A stretch of 64,000 nt of DNA, taken from Microthyrium microscopicum. Taxonomy: Eukaryota. Within the stretch, counting starts at the first letter, position 1; each line of letters opens with the position of its first letter. The notes below the pieces were generated by a model. That model was given only the letters and a program-made list of their open reading frames with translations, did no database searches and was not told the origin of the DNA. The stretch spans positions 1,377,122 through 1,441,121 of the forward strand of contig MU004233.1 of the NCBI GenBank assembly GCA_010405405.1, written 5' to 3'. Of the stretch, positions 1-64,000 are shown one piece after another. A program made the position numbers and the translations under genes.

Positions 1-382
1 GCCCCAGGCTCACAGGCTGAGAGAAAATGCAGCTATTCCGAAATAGGCGCTAGCGTCGCACTTCTGGTCTTCTTGGCACTCTTTCCATCAAGCAATTCTA
101 TCTTTTGCAACCACAACTCTCCTCTCCCCATCCAACCATCAACCATCACCAACCCCCATAATAACAGAAGATCAACCCATTCCCTCGAAAAGTCTATACA
201 GTCCATCGCTCATTATATCCACCTTCTGATCAGCTCAGATTTAAAGCTCAAAGCCCTCTGAGTTTCTTCGCAAAGCAGTTGACCGCATCAAGCACCTGCT
301 AGGTCGCGTTGTCGCGCGTTGTTCAGCATCGCTGAGCGTGAACTTTCATTTTTGAAAGCACTAATCAAAGCAGCACTACGCA

Positions 383-3132
383 ATGGCCGACGAGGATTTC
401 GAAGATGATCTCTTCGCTGATGTGTAGGTCCATCTTTTTCCGTTTGCAGAGCTCAGTCGCTAACAATATTTTCAGCTATGCCGATGATGCACCACCTGCC
501 CCCGCACAGCCTTCACAGCCTGTTGCCGAACCTTCCCAGACCGCAGTGAATATATCAGCCCCGGTCCAAGTCAAAGAAGAAGAGGCATACGAACCACAAT
601 CAAATGGTTACGACCAAACTGGTGGTTCTGGTTATGATGATGGCACAGGCATGGGCAATAGCGGTGTGAAGATAGAGCAATATCAAGGTCATGATGAACA
701 GGATTATAATGACGATAGTGGCAAAGCTGTCATTAACGAAGACGGGTAAGTTATTTCGCAAAACTTGATATTTTATTCTAGCGGTATTATACACCTTCGT
801 GGGTATTCATTTGCGCGGGACTCGACACTCCAGGACCAGTATTGAGATATATGGGAACACTTGGAGGAAGGGAAAGAGAGACTTCCAGCTATGATCCCAA
901 GTTTCACCATTCATTTAGACTGTTGTTGGGTGACTGTCGAATGTTGTCAGAATGGGCATTCAGAGAGACATGAAAAGACTGCAGCTAAACCACATTCCTT
1001 GCATGGGATTTGTGTAAAGCTATGGCAATGCGGCAGACGGAAGGGCTCGGATGAACTCTTTGAATAATGGATTCGGCATCGGGGATAAGGTGTGGGAAAA
1101 TCTGAACGACGCCATCAAAATATGCTTATGCTTCTTGAGAGAAAGATCGTGGGTGTAACAAAAAGGAAAGGCCAGTCAGACTCTTACAAAACCACCTACC
1201 ACGGTACCATTGGTACCAGAACCTTCATGTCGATATATCCTGATAGTTCAGATCCGATAGTCGTCCTTGTCAGAGATTGCCGGAAGCGATCTGCAGGACA
1301 CAGCTAGCAACCGTCTTGGTAGCAAAATACTTTGGGTTTATCCGAGAAACGATTCTTTTCTTGCTACTACCGCTGCCTTGACAACTGCTGTGGTTATTAA
1401 GGCTTTCCAATGTCGTTTCACGTATTGGCCTTCAGCCATTTGCCTCGTGTGGAATCGAATAGCTTCCACCGAACAAATCAGCTTGCGCACCAATGGTAGT
1501 TGGATGAATTCGAATTCTTGGTGGAGCTTGGGGATACTGCAACTACACAGAACTGAAGGCCTAAATCATTGCTTTGAGTATTGTCCAAACAAAGAGCACC
1601 AAAAAGCAAACATCATCGGATACTTCATGTTCCATTGAATACCTGGAAACCAAACTCACCACCCAGAATACGAACTCTGGAGACCTCGCAATTGAATACC
1701 TGCTCAATGCCTAACATGACCGCCAAATATATATAGATTTAGTGCTAACCATTTCTTTCCGTAGGAAAATGTTCATTGGAGGACTTAATTGGGAAACATC
1801 GGATGGTATGATAGATTCTTATCTGTACTCGATTGATATTCTAATAATCTTTACCAGACTCACTTCGCAGCTACTTCTCTCAGTTTGGTGAGGTCACAGA
1901 ATGTACCGTGATGCGTGATGGAGCTAGTGGTCGCTCACGAGGCTTTGGCTTTCTCACCTTCCGTGACCCAAAGGTCGTCAACACAGTCGTTGTCAAGGAA
2001 CATTTCCTCGACGGCAAGATTGTACGTAGAGATTCTCTGTGTCAGTCACCAAATAACTAACATCGTGTAGATCGATCCAAAACGAGCGATTCCCCGAGAT
2101 CAACAAGAGCGAACAGCCAAGATCTTCGTGGGTGGTGTCAGTCCAGAAGCCTCGGAACAAGACTTTAAGCAATTCTTCATGCAGTTTGGCCATGTCATCG
2201 ATGCTACATTGATGATGGACAAAGATACCGGACGTCCTCGAGGATTCGGCTTCGTCACATTCGACGGCGATGATGCAGTTGATCGCGCTCTATCACAGCC
2301 ACTTGAGATCTATGGCAAAATGATGGAAGTCAAACGTGCCCAACCCCGTAGCGCATTGGCAGCTGAAGAGCAAAAGCCTAAATTCGGCCGACAGCGCGAT
2401 AACCAATTCGGAGCCGGTCGAGGCAACGGCGAATCGTCAGGCAACTTTGACCAGCAAGGCCAAATGGGTGGAGGCGCACCAGGCATGGGAGGTGGCCAAG
2501 CTGGAATATCACCGGCCATGATGGCCAAGTATTGGTTCAACATGCAACAGTATTTTAAGCAAATGCAAACTTCTATGATGGCCGGCTCAATGGGCATGCC
2601 GGGCGGCGGTATGGGTGGCGGGCAGATGAATCCGGCCATGATGCAGCAAATGATGGCCATGGGCGGCGGTGGAGGACAAATGAATCCAGCCATGATGCAG
2701 CAGATGAGCCAAATGGCCCAGCAGCAACAATCCCAACAACAGGCTGGCGGTAGCAACCAAGGCGGGTTTAGTCCACAAAGCCAAGGTAGCAGAGCCAACA
2801 GCCAGGCTAATTTCAATAATGCGGAGCAAGAACAGCAGGGTCAACAGCAGCAATACAACCAGCAAGCCAACTACGGCGGTCAAGGTGGCCCAGCATCGTG
2901 GGATGGCATGTACGACGACGTTCCGCCTCCTAACGGTGGTGGCCAAGGAGGTCGTGGTGGCTATGGACGTGGTGGCTATCGTGGTGGACGACAGCAAGGC
3001 ACGCCTCCAGTTGGGCCGTCTAATGCTCCTATCAACGCTCCGACTGGCCCAAAGAATGCTGGTCGACCGGGCGCCAACTATAGAGGTGGTGGACGTGGTG
3101 CTAATCGTGGATTCCATCCATATTCACGCTAG
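383..3132 (+). CDS. HRP1: Hrp1/Nab4 / Musashi-like RNA-binding protein (2 RRMs, Q/G/M-rich low-complexity tail, RGG boxes, PY-NLS); exons 383-423, 476-745, 1765-1805, 1858-2021, 2071-3132
   Basis: The spliced model reads MADEDFEDDLFADV...GKMFIGGLNWETSD...RSRGFGFLTF...KIDPKRAIPR...KIFVGGV...RPRGFGFVTF and ends RGFHPYSR. All introns are GT-AG with branch sites and keep the frame. Confidence 0.9.
746..1764 (+). other. Unusually long (1019 nt), extensively self-complementary spliceosomal intron
   Basis: Donor GG|gtaagt at 746, branch tgctaac at 1743-1749, acceptor tag at 1762-1764. Splicing restores the conserved GKMFIGGL start of RRM1. Nested complementary segments are listed in the findings. 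Confidence 0.85.
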
Positions 3133-5723
3133 AAGTAGTGACAGGAGGTTTCTTCTACTTGATACACCCAGGCCATTCTTGTTTCCCACAGTCCACACCT
3201 TTATCGGCGGCTCTTGTTCGACCCCAGGAACAACACATTTGAAGGCCCTTCCTCAACTTTGCAGCAATTACTTGGACATCACTACTCACTCTATCGGTAT
3301 GGTATATGAGAAACTCAATCGAGGGGTCGACCAAATAGGTTTATCATGAACACGGCACAGATACAGCGAATCAGACTGACTGGAAGGAATGTGTGGGTTT
3401 TCTTCTGACTTTTTATATTGCATTAAGAAACTAGTATGTAAATTAATCGAGGAGTGTTACCAGTCAATTCAAAGCCTTGTGCACAAACTGAAATTCCCAC
3501 GTATTGACGCCTCAACGCATCAACAAACTCAATACCGGTGCTGTCCAAAGCAGGACACTTAACCCGCCCCTTTATACATTGATAAGTGAATCATAAGCAG
3601 CATCAGCCAATGATCGTTAACAGGGCTAGCTCTCAGCCTTGCAGACATGCAATCCAGGATGGTTATATGCAACTCAACTTACCTTCCAGATCAGCAGAAG
3701 CCCTTCATTGCCTTTCGGAATTGACCAATCCAGCTTTCAGCATGAACATGCGTATATATAATATCAGAGCTATTGCATTGGTGATCTTGAATATGGCTTG
3801 TTACCGTTAGGAAATACTCATTCGTAAGAACGGGTCAAAGTGTTTAGATCACCACCCGCGAGTCAGAAACGCAACATCGTTTCATGATACTTGGCAGATT
3901 GTCTCCAGAAAGAAGTTGACCTTATCACAATTAGGAAGAAGAGGGTCTCATGCTACAATCAAATACATACTGCCCTCCATTTTTAGCCAAACTTGTAGTC
4001 ATCCTAGTGCTGATGGGCTTCATCTGACAGCTCATGTCAGCTCTTGCGTTACCAGGTTAGCTTGCGTTGTCAATGTTTGTAGGTTAGTTTCGACTTGGTA
4101 CCGTGCTCTGATTAGCCGGGTACTGTTTGAAGCTTAACCCAATAGCTGGCCTCTTCCTTGTGGAAGCATCTGAAGCCTGTGACACGCTCAACCTCACCTG
4201 TGCAAATTGCGGGGGCGTTGCTATTAATCAAAAAGGTATCACAAACTACGATAGAGGAAAGTTCTCATCTTTGTTCTAATCTAAGTATGGTCCTAAATAG
4301 GGTAGTTCTTCATAATTGGGTATAGGTCTGTAAGTTGGCCACGCCATCGTCAAATGCACAGTGTCCAGGTTCATAGATCAAACTCTCAAGACTTTCATTG
4401 GTATTGGCAAGATCAACAACCAACCATTCCACGCCCTGTGGTCCGGGGAACCCAAACTGGTCGATCATAGCAAGGTTTACTTCTCTCCGAACGTTCTACT
4501 CATGCACGACACAGCCTCGTCGCTGGCACGAAGCATCAGAACTGAAACTCTGTTTGCCTCCAAGCTCTCACCCTCGTGCCATTGATACTAACTGTTGTCT
4601 CACCGAATCAAGATCCACTACCAGCCCCTATATCGAAGCTTTATATACTCAGCTGTACTCAATCTGCTCAAGGTCATGCTGACAATACGTGGGGCAACCC
4701 CCCATTCTTTGCCTGAAGCATCCCAATTCGACGCGCTGAATGTTCTATGGCAACACTTGGACCTAGTGCCACATACAACGTAGCACTCTCTGCCAGTCTG
4801 TATAAGAACTCCCACAGGGCCCCCTTGAAGTTAAGAGGACAAAAAGACATTGGCCCGTGAACTTTTGTCTCCAACCGCTGCAGCATTCTTTGTCTTCCCT
4901 GCATCTTGTCGTCAGCCTTGTCACTGCGTCCGTATATCTTGATACCACACCCGCACCCTCTTGGAATTTGTTTTTCTATTAAACAAGCTTCTCAATGTCG
5001 ATTCGCAACTTCTTTCTCGTGCTTGCACAGATCTTTGAGCGTCGATTACCCATGAACGGTCTTCTCGCCATCTGCTAAACAGCTTTACCAACAAAACACT
5101 GCAATATATCAGCCCACCTACCACTTGCCTACCACAATACAAAACAATCCTACTGCTCATCATCTCACCATCTAAACAGCCTGTTCCCAAGTCAGCATTA
5201 GCAAATTGCCATCATGTTCTGGGGAATCCGCCAATTTTTCAACTCCCCCACCGACTGGCTCCGCGATGCCGTCGACCGCTATCCAATCCGCGTACCTGGC
5301 GTGGAGCTAGAATGGAGTAAGGCGTCTATGATGGATCTCTACGACTTCAAGTTCTGACCGCGGACACTAGCCTTACACGATTACGTTGATTCATATGCGT
5401 ACCAATGCCGCTAGCCACATGACTCTCGGGGAAATGACTTGACGGTGTTATGGGATTGATCTGGGACGTCTGCCACGAATGTTTTCTTTTGTATGAGGTG
5501 GATAGCGGGCGATGATAGGAGTTGCTTTATATACCCACGAAATTGTATGACTTGCCTTGCTTGTGTATGACCTTGCTCTTGAAATATAAATCTTCACCCG
5601 TAACACGTGCTTCGTGCAGAATGTTGGCGTCGTGCGCGTGAATAAGAATAATACAGATATGATACAGCTATGCTATGTGTAGTACTCGGTTATATATACA
5701 ATGCAATGAATAGATTCCGTGAA

Positions 5724-8710
5724 TTAGGGAGCAGGCGCACTTCCTTTGCGCGGACTGTATGTTTGGCCGCCGCCGCACCAGCAGCGGTCGCCTTCGTGCT
5801 CTACGTGCACTACCATGTCCATTCCGTGGCTGCGTAAGTAGGCGTCTACACGTGTGCGGACTAAATCCATTTCGGCGTTTCGCGTGGCGATTATGTGCAT
5901 GGTGCCGAAGATCCAGGTTGGTTTTGTGGAAGGTGAGGTAGAGGGGAAGGTTGCGGTGTGGTTGTGGGTGTTAGCGTGGCCGTTCTCGCCCTTGTGGTTG
6001 TGGTGGTCGTGCGAGTGGTCGTGGTTGTGAGGGTGAGAATGCTCGTGGTCATGGTCGTGGGAGGGAGACTTCTTATGGCTGTGCTTGTGGCCATGATCGT
6101 GATCGTGAGAATGGGAATGGGAATGATCTTCCGTCTCATTCTCCACGTCCTTGAGCCAAAGACGGACTCCAGAATATCCGATCACATCAACAAGATCGCT
6201 GATGCCTTGGAGCGCGCCACGACATTTATACTCCGCATCGTTGGGCAACGACATGAGCAGTCTCGTGCCGGAGCTTTTGACCAGCGGGAGGGCGGAGAAG
6301 AAAATCAAGATTGCTATTATACAAGAGGCTAACGGATCCCAGCCGTGCCAGCTGCTGTATTTGGTGAGCAGAGTGCTGATTATGACAGCTACAGAGCCGA
6401 GTGCGTCGGCCATGATGTGGAGGAAGATGCCTTCCATGTTTTCGTTATGGTGATGATGCCCGTGGCCCGTATCGGAGGGTTGAGATGCATGGGAGTGGCC
6501 ATTCGCGGTATGTTCGTGTTTAGAGTCGCTGTGGTCATGGCTATTGCCATGCGCATGGCCATTTTCGTGTTCATGCGAGTGGTCGTGGGAATGATCGTGG
6601 GAATGGCCATGATGATGTGCATGACCAAAAGCAGTCAAGCCGACAATGTTGACCAGAAATCCAAGTGTACTGACTATCAAAAGCTCGTTGAGGCGCCGGA
6701 GCTCATATCCTTCTCTGAGACGATGGATGGCGTCAAAGACAATTTCAACACTGACAAGCCTAAATCGAGGTTAGGTGTTGCAATACAAAAGAGTAGTTCA
6801 AGATACATACACCAAGAAAATGCCGTTGGCAAAGCCAGAAAGAGTATCGATTTTGGCATACCCATAGGGAAAGTTCAATGATGGTGGCCATTTGCTCATG
6901 ACGGCAGCTGCAAGACCAACGGCTAAACCGAGACAATCGAACAGCATATGTATGCTATCGGTTAGAAGACCCAGAGATCCGGTCACAAAGCCATAGAAGA
7001 ATTGGACCAGCATGAAAGCCAGGTTCAAACTATGTAATTGTCAGCATCTGCCCGTTCAATTCTACAAATCGTTTTACTCACCATCCAAAGTATGCGATTC
7101 TCCTAGAATCACGCTCGGAAACAATTGTATTTATAACAGATCCAGGAGTTGTATATGTAAGGACATAACCCGTGAATCTTGAATGCTGTGTATTTGAAGG
7201 TGTATGCAAATGAGTTGAGTGGGAGTGCTTGGAGTCGTGAGAATGATCGTGATGTGCCTGGTTCTTTGGAGTGTGGTCTAAGAATGAGCAAGAAAAGGCC
7301 AGGATGACGGCTCCAGTATGAACAAAGAATGATGGATACGATTTGGACCAGAATGATGAGAGGATGAGGACCAAGCAGCTTGTTTTGAGCGCCAAAGAAT
7401 CCTGATGTTGAAAATGGGTGTTTCGCACGCAATATATCAAAGCACAAGCAGAAAAAATCGCTAAATCGACTGACCAAAAAGCGGCACCAGACGGAACGGT
7501 CGAAGAGAAACTGAGAAGATACAAGACAATAGTCAGCAGCGCAGATACATAACCTGCCCAGGCCGTGTGCTCTCGATTATCTGCTGTCGCGAGAAGTGGC
7601 GATGCTGCGTCTATTTGTTTACCCCAAGGTTGATCGGGGCTTGAGAATTTGCGAATTGCCAACAATGAGCTCGGGATCAGTAAAACCGCCGCAAGGAATG
7701 TAGTGTATCCGACTAATGGTGCATACGCTCCACTAAACAAGTGAGCCGCAGCGCTCCCAAGGAATATCAGCCCAGTTGCAACCAGCGTGAGTTGATATCT
7801 CTGGCAGTCCTTTAATATGTTTGATGCCGACTGTTGAAAGATCCAAGTACCCATACCCGTGGAGAGAATGAGAACCATGAGTAAGGATGAGACGAATCCT
7901 CCAAGCAACATAACAGAGAAGAACATGAGCCAGACACCCAATCCTCTTTGTGCCACTGGTATCCAGAATTTGACATCATTTTTCCTCCTTGTTCTTGTTT
8001 TCTGACGGTTGAATCGCGGTCTGCCAGTTTGCTCGGTTCCTATAGACTTTATCCGCCATATAGCAGAAACGCATAGTAGAGTAATAGAACTTGCGACGGA
8101 AGCAAGCCATATAGCCTTGTGGATTTTGTTCGATTCGCTGGTCTCCGCGAGTGGGCTCGAGGTCGAGGAACTGCTCGTATGCGCTTCAAACGATGCTGAT
8201 GCGAATATCCACGGAAGAGGAAGTAGGATACCGGATAGGATCTGCCTGGGGTTGGAAGCACTAATCGATGACATATTAGCATGAATTTGATACCTATTGT
8301 CGCATAACTCACAGCTCCGAATCGGCATGAACATCATTTTGCGATCGAACAGACGAGCCATTTGCTACTTTGTCGTAGTGTCCCGTTGCCGGTCGTCCCA
8401 GATCCGACTCGCCTCGCGGGCGTAAAGAAGGCCTTGCCATGACGGCTGTAGCTGTTGCTTTTATTGCCTGAACCGGATGAAAGTCGCTCACGCCATGGTT
8501 GCTGTGATCTGGAGTCTTGTGCTCCTGGTTCTGATCTGTAATTGGCTCGAAAGGATCAACGTTTGACAGTTTGCGCGAGTCCAGAAGCTCGAAATTCTCG
8601 GTGGCCGGCGGGGTTATAGAGGGATCGGTGAGCGCATAACTAACGGGCCGGTCGCGAGAGGAAAAGGGATCGTCAACGGTGAACAGCCCGGCGTTGAGGG
8701 TGGTAGCCAT
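5724..8710 (-). CDS. Cation diffusion facilitator zinc transporter, Msc2/Cis4/ZnT5-7 type; introns about 8261-8312, 7030-7081, 6760-6810
   Basis: Motifs SLGLLTDSIHMLFDC, FPYGYAKIDTLSGFANGIFL and NMEGIFLHIMADALGSV; His-rich loops; long hydrophobic N-terminal extension. Splice sites were located on the minus strand. Confidence 0.9.
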
Positions 8711-9343
8711 TTAATGTGGCGTCGCGAGACAGGGGTTGTAAGGTTGGTGTCGCGATGTCGAAGCTTTAGAGTAATTTCGCCACATATATTGCGACCAAAG
8801 TGATGTCGAAGAATATTTTTGGCATTGTCAGAGAAATTGAAAGGGATATGATGTTTCCTAGAAGCAATGGAGATATACACAAATGGGAGGTGATCAGCTT
8901 TCATGATTTATGGAAGGAGCGATGTCAAGTTCAATCCCCTACCACGTGGGTCTCAGGGGCAGTTGAGCGGCGACTGCCGTTTACATGCATAACTCATATC
9001 CGTACCGTAGCTTGCTCCCATTGACTTCTTCTATAAAGAGTTATACTGGAGTATTCACTAGTTGTGCCCAGAAAACCAAACACTTTTGCGTAATTTGCAG
9101 TTGGTCGGAACACCGTGAAGACAGGCTATTGATTGGAACCATAATTAACGTCCGCCACGCGACTCCCGTCTTTTAACGTGCCATTGTGGCTGAAGACACG
9201 TTTTCTACCTATCTGGCATCTGGCATCTAGCCATCTCACGCACTCAACCTCATCTGCTCCCCAATGGATATCGAGCAAACGGTTCAATAACGCGATGAAA
9301 TCTGGAGCCTGAATTTTGAGGCCTAAAAGAGCTAGGAATCGAC

Positions 9344-10825
9344 ATGTTCGACACGATGCTGGAAGCCCTGTTGGGCATTGCGCTGTTACTCTCCACTGCA
9401 TTGAGCCTCTTCTTGGTAACTTTGCCATCAAGATACATCGCTCAGAAGAATGTGAAAGAAACATCAAAACAAACTCGACCCAAAACGTCTGTCCAGGTTG
9501 TCGTTCTTGGTGACATAGGACGTAGCCCGCGGATGGAATACCATGCTCTCAGTATTGCAAAGAATGGTGGTCTAGTTGATCTCATCGGTGTATTAGGTTA
9601 GTGATCCAGAAGATGCCAAACTGTTTGATATCTGACTCCTGTAGACTCTGATGTCCATCCACAAATTCTGCAAGAACCTCTCATCAACATCGTCCCCATC
9701 AGCCAGTCTCCATCCTTTCTCCAAACTAATAACACGCTACTTGTACTATTTTTCGCCCCTCTCAAGGCCCTCTGGCAAGCCTTTTCTCTTTACTACGTGC
9801 TTGGCTACAAGTGCGAGCCAGCTCAATGGATGCTTCTCCAAGTATGATATCCTGCTATTAGGTGATTAATATTTAGCTAACCTTTCAAGAATCCCCCTTT
9901 TATCCCAACATTTACGATAGCTTCATTCGTCGCCTTTGTCCGCGGGTCAAGACTTGTACTTGACTGGCATAATTTTGGCTACTCACTCTTTGCACTAAAA
10001 TTCGGGCCCTCACATCCCTTTGTTCGTCTACATCGCTGGTACGAATTTAAAGGTCCTAAATCAGCATATGCACATTTCACAGTGACAAATGTTATGGCCA
10101 AATACCTACAATCAGAAGCAGATATCACAGCGCATCCATTGCATGATCGTCCTCCCATGCATTTTCAACCACTTTCTCCAGAACAAAAAGCTGGGTTTCT
10201 CAGCAAGTTCGATATAACCTCTAAAATTGCTATTGGCAAGAGCAGCAACACAAGAATCCTCGTGAGCTCCACGTCGTGGACCCCGGACGAAGACTTTTCG
10301 ATTCTACTCGATGCTCTAGTAGCATACTCGAGTCGAGCGAAAGCAGACTCATCACTCCCCTCTATCATCGCCATCATCACAGGAAAGGGACCGCAGAAAG
10401 AGCATTATCTTTCAAAGATTGCAGAGCTCAAGAAAACGGACAAACTCAACCGAGTAGAGATCCACACTGCCTGGCTTTCAATAGAAGATTATGCTCTACT
10501 ACTTGGATCAGCAGACCTGGGCGTTTCGCTTCACATGTCATCTTCTGGGCTAGACTTACCAATGAAAGTAGTAGACATGTTTGGCACTGGGTTGCCTGTC
10601 GTCGGCTGGAGTGACTTTGAGGCCTGGAGCGAGCTAGTTCAAGAAGGAGTGAACGGTAAAGGATTTCAGGATGCTCAAGGGCTTGAGAAGCTTTTGGTTG
10701 GACTGTTCTCTGACGACGGGCGGCAGTTGGAGAAGCTAAAGGCGGGCGCCATGAAGGAGTGCGACAGACGGTGGGATAATGAGTGGAATAGCGTCGCGGG
10801 ACGAGTATTTGGCGTTGTAGATTAG
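9344..10825 (+). CDS. ALG1: Chitobiosyldiphosphodolichol beta-1,4-mannosyltransferase; introns 9597-9644, 9842-9889
   Basis: N-terminal TM, VVVLGDIGRSPRMEYHA, QNPPFIPT, SSTSWTPDEDFSILL, SSSGLDLPMKVVDMFG. Confidence 0.95.
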
Positions 10826-10894
10826 TATATATCTCACATATACCATGATTGCGCTGATACAGTCTTGGAGATGCTTCGATTTTTGTATCGTTAT

Positions 10895-11137
10895 TCATTT
10901 CACTTGCAAAGGATCTTGCACGAGGTTCGCTGCATCTGGCTTTGAGGATTTGCCGGATCCTAGGCGATCCAACGCGAGTGTATAGTAGCCTTCCTGAACA
11001 GCCTTATGGATCCAGAAGATGTCCGTATGTTTCGAAGCAGTTGGGTTGTGTAATGCGGACCAGTATGTGTGATATAGGTGCTGCCGTGTACAAAGAACTG
11101 AAGCTTTGCCTTCTTTGATGCTTCGAGCGGAGTGCAA
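10895..11137 (-). pseudogene. Fragment of an alpha/beta-hydrolase-like gene
   Basis: GYYTLALDRLGSGKSSKPD...VQDPLQV resembles the D-R-L-G-x-G-x-S motif of alpha/beta hydrolases, but the frame stops before any nucleophile elbow and abuts the ALG1 3' end. Confidence 0.45.
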
Positions 11138-11913
11138 GACTGGCCATAGATTTCAGTCTCCAGAAATGTTTTGTTAGGCTACTAATTGGCTAAGGAAGGC
11201 AATCAAACCATCGGAAGTGGTGTAGTTGACGTGTATATCATTTGTTAATCTGCTTGGAGCCACTGCTGTAGTATACTAGTATTCCAAGAAATCAAAGCAC
11301 TTTGGGCTGGAAGAGCTGACATGCACGAAATGACAGGACAACGAGCTAAATATCAACAAACGTACCTGTTAGCAGTGCAGAGGACGTGTATAGCAAATTT
11401 TCTATCGAGTCTCTGGATTTTGGCAAAGTTGATCCAGGCACGATACTTTATTTCTGGTGACCTGCGGCGATAGAAAGGATCGCCTACTTCTATTTCGGGA
11501 TATAGAACAATCAAAGATCTACTTTCCGTGATCCATTTGATCCCTCTGCTCTCAGTACCTGGAGAGTAGATCTCTTGAGCTTTCTTTATTGTTTTATTGG
11601 ACTAGAACTTGATTCCTACTTCAAGATGAGGTTCCAGCAATCCCAGTCATCCTTCTCAATTAAAAGCGTCCAAATATAGATCGTGAGCAATCAAAAATAA
11701 CATGTTGCTCCTTGAATCGTAGAACTTCGAACATTACTATGAGAACATGATCCTATAAACTATACCTTGATATAAGCAATGCTTTACTCGCCGCAAAATG
11801 ATGTTCTCTTTACCTAAAAAGCACCACCCAATTTGTTGCGATCACCAACAATCAGCCGTTGTTATCGCTAATATTAAACTATTTTTAAAGTTTGATACCC
11901 TACATCCATCACA

Positions 11914-12414
11914 ATGAAAACTGTTTTTAGCTTGTCTATTCTGTCTATACTTGCCAGCCAAGCGCTGGCTTGTGTGCACTTTGAAGGAGGAATCCAACAA
12001 GGCGGTAAGTACCTCTTTCCAACTTGAAAGAATCTTCAATTCTAAAAGCCAAAAGGCATCAATCACGGCATATGGATCAACAAATTCGAAGACGATGGCC
12101 ACCCCAGGGACAAACATCCCTGCAAAGGTCCTTCGTACCTGGCCGATGGAGGGTAAGAGCCTGCAAAGTTTTGTAACATGATAGATACTAAAGCCTAAAG
12201 ATGGTTTGACGTCAAGTGCGTTGCAGGAACGAGGCTGTTAGTGAGCCCCAACGGAGGAGAAGTCAAATACTCTTACGACGGGAAGGACTTCCATTGGACT
12301 CAAGCCACCGAGAAAGGAAAGGGCGATAGTATTGGTGCTTGTGAGGATAGAAGAGGTGCATGTGGCTCCGTCGGACATACCTTTTCATGGAAGGTTGTGT
12401 GGTCTTGCAAATAG
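11914..12414 (+). CDS. Small secreted cysteine-rich protein (133 aa, 6 Cys); exons 11914-12004, 12056-12152, 12201-12414
   Basis: Signal peptide MKTVFSLSILSILASQALA-C; donors gtaagt (12005) and gtaaga (12153). The spliced frame is open for 402 nt and ends VVWSCK*. Confidence 0.75.
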
Positions 12415-12920
12415 TATCTTATGTTGTTTGACATTGACAGGGAAAAGTTCAGGGTGGCTGGAATTTTGTAGCTTATATTGTACTACTAATTTAGTGAGTG
12501 ATGTATCTTTTGAACTATTCTTCTCGCAAGGGACATGAGCGTATTATGGCTTTTAAGCATCAATACATGGGGAGCATATTGCCATCGGAATTCTCCGAGT
12601 CTCGCTTCATGTTGAACTTGTTCCATTTGTTACTTCCTGCATTTTTAATTTGCTACGGTGTGGCTAAGAGACAAAAATATGCAATCACACTAGAAGAATT
12701 TAAATAACATCAGAGGGGACTGAATGACATTGGTTTCAATGTCTGGCGTTCAGCGCGAGCCTTTGCAAGGCTGAGACCGCTGGTGATTGGCCACACTGAC
12801 AGCCAATCAAAACCTAAAAGCTTGATTCTCTACGCACGGGCCACCACGAACCAATATTGAAAGTCAAACTCAATTGAACCTCCAAGTTTCTTCAAGACAC
12901 CACATCAAATCGCCGTCAAC

Positions 12921-13047
12921 ATGCCTACCCGTCTCACAAAAACCCGCAAGCATCGCGGCCACGTTTCCGCCGGTCACGGTCGTGTCGGCAAGCAGTATGT
13001 GTCTCTTTGCGCTCACTCGACGACCGTACTGACAATCATCTAGTCGC

Positions 13048-13082
<35 letters not shown>

Positions 13083-13525
13083 ACATCATCACCGAACCAG
13101 TATGTGCTTCGAAATCATCGTTACATGTTCGTTGCTAACCTGCTCTGATAGATCTCGACAAGTACCATCCAGGTTACTTCGGTAAGGTTGGTATGCGCTA
13201 CTTCCACAAGCAACAAAACCACTTCTGGAAGCCAGTTATCAACATCGATCAGGTCAGTTTCCACTGTCTACAGTTACATCCTCGCATAATGGCTGACATC
13301 TTCTAGCTTTGGTCCCTCGTACCCGCCGAGCAACGCGAGAAGCACTTGTCCGGCAAGGGCAAAGACACCGCTCCCGTCCTCGATCTCCTCAGCTTCGGAT
13401 ACGCCAAGTTGTTAGGAAAGGGCCGTCTTCCCAAGATTCCAATCGTCGTCAAGACCCGATACATCTCTGAGGACGCCGAAAAGAAGATCAAAGAAGCTGG
13501 TGGCGTTGTTCAGTTGGTTGCATAG
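12921..13525 (+). CDS. RPL28: 60S ribosomal protein L28/L27a (uL15); exons 12921-12994, 13044-13099, 13152-13252, 13307-13525
   Basis: [62 protein letters not shown]...[13 protein letters not shown]. Confidence 0.97.
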
Positions 13526-14460
13526 GTACCCGGACACCGTTAAGCTTTTGGCATTACGAAGGCGTTGAAAAGGATCACATTAGGGCCGACTTCGTGTCGT
13601 GCTCTTGCAGCGTGGTGGCTGAGGATGGCTTATTCTATATTCAATGAATACCATACCTGAACAAACCTTTCTGGGAGGCTCGCATTTTTGTGCTGGAGCC
13701 TCGGGACTGAGAGCCTCGTGGTGCTATATTTGTGACTTCTTTGGTGACTCGTACTGCGCCTCCGGGATACGCGATAATGCTCATCGTACTAAGATAATCA
13801 GGTAAGTTGTCAGAAGCCGCCGAAATTCCATCTTCGTTGATAGACTGTCACGCCCACTGTCTTATTGTCCTTAAGTCTTTGGCGACGTATGAATTGTCTC
13901 CGCGATTGGATGAGCTGGATCTTCGACTTTGAGATTCAACTCCAGAGGATCTTGATTCTTGCTCTATGTCAGGGCGTCGTAGTCAAGTTTTCTGACTGTA
14001 ACTGGGGTATGTAAGAGGTAGCAGTTGTATAGCGGTGGTATGAGGCTTGGTAGAAACCTACCTTGTAGTAGGTACCCAGGTATCTATCCTATTACGATAT
14101 TCTTGTCATTTTCAGAATTTGAATATGCTTTCAAGACTTGAATCCTCTGATCGACTGTATCCGTCTACACTACAGCAAATAGTAGCAAAACAATTGAAAA
14201 TTGAAGATAAACACGGGATATTTTCAAGTCGTCAATTCACGATCAAAAAATGGTGTAGTACCAAGTGGCCCAAGCTCTTGCGCCAAGCTCTTGTTGCGTA
14301 TTGTCTCCGCCGCCTAAACACTTCAAGCAACTGCTCTTCCAAACCACACACCACAAAGCATCCCTCACAGCAAAGCGGCGTCCATACATCCACACCTTTT
14401 AGCCAGCTCTTCTCCTTCAATCTTTCTTGAGCGACTATCTCACTTGCACAATTGCCAACG

Positions 14461-15413
14461 ATGGACACCCTCGTGGCGCAGTACAGCTGTCCCGCAATCG
14501 AGGACACAACACTTGACGCTGAGCAAGATGAATTACTTCATGGACCAGATGCGCTCAGCTTGAACTTTTCTCTTCCTCCGATAGCACAAGTAAGCTGGAA
14601 ACCTGTATGTATGTGAAGTGGTCTTTCTAACCGCTTCAGCCTTCCTCCTGGCTCCGCGCCATGACCGACGACGCCTCCAACCCCAACTGCCCCATCAAAA
14701 TCGCCCACGGAACCACAACACTTGCCTTTCGTTTCAAGGGCGGAATCATCGTATGCACCGACTCTCGAGCTACACAGGGTAACTGGATCGCCAGTCAGAC
14801 AGTGAAGAAGGTCATTGAAATCAACAACTCATTGTTGGGAACTATGGCTGGTGGCGCTGCTGATTGTCAATACTGGTTGGCATATTTGGGTATGCAATGT
14901 CGGTTACACGAATTGCGAAACAAGCGCAGAATCACAGTTGCTGCTGCGAGCAAGATATTGGCGAACCTCGTATACTCCTACAAGGGAATGGGCTTGAGCA
15001 TGGTATGAACTCTAGTGACGCGGAGATGTTGCTGAACTTGGACTGACATGTAGCAGGGAACGATGTGCGCGGGTGTCACACCACAAGAAGGTCCGGCTCT
15101 ATATTACGTCGACAGTGACGGCACACGAATGGCTGGCAACATGTTCTGTGTTGGTTCTGGTCAGACTTTCGCCTATGGTGTGCTCGACGCCGAGTACCGT
15201 TACGAGATGGAGGACGAGGAAGCGCTTGAGCTGGGCCGAAGATCTATTCTTGCGGCTATGCATCGTGATGCTTACTCTGGTGGTTTCATCAACCTCTATC
15301 ACGTCAAGGAAGATGGCTGGGTGAAGCATGGATTCAGTGATATGAACCCGATATTCTGGAAGACAAAGTTGGAGAAGGGCGAGTTCTCCAACGTGACAGC
15401 TGACATGGAATGA
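14461..15413 (+). CDS. PRE2: 20S proteasome subunit beta-5 precursor; introns 14590-14639, 15003-15056
   Basis: Propeptide followed by [12 protein letters not shown] with the catalytic Thr; [21 protein letters not shown]. Confidence 0.96.
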
Positions 15414-16004
15414 TCAAACCTCTTCACGTCGGTTTGAAAGTAGGAAGTGGCAATAGAAGCAAGACTGCTTTCAGGAGATCATAACCGAGAACATGAAAGC
15501 ATGAACTTTTGAAGTCTATACCCTCACTGTGAGGTACAGCAAATGTTATGCTAGCATGAAGAGATTAAATTCTCAGCCTAATGCTACTTGAAAACTTACA
15601 ACCAATCTACTACTGAAATGTTATGTGAGCTGTACTAATACTTTCAGTTACAGTCCTGAGCCGATCTCGCATGCTCTTCCAAAAACAATTATATCCCACC
15701 ACAAGTGTGCTGGCCAGGATCTAACCTGTTCCTTGTTGTCGACTCCAATTAGAAACACCCGTCTCCTCACTTTTCACGCAATCCCATGTCCGATCTATTA
15801 TCGTGTTTGGCCACTTCTCTCCTACCTCGGTGTCCCGACATGCATGTAAAGCTCCGCGGCACGATGCCGAGAGCTTCTCATCCCTCTCATGAGCCGGTCT
15901 TCATATACACTTCTTACTGAAAATCTATTTTTTTGTGCTTGCCCTTACCGGTCCCTAGAGTGCTTTGTCCAATCGGCAACTTTCCGAATCACTAAATTTG
16001 CAAG

Positions 16005-17761
16005 ATGGGTGACGTTCCAATTGGAGATGCTGAGTATCACAAGAAGGCTGTTGCTGGTGTAAGTTCTTTCCATTATGCTTGAAGAAGATACTTTGTGGTT
16101 TGGGTGGCGCTAACGATTGACCACAGCTGAAAGACTCTTCATTGTTCATCAGTGAAGCTTTCATTGACGGCAAATGGGTGAAGAAGGAGAAGCTCTTCGA
16201 TGTGTATGGTAAGCATACTATAATCCGCCCGATTTCACTGCCATTCAATGTGTCTACAAGATGGCTGCTGTCAGTGACGAGCTAAGTGGCCACAGAACCA
16301 TCCACAGGCACTGTCCTAGGCAAAGTCTCGAACTGCGACCTCGCCGACTTCCAAGCCGCCATCAAAAGCGCCGAACTTGCCCAAGCCGACTTCTGGGAGA
16401 ACACCACCGCCTCCCAGCGCGGCGGCCTCCTACGCAAATGGTACGATCTCATCATCGCCAACGCCGATGACAGTAAGCTATTCCCGTCGCTTTCCCATAA
16501 TCTGCACCGCTAACACATAGCAGTCGCCGTCATCTTGTCCCTCGAGAATGGCAAGACCCTCTCCGAAGCCAAAGGCGAAGTCCTCTACGCCGCCTCCTTC
16601 GTCGCCTGGTTCAGCGAAGAAGCCCCCCGCGCCTACGGCGACACCATCCCCTCCGGCACACCCCACACCACCGTCCTCACCTACAAAGAGCCCGTTGGCG
16701 TCTGCGGTATCATAACACCCTGGAACTTCCCCGCCGCCATGATCACACGCAAAATAGCGCCCGCATTTGCGGCTGGTAATGCTGTGGTCATCAAGCCCCC
16801 AAGTGAGACACCATATACATGTGCGGCGTTGGCCAAGTTGGCTGTAGAGGCTGGCATGGATGGCAAGTTGATGCAGGTGTGCCCAACAAAAGATCGTGCG
16901 GCGGCGACAGAGTTGGCGACGAATCCGATAGTGAAGAAGATTAGCTTTACAGGAAGTACGGGCGTGGGCAAGATGTTGGCCAAATTGGCGGCGGGCACGC
17001 TGAAGAGGGCGAGTTTGGAGTTGGGTGGAAATGCGCCGTTCATTGTGTTTGACGATGCGGATTTGAATCTGGCGGTGGAGGGAGCCATGTTCTGCAAATT
17101 CAGATGCTCGGGGCAGACATGTGTTTGGTAAGTTGTTGCGCTCGATGTAAATGGGCAAACACTAATGGTGATAAGTGCCAATCGGTTGTTCGTACAGAAG
17201 GGCGTTGCGGAGGCTTTCACAGCCAAATTGGTAGAGAAGGTCAAGGCCTTGAAGAACGGACACGGCTTGGATCCCGAGACTACGCAAGGCCCACTGGTCA
17301 ACAAGAGCGGCGTAGACAAGACGCGCGAGCATGTTGAAGATGCAGTGTCCAAGGGTGCGAAGATCGAGTTTGGTGGTAAAGCACCAGATACTCCAGGCTT
17401 CTTCTTCGAGCCTACGGTGCTCAGCGGTGTAACTCCAGAGATGATGGTCGCAAACGATGAGACCTTTGGCCCGTTGGCTCCAATCTTCAGTTTCGAGACG
17501 GAAGCCGAAGTTGTGAAGATGGCCAACGACACTGAATTCGGATTGGCTGGTTACTTCTTTTCCAAGGACATCGGTCGCGCATTGCGAGTTGCCAGGAAAC
17601 TGCAGTGCGGTATGTTGGGTGTGAATACTGGAAAGATCAGTGCTGCTGAGGCGCCATTCGGTGGTGTCAAGGAGAGTGGTTATGGACGAGAGGGCAGTAT
17701 GTATGGACTGGCGGAGTATCAGAACATCAAGAGCGTGACGATTGGAAACTTGAATCTATAG
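16005..17761 (+). CDS. Succinate-semialdehyde dehydrogenase (ALDH family); introns 16059-16126, 16209-16295, 16473-16523, 17128-17175
   Basis: ITPWNFPAAMITRK, SFTGSTGVGK, LELGGNAPF, GQTCVCANR, ETFGPLAP, PFGGVKESGYGREG. Confidence 0.9.
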
Positions 17762-17919
17762 GTCAGTGGATATGAAAATGGAGTTTAGTTGAGGCTAGGT
17801 TGTAAATTTGAACAGGAATAGCATGAGAATGGGACTGGGTATTATTTTTTCTCCCGATATATCTTGATGAGGTGAAGTCGTGTATGTCTTACATATTACT
17901 CTACAAAAGGTTATCATGA

Positions 17920-19360
17920 TTACTTGATCTCAACTTTGCCGCTGGACGAGACTGTAGCGAAATGCATTGTGGTAGGCTTTTCGGGCGGTGGGGAAGCCTT
18001 GAAATCCTTTGGCGATGTGACAGGCGTTTGAGAGGGTTGTTCGGATGGAGTGGTGGTTGACTGCTTCAGGAAAGGAGCACCAGCCGGGGAATTGGCAATG
18101 TCATTTACATCCCCAGAGGTTAGTGAGTCGACAATCTTCGAAGCTCGTGATTGAACCAAGATTGTTGTTGGTCCTCGAAACCGCAGGAATAGCTTAGATG
18201 GAATCAGCCCTGTTTACAAAGCGATATACCTAAAAAAAACATACCCGATCACCCCAAATAGACCGCCGAGCCCACGTGCGTATTGTGTAGAGAGCCTCCG
18301 CGAGAAATTGCCATGCGGGCGTCTTTCTTATCTCGCGGATGAACCTAGTGTCTGGAAGTAGTGAAGATAAAGAAGGAATCTGAAATCGGAACACGTTGGA
18401 CTTGAAACGGTATGCCTGTGGTGCGGTCTCGTTTAATGAATAGGCAAGAACATGTCTGGCAACGGTTAGCAAGTATCTCATGGTTCTTTGACTTCCACAT
18501 ACTTTGGGTGCACCACATAATCTTCATTAGCGGCAAGATTTATTTGATAGACTTGACCATTGCCGATCAAGCCAATAAGTCCACGACCGGTTATATGAGT
18601 ATTGCTCCAATGAGCGATGCTCTGTAAGAATCAGCGTGCTGCAAAAAAGCTAACATTCGGAGCCATACCATTGAGAAATTGAGTTTGGGTTTAACTATAA
18701 GATTGTGACCGGTCCATGAAACAAGACCATTTCTTTGAGCAACTATCCAGTCTGTACGGCCGTCAAGATGGACTGTTGTAAAAGATGATGCAGTTTTGTT
18801 TGTCCCTATTATAGCAGTAAGGGGTGATGTAGACGATATCTAGGTCATTTAGCGAGGTTGCGTTACTTTGCTTACACCGAGCTTACCTTTTGATAGAGGA
18901 ACGGTATTCCAACTGCTGCTCGCCTCAATGGGGAGAATATTGAAAGAGTAGAGATCGCCTGGTATGCAATGAGCTTCTGATGAACTATAATTCGAAGTCG
19001 AGGCCTACATTTTCTGGAGATCCATTCAATGCGACCAATGTACCACGTCTGGTGTATAGGATCTGAGAGGGCGAAAGCTTTACGGATAGGAGCGAAAAGG
19101 GTGTTCCCAGAACTTCGAACGAAGCATCTAGATCTGAGAGTGAGTACTGGATACATGAGGAATGATTCGCACAGCTAACCTGCGGTTCTGGAAGCTACAC
19201 CAGGAACTTGCGATCCATCTTCCTTGGGCAGTTGAATGACGGAAGCCGTGGACTGCAGACGTTTGAACTTGAGTAGCGATTGAGCGCTGACGCGTGTGGT
19301 GACAGGTTTGAAAGCTGAAGAGCCAAATGTCCAGGCGTGGAGCGAGTTTCGAGCAGTCAT
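17920..19360 (-). CDS. AIM24: Mitochondrial AIM24-family protein, multi-exon
   Basis: A presequence-like N-terminus ([10 protein letters not shown]...) is followed by [56 protein letters not shown] and [10 protein letters not shown], as in Pezizomycotina Aim24. Confidence 0.8.
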
Positions 19361-19628
19361 ATTGTGATTCGCATCTTCTCTTTCCACACAGCGAGCTTCA
19401 TGTCGTCAAGACTCAAGAGGGAAAAACATGGATGTTGGAATTGTGGCTAGAGCTCCTGGATGTGGCGTAGTATCTGGCTGACTAAGTGACCTTGACGCAG
19501 CGGCGCTAGGCTATCTCGGGCTAGGCTGTCTTAGGTGCCCGATTTTTCGAAGTTGACGCAGGAAATTTGTAAATTGTCCCTCCTCCATCATTCTCCTAGG
19601 CCAGAACACTGGAGATCTGGCTACAAAC

Positions 19629-22600
19629 ATGGACCGCGGAAAGAAGAGAAAGAGCTTGGCCATACATTCCATTCTCCCGAATAAGCGCAGTAAATTAACC
19701 AAGTCCTCGAAAAATCACACCTATGAAACTTTCACAAAACGCATCGCAAGGTTGAAAATTGACCCCATCCGGCGGCCTCACGCTCGAGCTTTGGATGATG
19801 AGGACATTACCGCCACCGCTTCATATTTCAGAACTGCCTTGGAAAACTGGATCGAGCTAAACCTTTCAGAACACTTCACTAGATTTGTACGCGACGTGGA
19901 CCCGCTATGCGACAGCTTGCCACAGATCATTCATCATGCCGACAAGATTTTCGAGCTTTTGATCTCCTATCTTGAGAAAGGAAATGCCGTATCACTAGAG
20001 CCATTGTTGGATCTTATTGCACAATTTGCGCATGATCTTGGTGTTCGGTTCGAAAAATACTTCTCCTCAACTGTGAAAACGGTGAATCAACTGGCATCCC
20101 AAACTCAAGAGTCGGAAGCAATAGAATGGAGCTTTAACTGCTTGGCATGGCTTTTCAAATATCTCTCTCGGCTCCTTATTCCGGATCTGCGACCCCTTTA
20201 CGATGCTATGGCCCCGCTACTCGGGAAACAAAAGCAAAAGCTATTCGTCTCGAGGTTCGCTGCAGAAGCTCTCAGTTTTCTCATCCGCCGAGCCGCAGTC
20301 TCGTATCATAAGAACAAGGAATACCTTCAAACCATCATCAAGCACATTTTGATTGACATCGGCAAAGACCAAGATCCTAGGCTTTTGGAGCAATACCAAT
20401 TGGGCGTCATTAGTCTTCTCTCTGAATCGATCAAAGGAGTAAATGAGACTCTCAACAGCAACGGAGAAATAGTTTTCGGGGAGATTCTAGAGCAGTGCGA
20501 AAACATATATGTGCGGCGGCGACAAGATGAAGACGAACAAGTCCTCTCTCTTGTTCAAGGCTTGATAGCGACACTTCTGCACACCACAAATGCCAAAACC
20601 TTCCATCCTATCATAAAAAGGATCACCACACCAAGCCACCACTTTGAAAAGCTCTCGAAGCACTATTCAATAAAGTTACGTATGTCCCTCGTCATTCAAA
20701 TATCCTCGTTCAGAGAGGGCAAGAGCATCGAAGACTGGCGACCGATTGTCAATTTAATGTTAGGAACAATCCCCCTTGTTCAAACCGGCAGGCAGTTTAA
20801 CGTATGTGGACCCGAAATCCTTGCTGCTTTGGCAATCTGCCAGCAGTCTTGTACAATCGATGTCGCCATTGGCACAGTAAAAGTATTGGACGACATTTCC
20901 AAAGGACCGTGGGAAGGCGACTTCCTGCGATTTTGCGAATACCATGCTGAGCTGGGTATTGTCAAGTTTAAGAACTTTGTTCTTCAATCTTTTCAGAGGT
21001 TTATCAGAGAGATTTCACACTGCGACGAGTTGATCATGATGATCCCAAAATTTGCATCAAGAGGCTTATCCATCAATATGGACAGTCTGCCTTTGGCCTT
21101 CATTGAAGCTCTCAAAAAAGATGTTCTAAAGGTGGATACGTCTAATGAAATTCACCGAAGTAGCGCAATACTTGAGATGCTGAAAGTCCTCCCACCTTCC
21201 GAAATCTGGGATGCGAAAGCATTGATGCGATTCTGGAAAAGGCTCACCAAGGACGGCCAGCAAGAACATGAATCAGCTCGAAAAAAACTGCTTTTGGCTT
21301 CTGGGCAGGTTCTCGGTATTGTAGCGGACGTTCACCGAGCTTGGGATTCCAATACGGCGGCTATTTTTGCAATGTTATGTTCCAAAGCTGCTGTCCTTGA
21401 AGATCGAGAAATATTTTGGGAGTCGCTGCTGAAATTCGTCAGCCGCAACGTCGAATCGATGGAGCTTGCAGTTGAGGTCCAGAAACAAATCATCGAATCA
21501 ATCCAGCGAGCTGTGGAGTCTCCAAATCACATCATACGAAGTTCAGCTCTCAAAGTGCTTGCTACGCTTTATCAGCACAAGTCTGGTTCTGTGCCCGAGA
21601 TCCTCGAAGCAGCAATATCCGTCGAGGATACTCAACCTAGCCTTGAAACTGTTCGATTCATTGAAATGAGAGTTCGGAAAATAGGCCAGCTTTACAACGC
21701 CGTCGCCTCCGATCCTTGGATATCACATGTCATTCCATCCTACTGCTTTGGCCTCCTGCGAGTACATTTTGCCTCTATATGGGATGCAGTATATCTGGCC
21801 GTGAAAGACATAATTTCAAGCAAAGAGGGAGAGGCTGCAATCTGTGAAGTCGTCTTTCGTTGGCTGAACCAATCAGTTCCCATTGACGATTCCATGACCG
21901 AAACACTGGGCTCACATCAACTACAGAGCATGGATAGTCTGGAGCAGAACACCGAGAGAATTGATCGCATCTTCAAAGACACCGCAACTACCACAGGGAA
22001 ATTAGAGGCTCAGTTTTTGCGAACCCATGCGCAGTCACCCACCTCCACTAGACTTGATCGAAATCAAGCGCTACAGGTGCTCAAATGTGTACCGCAATTG
22101 GCCGAGAAGAAATCTCGAGCACTAGTTCCTGTTCTACTGAACTGGGCTGCGCCAAATGGTACTGCCAATGACGAGGATGAAGACAGCGATTTCCCTGCTG
22201 AACGATGGAATAGAAAAGACCAGAAAGCCATGCTCTCACTCTTTGCCTCGTTCACAAACCCGAAGTCTCTGTACAGAGCCGAGGAAGTGCAAGCTGCAAT
22301 CCTCAGTCTACTATGTCATGGAGATATTGAGATTCAAAGATCTGCACTGCAGGCAATCTTTTCCAGAAAGGACAAAACAATAAATCAATACCGAGATGAA
22401 ATCGAGAAATTCTTAGATGAGGCGAAACTTCGCGAGCAACTCACCACTTTTCTAGACATTGGTGAAAGCGAAGAGGCTTTACGAGACTCTGATCGCAGTG
22501 AGGTAATGCCAATTATCCTTCGAATCTTGTACGGCCGTGTCATAAATCGCAGCAAAGGCGATCAACAAGTTACCCGAAAGGCTGTGTTTGGTCTTATTTC

Positions 22601-25600
22601 AAAGCTTGGTCAAGACGAAGCAAATTGGTTTTTAAACTTTGCAATGGGACCATTCCAAGGTGTCCATCTTGTGAAGGATGGGCTCGTCGAGACGAAAGCC
22701 CTCGAAGCTGATCTGATGCCTGAGAGAAAGCGTTTTGGTCTTTTGAATATGCTGAAAGATATGCTTGATTTTCTTGGTTCTACCACATCATCATATGCGG
22801 GTCGACTGGTCGATCCCGTGTTCTACTGTCTTATTCAAGCGACTCGACAGGAAAAAGAGCTGGCGAATGCCATGGAAAATGATGATGAGCCAAATGGACG
22901 CGGTCTTGCTAGATCCATTCGATCCTTGGGTCTGAATTGTCTGAACCAGCTTTTCCTTATCTGCCCTGACTTCGACTGGTCTCCTTATGTTCCTCTGCTG
23001 TACACGGAAGTTATCAATTTACGTCTTGAGAAGCTTCACATCGAGACAACCCAAGGAATTTCTGCTCTGTTGCGCATATTTGGGACTTGGGCTGAGTCAG
23101 CCGATTACTGTGACTTTCTTATCATCGAGAATTCCGAGCTCCTTCAAAAACTCGCTTCTTGCGTTGGGTTCACGGCTAGCAAGGAAGTTGTGAGGAAATT
23201 CATTCTGGGACACATCTTCTTACCCCTGCTGGCTCGACTGAAGCAATTTGGAAACCTGGATGCAATGAAAGCAGCAATAACCTCAATTGCACCATACCTT
23301 CTTACTCAACTCGAATTGGCTTTGAATGCCGACCCAAGCAAAGAACTGCTCCAAGATTGTGTGACTCTCATTGCGGACATTGCTCAAATCATCCAGACGG
23401 CCTCACCGGAGCTCCTCAAAACCTGCTGCTCATTACTTCGGCAACCAACACGAAAGGTCTCCACGGATTGTAAAATCACTCTCTTATATGTGCTCAATCG
23501 TAGCGTCGGAGGTGGCCATATCAACTCTGATCTATTCGATGATATCTTCAATGTCGTCTGCAGCTCTCTTGCTCGTGGTGTTTCTACGAATGGCCGTGTT
23601 TTGCTTACTGAGATTGCCATGAAGCTCGCAGAGGTTGACGACTCATTATCTGAAGTAGCAGCGCTTACACAAGACTTAAACTCATATTCAGTGAAGAAGC
23701 TTGATCAACCTGATTTCGCACGACGAGAGAAGGCTTTCCAGGACATCAACGAGAAGTACATGTCATTCTCATCGAAACAGTGGTCATTACTTCTCGCAAG
23801 TTGTCTCTTCTACATCAAAGACGCTGATGAGTTGGCGATCCGCGCTAGCGCTTCTCACTCAATTCGCCGATTTGTGCAAGCTACAGCGACAAAGTCCGGT
23901 GAAGAGTTAGACTCAAACCTCCAAACGCTTCAACAATCGATTCTAGCAGGCATTGAGACAGGAATTAAAGATCAACCAGAGCTCGTTCGATCCGAATATC
24001 TCGCTGTTCTGTCAGAGATCATCAAAAGTCTTCCGGACTGGCAGCCAACAAGAGATCTCAAACATGTGATTTGGAATGATGAGGAGGCTTCTTTCTTTGT
24101 CAACATCCTGCATATTCAGCAGCATCGACGACTTCGTGCTTTGAGGCGTCTTCAAGAAGAAGTTGGCAATGATACAATCTCCAGCAAGAACATCGCCCAC
24201 ATCCTTGTTCCATTGTTGGAACACTTTGTCTTTGAACCTGAAGATGGTGTTCTGGCGGCAGAAGCCTCAAATACCATTGGCTTCCTTGTTCAAGGGATGG
24301 ACTTCAACCAATTTCGGTCTCTTTTCCGTCGTTACATTGGCTACATCCAAAGCAAATCAGAAAAGCAGGAGACGGTGCTAAAGCTACTGGACCATACGGC
24401 GACTTCATTCAGTTATGCTGCGAAAGAGAAAGTCGAGGGAACTGCCAAATCTGCATTATCCAGAAGCATACCTAAAAGTGAAAACCTCATGCAAATCATC
24501 AACGAAGAATTCTTGCCAAAGTTTACCTACTTTCTTCGTGAGAAGGATGAGTCTTTTGTCAGCCGACGTGTCGCTGCAGTAGTAATCGCTGCTCGAATCA
24601 CGCAGGCATTGCCAGCAGAAGAATTCCGAGTTCGGTTTCCGCCATTGCTGACCGACACGTGCAACATCCTCCGAAGTATGGACCAAAATTCTCGCGACAT
24701 GACACGAAAAGCGTTGTCGACGATCTGCTCCATGGTTGGCCCCGTGGCTGTTGGGTTTGTCGTTGGCGAACTCCGTCGTTCACTTCAGCGCGGCTTCTAT
24801 CTCCATGTTCTTGGATATAGCGTCCATTCTCTACTGGAATCAACACTGGAGTTATATGCTCCTGGTGATCTTGACTATTGTGTCAATGACATTGTGGGTG
24901 TAGTGCTAGATGATGTTTTTGGCTCGTCTGGGCAAGAAAAAGATGCTACCGAATACATCACCGACAAGACGACGAAACGAGAAGTCAAATCAAAGAAAAG
25001 CTTCGACACTATGCAAATCATTGCTTCTGTCACTACCCTGCCACGACTCATCGATTTGGTCCGTCCCATCAAATTGTTACTGTTGGAAAGATTGAGCAAT
25101 AAAATGATGCGAAATGTGGATGAGTTGCTTCGTAGGCTGGAATTGGGTATCGTGCAGAACAAGTCAATTAAAGACAAGGATATTTTGGTGTTTTGTTATC
25201 AGCTTATTCAAGACGCATATGGAGCTAAAGACGACGAAACAGAAGGAGACGCAACCACTGGTGCTGGTCCTGCTCCACTGCCGGTCAAATCTCAACAGAA
25301 GAGAGTCATGCTCTCTTCCCGTCAAGAACGAATGACCAAAATCATCCGCTTTGGTCTTGAACTGATTCGCTCAATCTTCAAGAAGCACAAAGATCTCAAA
25401 ACGCCAGCTTCAGTTGCGGGTTTCCTTCCAATCATTGGAGATGCGCTCCTTCAGGATCAAGAAGAGATCAAGCTAGCCGCCATCCGCCTGTTTACATCTA
25501 TTGTTGCGGTCCCACTTCCTCAAATTGCACAAGATGCTCCCGTATACGTTGAAGAGGCCGTTAAAATTGTTGACAGCTCTTCTACCGCCAATGACGAACT

Positions 25601-27347
25601 CTCACAAGCAGCCTTGAAGCTCGTTGCAGCAGTCCTACGAGAACGAAAGAATGTCACAGTCAGCGAACAAACCATCGTCAGCCTTTTGAAGAAAGTCAAA
25701 CCAGAGCTACAGGTTCTCAGCCAACAAGGTGTGGCTTTCAATCTGCTCAGAGCTGCGATATCAAGAAAAATCATCGTGCCTGAGATCTATGCACTTATCG
25801 ATGGACTAGATGGCGTCGCTTCTATCTCTGTGCGAGACCACGATCGAACAACACGCGATTTGGCTCGAGGAGTGTATCTGCAATTTGTCATGGAGTATCC
25901 CCAAACCAAGAAACGTTTCGACGGACAGATGAAGTTTTTGGTGCGAAATCTGGAATATGAATATGCCGAAGGCCGGCAGTCTGTGATGGAATCTATCAAC
26001 ATGCTCATTTCTCGCATTGGACCTGATTTAGTTCAGGAAATAGTCAAGCAAACCTTCTGGCCTGTCGTCTCTGTAATGACTAATGACGACTCCAGCGACT
26101 GTCGATCCATGGCACACGCCCTGTTGAAGTCAATTATTGGTCGTGCTAACGAGGATTGGCTTCGCGGCTTCTTGACGACTATCCGCCAGCTACTTGGTCC
26201 AGGGAGCAAATCAGTGGCTAAGCAAACTGCTCTACAATGCTGGTCCAAGTATTTGGCAGTCAAAACTATTGAGGCTGAAGAAGTGAATTTTGTCAGTTCC
26301 ACATTGGAAGCGATCTTAAGCGATGAAGTTGGCGAAGCTGAAGAGTCGTGGCAGTTGAGATATTATGCTCTCAACACGTTCCTGGAAATCTGCAAAATTC
26401 TTCCAGAAGTTGGACTGAGCAAACAATCCTCGCAAATATGGCAACTGGTTTACCAGCAAGTCTCATTCCCTCATGCATGGGTCAAGTTCGAAGCCGCAAA
26501 GCTTGCTGGGCAACTCATGTCACAAGCTTCAAGTCCAGAAGACTCTACTGGGCTCGTGTCCCAGCATGGTCTCCAGATCTCTAATGAAGACGCCTGCACA
26601 CTGACTCAAAAACATCTCAATATTCTTCGAGTTGGCGTCACTCAAGATTTGGCATCTCAGGTCATTCGCAACCTTGCGTTCTTTGGCAAACATTTTGCTG
26701 AATCGGAAATTACCTGGCCTAAAGCGGCGAGCGAGCAAAAAGCACAAGGCGAAAGCGACGGTGCATCCTCCGCCGATGAATCAGACGTTGAAACGGAGGA
26801 CTTGCCAAACCAACAATCCGCCCTTCAATATCTCTTCCGACGACTCGCCGGCATACTCCGCCGCGAGTCTCGACGCAAAAAGGATACAGATGACGAAGCA
26901 CTATCTCGACGCGCTGTATCACTAATACCACGCTCCTCGGCCTTCCAACTCATCGCCGCACTATGCACATCGCTACCTACCGATCAAATGCAGCCGTCAC
27001 TGCACTCAATTCTGCTACCTCTGATTCAACTGACAGACGCGTCTAACAGTATCCCCACGTCAAGCGATCCAGCTTTCGAGGAAGCATACACAGCGCTAGC
27101 ATCGAATGCCACGGAGCTCATGGACATGTTGCAGACCAAGCTAGGTACCACCGAGTTTGTGACCGTCCTGCAGCAAGTGAAGGGCGAGATTGAGAAGCGG
27201 AGAGATGAGCGTCGTACTAAGAGACGTATTGAGCGAGTTACGAGACCTGAGATTGTAGAGAAGCGGAAGGTTAAAGTTCGTGAGAGGGATAAGGCTAGAC
27301 GGCAGGAGAAGAGTGCTGTTGCGAAGGGCAAGAGAAGGGGTTGGTAG
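19629..27347 (+). CDS. UTP20: U3 snoRNP / SSU processome HEAT-repeat protein Utp20 (DRIM), 2572 aa, single exon
   Basis: N-terminus TYETFTKRIARLKIDPIRR...WIELNLSEHF...SLPQIIHH; HIQQHRRLRAL; basic C-terminus ending KRRGW. Confidence 0.95.
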   Translation: MDRGKKRKSLAIHSILPNKRSKLTKSSKNHTYETFTKRIARLKIDPIRRPHARALDDEDITATASYFRTALENWIELNLSEHFTRFVRDVDPLCDSLPQIIHHADKIFELLISYLEKGNAVSLEPLLDLIAQFAHDLGVRFEKYFSSTVKTVNQLASQTQESEAIEWSFNCLAWLFKYLSRLLIPDLRPLYDAMAPLLGKQKQKLFVSRFAAEALSFLIRRAAVSYHKNKEYLQTIIKHILIDIGKDQDPRLLEQYQLGVISLLSESIKGVNETLNSNGEIVFGEILEQCENIYVRRRQDEDEQVLSLVQGLIATLLHTTNAKTFHPIIKRITTPSHHFEKLSKHYSIKLRMSLVIQISSFREGKSIEDWRPIVNLMLGTIPLVQTGRQFNVCGPEILAALAICQQSCTIDVAIGTVKVLDDISKGPWEGDFLRFCEYHAELGIVKFKNFVLQSFQRFIREISHCDELIMMIPKFASRGLSINMDSLPLAFIEALKKDVLKVDTSNEIHRSSAILEMLKVLPPSEIWDAKALMRFWKRLTKDGQQEHESARKKLLLASGQVLGIVADVHRAWDSNTAAIFAMLCSKAAVLEDREIFWESLLKFVSRNVESMELAVEVQKQIIESIQRAVESPNHIIRSSALKVLATLYQHKSGSVPEILEAAISVEDTQPSLETVRFIEMRVRKIGQLYNAVASDPWISHVIPSYCFGLLRVHFASIWDAVYLAVKDIISSKEGEAAICEVVFRWLNQSVPIDDSMTETLGSHQLQSMDSLEQNTERIDRIFKDTATTTGKLEAQFLRTHAQSPTSTRLDRNQALQVLKCVPQLAEKKSRALVPVLLNWAAPNGTANDEDEDSDFPAERWNRKDQKAMLSLFASFTNPKSLYRAEEVQAAILSLLCHGDIEIQRSALQAIFSRKDKTINQYRDEIEKFLDEAKLREQLTTFLDIGESEEALRDSDRSEVMPIILRILYGRVINRSKGDQQVTRKAVFGLISKLGQDEANWFLNFAMGPFQGVHLVKDGLVETKALEADLMPERKRFGLLNMLKDMLDFLGSTTSSYAGRLVDPVFYCLIQATRQEKELANAMENDDEPNGRGLARSIRSLGLNCLNQLFLICPDFDWSPYVPLLYTEVINLRLEKLHIETTQGISALLRIFGTWAESADYCDFLIIENSELLQKLASCVGFTASKEVVRKFILGHIFLPLLARLKQFGNLDAMKAAITSIAPYLLTQLELALNADPSKELLQDCVTLIADIAQIIQTASPELLKTCCSLLRQPTRKVSTDCKITLLYVLNRSVGGGHINSDLFDDIFNVVCSSLARGVSTNGRVLLTEIAMKLAEVDDSLSEVAALTQDLNSYSVKKLDQPDFARREKAFQDINEKYMSFSSKQWSLLLASCLFYIKDADELAIRASASHSIRRFVQATATKSGEELDSNLQTLQQSILAGIETGIKDQPELVRSEYLAVLSEIIKSLPDWQPTRDLKHVIWNDEEASFFVNILHIQQHRRLRALRRLQEEVGNDTISSKNIAHILVPLLEHFVFEPEDGVLAAEASNTIGFLVQGMDFNQFRSLFRRYIGYIQSKSEKQETVLKLLDHTATSFSYAAKEKVEGTAKSALSRSIPKSENLMQIINEEFLPKFTYFLREKDESFVSRRVAAVVIAARITQALPAEEFRVRFPPLLTDTCNILRSMDQNSRDMTRKALSTICSMVGPVAVGFVVGELRRSLQRGFYLHVLGYSVHSLLESTLELYAPGDLDYCVNDIVGVVLDDVFGSSGQEKDATEYITDKTTKREVKSKKSFDTMQIIASVTTLPRLIDLVRPIKLLLLERLSNKMMRNVDELLRRLELGIVQNKSIKDKDILVFCYQLIQDAYGAKDDETEGDATTGAGPAPLPVKSQQKRVMLSSRQERMTKIIRFGLELIRSIFKKHKDLKTPASVAGFLPIIGDALLQDQEEIKLAAIRLFTSIVAVPLPQIAQDAPVYVEEAVKIVDSSSTANDELSQAALKLVAAVLRERKNVTVSEQTIVSLLKKVKPELQVLSQQGVAFNLLRAAISRKIIVPEIYALIDGLDGVASISVRDHDRTTRDLARGVYLQFVMEYPQTKKRFDGQMKFLVRNLEYEYAEGRQSVMESINMLISRIGPDLVQEIVKQTFWPVVSVMTNDDSSDCRSMAHALLKSIIGRANEDWLRGFLTTIRQLLGPGSKSVAKQTALQCWSKYLAVKTIEAEEVNFVSSTLEAILSDEVGEAEESWQLRYYALNTFLEICKILPEVGLSKQSSQIWQLVYQQVSFPHAWVKFEAAKLAGQLMSQASSPEDSTGLVSQHGLQISNEDACTLTQKHLNILRVGVTQDLASQVIRNLAFFGKHFAESEITWPKAASEQKAQGESDGASSADESDVETEDLPNQQSALQYLFRRLAGILRRESRRKKDTDDEALSRRAVSLIPRSSAFQLIAALCTSLPTDQMQPSLHSILLPLIQLTDASNSIPTSSDPAFEEAYTALASNATELMDMLQTKLGTTEFVTVLQQVKGEIEKRRDERRTKRRIERVTRPEIVEKRKVKVRERDKARRQEKSAVAKGKRRGW

Positions 27348-27896
27348 ATCATTCGCGTGGAAAAGCGCCACAGAACGCGTGAAGTTGATGCTAAAAATAG
27401 CCCAATTTTGTAGCTACACAAGTACTTGAAGCAAGGAAGTTTGGTAAAATCTAATCACGATTTATTCTTGTATAACAGTCTTGTCATGGCCAACTTAATG
27501 CAATGTTTACGATTATGAGGTTCTGGCCAAGTGGAGTTAATCGTGAGAGCTTCGCTGCAGCTGTAACACTACATACTTTCACATGGTGGAGTTGCACAAG
27601 ATCAAACTTTTGTATCTCTCGTCTTCATCTTCAGTCCCATCTACCAATTCCAACTGTTATAGTGGGAACATCAAATGGCAACAAAGAGAAGCATTAGAAC
27701 CAAATAATATTCAAGATATCCAATGGTTAAGCCCATCGCCAATCAAGATGCCGAACCACCCCCACGATCACGTCTTCGAGACCTCGGCTAGATCTACCAG
27801 GGGCAAAGATGCTGAAATGTCCAACCTCACCATTCAATGCTCAACGTCAAATACCCAAGGACATTCATTAGATCGATACACAAGAGCTTGGAAAAT

Positions 27897-29023
27897 ATGA
27901 CGAAAAGAGTCCCACTGCCGGATCCGAAGGTTCCTAGAACATGGAAGCAACAAATGGCCATAGAGGAGATTGATATTACCACGTATCGATCTACGACAGG
28001 CGCGCCTCATGGCCCCTTTTTTACGAGGAACGGTGAATTGCGGCCACGGGCTTTTGGTGGACATGTTTATGCTCAGGCGGTGTATGCTGCTTCAAAGACA
28101 GTTGATCCTTCCTTTTTGATACATGTGCGTCATGAGGTACAAACTGATTTTGTCATGCTGATTATTTGATTAGAGCGTGACTGGATATTTTCTGGAGTTG
28201 GCACTGGCAGATGAGCCGTTCATCTACAAAATACAAATCGTTCGAGATGGCAAAAACTACTCTGTACGGAAAGTAGATGCCAGTCAAGAAGATGGCAAAG
28301 TTGTGTTTAGCAATATCTGCTCGTTCAAGAGAACGGAAGTGTTTCCAGATATTCAGATACCTCAGAACATGGCCGAGAAGTACTTTGAAATTCTCGCAGG
28401 GAGAAAACCAGACGAGCTTCCAATCAAGACCAACTTCAAAGATCTCAGGTATGTGCAAACGACGTTGTTGACAACACTCAAACCTAACACAACGCAGAGC
28501 AGCATATGGAACCGGTGAAACCTGTTTAACAACAATCTTCCCCGGTCTATTCACCAGCATTCTCCCCTTCGACAAAATCCACCAACGCACAATCCCCATC
28601 AAACGAGAAAACGTCTACATCTACGCCACCCAAACCGACCCCTCAGACACTGACTCAGACCCAAATCTAGACGCCGCCGCCCATCTGTACCACTCTGATC
28701 GCGAAAGCGTCTGGAGCATGGTGCGTCAATATGGACTGTTGGATGTGCTTGATTCAGCAGCTAGTCTCAGCCACACAGTCACATTCCACACCGGTGCGGA
28801 CAAAGTGCGCTTCAGCGATTCGCAGGGTCGCAGGTGGTTTTACTTGGAGACTGGTGCGGAGAGACTGTCAAACGGGAGGGGATTGCACCAGGGGAAGATC
28901 TATGATGCGGACGGGAATCATGTTGCGACGACGTTGCAGGATGGTGCGATTAGGTTGAAGTTTAAGAGTGATGAGGAGAGAGATAAAAGGATTGAACAGG
29001 TTAAGTCTGAGTCTAAAATTTAG
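27897..29023 (+). CDS. Acyl-CoA thioesterase II (Tes1/ACOT8 family) with PTS1-like SKI; introns 28125-28173, 28449-28497; possible upstream start at 27837
   Basis: RAFGGHVYAQAVYAASKTV, VRDGKNYSVR, SLSHTVTFH, GRGLHQGKIYD...VATTLQDG. Confidence 0.9.
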
Positions 29024-29487
29024 GATAGATATAGATCTGCTAAATACATAGACCTTTTCACGACATACAGCCTCGTCCTACGAATTGAACATCATAGAAC
29101 CTATCATTTTGCTTAGAATATGGCATTCTTTACATCCATGATTTGGCATTTATGATGATTGCTCCTATGACAGCTCAGCACATACCAACGATTTCAAAGT
29201 CTTGAGAGTTCTGAAGTATCATTTTTTGAGAAATCTTCACTGGCCACCTCATGGTAGCTGCCGTTGGCAAACGGATGCCTGCAGGTGCGCATGCATCGTG
29301 CCTTCTCTCAATCGATATCTCACCTTGTAGCCTCCCGTCATGCCCCACTCCCCATCTCAATAATTTGATTTTCTTTGGAATCCATACTTGCTCCCCAATT
29401 GCCTATAAAGAGAAGACTCTCAGCTTCTGGTTGGTCATCCTCTGGTAGGTAGCATTTACTCATGACAGCAAGAGCCAACGACACACC

Positions 29488-31539
29488 ATGCCTGTCATCA
29501 ATTGGGATGCCAAACCCTGGTTTCCCTTAACGACAGAAGAAAACGTACCGACAAAGCGCTCCCGTTATGAGCATGCTCCTAATCATGCTGAAGATACAGA
29601 ACATTCAGGATATCCAAATAAACTGGCCCGAACAGAAGACATAGCACAGTCGATAGAGGAAATTGATCGTGACGTGAAGCCGCCGATTGGTCTCCATCAT
29701 TCCCCCTATGCCTCTTCCTCCGCTTCTGGCCCTCCTTCTACTCCTGCATCTTCATCTCCTCATACCTCTCTACCTCGACTCTTGTCAGGAAACTCCCATT
29801 CAGACAGAAGAGAAAGAGATGAATCCACAGGATCACGTCAGACTACACGAACTACAGAAACCGACACTCCAGCCACTACCTACAACGAAAGCCATCGACC
29901 TAGTCTTGCTTTTCTGAGACGGCATGATTTTCACGGCAATAGCAATGGCAACGGCAATTCTTGGTATCTTTCCCCCTCAGATTTTCCAAAGGTGCCACCA
30001 CGACATATCTCAAATTCACCTGAAAGTGATGATTTCCAAAGCAAACCTGCTCCTATCAGATCTTTCACTGTTTCTGTAGCTCCTGGTAGAAGCATTACCA
30101 AAACCGAATTTGCCACCGGCGGCCTAGTCGTGAGAAACTACTCCCAAGGGCTAGCTAGAGACTCTGAGTCGTCAGCACTTGACTCGGGAACAGAATGGAA
30201 TGACACTGGCTCTTCTGACTGCGCAGACAGTGACTCCGGTGTGTCTGAAGACAGAATTTTGAATGCTTCAAGAATCTAACATAACATAAACAGGAGCGAA
30301 ATCCGATAATGAAAGCAACAAGTCAACAACTCATTCCAATTCCGACGAGCTGTTTCTCTACAATCCCGAGGCAGCTCGATACTGGTGCCCCGAGGTCAAC
30401 ACTCAGGATATACAGCTATGTCTTCTTCATAGGCCTGAGACGCAAATGATCACCCAAAGAGCGAATCTCGTGCCGAAGGGGTGCGAATTGAACTTAAACG
30501 GACATGGTGTCATCGGTATGCTGGTAAGCCATTTTAACACAATCCTCATCATTAGCGACATTAAACTAGCTAGTCTTTACTAATACAACGCCGCTTTAGG
30601 TTGGCGTATGGATCCCAAAGGAGCATAAAACTGTGAATCACTTTTCCAACCTAAACGAAGGTCGAGATCCAGATACCGAAAACAGGAGCATCAACGCGCT
30701 AATCGAAGACAAATCCTTCGTATTCAAGGAGCAAGCTCACACGCATATGACATTTCGTGTTTATATGCTTCTTCACGGGTCCAAAGATAGGATCAAGCTG
30801 TATGCTGCTTGTAATCCAAATTTTGAAGGGATCTGTGAGCTCTACAAGGTCAATGTACCAGAGGTCTTCTTTACTCGTCAGTTCGCGGACATGGCAACTA
30901 CCGCTACTACAACTCGTTGGGTAAGTTTTCATCAATCCATATATGAAGGGGAGTTATGGCATTCGAGCAATGTCTATGCCACCTCCGTCTAGTGTTGGCC
31001 TTCAAAATATTATCGTTTGGTGGGCAGTAATCTGAAACTAACGGGTCCTTAGGGCGGATGGGCGAAAGATATAAAAGTGACAGCTACACAAGTTTTGCGA
31101 GAGTACAGAAATCAAGGGAATCGCATAACGGCCACCCTACGTCAACAGCAAACAAGTGCGATCCTTCGTGATTTCGGACAATTACTCTGGAAAAGCCACG
31201 AATTTGATCTTCCGGCAGCCGGGCAATTTGTTTTTCGATTCCTTCAAAAATACCCCGATATCAACGATACGTACGATACTGTCAACAGATTTGCGGTGTA
31301 TAAGCTAGGAAAGGTAATGTGTTATTATAAAATGACATCCATGATGAATTTGCCCTAATAAATCGCAGGCTATACGACGCTTCAATCATACAATTCAGAT
31401 GGATCAATTGAAGAATTTTGTTGTGGTCTGGGGTCGGTTGATCTATCTTCGAAAAAGTCCATGGAATCTGCACGAATTGCTTATACGGACAGAAGAAGTT
31501 ATTTCAGAGATAGAAGAGGCTCCAAAAGATGCGAAATAG
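29488..31539 (+). CDS. Hypothetical multi-exon protein (Ser/Pro-rich N-terminus, globular C-terminus)
   Basis: ORFs at 29488, 30633 and 31077 are separated by intron-like segments (donors at about 30523, 30921 and 31313; ctaac/ctaat branch plus YAG). The last exon, 31369-31539, is open. No family was recognised. Confidence 0.55.
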
Positions 31540-32099
31540 CTTAGAGATATGATACCCCAGATAGTTTTGCTTTGTATTTCATATGTACTTCAAGATTGTC
31601 CAGACTGGTAACTGTATTTTGAACAGATTAATGTCAACACATCACTAATCCATCTCCAATCTTGAGGATAACAACTTCTTCTCGAATGTGTTGAGAAGAG
31701 AAACGAATAACGGTTTGAGGGCCCAACACCATTCCTTCAGAGAAATCAATAGTATACCCAATTATAAGTTTGACATTTGTCTTGACCTTTTGCTATTTCA
31801 TGGAGTAAACTAACTCCCAGCCGCCATATTTATACCTGTTTTAAAACATGAACAGATCTCCTATTTTCAGTTCCAAAATGAAGCTATAGAATACTGCCTT
31901 TCTGAATCATCCTTTGATAAAGTTATTGCAGAAGATTTTGATCAGACACCAAAGGTAGTGCTACTCTTCTCATGGCCAATTTCATCTGTCAAACTTCGAA
32001 GGATTCACCGCCCCACACTTCTCTCTACAGACTACAGCTTGTGCATACTTCTTTCCTCCTCTTTTCCTTGGTCTATTCTGATGTCTCGAGAATTAAAAG

Positions 32100-33667
32100 A
32101 TGGAATCACTACCGCAAGTAATCGTTGACCACATTGCCTCGTACGTGGAAGCTCGAGATCTCACAGGCATCTACGCCCACGATTTTCGGTCTCGTCCATC
32201 TTGTCTCCCGAATTTAGCAACTTTATCACGAAAATGGCAGTACGCAATCGAGCGAAGAACTTTTCGTTCTATGCACCCGTTGACTAGCGATGAATTGGAG
32301 GAATTTGAGCGGATTCTGGGCAAATACGATCGCCAAAGTTATCTACGTCGCTTGTATTACACCATCTATCTGGACTCTGCGATGAGCTATAGAGTACCCA
32401 ACAATGATATGAACGGTGGTGTCTATGTCAAGAAGAACGAATCAGCCGAGGAGCAGGGTAGGAATAACCAATCTTTCTCGGATGCCATTCACAAACTTTT
32501 TGCCATTTTCAAATCCTGGGAAGATCAATCTCAAGGCGTCGTCAACCTTTCCTTGAGTCTTGGAAATGTTTTAGCTCGCGATCAGATCCGCACTCCGAAT
32601 GGGCCACGGCCAGGCTACGATGAACTCACCGGTATCAAATTTCAGCCGCGTTTCGAAAAGTCTCTCCTGAGGATCGTGGACCTGGATAAAATTCCTCTTG
32701 TTCGTGGCATTGTCCAGTTCATTGCTCAACAACGTGTTCCGAGGCCCATTCACTTCCTTGTCATTACAGACATCCTTTCTAAACTACCAGATGCCCATAC
32801 AGTCAATACTGAGTTACGCGATGAGGACGTGACACACTCGAATTCCCGACGGCGGCAGCGTCATGCACTTGGTTTTGCGTTGCAAAACGGATCTTTTCCA
32901 GCTCTACGAACGCTGAAACTACACTTGAAAAACGACGTGGATACAAAGCAAGCGAGTCGGCCTACCAATCTACTGACAGACTCCGTTCCTGTCATAGATC
33001 CCATCAGCGAGGGACTTCGTCACTTCTCTCACCAACTGACTAAGCTCGATTTTGAAGGTGCCATTGAGGCGACTTTCTTCTGGACAGACTCCATGTTTTA
33101 CAGCCCAGATAGCCACTGGCCAAATCTTCAAGAATTAATTGTCCGTTTCCTCCGCGAAACTCCATCTGGCGGCTGGTACTTCAAGGACCGCAACCGCAGC
33201 CACGACGATGAAGAAGTAGCACAAGCACTAAGAGCGTTGATCAACAGGTGACCAATACACAGGCGGCCTTGGTACCTGAGACAGAGATGGCTGAAGAGCT
33301 CAAGGATATGGAAGAGTACATTGCTCAGAAGAAGAGCCAACATGGCAACAAAAGCGAGCGGAAGCGGCTGGATAAGTTCCGACGGGGAGCATTCAAAGAG
33401 AAGGTGGAAAATGCCCGCATACAGCGAGAACAAGCCGTAGAATGGAAAGCACTGGCTGCAAAAGAAATCAAGGAGACACAGGAGTTTATTGATGGATACG
33501 GTCTTGAGGAGTACTTTTTGACAAATGCGCTAGGTAAATTAGGATCTGGTGCCTCCGCGTCGCCATAATATACAACAGTAGCATTCAATATGTCTAGAGT
33601 CGTCGAAACCTCTTTCAATACCTTGAATCTCTCATCGCATCTTTTGAAAAAGCTGGCTGTTACTGAA
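32100..33667 (+). pseudogene. F-box-like / DUF6546-like leucine-rich protein, 3' part apparently disrupted
   Basis: MESLPQVIVDHIASYV...LATLSRKWQYAIERRTF, then WPNLQELIVRF...TPSGGWYF. The frame changes near 33250 and again after 33568, where a LESLIASFEKA-like remnant sits in another frame. Confidence 0.55.
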
Positions 33668-33894
33668 CGAACCGATGATTTTCCATCTTAGAGGACCATA
33701 AGTCCAGGATGATACAAGAATCCTTCCATTGAACCAAAGCCCGCGGGCATACTCTGCTGTGATAGAAACAGATTAGCCAACTTAACGACCTGGCCAGTTC
33801 TTAGGATATCTGAATTGTACTAGATGCCTGCAAAGAAGGCAGAAGCAAAGCTAACAAGCTAACCCGTAAGATACTCTATGAACAGATCTTGTTT

Positions 33895-34120
33895 ATCCAT
33901 TATCTATTATAATTTGTCTCTCTTCGTTCATAGCATAATAGTAGGTAATAAATTAACTAGTAATTACGATTTAACGATTATACTAGAAACTACTATAATC
34001 AGAAGTTAGCCTTATAACGTATACTAGATATAGAGCTATTATATATTAAGCTCTATACCGTACAATCTATTAACTTGCTATAAGCATTTATAGCTAGGTA
34101 ATGCTAAGGCGTTAGAGCAA
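33895..34120. repeat. AT-rich, TpA-rich patch consistent with a RIP-mutated repeat relic
   Basis: Abrupt AT richness with many TA/TAG/CTA motifs and few CA/TG, compared with the flanks. Confidence 0.5.
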
Positions 34121-34461
34121 AGCACCATTTCAAAGCACTTAGCTGCTTCTCCACGTCTCAAATAGGCCATGGAGAACAACATACTAGATGAGCTTCTGAT
34201 CCTGGGTCAGAGTACTATCAAAGTGCCTAACTTCCCCTGAATGAGTGCAGCTGTACTAGCCTTGTGGCACTATTGTGCTCGGAAAATCATTTTTCCCGGA
34301 GAAGGATTTCAGGGAGTGGTATACCTGACCTGATTTAGTATCTACGATCTACATCCCATATGTCATAAGAGGTGAAGAACGGCTTGCTATGCCGCTTGTC
34401 ACGACCCAACGTGTGTTCTCGCAAGATCAATCCCTTGGATAGACCTTGATGGTGGTAAACC

Positions 34462-34671
34462 TTAACGACAGTAAGGTCGGATATGGTACAATCTTAAGTA
34501 TTGAAGATTGGGGTATGTTCGATGGATCCAGGCAAGAATCATCTCAGGCGTAAAGTCGTCTCGAAACATTTGTCGAATCTCGTCTAGGATATACCATGGA
34601 AGTCGAAGTCCATACCAAAAGACGCTCGGTGGTTCTTCATCGCGCCAAAAAATATCCATGCGCCTACGCAT
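34462..34671 (-). CDS. Putative micro-protein A (69 aa), helical-bundle-like
   Basis: ATG ORF with TATATAA at 34827-34833 (minus strand); aligns without gaps to the ORF at 35884-36048. Confidence 0.4.
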   Translation of the reverse strand: MRRRMDIFWRDEEPPSVFWYGLRLPWYILDEIRQMFRDDFTPEMILAWIHRTYPNLQYLRLYHIRPYCR

Positions 34672-35883
34672 GTTGTTTGGACTGATATGAAGTACAGAAA
34701 GGTTGTGTGTGTTCTTGTGTCTGCCGACCTAGGCAAGGTAGATAAGATGCTGTTATGCTAGAAGTTAGCTGGATGTATGATCGAAGTGAGCTTGGTGTGT
34801 GCAGTTTGTGTATCTGTGTCATTTCATTATATATCAATCGGGCTAGCATTCCATTTTATCATGGCTACGACGCTTTGCTTTTACTAATTTTGCAATTGAT
34901 GTGTGACCTAATACTCAATAAGTGACTAAATATGACAGCCATGTGAACTCCGCTTTTAAGTCTTTGTCCTCAGTAACTTGTTCAAATCACAGTTGAATGT
35001 CAATACAGATCTTTGTCTTATCTCCAAAAATTGATAAATGATACTTCAGGTGGCTTACCGTTGAGGCCCCAAATCTGGCTGCTTGTACTGTTGACCTCCA
35101 TTGTGTAACCTTCTTATCGGAAACTGCAATCATGACAGGAAGGATTATTCATATTGCTTGACGATAATCACTGGATGCCTTGATCACACAGAGCTGAAAC
35201 TATAGATAAATGACTACTGACGCTTCCTCCACTGGTACTTCTTTCCCAGCACTATCTCAAACTCCAATTCCCGAACTAGCTAAATATGATCATAACCCGA
35301 TTCATCCGTTTTCGAAACAGTCCCGTAGTCTGAATAGCACCAAAACTGTTCTTCCACTAGCTAGAGGCTCCAATGAAACCATCGCTCAAAGGAAAGAATA
35401 GAGACAGGTGACTATCAGCGCTTGGAAATATTTAAGCTAGATAAGGAGGATGTAGCACGATTTTCGGACTTGCAACCAAATTGGCAGGAGCAGTAGCAGG
35501 TGTAACAAAAGTTCCTCGACGAATTGACCATTCAGACGATGACCAACATTTGAATAAGGGAAAGCTACCAAATTGAAAAAGAGCATCATGCTGGTAAGAG
35601 TCAGTACAACACTTTATGGAATTACTCCTCCTCGTAAAACAGTTTATGGCAGTGAAATATGTCTTGATTCAATCTTTGTAGTCACTGTCTTTCAATGCTA
35701 AACATACATCTCAAATACCACTCACTAAGGTACCAATAAGTGTATATGCAATTCTATCATACATCGCTGGGACTAAACCTGCTCCGATTGTAAGACTGAT
35801 GTCATGCCTTGTACTGATCCAATTTGCTTATCAACTACTAAAGCCTCCAGCGTAACGGTTGGCTATCTGCATAGAAAGTATCA

Positions 35884-36048
35884 TCAAGGTGTTATTAACA
35901 TAAAGAATGAAATATCATCCTCTGTCAAAGCGTTCCAGCTGTAGAAAGGCCATGTCATGACGATTCGCTCCCGAATCTGAGATGGCAATAATCCCTCTTG
36001 TCTCATTGAAAGGATATGCGGTTTCACCCAGCTTGGTATCGAATCCAT
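35884..36048 (-). CDS. Putative micro-protein B (54 aa) MDSIPSWVKPHILSMRQEGLLPSQIRERIVMTWPFYSWNALTEDDISFFMLITP
   Basis: Translated by hand (below the ORF-track cutoff); TATAAAAA at 36221-36228 (minus strand); similar to micro-protein A. Confidence 0.4.
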   Translation of the reverse strand: MDSIPSWVKPHILSMRQEGLLPSQIRERIVMTWPFYSWNALTEDDISFFMLITP

Positions 36049-36241
36049 AATGTCTGTGTTGAGGGATGTAGACCCGAATGCGTGCAGGCTCTAAGGGCTA
36101 AGACGAAACGATTATAGATCTATGGCCAAACTCAGTCTTGTTCGTTGTCATAAATTGGAAAGGTAAGTAGTGTGGTGGGTGGAGTGGTTGATATTCGGCA
36201 TAATGGAAACCTACGGCCTGTTTTTATACGCATTCATAATG

Positions 36242-36963
36242 GGGGGATTCTAAACGACCCCTTCTTCTAGCTAATCTCCCCCTAACTTCCAGCTATTCTC
36301 CCCCTAGTAGATCCGAAGCCGAAGGAGCTATTCCTAAATAGGAAGTCCGTGATAAATTCATGGTGTTGTGGTGGTACTGGAGCATAATTTTGGTATCTAA
36401 AGATCTGATATTTTATAAACTAAAGTACTAAAACTATGCTAGTAGCTATAAAGCTATAATCCTAAGAATTCTATAATTTTGGGCGTGAAACCATAAGATC
36501 TATGGAATCCTAACTATATAATATCTCTTCACTGTTTTTGAAGCATAAAATAATTATTTCGTAACGTATATTGACCCTGTTTTTGGTGTAGCAATAAATT
36601 AAGTATTTTGTATCCTATCCTGACCCCCGTTTTGGTATAGTGGTGGAGCTATTATTTGGTGTGGATGTAGTGGTGTTGTGGAATTTGTGTGGTGGAATTT
36701 GTGTGTTGGAATTTGTGTATTAGTGGTAGAGAGTTATTTTTGTGAAGGTTGAAGATTTGAAGGACTTGAGGGGTAGATTACGTGGGACTTAATGCTAGTG
36801 ATGTAAGATAACTAAGTTATTAGGGAACTAAACCGAATATGGCTAAAGTAAACGCTACTACCGAGCCCTAACCCGACATCCTTTGGCTTTGGATCTACTA
36901 GGGGGAGAATAGCTGGAAGTTAGGGGGAGATTAGCTGGAAGAAGGGGTCGTTTAGAATCCCCC
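36242..36963. mobile_element. Non-autonomous Mutator-like (MULE) MITE, 722 bp
   Basis: 85-bp TIRs at 36242-36326 and 36879-36963 (3 mismatches), starting GGGGGATTC; 9-bp TSD TTCATAATG at 36233-36241 and 36964-36972; no transposase ORF. Confidence 0.92.
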
Positions 36964-39900
36964 TTCATAATGAGTACCTACATTCTGTGCACTTACTTCA
37001 AGCAATCACTATCGGCCTCATCACACTCATGATCCGCTTTCTGGCCAGTCAGTTCAAAAGGCATGGTAATCACACACAAGCTGAGATGTCAGACCAAAGC
37101 AAGAACACCTTCTATCCAAAGAATACTTTTGTCTCTGCTCAATTGGTGTGAAGATAAATCCTACCTTAGGGTGCGATGGGGGTAGAGGAAATGATAATAG
37201 GAGAACCCTTTCTGTAAGATAATGGTAGAAGTATGCAGGGGATGCTTTTAGACCACTAGATACTTGGTCAAAGACATGAATCAGAAAGAATGGTTAACTG
37301 CAATACGCTCAAACGCATGATGACTTATAGCAGTCGTTGATATAAGTGACAGTAAAGATAAACTGGGCGTGTGTCTGTCACAATCCAACTGTTAAAGCTG
37401 AATGGAAACCAGTCTCTTGCTAGAGAAGAGGCTTTGATCGATAACATTGAGTTAACTTTGACTTATAGTGACACATCTTTGACACAATTGACTCGAGGTA
37501 AAATTCACTTATCTGTTGTTATTCGCTGGAAATGATGTTGGCACTTAGTAGAATATGGCCTGTGGCTTTTAACAGTTGAGATGTTTCTAGTAATGTCTTT
37601 CATGGACAACCGTTGGACAAAATAACAGTCGTGCTCATATCGAGTTCGACGGCTCCCGCATAATACGCTTTGCTATCAATTGTTTTATTTCCCATCAAGG
37701 GCTTTCAGACTAGCACAGTCTATCAAACGCCATAGAAAATAAAAGCATCTTCTGTATGGTAGCATTCATGAAAGCCTTTCGAAATTCATGGGGACACGCC
37801 AATTATTTGTCCACCGGTTGCATGGACAACTTTATGCATTTACAAAGCACAAATGAGTTTCAAAAAGCCAGTCTCTGCGAGAAAAAGACCATTCACAGCT
37901 TTCTCATTCTTCATACTGGATTTATTTGCAGGAATTATCACTTCGTAAAAGAGATCCAATACTCGTCCGGCACTTGCCGTTCCCTTTCAGCTCTGCTGTG
38001 CCGCACAGGAGCTCTGCAGAGCCTCGCCCCTATCTTTCCAACAACATCGCAATTTGTCGTGCCACAGCCATATCTTCAACGGAAAAATGGAGTTCCGCAT
38101 CACGGTCGTCGATATATGCATTTAAAGCCATGATAATGCTTAGATATTCTTAGCAACAAATAACAATCAAACGAATACCTCCTACCAGGTTTTCGTTTTA
38201 CCAAATTAATATAAACTTCGCCAAACAGATAACACTCCCCATGGGCCACCCACAAACAAGCATCTGCAGGAACATTATTTAAGAGCAAGGAGGAATACGA
38301 ACCGGTTCAACATATTCCGTCATATCAATGTGACTATAGACGCGGTCCAGACCACTGCAGCTTTTAGTGTTTACTTTTGGGTGCGCCTCGTGGCCGTTAG
38401 TGAAGCGATTTGGCAGCTCTTAGCGCACACGCCAAGTAGCTTGGTTAAACGGCCAATGTTCTAGAACCAAGAGCCGCCGAGGACAACTCCTTTGTCGAGA
38501 AAAGTTTCCTTGGCTTCCTGGCAATTTCAACCTCACCTGATGCTAAGGCTGGAGTTGCTTGGTACACACGTGGGGCTGAACTGTTCATCGAAAGCTTTTT
38601 CTGGGGAGTTCATGACTTCATGAGTGACGACTCCATACAGTGAAATTTATTTGGACGATTGGCGAAACAGGAGGTGTTATCAGGAACAGCAAGCTGAGCA
38701 TGGGTTCTAGAATCATATATATATGGTTGATTGTCTGGGGTCGTGTAGATAAGGTTGTTTAAATTGAAATTAAGACTTGAGCGAACTGATTAGGCTTTGT
38801 GGGAATTGAATCCCACAGCCCTGGAATCCGGCGGGGGCTGAAATTGGTACGGTTGCGCAGAAGGATGAGGTTAATACAGAGCCAAGATCCGCGGTGGCAC
38901 GGCAAATCCAATGCTTTTTGTTTCAAGCAGTGATCGTAATCGAATCCGTCAGATCCTGCCTCTTTACTTGGCAGTTCATTGGTAAATGGTTATTTATTTT
39001 ACGTACTGTTACATACAGTTGTCAAACAAGGAGAACCATAAGAGAATTACGTTTTCCTGCCCGTGCAGAATAATATGCTGTAAAGGCAATATAAAATGAC
39101 ACATTCCACTACCAAGCGTTCGCCAATGACTCCTAAATATACTAATAACCAATGCCTATAAAGGTGCAGGGCTTGGCGATCCAACTCTATTCGTTAAACG
39201 ATCAAGGTGATCTTGGTGATCAGCAGAGAACGAAATTATTACCGGTATTTGGGTACAAGACAGGGGTTTCGCTCACGGTCTTGTTCTTCAACTTGTTCTT
39301 GGCTCACCAAGAACCTTGTTGCAATGCCCTATGATCATTTATTGGCAGTTCATTTTTTGCCCTGAATTGGTGAACCTGGGCATTACGTGGATGTTGTCGT
39401 GGAACGGTGGGATAAGGTTAAGTTGGGAGTGACGCGGCTCTTTGGCGGTTGTCTTACTGCGTTACGTGTGTGTTGATTTAAAGACGGGTGTATCCGTAGG
39501 TTAAATGGATAAGTCGCGCAGATTCGACTGATGGAATAATTGGAGGGTAGACCTATTCCTGTCCTTTTGTGGTCGGTCAGTTACGTATGGAAGCACGACC
39601 TTGGCCCCTTATTTTATAGATACTTCGGGCGCCGATTAACACGCAATTTGAAGGTCGTATTGCTATCGGGAGTTCGGCAGGCTTGTCTGAGTTCATAAAT
39701 TGAGAAAAAAACAGCCCACTAAGCGCTGCCTTTGAACTCTGAGCTGAGACCGTATATACCAAAAAAGGGCAACATGACATCAGCTAAGTAGCTCGCAAAA
39801 TCAATATCTTGCAGTTGTGTGACCGAGACTGGAAAAAGGAAGCTGAACAGAGAAAAGACACGATAACCTCCCTATTTCCCAGTGCCCAAGAAATCCGCAC

Positions 39901-42382
39901 AGACGATTCTAGACCAAACTGGGCCAAAATCACATCTCCACTCCTGCCACGCAGACCAACTGCAGGTCTGATTGGTTCATCGGATAACACCTACCAGGCG
40001 ACTTTTAAGCTTGTATTTAGGTCCAAGCCAAAACACACGTTTCCCGAAACCTTAAAGGTTGTTGATGATTGCCCCGAACATGCATTCCTGGCAACTTCCC
40101 AAATCAATAAATCTCTTGGTATGAATAAATCACAACAGCGCATTTAGACAGCTGCTAGGATATAAATGGAGGAAATAGATTACTCCGGTGCTGCTATACC
40201 CTTCATCTACCATTTGCTGATGGATTGGACTCGCGTGATCTGCTGTTCGTTGGTTGACATTTTTGGCCAAGGGATTTTCCTTGAGTTTTCTCTGGGTAAA
40301 CCCAGGGCAATAATGGGTAATGCGATCATTCTTTTTGGAGGTCCAAATTGCCTCGAGAAAAATATCCACTACTGCGCAACGCGCCTCTTGGGTCATCTGC
40401 TCGGTCAAGAATCCACTCATTCTGTTGGTTAGATTATTTCTATGATGTCGCTTCAATAGACTTGGCCAGAGCCTTGGCAGTCATCTTAGTTGCCGAACCC
40501 AGTGGAGTGCATCCTATCCGTACAGCAGATGATGATGGGGAAGCGAAATCTGCTGGCAAAAGAGACAATACCGGGGGAAAATTATGCATAAAGATAAGGC
40601 CGTTTTTGGTGCGTTGGGACGGCAGTGGGCCTGGGTTTGTTGGGGAAAAGATTGGCAATGCATTCCCCACTTCTTTCAATGTTGAATTCTGTCAGCCTTC
40701 AATTTAGATACTAGGAAAAAGACGCAATGTTCTATCAAATGGATCTGGGAATTATGGAAGGTTGGATGTTGAGGAGCCTCGCGACTCTGAAACACGTTGA
40801 TTGAGGCAGATTACCTCGTGTGAATTTCCCACGACATCAGAGCCGCATGGAAGCCACGAGCCCATCACACGACGTGGAAACTACAACCCGCAAGGTCCAA
40901 CTTCAACTCAGGTAGGTTATTTATCGCAATACAATAATCTGGTAGAGTGGGGTATCGCTTAACCGGAAAATCTCAATAATAATGCATACTGTTAATGATT
41001 CGATTATGCTGGAAAAAAATGGCCCGGTCTCTGGGTCCATTGATTGATGTTCGGAATAGCTCATATTTAGAGTTAGAGACGGGTCCGTGGAAGCAGGGGT
41101 TGAATGAGATTAGAGTGCTCTCTATGCGATAAATTATATTGCGAAGTACGGAGAATACGGAGTGGGCCAATTGTAGAAAGATTACGTGCCTCCTTGGCTT
41201 GTCTCTTGACCTTTTGAGGTTGAGCTTGTGAGACTCAAGCGTCAGAGCCCGATTGGAGGGAATTGAGACGAGGTGCTTTGATGGAGAAGGATTGGGGTCC
41301 GATGGAGGATTTGGCGCCACACTGATACACTGGTTGTTATTTGGCGCATTGGATATATCTTGTGGTTTGGTATGTCTGGGCAACAGGCTGTTTAATTTGG
41401 CAATGTTATGTAGATGTAGTACAAAGTAATGGATGTATGAAGCCAGGAGTCAGGATTGCATACAGCATTCTTGTGGTTACATGCGTTTTTTGGCCTACTG
41501 AGCTTTGAGCGAAAGTCGTTGCTCACGAACTACAAAAAGAAAGCCTCATTTTCGGGATTCAGTCTTCAGCAGACAGTTGATTGTCAGCCTGGTTCAGGGT
41601 GGAAATGTCAGAGTTTTGTCTGACGAGATGCATTCTGGTGGTGGCTTTTGGCTTGGAAAGCAAAAGGCAGGATGCGCAGGGGTCCGTCAGCTAGTGCAGC
41701 GCTAGACCTATCCGGTGGGTACCAAGATGACGCCAAGGGCTTAGCTTATAACCTTGTTGAGCCATGGCCATGGCGGCGTTGTAAGAGACGGGCCAGGCCT
41801 CTCTGAGTCTCTGTTGGCTTTTACCTCTCCAAGACTTTTGCTGCTGCACCTCACAACTCTCAGGTAATAATATCTTTGGTCTGGCCGCTCGCCGCTGGGC
41901 TTGCTTCTCTTCCTCTCTTCCTCTGACCTTTTGCAGCTTGATCTATATTCGCTGGCCTCAATACTTCACCAAACCTCTGCCAATCAACCCAAACAGCGCC
42001 GCTCTACCCGCCAGGCTTACCATCAAACTGTGCCTCTCCGGTTGCCTGAATCTCTCTACTAGCAGCCTGCGACTCGCAGAGACGTCGACAAGAATCCACA
42101 GCTTCTTTCTGTTGTTGCATTGCTAGGGTAGATCCGGATCTCGACCTACGCCGCCCAACTTGCCTGGTCTTTAATATCTCTGGGCCTGTCGCAAGTAAAT
42201 GACTGTCCTGCTTAGCATTTCTTTTTCCCGGTACGAACCATATGCTTGTTATTAGTTTGATTTACGCTTATTCAACTTTATAGTCGGTCCGCCCCCAGAT
42301 AGCGTTGCGCATTGGCGTCCTTATTTTCTCTTCTCCTCTGGCCCTATCCAACTTGACCCGGCTGAGGTAGCCTACCGCAAAG

Positions 42383-43882
42383 ATGCTCAATAGCATGGAG
42401 ACATACTTTGGCCAGGTTCGCACACCTCAAGATGCTATTATATTATTCGAAGCATGTCGCATTGGACTCTTACCTCGAGTCCAACGACGTCTATCAGAAA
42501 AGGAACGGTCACAGATCCGATCTGGTTCTGTGTTTGTTTGGGATGAGCGCGAGGCTGGAATGCGCAGATGGACAGATGGCAAATCATGGAGCGCCAGCAG
42601 AGTTTCAGGAAGTTTCTTGACGTATCGTGAAATGGAGGGTAAAAGAGGCGGATTCAATCCACAAGTCCCTCAGAACGGCGCCAAAAAGCTTCCAGGAATC
42701 AACAACAAGGGCCCGGAACCTGGACAAAAAAGTGACGGTGAAGAAGCTCCTGTCTCAGATGAAGGCGAAGGCCCAGATGGCTATCGTTATAAGCCAGACG
42801 GTTTGATGAAGCAAAGCTTTAGCATCACAACTCAGGATGGTCGTCATCTCCATCTGATCAGCTACTACACTCGTGCAACTAATGGCTCAAGTTTGCAGCA
42901 GCCATCGACAGATCCTACTTTGCGCAACATTCGCCCGCAAAAAGGCATGTATCCAGAAGCCAATCTCAATGAAGCCAATTCTATTCCCGCTGTAACAAGA
43001 GGACCACTACCACCATCCGGTGGACCTTGGCCAACTTCGCAACCGCCGCATCCTCATGGATACTACCCACCGCCTCATCACTACGCTTATCCTACTCACC
43101 ATGGCGCTCCATATCCACCTCACTATCCTCCGCCATGGGCGGCACCAAATGGTGGCCATTATCCTCCTCCACCACACCATTACTACCCAGCTCCTCCACA
43201 TCATCATACACCACCCTACTATCCCATGCATGGCCCACCACCACATCATTATTCATCGCCTCCAATTCATCATGGTCCACCACATGGTCCACCGCATGGC
43301 CCACCAGGCGGCTATCCAACTCCTCCAAGCACTACACTCCCTCCTCTTATGAACGGCCACGGAAGCCCAGCGCAACCACCACTCCGCTCACCCACCGCAA
43401 CATCAAGCTACGGCTCACCTCCAGCATCGACTGGTTCTTCCCTCCGCCCAAATCCTTACGGGCCCGGCCCGGAAAAGCGTCCTGCCACCGTCCCATCCCC
43501 ACCAACGACCAACAACGAAGTCAAACCACCATCCCTTCTCCCAACCTACCCACCAGACCCAACATCCTCCGCACCACCATACCCCAGCAATCCCCCGTCT
43601 ACCCTCCCACCATCAAATCTCCCGCGCACGACATCTCCGCCTTCAAATCATGCGCCACAACGCTCAGCACTAGACCGCACGATCCCAAGCATTACATCGC
43701 TCTTGGGTCCGCCAGGTAGTGCGCCACCTGTACGGCATGAGAATGGGAATCGCACGCCGCCGGGCGCATTGCCCAGTATTGGGCATATGCGCGAGGTGGC
43801 GGAGAGTGTGAGTGGGATGGGTAGAGAGCGGGACAAGAGCGATCTAAAGAGACTGGACTCACATTCGCTTAAGTTCAACTAG
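42383..43882 (+). CDS. PAC2: Gti1/Pac2 (WOPR) family transcription factor, Pac2 subtype, with a Pro/His-rich tail
   Basis: METYFGQVRTPQDAIILFEACRIGLLPRVQRRLSEKER...RRWTDGKSWSASRVSGSFLTYREMEG; YRYKPDGLMKQSFSI. SASR rather than SPSR points to the Pac2 clade, not Wor1/Gti1. Confidence 0.92.
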   Translation: MLNSMETYFGQVRTPQDAIILFEACRIGLLPRVQRRLSEKERSQIRSGSVFVWDEREAGMRRWTDGKSWSASRVSGSFLTYREMEGKRGGFNPQVPQNGAKKLPGINNKGPEPGQKSDGEEAPVSDEGEGPDGYRYKPDGLMKQSFSITTQDGRHLHLISYYTRATNGSSLQQPSTDPTLRNIRPQKGMYPEANLNEANSIPAVTRGPLPPSGGPWPTSQPPHPHGYYPPPHHYAYPTHHGAPYPPHYPPPWAAPNGGHYPPPPHHYYPAPPHHHTPPYYPMHGPPPHHYSSPPIHHGPPHGPPHGPPGGYPTPPSTTLPPLMNGHGSPAQPPLRSPTATSSYGSPPASTGSSLRPNPYGPGPEKRPATVPSPPTTNNEVKPPSLLPTYPPDPTSSAPPYPSNPPSTLPPSNLPRTTSPPSNHAPQRSALDRTIPSITSLLGPPGSAPPVRHENGNRTPPGALPSIGHMREVAESVSGMGRERDKSDLKRLDSHSLKFN

Positions 43883-44538
43883 GAGTTGGCTGTATGGGCG
43901 GATGGTGTGCAATCTCCAAACATCGATCCGGATCTCGATCGCATCTTTACTTCATGTGTTTCTATGTGCGACCATATCATTACAGCGGAACAGCAATTTC
44001 CTAGCAGCGATTACTTTAGCAGCGATTAAAACACGACATTATTATGACAGCAGTTTATCAAGGGAATTAGTCGTTTGAGCGAAGAGAAGATCTCTTGTTT
44101 ATTTTTTCAGGACAAAAATGCGAGTTCCGACGGCGTGCTTTTAGGTATTGGTCGTGGGACATATCAAAGCGAAGATACCCAAGGCGTTTAGTTTTTATTA
44201 TTGATGTATTCGGTATACGATTAGCGATCTTGAAGTCCGGTGGGACTGCGGTTATGGCAGATATAACTTCAGGGTGCGAATGAATGGAATATTTTTAACC
44301 TTATTATTTCTACTTTCATAGCTGTATGGTGGTATATTTGCTTTTTCGAAAATGAGGCTCTGCTCTTAAGATAGGTAAATCCCCGCGATGGCTCAGCCAC
44401 GGTTGAGTTGGCAAGGCAGATCTGCCCCCAAAGCTCAACGGGGATAAAAGTCTAAACGGCAGCCCCAATTTTGCGACTTGATACTTGGATACTCGAATCT
44501 TCGCCTCATACTTCGATCCAAGCAAACAGCAGTCAAAA

Positions 44539-46735
44539 ATGACTCGCAAACCACGCAAACTATATCGGAAGCTACCGACTGCCGACTCCATCAGAGTACT
44601 CATCATTGAGCCAGGCGACTTTGATCATCCGATTACATGTACTTTACATACAGCAGAACTGACAGAGTCGTTGGATTATCACGCGCTCTCGTATGCGTGG
44701 GGAACCGACCTAGCAGAAGTTTTTATCACTATCAATGGAAAGTGCTTCAAGATTCGCGAGAATCTCAGTCTCGCCATTCGACGTGTCCGCAAGTCGAATG
44801 GGATCTTTCGGATCTGGATTGACGCTATTTGTACGAACAAGTTTCCCAATCTCTACAGCAGAGAAATATGCTAGCTGACTATGACCAGGCATAAACCAGT
44901 CAGACCTTGAAGAGCGAAGCCAACAAGTCGGTATTATGCGCCAAATATACAAAAATGCCTCCCAAGTGGTTATATATCTTGGTGAAGAGACTCCAGGAAC
45001 AATTGAAGCACTCTACCTGGTCAACCGTTTGAATCAAATGGCAAAATCGCACTCGAATGCGGAAATATTTGAGTCAGTGCGACATGACAAAATCGCGTAT
45101 TTGTCAGGCTACTTTCAAGACTTCTTTGAGCGTTCGTGGTTCTCTAGGCTCTGGGTTCTACAGGAAGTCGTAATGTCTGTTACAGTACCTGCTGTGATAT
45201 GCGGAGAATCCGTTATCCCCTGGAGCGATATTGAGAGAGCAACCATTCTTTTCTATGATACAGGTCTAGTACTGGCTACTGACCGGCTTACTGTGGATAA
45301 ATCATACCATGCTATTTTAATGGCCATTTGCCATGAATTTACAGGACAGTTAGACATGCTCGATCTACTACAGAGGAGTTCGGACTTCCAAGCCACTGAT
45401 CCGAGAGACAGGTTGTTCGCACTGTATGGATTAGCTGCGGACATGCAGAGTCCTGAAGCCAAAGAACAATTTCCGATCGACTACTCAATATCTACCAACG
45501 AACTGTATCGTGAGTTTACACGCAGTTATATTGCATATACCAAAAGTGCAAACCTTCTCGTTAACGCAACTGAATCGAACAACATAGAGAGTCTTCCAAC
45601 CTGGGCTCCGGACTGGAGTAAGGGACTTCGCAGTAGCTTTCTAGGTGGACCGGTTGCTGCCACTCGTTGGAAAGCTTCTGGTACCTCCTCTGTCAGAATG
45701 TTACGCAGCAGGAACCTACAAACTCTTAGAATAGGCGCCATACTTACTGATTCCGTCACTTGGGTGTCAAATACTTACGAATATTCTGACCTGACCTTAT
45801 TGCCACAGCTACGCCGACCAGGATACCTCTTTCGAATATGGCAAGCAGTATCTACTCACCTTGCTGGTCATGTGAACCCTTCTGACCTCCAAGATACGTT
45901 TTGGCGGACCCTTATTGCAAACACAACATCAGACATACTCGTACCAGACGATACCTACCAGATCCACTTTCTTTGCTTTTGGTGCAATGAACGCATCGCG
46001 GACCGGCAAGCAGAATATTACGTTGAGAAAAATGGGCCTGGTCAAATCTCAATCGATGAGCAGACACGCGTCGCGCTCACTCACGAACAATGTCTTGTCG
46101 AGCATTGCGATGAGGAACATGTCGCATCTCTGGACAGAATCATGTCCAGCAAATATGCCCGTAGCCACTGTGCGACAAAACGTACAGAATGTACAGAAAA
46201 ATCGTGTGTAATATGCGACTTGCGCAAACGCGACCCTATCGACTGTCTAGGGGCATTCAAGCTCTCCCAACCAGGCGGACGTGCGCATGGCTTTGAGCTG
46301 GAGAAGGACGACGAATTTGTGCGGGAACACTTCCGACGGCTGAGGAATGACGTACTAGAGCCTGGTCCAATCGTAGCCGGGAAGGCGGATAATTATGCGG
46401 ATGCACTTAGTCGAGCGCTGTTCGAAAGGCGAGTTTTTATCACTGAAAGTGGAAAACTAGGACTGGGTCCAGTAACCACGGAAATTGGAGACAAGGTTGC
46501 AGTTATATCTGGAGCTTCAATGCCATTCGTACTCCGAGAAGCAGAGACATCTCCAGCACAAGACATGTCCACCTCAGATTCAGAAGGGGCAAGCAATCCC
46601 AAACACTACAACTTGATCGGGCCAGCATACGTGCACGGCATAATGAACGGCGAAGCCTTACAGCACGCGACCACCCACGACGGCGCTGAAATAAAGCCAG
46701 ATGAATACCCATGGCCATACATAGACCTGGTCTAG
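44539..46735 (+). CDS. Heterokaryon incompatibility (HET-6-like) domain protein; intron 44831-44888
   Basis: YHALSYAWG, IWIDAICINQSDLEERSQQVGIMRQIY, WFSRLWVLQEV, ATDPRDRLFAL, LIGPAYVHGIMNGE. Confidence 0.93.
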
Positions 46736-47942
46736 CAAGAGTCAAGTGCAAGGTGTGATGGACGACTAGGACATGTTTCAGCGCTTCGAAGCCAGCGCCA
46801 ACAGAAGGCGGAATTGAATGACATTGGCGCTCTCATACCGGGCCAGGAATAAGCTTTTTGACAATGCAGAGAGAAACGTCTTGCTTGTACCTCATCGGAG
46901 CGTGGAAATGGTGGAAAAAGGAGGGTTGGAACATAAGAAGTTGAAATAAGGTAGAGTGCACATCCCTTCTGGGTTTAGTGGAGCACTTCAATGTTCCTTC
47001 CTTTTTTGGGATGCTATTTCCACGAGGTCCACGTTTTGCGAATTGTATACCGTACACGTGGTTATCTTACTACATCCTGAGTTCAAAAATATGAAGCGAG
47101 TCATCGAACAATAAGTCGCTTGAAATATTGATTAAACGTATCACGTTCTAGCAATGATCTCTCACCAATATCGTAAAACACTAAATTTCACAACAACTTT
47201 CGAAACTCAATGAATATTGCCTGAAGAATAATGCCTACGATGTTATGGATCGAGTCTTCTACACGACTTTGGAAACCTTGCATTCCTTGTAAAGGGCCTA
47301 GTTAACGACATAATGACTTATTTCTCGATAAATGTTTTCATCGTGAGCAGTTAAATGCAAATCGCTAGATCGAACCTTCGATTTTACTGTTTGGTTCCGA
47401 TCTGAAACCACTACAAGGGACTGTGATGGAGACTTTTGGCCTCTTTCTTGCAGTACCAGCCAAGTCTCAGATCGTCATTCGACTTCTTCAACATTCCCAT
47501 TTCTGTCTATTTTCCAAGTCTCGAAAGAAAATACAAATGCTCTAGATTTAGGGTGAGCACACGAGCAGGGCCCAGAAACAACCGAGCCAGTCGGCAGTTG
47601 TCCAAATCAAATCAAACCCATTGGCCCACCATCAAGGGTGGAGAAATCATGAAAGCGCCACTTACGTGAAGAGCTATAGCCTTGCATTATACCAGCCGTT
47701 ACTTAAACCTCGTTAAACAGCAAATAGAATGTGGGGCTTCACTATCGTGAAAAGCAATATACCGCAGCGAGCCGAGGTACTATCGGCACCACCCAAAAAG
47801 TCGCAATTCACCGACCCTTTGCGCGCAATCAATATTGTTTCGACAACCGGCTAAACACCATATCTATCTTCTTATCTCCCTATCCTCCAACTCCTCTTCC
47901 CACATCCACATATCCTTCTCTTCAACACTAATACCTCTCACA

Positions 47943-48261
47943 ATGTCAAAGACCTACTCCGCCGCAGACGTCGCCGCCAACAACGGCAAAGAGGCCGGCA
48001 AGCCACTATGGATCATCATTGACGGTGGCGTGTACAACGTGTCCGAGTTCATTGAAGAGCACCCCGGTGGACCAAAGATCCTTAAGCGATCGGGTGGAAA
48101 GGATGTTAGCAAGGCTTTCTGGAAGGTACGTTGTAGCACGACAGTATATGTAGTGGACAGAAAGCTAACAGGAGACCGTGTAGTACCACTCGGAACATGT
48201 GTTGCAAAAGTACTCGCCAAAGCTCAAGATCGGTGAGGTCGCTGCCTCAGCCAAGCTATAG
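47943..48261 (+). CDS. Small soluble cytochrome b5 (86 aa) ending in PTS1 AKL; intron 48126-48183
   Basis: LWIIIDGGVYNVSEFIEEHPGG...GGKDVSKAFWK|YHSEHVLQKY...AASAKL*. Confidence 0.9.
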
Positions 48262-48461
48262 AAGAAAGCAAACCCGATGAACGAATGCCCGCGAACGAAC
48301 AACCAGATGTCGGGCGGATAGCCGCGGTTGGCGTATGGAGAGGGGGAGGATTGCTACGATTTTTTGGGCCTTGTATAGATATAGCGTCCATGAGACCAGA
48401 CACAGGCATATCACAATCTAAACCGCTATAGAAGATTATTCATTATTCATTGGGGATTCGT

Positions 48462-49390
48462 TTAGTCTATTAGGGGAGTGCTTTCGTCCTCTTCGACTGC
48501 CCATCGTCTTTCTTTTCGCAATTGCGCTTTGACGTGGACTATCGTCCAGATAGCCATCACACCTGCCAGAGGGAACGGACCGGCCCATCCGACTGCGTAG
48601 ACGGTGGCTACTGGCAATGTGAATACAAGGATTGTAAACAGAGTTGCGCTGGCGTAGAAGAACAACATCCATAATCCGCTTAGGTTCCAGATCATCCTGC
48701 GAAATATGATGCTGTTGTCATAACGTGCGCCAAAGGCTTTGCGATAGTCCATTCCGCCACAGCCATCGACTGCCACAATATCTTCAACAATGTAGAATAT
48801 TGCAGGCCTCACAACATTTCCAGGTCCCAAACTGCCAAACTGAAATGGCAACTTGACAGCAAAGCGGTTAAGTACCATAGAAAGCAAAGTAAGCGTAGCC
48901 ACGAGGTACATGAGCACCGCAGCTGGCAACGATATCAAACGGATCTGAAAAGCATGCCCATCCTGATCCCTGTCATCTCGCGCCAACGTTGAAGTAATCA
49001 ATGAAGAAATGACCAGCAATGCCAAAAAGTAGCCCCATTGGAAGATATCGAGCGCATATCTTGGTGAATTGAGCGGCCGATACTCTGGTGAAAGTTTGAT
49101 CAGTTTCCAGACGCGCTCAACGATAGCGATGATGGTGAAAATTCCCAGCACGCCGGTTGGCAGAGTCAAGACTGTAACACGGGACGAATTAGATTGTCCA
49201 CGGAGATTAAATAGCTTGCTGTGACTTGAAAGGAGGACATACCCAGCATGCGATCCATATCTGGCTTGCCATACCAGAGGCCATAGAAAAGGCCTAGATT
49301 TAGGAATATGGGTGGGATGATGATGACGGTCCATGCCGTGGCGATGGAGGCATAGCGGGTATGCAGACTGTATGGAAGCTCAACAACCAT
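48462..49390 (-). CDS. Hypothetical multi-pass membrane protein; intron 49172-49242
   Basis: Several hydrophobic helices, YIVEDIVAVDGCGG motif, C-terminal ESTPLI (dileucine-like). The gtatgt/ctaat/cag intron joins the two ORFs. Confidence 0.75.
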
Positions 49391-50454
49391 GGCGCAACTC
49401 GTTGTTTTTGAGCCGCAAGATTAGAGATGAAACTGCAGCAGTATTGTTCAGTCTGGGTATGCAGTTTCTTAAGGCGAAGAAGTTAAACAAGTAAAAGTGG
49501 AAGCTGGCGGAACAGACTGGGTAGAGTTGCGTGAGTTGTACCTGCTGCCGACTTAGCGCGTTGATTTTGAGTGGCTGGAAATCATTTGAAACGGTTGGAA
49601 AGCGTCAGGGATCATGTTTGTGCATCAGCCATTTTTTTCTTGCTTGACATCAAGATGCACACACGCTTGATTCTTTTCAAGATCGACAAATCCCGCGAAG
49701 CTTGAACATAATCTTCTCTTCCTGGAGAGCTTGAGCTCGGGTTGTTTCTATGTTTGCTCGGAGAGTACTAGAAGCGTACTCCAACGACAACAAGTCAAGC
49801 TCACCCCTAACAGACTATTGATAGATCTAGAATTCAACCTGACGATACCGCTATCTTCCTATTCGTACTTTCGTATGGTCCTGGTCTCACCTACCCCTTG
49901 AACTTTTGCTGCACAATAGATGCAGTGTATCATGACTCCCCGCACTATTCACTGCTGCCTTCGAAACAACTGCCTCGTGCCAGGCCCATGTCTAAAGAGC
50001 TCCTCCAAGCTGTTTTTGAGTCTTCAATTCTATCCACGAAACAATTAGCGTTCACGGATCCCAACTCTCCTATAACATTCAGCACACCAGACTATTATCG
50101 ACCCACGACCAGGATCTTACTCGCGGAATGATCCTCTCCCCTTGCCGTGACAGGCTAGAAAGCTGCAACTGATACCGGCTAAGATCGTAGTCCTCTCCTG
50201 CAGACAGATCCTTCGATTTGTTTGGTGTATGATTGCCGAGGAGGCGACTCAAGGTCGGTGAGTCGGTGTCTATTTTTCTCAAAAGCGAGATGCATTCACC
50301 ACGATTCTAATACTTCTGCCTGCTTATCCAGTTTTATCAATTCTTTTTCTGATTTCTGTGCGTTTCAATTCTCGACAAAACTCAAATTTCGAAATTACTC
50401 TTCATTCTCATTTGACTTTCTGGAATATAGATGGAAATTTAGAGTTTGGTGATA

Positions 50455-53400
50455 ATGGCTCAGCCTTGCAATGCTCTGCAAGCTGACAAGGCTTTTGGCC
50501 CTGGCTATAGCTGTGGACAATTCGACTTCACTCTTGCCTTTGAACAGAGCATTTTTGGAATAGGAATTTCTTCATTCTTTTTGCTTCTGGTTCCTCTCAG
50601 ATTCTGGGGATTATATGGCTCCACGGTCAAATTATCGAGAAACTGGATATACTTTGTGAAAATCGTATGTAACATTCAATGATGCATAGAATCAAAGCTA
50701 AAATTTCTAGGCCTTAGCAATTGTTGTTGTCGCCCTCCAGGCTACCAATCTTGCTCTCTGGGCCAAACAGCCACTCACGCAATACTCTATTGCCACCGCA
50801 GCTCTTGAACTCTTGGGTTCATTAGCTATTGTAGCTCTCATTGCTGTAGAGCACAATCGTCTTACCAGGCCCGCCAAACTAACTTCAATCTACCTTCTGG
50901 CAACTATCACAGCGGATTTCGTAATCATTCGGACTTTGTACTTGCGGAATTATGTGCCGACTCTTGCAGCAGTCCTCTGCGCCACTGCGGCCGTCAAGTT
51001 CGTCTTGCTCGTATTTGAATCGTTACCCAAGACTCCGTATTTGATTGAACCTAATCGACCATACGGAAAGGTGGATCTCGCAGGCCCATTCAACAAAGGT
51101 CTTTTGTTCTGGCTCAATCCACTCTTGGTTCTTGGAAATCGTCAGATATTGACACTTCAGGATTTGTATCCCTTAAACCATGAGCTATACTCCGACGAAC
51201 TGCGCGTACGTATGGAGGCAGCATGGGAGAAGAGTAAGCATACATAATTTCCACTAGTCAACCCTTTTCTAATGACCATTTTCAGACAAGCATAGACCGT
51301 CATATCCGTTGGTAGTGGCCGGCATGACTGCCTTGAAATGGCCTCTCTTAGCCACTGTGATCCCAAGGGCTGCTATGATAGCAATAAGTTATGCGCAGAC
51401 TTTTTTCATCACCGCTGCAATCAACTACCTAGAGACTCCACCAGCATTACGCAACGTCAACCATGCATATGGTCTAATTGGAGCTGCTGCTATTATCTAT
51501 ACCGGCACGGCTGTAAGTTAATCATGCTGAGCTGAGATGTCAAATTTTAACGGAAGAAAGATTCTGAACGCCAACTATCTCTACAAAGTGTTCAGAATGA
51601 TCACCATGTTCCGAGGCTCCACTGCCTCTTTGATCTATCTCAAAGCTCTGTCAGCAGATGCCAACCACAACCAAATGGCTGCGGTCACTCTCATGTCCAC
51701 CGACATAGACCGCATAGGTACACCGGTTCCTCCCATCTCTGATTTGACCCAAGCTAACCCCAACGTTTAGCAATGAGTTTAATTCAGGTCACAGAACTAT
51801 GGGCCCAAGTCACTCAAATTGCCCTTGGTATCTGGCTTCTCTGGAGACAACTAGGCCCAGTCGCAATCGCTCCTACCATTATCGCCGTTCTGTGCTTCAT
51901 AGGTCAATCCCAGCTTGCCAAACGCATGGGCCCTAACCAAGGAGAATGGGTCAAGTCCGTTCAGCGCAGAGTTGGTGTTACTTCATCTGTTCTTCGCTCG
52001 ATGAAGTCCGTTAAGCTGGCTGGTCTTGCGTCAAGTATGGGTAAACTCTTGCAAGAAGAAAGAGTTCGAGAACTTTCTAAAGCCCTGAAATTTCGAAGAC
52101 TTTTGGTTTTCACTAATGCAGTTTGTTCGTAACCCCCAAGCTTTTGGCTATACCATGCTAATGAAGTACAGCGAGTTTACCGACATTGATCGCATCATTG
52201 GTTGTTTTTGCTGCTTTCTCTATTCAGGCTAAAATCCAACATACCGCTCCCCTCGGAACAGCTCAAGCATTCACTTCACTGTCCATTCTGGCCCTATTGA
52301 CGCAGCCTGCTATGATGTTACTCATGTCTCTACCTCAAGTCGCCGCAGCCACTGGCTGCATCAAGCGAGTGCAGAACTTCCTCAAAGCCGAAGGTTTCGA
52401 AGACCAAAGATTGCTATCATCATCTGGCAGTGACCATCCAGGCTCCACCGACGAGAAAGATTCGAGCCACGGAAAAGATTACAACGAGAAAGAGCAGCCC
52501 AAGCTGTCTGTAGTAACTTCTTCAGACAAGGTTGTCTCAGTCAACGAGTTGGTCATTGCACCTTCCACCGACAAAGACTCCATCTCTCGGCCTCCAATCT
52601 CCTTTGACGCTGCAAAGGGAACCACCACCATGATTCTAGGACCTGTGGGATGCGGTAAATCAACGCTACTTAAAGCTCTGTTGGGTGAACTCAATCCAAA
52701 AAGTGGATCGGTTGGAATTAACACGCCCTTCGTCGGATATTGCTCTCAGTCTCCTTGGCTACAGAATGCTACGATCCGGCAGAATATCATTGGAGCCAAC
52801 GAATTTGACAGAGACTGGTATCGCACTATTGTCCATCTATGTGCCTTGGAAGAAGATCTCGCCCAAATGCCACAGAAAGATTTGTCTCTTATTGGTAGTC
52901 GTGGAATCACCTTAAGTGGTGGCCAAAAGCACAGAGTGGTGAGTTTAAGCCCCAAGACTCCTGTCGCATAACTTGCTAACACCGGAATCAGGCTCTTGCC
53001 AGAGCTTTATACTCCCGCTGCTCTGTTCTTGTTCTTGATGATTTCCTCAGCAGTATTGACCGCAAGACTCAACGATTCATTGTTCACGCGCTCTTCTCCA
53101 AAGACGGTTATGCTTACAAGCAAGGAACCACTATCATACTCGCGACACATATCAGTTAGTGTCCTTAAAACCCATGCTACACATTCACTGACCGTTTATA
53201 GCCGCATACGTTCATCTAGCAGACAGTCTCGTGGTAATGGACGAAAAGGGAGTACTAACATACACTGGCCCACCAGCAAACTGGGAATCCGATAACAAAA
53301 ATGGAACTACCGACAAAGAAGAAGATCCACACAAGTCTTTGACCACGCTCGAACCGGAAGATTATGAAGAAGATTTCGGTGACAAGGAGATCAAATCGAA

Positions 53401-55365
53401 GTTTGATGATAATATCGAGACCACGAACCGGCAAAAAGGTGACTTTGGTGTCTGGAAGTATTACGGAAACTCGATTGGTTGGCCTTATATTCTCTTCACT
53501 GGTATCTGTATTTGCATCAATGTCTTTGGCAACAATTTCCAGAGTAAGTCTACCAAGTCCTGCTGTCTTCGAGGATGCTAATACCATTGTCAGAGCTGTG
53601 GTTACAGTGGAATACTGGTAAAGCGGATCCCTCGCTTGGATTGTTCTTGGGCATCTACGGCATGTTTGTGGTGATCACTTTCATCTTCCAAGTGCTCATG
53701 TTTGGGTAAGTTGATGACCATATAATTGAACACAGCAGCCAGTACTGACGATATTTCAGCATGGTCTTCCTCTTCATGACCCCGAGATCTGCAATCAAGC
53801 TACACGGAGTCCTCGTAAAAGCCACCGTCAAAGCCCCCATGTCCTTCTTCGAACAAGTCGACTCCAGTGTTCTTCTCAACCGCTTCAGTCAAGACATGAG
53901 TCTCATCGACTTTCAACTCCCTCTAGCCAGCTTCATGGTCTTTCTTCGTAAGCATACAGCTCCCCTCCGTCTCTAGTGTTTCTGCTAATTAGTCTTAGAA
54001 TTGGCAAACTGCATCATGGCCATCGGTCTGATTTCCACCGGTTCAGCTTACATGGCCGCCACCATCCCCGTCGCCGTTGTAGCCCTCTACTGCATCCAGA
54101 AGTTCTACCTCCACACATCCCGCCAAGTCCGACTTCTCGATCTTGAGACCAAGACACCATTATATCAACATTTCACCGAAACTCTCGAGGGTGTCGCCAC
54201 AATCCGCGCATTTGGCTGGCAACGCATCTTTGATAAAACGGCATTACGCAAGCTCGATGACAGCCAACGTCCGTACTTCCTGCTTTACTGCATTCAACGA
54301 TGGCTTTCCCTCGTTCTCGGTCTGCTTGTTGCCGGTATCGGTATCATTCTCATAGGACTGGCACTATGTGTACCACAAAAATCAAGCGGTGGTGCCCTTG
54401 GTGTCGCGTTGACGAGTATTTTGGCGTTCAACCAGAGTTTGACCATGTTGATCTCGAGTTGGACAGATGCAGAGACAAGTCTGGGAAGTGTAGCACGAAC
54501 AGCCTCATTTGAGAAAAGCACTCCCGTCGAAGAAGAGCCAGAAGATCCACTCGAGCCAGACCTAAGCTGGCCAGATGGAGCAGTCGACGTGTCTGGCGTT
54601 GGCTTCGCCTACAAGTAAGTTCCCTCATACTACAATCCATGTCACAACACTAACAAGTATCCAAGGGATGGCACAACCGCCCTAAAAAACGTCAGCTTCC
54701 AAGTCGCCCGCGGCCAAAAGTTCGGCGTCGTCGGCCGCACAGGAAGCGGCAAATCCACTCTCCTCTCCTCCTTCCTCCGCCTCATCGATCCCGAATCCGG
54801 CACCATCACCATTGACGGCATCGACATCAGCCGTGTAGACCGCAACGTCGTCCGCGACCGCCTAATCTGTCTCCCTCAAGACGCGCTAGTATTCCCAGGT
54901 ACATTCCGCTTCAACCTCGATCCCGAAGACCGCTCCAACGATCCCGTCGCCATGGCCGAAGTGCTCAAGAGCGTTCGTCTCTGGACACTTGTCGAAAAGC
55001 GCGGTGGGTTGGACGCCGATCTCAAACCTGAATCGTTGAGTCATGGCGAACAGCAGCTTTTGGCGCTAGCAAGAGCGATTCTGAGGAAACAGATTGCGAA
55101 GGGCAAATGTATTTTGATTCTGGATGAGGCGACGAGTAATTTGGATGAGGCGAGTGAGGTTATTGTGCAGAAGGTCATCAATGAGGAATTCAAGGATATT
55201 ACGGTTATCACGGTAGCGCATAGACTGGATACGATTAAGGAGGCTGATGCGGTGCTTATGCTTGATAAGGGTGAGGTGGTTAGAGTTGGACCGCCCAAGG
55301 AAATCTGGGGTCTGATGGGGATTAATCATAGCGAGGAGTCGACAGAGACTGAGATTAAGGCTTGA
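50455..55365 (+). CDS. ABCC/MRP-type full-length ABC transporter, multi-exon
   Basis: FDFTLAFEQSIF N-terminal TMD0; NBD1 GPVGCGKST and LSGGQKHR; NBD2 GRTGSGKST, LSHGEQQL and ILDEATS. Confidence 0.93.
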
Positions 55366-55609
55366 TAGGGTGGGTCGGGAAGTCTCGGATGAGTCTTGGG
55401 GTTCTTTGCTTCGATTTTACTTGTTTGATAGACCTGATTCTTCCAGTACTATGCTGGCTTTCAATCACATACATAAGTCTGAACTTATATCGCGCATGCT
55501 TTCACAGGTCAAGGTTGATCATATTTCGAGCAAACTACCAAGCAAGAACATATCGTTGAGATATCTCCAGATTTCAGTACGAGTGTGCAAAATCCCAGAG
55601 AATTGCCCT

Positions 55610-56470
55610 TCACAACCTCAACACGAATTTGGGATCGAAATTCTTCCCATTCTTCTTTGACTCTGCCTCGGATGGCCTGCTCTCCACCGCAGGGAGCACA
55701 TATCCTCTCTGATTGCTCACAACTCTGACTCCAGCCTTAACGAACCCAGTCGAATAATGCGTATGACCATACACCCAAGCCTGCACACCAGGCCAATCTC
55801 CCTTGCGCTCCAGAAGATCTGTTGCAAACGCCGAATGCCAAGGACTACCTTCGAATCGTGGCTCAGACGTACCCGATGTACAAGCAGCGTGATGTGTGAC
55901 GATAAGTATACGTCGCTGCGGACTCTCTTCTTGAAGTTTAGAAACCTGCTCCTTCAACCAGCTGAGATCCTTCTGATGTTCCGCATTATGACTGCCAACT
56001 GTCCAGTCATTAATCCGTCGAAAGTCGTTGACCTTCGATCGCACAACATTCTTCGCCTCATCCGGAATCTGTGACCAAAGCGTACATCCCAAGACAGTGA
56101 TATTAGGCTCCGGAAGGTCAAATCTCCTCCGATAAAGCACTATCAATTTGCCATCGAACTCGCTCTCCAATCGCATAGCAATCTCTAGACTTTTCGAGTG
56201 AGATAGACCATAGAATTCATGGTTCCCCAGCACCCACAACACCTTCTCGTACCTGACAATTTGAACAGTGAAGAACGCGCGCATAGCATCTTCATCAACT
56301 AGTCGGCCGATATCACCAGCCAGAATGAGGATTGGTGCTGTAACTGGGAAGGAGAAAGAGGTGTATTGGTTGCCCACTTCAAGATGGAGATCTGAGAGGA
56401 CCTGAAACGTGATCTTTGGACAAGAAGCACGTGGTGAGAGGAGAGATTTGATAGAGTTGAGGAACGCCAT
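55610..56470 (-). CDS. Calcineurin-like metallophosphoesterase
   Basis: SDLHLE, LAGDIG, LGNHEFY, VTHHA and YGHTH motifs. Confidence 0.9.
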   Translation of the reverse strand: MAFLNSIKSLLSPRASCPKITFQVLSDLHLEVGNQYTSFSFPVTAPILILAGDIGRLVDEDAMRAFFTVQIVRYEKVLWVLGNHEFYGLSHSKSLEIAMRLESEFDGKLIVLYRRRFDLPEPNITVLGCTLWSQIPDEAKNVVRSKVNDFRRINDWTVGSHNAEHQKDLSWLKEQVSKLQEESPQRRILIVTHHAACTSGTSEPRFEGSPWHSAFATDLLERKGDWPGVQAWVYGHTHYSTGFVKAGVRVVSNQRGYVLPAVESRPSEAESKKNGKNFDPKFVLRL

Positions 56471-57115
56471 ATTGGAGCCGTCTCGTATGCGACGCTGTCA
56501 GTGCTAAGTTGCAAAGACACGCGATGGTACTTGAGCGTAAGAAAGAGCAGTGCAACAATTGGAGAATATGTCATCCCGCCAAAAAAACACAGAATGAAAG
56601 AGTGAAGTTGAAGCCTTCATGCGCCGCACTCCTCTCCTCTCAGCGCCAGTCTCCAGAAACCCTCCAAAACCACCCTCAGACAATTCCAAATTTGACAAAA
56701 CTCACCTGATTTGGCTGTATTTAATACCCAAAAAAAAGGAATGGCTTCGAGATATGATCAATTATACTAATATATATACTCTACGAAGCAATTTTTGATA
56801 TGGGCTAGGAGCAGTGAAAATGTTGAACGGGACATCTCTTCAAAGGAGATTCCAAGTCTTTGCTTTGATTAGTCTGAATAAGAGACATAAACAATTGAAA
56901 AAAATGCTAGGTATATCATCATTCGCAAACCCGCTATTCTATCAATACTCTACGAAGTACACAAACAAGTCATAGCCTCATAATCGTTCATCTCATTCAT
57001 CACCGCCCAAACGCAACCAAAGCAGCAATTCAACGCAGCAAGCCAGGTAGCTGTACAACAAGCTCATCAATTAAACAATATTCACTTCATCCGCTTCATC
57101 CACGTCCTATATCCC

Positions 57116-60100
57116 TTAATCATCCCACTCCCTCCGCCGTCTAGGAACCTTCATTCCACTACTTCGTCTTCTCCTACCACCGCCTCCACCACCGCTAGGT
57201 CCGCTACCACCACTCTCACCCAAGCCTAGAAAATCATCTAGCACGGTATTGAACTTCTGTCCTGCTCCGTTGTTTCCACGAAGGAAGCTTTCTACTGCGT
57301 CGGCCATACTATCTTTGCGCGCCTCCTTCCGGGGTCTACCATCGTCATCGAAGCGTGCTGGTAGGTCGACCGTCTCGTCGGATCCATCAGAGGCTGGACT
57401 AGAGTCCCGTCGTCCAGAGCGCCGACGCGTACGTGGAGAGTGTCGAGATGTGGGTCGCTCGAGCTCAGAGTCACTGAAGGATTGTGGCGGGTCGGACGTT
57501 TGCGGTGGATCGTTTGTGAATTGGACAGATTTGCGCGCAGATTGACTGGATATATTTGACGCTGCGAGGTTTGGTGGTGGAGGAGAGAGTGCGGTTGGTG
57601 TTGCTGGAGAGGACGCACGAGGAGTGTCGTTCGTTGGGTTTACACGATCTACAAGGTAACATAATTAGTACTGAGTATGAAGAGGGACAGAAATGTTCAG
57701 AGGCAGTTGGAATGTGTAGATGCGACTTCTTCAACTTCCCCGAACAATGTGTCTGGGAAGCAACATACCGGTCGCAAATGCGGACCGCTGGGCGGTCGCT
57801 GTAGGCTCACTACTCACATTTTCGGGCCTATCTCTACTACGACTGCGACTGTGTCGTCTCCGATCATCCCGACCGCGGTCGTCTTGAACATCGCGGTGGG
57901 TGGGGTAGTGCTCGGTTTGAGATTGGTAGTAGTGTTCCTCGGGAGGAAGAGTTGGACCGGTAGTAGGACCGTATTCTGCTGGGTTGTATGGACGAGGTGC
58001 TGCAGCTGGGTCATAGCCTGTCTGAGGCGGTGGCGCGTAGCCAGGACCTGGAGGAGCATATTCTCCTGGAGGTGGCGGTGGTGGGAATGAGTTGGTTGCT
58101 GGGTAGTATGAGTCGTTAGTGTCCGTGTAAGACGCTGTTGAGTCAGGACGGTCATGTCCATTGGCTTTTCTCTCTGCATGGAGTTAGTGATGAGCTATCT
58201 AGCATCATGCGCGGCAACTTACCACGTTCTTCTTTCTGGGCCCGGCGCTTTTCGCGACGTCTACTAGCTTCACGAGCGGCGAGACCAAGAGCTCCGGCTG
58301 CGGCGGCGGCACCGATGACACTTCTGCTTCTACTTCGGCTCCGGCTTCTACTCTTGCTTCCATGACGATGACCTTCAGGTTCGGGATCAGACTCGGCTCC
58401 ACGATGGAACAATCTGCCACGGCTTGTTGATCTGCTCGAACGTCGGCGACTATGGCCACGACCCTCACCTTCTGTATAGATGGGATCGTCACCATATTCT
58501 ACCATGGCCGCATCATCATCGTCACGGCGTCGCGATAGAGGAGGAGCAGAGCGCGATCTAGAGCGGGAACGAGATCGAGAAAGTGATCTAGCTTTTTCTT
58601 CCTTCTTTTTCTCTCTGTTACCTTTGAAGCGTTCAAAGAGGCCAGCGGCCGCGGCAGTACCGAGACCAGCAGCAACAATTGGAACACCTTCACGAGCCCG
58701 GCTCTTGCTCCTATTTCTAGAGCCAGACTTGTCTTTAGATCGACTACGAGCTTGGTTGAGAGCTGCGAGACTAGCTCCTACAAGACCGGCCTGCGCGACG
58801 CGATTGTTTGAATGGCTTCGGCGTTTCGAATCCGCGCGTTTTTCATCAACTTCCTCCTCTTCCTCGACAACAGTGGTAGAGTCTCGTCGACGTCTAGATC
58901 TACTACGTCGTGGACGATCTTCAATCACAGTTGTCTTCTCGACTACCTTTTTGTCCTTGCTCTTTTTCACGGCATAGGCAGCGCCACCAATAGCCGCAAG
59001 GGCTGCAGCACCAGCAAGAAGTTGCTCACCACGAGACATGGATCGTCCACGACCCTTGCGGCCATGTCTAGAACGAGAACGTGATCTAGAGCGAGATCGA
59101 TCTTGATAGTCCTTGAATCTTGTAAGAGCCTCCGCACCAATGGCACCAAGAGCACCGTAGCCAGCAAGAGCACCAACGCGCGAGCCAGGTTCCTCACCTT
59201 GCTTTTTGCGATTGTGATGCATGACAGCTCCAGCAACGGCACCACCCACTGCACCTTCTAAAAGACGTCTTCGATGTCTGGAAGGATCGCGTTCCTCACC
59301 TCGATCATATTCTCGTACAGTTCGGCGATACTCTACATCATCATCGCTGTAATAATCCTTTCTCTCGCCACGTTTAGATTTGGATCGGCGGTGCTCTTTT
59401 TCTTCCTCATAATAATCGCGTCTACGTCGGCCAGGTTTTTCTCGTCGTACATGGCGCTCGTAATAGTAATCATCCTCCGGTTCACGGCGAGCCATTTGAC
59501 GTTCGACTGGACGTTCAATTAGTTGATACTGCGGTTCTCGCGGTTCTGGCTGAATCCATTCGTTTCGAACGACAATCTCGCGTGGTGAACCAGATTCTCG
59601 AATGATGATTGGCTGAGGAGCAGGTGCAGGATCCGATTTGATGTAGATAGGAACCGGTTCTGGGCGAGAAAAATACTCAGTCGACTTGGAGTAGCGTTCC
59701 AGAGTGTATGGACTTTCAGGTTTTAGTCGTTCAATCTCTTTTTCTTTCTGAATTTCGATTTGTCGCTTTGATATACGCGATCGTGGAGAGCTTGACCGGC
59801 TTGAAGATCTTGAGCGAGCACGTGTTTCTGTGATGCGAATTTCTTCTACCTCTGCAGCAGGATGGTGAGAATGGCGCGAGCGAGCCACACTAGGGGGTCT
59901 GCTGTTTCCATGAGTCTCGGTGATACGAATTTCTTCCACCTCCGCAGCAGGATGATGAGAAGGATGATGAGATGCCTTTGAACGATGAGAACGATGAGAT
60001 TGGCGATCCCAATCATCGCGATCCACGTAACGGCGGATTTCGACTTTATCCGTCTCAACCTCTTCTCTACGTGGACCATGATCGCTTGAGCGGCGAATCT

Positions 60101-60746
60101 CAATTGTTTCCTTCTCGGGCTCATCATGATGGTGTGAGCCTCGGTCGTGATCTACATGTCGAATCTCAATAGTCTCTTTCTCGATATCATCATGATGATG
60201 GCTTCCCCGGTGGCTACCAGCTTTATCAGTTCGTCGAATCTCAATCACATCCTTCTCAATTTCGTCGGGATGATGGCTGCTTCGATCCGCATGTCGAATC
60301 TCAATGCGCTCAGTATCGACCTCGTCTCTTCGCGGTTTCTGTTCGCTAAATCGACGAACCTCAACACGATCCTCTATGACCTCCTCTTGTCGAGAATGTC
60401 GGTCTGACCCGTCGTAGCGGCGAATGACTATCCGATCGTCGTCAACGTCATTGTAGTGCGAGTCGTTGTAATGGGAGTCGTTGTAATGAGAACGGCGATC
60501 GCTTCGGCCATCATAGCCGCGACGAAAGCTAATGCGATCGTCTTCTATGGTTTCTTCATGACGGTGTCGTCGCGGAGCGCGGTCTTCGAGAATGATGCGA
60601 TCGACTTCTTCGGCGACTTCGCGATGATCGTCATCATCTGTATTGTATCGGTAGCGGCGCACTTTTCGAACTACTCTGGGACGGCTAGAAGAGTGTACCG
60701 AGTCAACTTCTTCCCAGTCGCGCTCTTTGACGAGGATATGTGACAT
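57116..60746 (-). CDS. Large disordered Arg/Ser/His-rich protein (DUF3824-like); introns 58174-58222, 57649-57768
   Basis: RSRSRS tracts alternate with Gly/Ala-rich helices (GAVGGAVAG, AAGLGTAAAAGLFE). A PPPP/YNPAEY exon and a SDETVDLPARFDDDGR C-terminal motif follow. The spliced frame is continuous. Confidence 0.8.
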
Positions 60747-62709
60747 GGCGCAAACTGAGTAGGGTATGTTAGGGATAAGTTGATGGGATGAAAAGGTAAA
60801 CGGACTTGGATAGAGTTGAGGCGGGGAGAATGAAGTGAGAAGAAGGTTGGGTGGGTAGGAGGGTGAAGCGGGCTGTGCCGTGGATGATGGTAACCCTGTA
60901 AATGAAGGCGATCACAAGACCTTGTTTGACTTGGTGGTGATAAATGTCCTACTTGAGAGGACTGGATGGGGTTGCCTGATGATGGTATCTCAAAAAGGTA
61001 TGCGCTGGCGACAGAACAGTTTGCGACAGGAAAGCAGTTGGGAGGATAGATTAGCGAGCCCTCGATAGTTGAAGATTGGAGGAGGATGTATGGCAGTATG
61101 GCGGCCTCAGGTCAACGACTGAAAAGTGGTCCAGGCGATGAAAAACAAGAGTTGTGCGCCAGACCCAGGGAATTGTGGAAGTAGGTTGTCTTAGGTGGAA
61201 TTAACGAAGAGATTGGTGTACGTAGGAATAGAGGTTGAGGAAATGTTTGGTGAGGGTGTGGTGGTGAGTCTAGGGAAGGAACGGGCGGGATGGGAGGCTG
61301 GAAGGAAGGAAGGCACGAAGGTTGACAGGTGGATAGTGGAGGAAGGAGTGATGGAGTGATGGAGGGGCATATGATACAGCCTGATCAGAAATGTTTCTAC
61401 GGTGACAAGGTATATCTTTAGCTTTGTATGCTTTTACTGTGCAATATGCAGAGAGTAGAAGGGTGTGGTAAGTTGTTGTTATCCTTGACTTGCTCCTTCA
61501 AGCAGGGAACATGCTGCCAAAAAAATGGCTGATAGGTGTTTACGTCATTTTCTCCAAAGTACCTACCTCAGGCTGAGGCTCCAAAGGAGTCACTCTCCGA
61601 AGAATTGTATCACCAACATCATTTGGAACATACTTTTATCACTCCCCTATACAACAGCCTGATTGAACTACTAGAATCTTCGCTCTGGATATGACTACTG
61701 GACTTGGTTTAACGCTTGGGAAGCACGACATGGTACATCCGCTCCCATCCCTTAGCCTTCCTAACCACGCTTCCGCCGGTCAAAATCTTCATTGGTGTCC
61801 GGTCTAGCTGTTCACCAATGACTATATCCTCCCTACATTAACTTTAACCTCTAGCTCCGGGGTCTACTCAAGTTGTGATGACCGCTGTGGTATCACCTCT
61901 TGAGTTGCTCGACAGTCAACAGCGGACTATCTCTCCAAACTCATCCAGTAGACTTATACTCAGATCGCCATCATATTATGCTGGACTACGCACATCTCCA
62001 TCTCGAATTTCTCGTACAATCATCAATCTCGAAGAAGCCGGGTAACTACGGCGTCATTCCCAACATCCATGTATCCGTAAACGTACCCGTGAATGTGCCT
62101 GCTACCCGTAGCGTACCAAGTCAAATCCATTGGAATCGTTCCACGTGCAATACCCGAGAGAATGCACCTCTATAATTTAGGTTTCCGCCAAATTCTATCT
62201 CAGCCAAAGAACTCAGGCTGTAATTGTATGTTGATCCTTCAGCAATGATAGAATGCCATCTAATGCCCGTGATTTGCATCATGACGGCTTGCAGCCATTA
62301 TCAGATCTTATGAAAAATCGACAAGACTCACGACAGTTCAAATACCACGTCTCTGATCCTCCTGAAAATAACAGTGATTTTTCTTCCCCTAAAGGAGTAT
62401 GCAAAAAGCAAGCACGCTCCTATCACAGAGTTGGCTTGAGTTAGAACATTGTGAGGCGTCACAGAGCAGAAGCATTAGGTAGAATCTCTTAGAAAACGGA
62501 AGTACCCCTCTCCAGATCAGATCATGAGATCAATGTTGTTCCAACTAGTAGTTCTCCAACCCCTTTTATTAAACCTTAGATATAAGTTTTAGCAAATCTC
62601 CCACAATTTGCAAATCGTTTCAATCACTCTTCGAAAGAGACTCAAGGGCAGTTCCAACTGAACTACTGTCTTCGCGCTATTGAGTGTTGTCACTCAAACT
62701 TATACAGCC

Positions 62710-63608
62710 ATGTCCTCTAGTCCTGCTCTAGTCACTCCAAGCAAAGCCGACAAGAGGAAGCGCAGATCATCAACCTCTGAGCCTGAAGATTCCCCAATTC
62801 CTTCCAGCAAAAAAGCTAAATCTCCAGTGAAAGCAACGCCAACTCTATCTCCGGAAGAACAAGAGGCATATCGAGAATATGCGGAATACCAGGCCACTTG
62901 GGTAGACAGGTCAGATATAGAGCAAATGCTTACACCCGTTGACCAGGGCAACAGAACTGATTGGAGTGTATGGATATTTAACAATCAATGTAAACCTAAC
63001 ACTCGTTTCCCACCCACACTTGAAGAGATTCACAGAACTGAGGGTAAGCAAAGCGATACGCTACAAACAATTAGCTGACAAGGAGACACAGCAAAAGATT
63101 TCTACGAACTCAGGCAGGACGAGCTAGATACGCTGCCCCACAAGACATTTCAGACTCGCTACGACCCAAATAAGCCAGGCTGGGCATATTGTCATTTCGA
63201 TGTATTGCGTTTAGTCTATCGGAAGGAGGCTATGTGCGCGGGCGTACATAGGGAAGAGGGTTATGACCCTTCACAGCTTCTTCGCCGGGGAAAAGCTTTA
63301 TATATTAAGCGGTGAGTTTGATCATAATACACGCTGTGATATGGAATATCTAATAGCTATTTAGTCGAAAGAAGATGGCCAAAACTACGCGGTTACCCAA
63401 GTCCCCTAAGGTCTGGCGAAAGGTGAGCGGGAACATTAATCAAGGCCTGAGAAGTCAGAGGCTGCGGTACATGATTCTAGTCTTGTGGCTGAGATTGCGT
63501 GTGGGAAACACAGGAATCGATTTATGCAGGAACAAGAAGGGGAATGAAGTGGATGGTTTGAGAATCGCGGAAAGCGAGGTACTTCATACGGATCACTGGA
63601 TAATGTGA
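62710..63608 (+). CDS. Hypothetical protein (NLS-like KRKRR; TEAKDFYELRQDELDTLP segment); introns 63044-63091 and about 63312-63364; 3' end uncertain
   Basis: Donors gtaagc and gtgagt with branch sites join open frames; TATAAG at about 62581. Confidence 0.55.
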
Positions 63609-64000
63609 GAGACCAACTTCATATTCATATTACCTCCATATCGAGAAACTGTCAATTTCAAATCGCAGATGCTTCTATGAGGAGCCTTTTTCCATTCAAG
63701 ACCCAGGGGGGAGCAAAAGCTTGGGCTCATCTCCGTCTTTCGAAGCACTACTCCAATAGACGAGGAGGCATATCGTTCCTGGAAAGTGAAGATGATGAAT
63801 CAAACTGTATCTACTAGAAAGGAGAACTTCCATGAGCTCCACATCAAGATCTTGTGATGTTGCTGCCTGCGGACTGGCCCGAGTTATACTGCAAGCCTCT
63901 GTTACACAACCTTTCCACCATGAGGCCTTATCTCTCACATGCCCTCCAAGAACCTCATCAATTCGTCTGCCCCTCGACGAGGCTTGGAAGAAGCAAAAAA

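Follow-up and report, generated by a model that had tools for sequence, protein, structure and literature searches.

The analysed window, a stretch of 64,000 nucleotides from the genome of Microthyrium microscopicum, contains on its + strand the orthologue of the Hrp1/Nab4 gene (CF IB). The encoded protein has two RRMs and a Met/Gln/Gly-rich tail with RGG repeats, the tail being read from the translation; exons 3-5 (1765-3132) encode RRM1, RRM2 and this tail. The gene had been labelled Hrp1/Musashi in the first-pass annotation; the best relative of solved structure is Nab4/Hrp1 (2cjk), to which RRM2 is matched with E 4e-46, versus 5e-32 for the next match and 2e-20 for Musashi, and exon 4 gives E 4.5e-24 with the same structure, so that the Musashi part of the label is abandoned. 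Exon 1 (383-423) is followed by intron 1 (424-475, 52 nt), which is defined by a spliced joint 423>476 in RNA contigs; exon 2 (476-745) ends in ..NEDG and, as for exon 1, contigs and reading frame both support it. Contigs of run X5 then join 745 to 1765 and thus bear out the proposed long intron 2 (746-1764, 1019 nt, GTAAGT...TAG, phase 2). Contig joints also delimit exon 3 (1765-1805), exon 4 (1858-2021) and exon 5 (2071-3129, stop codon at 3130-3132), with Pfam RRM_1 found in the last two. The three other introns of the gene, of 52, 52 and 49 nt, are removed in the same contigs, and all four joints are GT..AG; the earlier statement that the other introns of the region are short holds for these three, the only ones compared, and intron 2 is about 20 times their length.

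Near its 3' end intron 2 carries a branch-point-like CTAAC (1745-1749), read from the sequence, and the 3' splice site TAG (1762-1764); CTRAY is the fungal branch consensus. At its 5' end an in-frame TAA (747-749), where the frame 342..749 ends, is read upon intron retention, and a retained intron would thus truncate the protein ahead of both RRMs. A 125-codon open frame inside the intron (1261-1638) matches no Pfam family and is not conserved, and tblastx of the intron against the orthologous loci found nothing.

The long intron is a constant feature of this gene in the relatives compared. All 12 orthologous metagenome loci carry an intron of 985-1648 nt at the same codon, just before RRM1, within a shared junction context (..KEDG|GTAAGT ... 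AG|G-KMFIGGLNWE in 12/12), and L001, which is devoid of introns 1, 3 and 4, retains intron 2. Since the intron of L006, L009, L010 and L011 is identical to that of L005 or L008, these four were dropped, and the comparisons comprise 9 distinct intron sequences including that of the window; L013 and L014 had been discarded before all counts as non-orthologous (37% identity, E ~5e-4). Exon 4 identity among the lineages is about 70-83%. An HMM built on the intron alignment of four lineages (L004, L005, L007 and L008) matches only a mid-intron core in the window and in L001; thus, other blocks conserved among the four are not demonstrated as common.

Run X5, taken as RNA because its contigs are spliced, also contains unspliced intron 2. 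The spliced junction has a depth of 617.9 versus 183.5 for an unspliced unitig (717-1793) that spans both exon-intron borders, with no extra joint or loose end seen; about 23% of the k-mer depth at the junction is thus unspliced in this RNA data set, a figure that derives from the contigs of one run and not from reads. No unspliced contigs were found in X5 for the introns of 49-52 nt. Intron 2 therefore accumulates selectively unspliced in this run, as do large autoregulatory introns of the YRA1/DBP2 type. No premature 3' end inside the intron is seen in the X5 contigs, which give neither strand nor transcript ends. In runs X6, X7 and X8 the only trace of intron 2 is a 264-nt identical piece in X7.

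The mid-intron core lies at 1223-1252 on the + strand (CUUCAUGUCGAUAUAUCCUGAUAGUUCAGA), at 0.47 of the intron length; it was recognised by a blastn match to L008-L011, and its profile envelope is about 1200-1263. Directly upstream, an apical hairpin, GGUACC-AUU-GGUACC (1203-1217, + strand), is predicted with all 6/6 pairs of 1203-1208/1212-1217 and an ensemble probability of 1.00; hairpins with other stem sequences are predicted at the same place in L001, L002, L004, L005 and L007. Over 66 nt the core is 91-98% identical among L004, L005, L007 and L008, versus 75-83% for their exon 4; the window core is 80-87% identical to these four, versus 71-74% for exon 4. On these alignments the core, taken over 30-66 nt, is more conserved than the RRM-coding exon 4. 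RNAalifold on the core alignment gave no consensus structure and, folded locally, the core region does not stand out (z +0.76 to -2.5). A stem around the core, GCUUCUUG/CAAGAAGU, is shared by L001, L004, L005, L007 and L008, L001 having a single compensatory pair; the window forms only 3/8 of its pairs and the stem also fails in L002 and L003, so that it was dropped as a general feature. The UAUA tract of the core is predicted to be unpaired (0.8-0.99) in 4/4 introns examined, and in 7/9 introns a (UA)3 lies no more than about 50 nt away from the core. Because yeast Hrp1 binds (UA)n and the core UAUA is predicted to be exposed behind the hairpin, the core may serve as a protein-binding site, with Hrp1 itself as the most plausible ligand, although the motif is taken from S. 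cerevisiae. The notion of a regulatory platform, put forward in the first-pass annotation, fits this conserved core and the selective retention of intron 2.

A different explanation, which we consider rather unlikely, is that the core acts at the DNA level, as an internal promoter or enhancer, or that it is a poison exon or the site of another factor, with the helix at the intron ends only aiding removal; an example of the first kind would be an internal promoter/enhancer whose transcript begins close to the Met of ..KMFIGG... The core does show conservation of its sequence and little internal covariation, and (UA)3 is absent from the entire intron in L002 and L012, whose core has GAGAGGAA in place of the GAUAUA of the others. 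The core also carries UCUUG (at -3) and GUAG (at +32 to +41), each in 5/9 introns, which we take to be Nab3 and Nrd1 motifs, and the 183.5-deep unitig comes from contigs that cannot separate a retained intron from another transcript. However, this unitig crosses both intron borders, with neither an additional joint nor a loose end in X5, and the core matches once per locus and on the + strand only. Moreover, it stays at a fraction of 0.41-0.53 in 9/9 introns even though their length varies from 985 to 1648 nt, and so constant a position is more in keeping with an RNA apex than with a DNA site.

The core lies within a fold that the first-pass annotation had described as a continuous giant rod of eight nested stems. 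The listed complementarities are all present: 802-815/1687-1700 has 13/14 pairs (mean pair probability 0.92 in the ensemble), 828-833/1677-1682 has 6/6, 895-909/1519-1533 has 15/15 with 3 G-U (0.91), 967-971/1410-1414 has 5/5 and 988-994/1389-1395 has 7/7, while 910-929/1490-1508 reaches a mean pair probability of 0.64. Nevertheless, the ensemble favours only 4/8 of the listed stems, the remaining four scoring 0.00, 0.01, 0.00 and 0.27, so that the continuous rod is not what it predicts. The second-tier helices, with 5' strands at 895-929 and 3' strands at 1490-1533 (+ strand; helix scan and ensemble), gave no evidence of conservation. Folding energy hardly distinguishes the intron either: the MFE is -284.6 versus -271.8 +/- 8.1 for shuffles (z -1.58; 4/109 shuffles as stable), and in two relatives it lies above that of most shuffles (22/22 more stable in L007, 17/22 in L004). 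The G-U pairs, cited earlier as an argument for selection on the sense RNA, do not serve this purpose, since the best helix has none and the antisense strand folds equally well (MFE -282.4); among the end-region duplexes the sense strand is more stable in only 5/9 introns, the window not being one of them. Rod-likeness, taken as the number of MFE pairs that enclose the middle, amounts to 120 in the window, a value reached by 1/22 shuffles and by 5/55 native segments. Among the seven introns taken into this test (L001 and L012 were left out), pairs enclosing the core beat nearly all shuffles in five (1/22, 1/22, 2/22, 1/25 and 1/21 reach the value), whereas the statistic is reached by 14/22 shuffles in L003 and 5/22 in L002. 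The giant rod, as modelled, is thus only partly supported.

These values speak for intron 2 as an ordinary long intron, with a rod such as any 1-kb RNA gives in an MFE fold and with stems paired by chance: energy close to that of shuffles, an antisense strand that folds equally, half of the listed stems at probabilities of 0.27 or below and native segments that are as rod-like. This explanation is already disfavoured and we hold it to be improbable, as the position and size of the intron are conserved in 12/12 loci, its core is better conserved than exon 4, and a helix that chance rarely provides is predicted to join its two ends. The 5' arm of this terminal helix lies at 799-818 and the 3' arm at 1684-1703, both on the + strand; the extended pairing has a probability of 0.92, and the 3' arm contains UGAAUACC, homologous to UGAAUAGC of L004, L005 and L007. 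Its score of 35 is reached by 1/1000 dinucleotide shuffles of the two end regions and by 2/398 native 1019-nt segments of the same window; the end windows of these controls, as of the duplex-energy control, were set after the result of the gapless-helix scan. In that scan the top long-range helix joins both intron ends in the window, L002, L012, L003 and L005, and a lower-ranked one does so in L004, L007, L008 and L001. The number of shuffles per 1000 that reach the score is 1 for the window, 0 for L002 (score 52 versus a shuffle maximum of 47), 1 for L012, 2 for L005, 9 for L004, 21 for L003, 60 for L001, 73 for L008 and 90 for L007. By duplex energy, shuffles out of 300 reach the native value in 0 cases for L002, L012 and L005, 1 for L008, 3 for the window and 6 for L004; the pairing is not significant by this measure in L007 (38), L001 (98) and L003 (153). 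Fisher's method applied to the helix shuffle p-values, with L012 left out, gives a combined p of about 9e-9, which overstates independence, because L004, L005, L007 and L008 share ancestry.

The pairing of the intron ends thus recurs in orthologues with unrelated sequences, and it is accompanied by compensatory changes, as the covariation check suggested at the outset would have it. In a homologous 11-bp helix of the window, L004, L005, L007 and L008, 51/55 cells pair, versus 18-29/55 in slid controls, and 5 columns change on both sides; the 5' arms entered this count as best partners, two of which are tied in L005 (intron positions 97 and 163). The predicted helix loops out about 870 nt and leaves a linker of 53 nt between 746 and 799 and another of about 44 nt between 1703 and the adenosine of CTAAC (1748), a branch point by motif only. 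The proposed shortening of the donor-to-acceptor path to about 120 nt agrees with the predicted pairing, which leaves 56 nt (746-802) plus 64 nt (1700-1764).

It is very unlikely that the arms are the terminal inverted repeats of a TIR transposon (MITE) relic within a formerly short intron. Inverted repeats of 17-20 nt do lie 865 nt apart, in the window the end duplex of the antisense strand equals or exceeds that of the sense strand in stability, and both sides carry two copies of the arm motif (GGUAUUCA at 802, GGCAUUCA at 955; UGAAUACC at 1636 and 1693). However, there is no second copy within the 64-kb window, no direct repeat flanks the arms on reading the sequence, and the long intron occupies the same site in 12/12 relatives, with a common core, diverged covarying arms and no empty site; with exon 4 only about 70-83% identical, one would not expect TIRs to outlast such divergence without selection. 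Long nested pairing and the frequency of snoRNAs in fungal introns would suit a source of dsRNA or small RNA, or a host of a snoRNA or other processed small RNA, a reading we give hardly any weight, as no Rfam family, H/ACA types being covered by Rfam alone, was found between positions 300 and 3300 at E up to 1, nor at gathering score in L001, L002, L004 and L007, a box C/D arrangement with terminal stem occurs in 0/9 introns, and the helices are short and interrupted, unlike long perfect dsRNA.

The terminal helix as an aid to splicing has its closest parallel in the zipper stems described for S. cerevisiae introns, including RPS17B, RPL7A/B and others (PMC12350175, PMC2536676). As in yeast, the helix extends from downstream of the 5' splice site to upstream of the branch point and would shorten the effective distance, it belongs to the long intron class, and sequence drift between species leaves its structure in place. 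The pairing (13/14 for 802-815/1687-1700; 0.92 for the extension 799-818/1684-1703) and the placement, 53 nt downstream of the 5' splice site, with about 44 nt left to the motif-inferred branch adenosine, are those of a zipper stem. However, the definition given in PMC12350175 sets a total of 42-85 nt for the linkers from 5' splice site to stem and from stem to branch point, and here they amount to about 97 nt (weaker outer MFE pairs would shorten this, though not robustly); exceeding this yeast-derived limit, the helix would work in a zipper-like manner and not be a strict member of the class. Other differences are the length looped out, about 870 of 1019 nt, while long yeast introns are mostly of 400-500 nt, and the host, a filamentous-type ascomycete whose normal introns are of about 50 nt. 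The terminal helix also shows compensatory changes across lineages, while covariation of zipper regions is described as hard to find in yeast, where introns diverge so fast (PMC12350175).

For regulation, three yeast systems are relevant. YRA1 and DBP2 of S. cerevisiae are reported to be autoregulated via large introns, both with poly(A) sites, and the preprint suggests intronic cleavage/polyadenylation as the mechanism (PMC12458251). The Hrp1 gene likewise encodes an mRNA-biogenesis factor, its unspliced RNA accumulates, and the intron is far above the norm in length (1019 nt versus 52, 52 and 49; 985-1648 nt in 12/12 relatives). In yeast, however, dependence on the own protein is demonstrated, while autoregulation through intron 2 is proposed by analogy, and the Hrp1 contigs display no intronic 3' end comparable with the yeast poly(A) sites. 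S. cerevisiae HRP1 itself has an attenuator in its 5' UTR of about 380 nt, which acts by NNS termination and needs functional Hrp1 protein, i.e. autoregulation, and Hrp1 binds (UA)n (PMC12458251). The gene family is the same and a highly conserved non-coding stretch lies within the transcription unit in both cases, but the yeast element is in the 5' UTR and the present one in an intron. Finally, in RPL7B autoregulation, as reported in PMC12311795, the zipper stem is lost when the protein binds a conserved alternative structure. The proposed arrangement would be similar, in that a zipper helix would enhance splicing and another conserved element within the intron would sense the own product; RPL7B has an alternative structure, while in the present intron a mutually exclusive one is no more than conceivable, on account of the duplicated arm motifs (955-962 and 1636-1643).

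Taken together, these data favour, with a probability of roughly 0.55, the reading of intron 2 as an old, conserved regulatory intron of the ascomycete Hrp1/Nab4 gene. By analogy with the yeast systems it is probably a zipper-like intron through which Hrp1 regulates its own production. The terminal helix would make an otherwise oversized intron spliceable, and an excess of the core-binding protein could slow splicing or induce premature 3'-end formation within the intron. Transcripts that retain the intron would stop at the TAA at 747-749 and yield no RRM protein, leading to the proposed negative feedback. Intron 2 may thus be the intronic counterpart of both the S. cerevisiae HRP1 5'-UTR attenuator and the large autoregulatory introns of YRA1 and DBP2. 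Only tentatively, and with odds that we place against it, a broader view can be advanced: filamentous ascomycetes may dose the essential 3'-end factor Hrp1 by an ancient device of about 1 kb within an intron, with a zipped base and an ultraconserved, Hrp1-recognised (UA) element at its apex, in which excess Hrp1 would switch splicing to retention or premature termination; this device could be an ancestral or parallel form of the budding yeast HRP1 5'-UTR attenuator, moved into an intron.

Outside budding yeast, nuclear pre-mRNA introns rarely have long-range structure that is both conserved and covarying. The present locus unites a terminal helix kept across lineages with exon 4 identities of about 70-83%, a core conserved above the level of the exon, and selective retention. 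No published description of Hrp1 intron 2 was found in the literature, and the main texts of two fungal structured-RNA screens contain 0 mentions of HRP1, although their supplementary tables could list it. Hrp1 selects poly(A) sites and is reported to matter for growth and virulence in plant-pathogenic fungi; the protein vanishes under carbon starvation while its mRNA level is constant (PMC4288187). A regulated intron offers one testable route to such post-transcriptional control of Hrp1.

The two-RRM protein gene at 383-3132 of the forward strand is on sequence similarity an Hrp1 orthologue: Pfam RRM_1 is found in exons 4 and 5, among proteins of solved structure yeast Nab4/Hrp1 (2cjk) is closest to each of the two RRMs, and ascomycete RRM proteins form the nearest Atlas clusters. 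The Hrp1 half of the earlier Hrp1/Musashi label is therefore kept and the Musashi half dropped, since RRM2 matches 2cjk with an E value of 4e-46, followed by hnRNP D-like (5e-32), Musashi reaching 2e-20. Contigs of run X5, taken as RNA from their spliced joints, connect 423 to 476, 744 to 1764 (cut +1), 1804 to 1857 (cut +1) and 2021 to 2071, all GT..AG; thus, the gene contains four introns, which measure 52, 1019, 52 and 49 nt in order. For the long one, the coordinates 746-1764 given by the first-pass annotation are exact. In the air-metagenome run X8, two pieces of the gene over 427-703 differ from the window at 3 and 0 of 151 nt; a third, over 2198-2279, derives from a relative, since it departs from the window at 15 of 82 nt and its flanks are unlike.

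Unitig depth in X5 is 617.9 for the spliced junction versus 183.5 for the unspliced form (717-1793), the latter representing about 23% of k-mer depth at the long-intron junction in this one data set. No unspliced contig of the three small introns was present in X5, thus the intron-containing molecules appear otherwise spliced, and the long intron appears to be selectively retained or very slowly removed. When it is retained, the reading frame runs directly into a TAA at 747-749. The X5 contigs, which are strandless and lack transcript ends, display neither an intronic 3' end nor an alternative junction. A 125-codon stop-free frame within the intron (1261-1638, forward strand) is probably due to chance, since it matches no Pfam family and is not conserved in relatives.

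Scanning of metagenome contigs with RRM2 gave 14 loci, two weak ones being left out and 12 being orthologues (73-84% identity). In all 12, exon 2 ends with ..KEDG|GTAAGT and the next exon starts from G-KMFIGGLNWE, with 985-1648 nt between them; they represent nine distinct intron sequences. In locus L001 (268-2806) this site holds an intron of 1648 nt and introns 1, 3 and 4 are missing, ..DLFADLYEGDD.. being contiguous and exons 3, 4 and 5 abutting; it either is a transcript retaining only the long intron, or comes from a lineage where the small introns disappeared and the large one persisted.

The recurring feature of the intron ends is structure, not sequence. In a gapless-helix scan, the top-scoring long-range helix joins both ends in the window, L002, L012, L003 and L005; in L004, L007, L008 and L001 such a helix is present at lower rank. 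With end windows fixed after the scan result was known, best helix score and duplex energy were reached, respectively, by 0/1000 and 0/300 shuffles in L002, 1/1000 and 3/300 in the window, 1/1000 and 0/300 in L012, 2/1000 and 0/300 in L005, 9/1000 and 6/300 in L004, 21/1000 and 153/300 in L003, 60/1000 and 98/300 in L001, 73/1000 and 1/300 in L008, and 90/1000 and 38/300 in L007. The window helix (799-818/1684-1703) also stands out among native segments, 2 of 398 matching its score. The L002 arms have nothing in common in sequence with those of the window; the homologous 3' arm is UGAAUACC in the window and UGAAUAGC, UGGAUAGC or GGAGUAGC in L004, L005, L007 and L008, which share ancestry. Covariation, the test proposed for the orthologous introns, bears out this terminal helix: over 11 bp, with 5' arms picked as best partners (two tie in L005), 51 of 55 cells are paired and five columns changed on both sides, and sliding the partner by 1-3 nt leaves 18-29 of 55 paired. 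In the window, L004 and L008 the perfect 11/11 partner is the best in the whole upstream intron.

The first-pass annotation had proposed that the entire intron folds into a giant nested rod. Every complementarity it listed is present; the partition function favours only half of the eight stems, with pair probabilities of 0.92 (802-815/1687-1700), 0.91 (895-909/1519-1533), 0.64 (910-929/1490-1508) and 1.00 (apical hairpin 1203-1217), and the other four remain at 0.00-0.27. Comparison of the whole intron with 109 dinucleotide shuffles gave weak support (MFE -284.6 kcal/mol versus -271.8 +/- 8.1; z -1.58, 4/109 as stable); the antisense strand has an MFE of -282.4. The 120 MFE pairs enclosing the intron middle are reached by 1/22 shuffles and by 5/55 native 1019-nt segments of the window. 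Given the weak z, the half of the stems and these native segments, the rod is not proven by the window alone. Its G-U pairs, read as a sign of selection on the sense RNA, do not sustain that argument, since the terminal helix has no G-U pair and the sense strand of the end regions is more stable in only five of nine orthologous introns, the window not among them. Core-enclosing pairs exceed nearly all shuffles in the window, L007, L004, L005 and L008, are less clear in L002 (reached by 5/22) and show no excess in L003 (14/22).

The core, at 1223-1252 in the window, is a short block with UGUCGAUA found at 0.41-0.53 of the length in every intron, as variants UAUCGAUA in L003 and UGUCGAGA in L002 and L012; its profile gives one match per locus, on the forward strand only, and none further in the window or 5-kb flanks. 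Identity is 91-98% over 66 nt among L004, L005, L007 and L008 (RRM1 exon 4, 75-83%), and 80-87% over 30 nt between these and the window (exon 4, 71-74%). The hairpin upstream of the core varies in stem sequence (window, GGUACC/GGUACC; L004, L005, L007 and L008, UAUAGUA/UACUAUA), and one is also predicted in L001 and L002. In all four introns tested, the UAUA tract of the core is predicted to be single-stranded (0.8-0.99), and in seven of nine introns a (UA)3 is found no more than about 50 nt from the core, L002 and L012 having none anywhere. The core also contains UCUUG and GUAG, which we take to be Nab3 and Nrd1 motifs. Folding of the region revealed no unusual stability, and RNAalifold no consensus structure. 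Coding sequence (no Pfam family, no conserved frame), a C/D snoRNA (box C/D scan) and a known RNA family (no Rfam match) were all rejected. Additional 3'-half blocks, CUAGCUUCGGACU..UUAGACAGG, GACAGUGACAAUUCAC..CGCCUGAAC and GCUCAUGUAAACCA, are conserved among the introns of L004 (3629-4683), L005 (3404-4643), L007 (1332-2316) and L008 (3345-4636), and are not detectably common to the window. The strongest Hrp1-type motif of the window intron is an (AU)4-type run, AAUAUAUAUAG (1726-1736), about 10 nt upstream of a branch-point-like CTAAC; the other eight introns have no (UA)3 at the matching position.

The data document a conserved oversized intron whose base helix is conserved and covarying, whose middle carries a conserved core, and which is selectively retained. 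The core may act as a sensor, and the most plausible protein for it to sense is Hrp1 itself, a (UA)n binder; the budding-yeast protein regulates the HRP1 gene via a conserved attenuator in the 5' UTR, and autoregulation of YRA1 and DBP2 depends on large introns holding poly(A) sites (PMC12458251). In the RPL7B intron, a zipper stem can be defeated by a protein bound to a conserved element (PMC12311795).

Measured against published yeast limits, the window helix falls outside the strict zipper-stem class, its linkers totalling about 97 nt where 85 nt is the maximum (PMC12350175); it may function in a zipper-stem manner on a larger scale. No description of a conserved long Hrp1 intron was found in the literature: it is mentioned neither in the accessible part of the M. 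oryzae Hrp1 paper (PMC4288187) nor in an F. graminearum transcriptome preprint, and two fungal structured-RNA screens make no reference to HRP1 in their main texts. In the window, the arm motif occurs twice in each half of the intron: in the 5' half as GGUAUUCA (802-809) and GGCAUUCA (955-962), and in the 3' half as two copies of UGAAUACC (1636-1643, 1693-1700) embedded in an exact 12-nt repeat, ATTGAATACCTG. With these copies, an inner helix could form inside an outer one, or the arms could pair in alternative registers; the arrangement could represent a switch or the trace of a segmental duplication.
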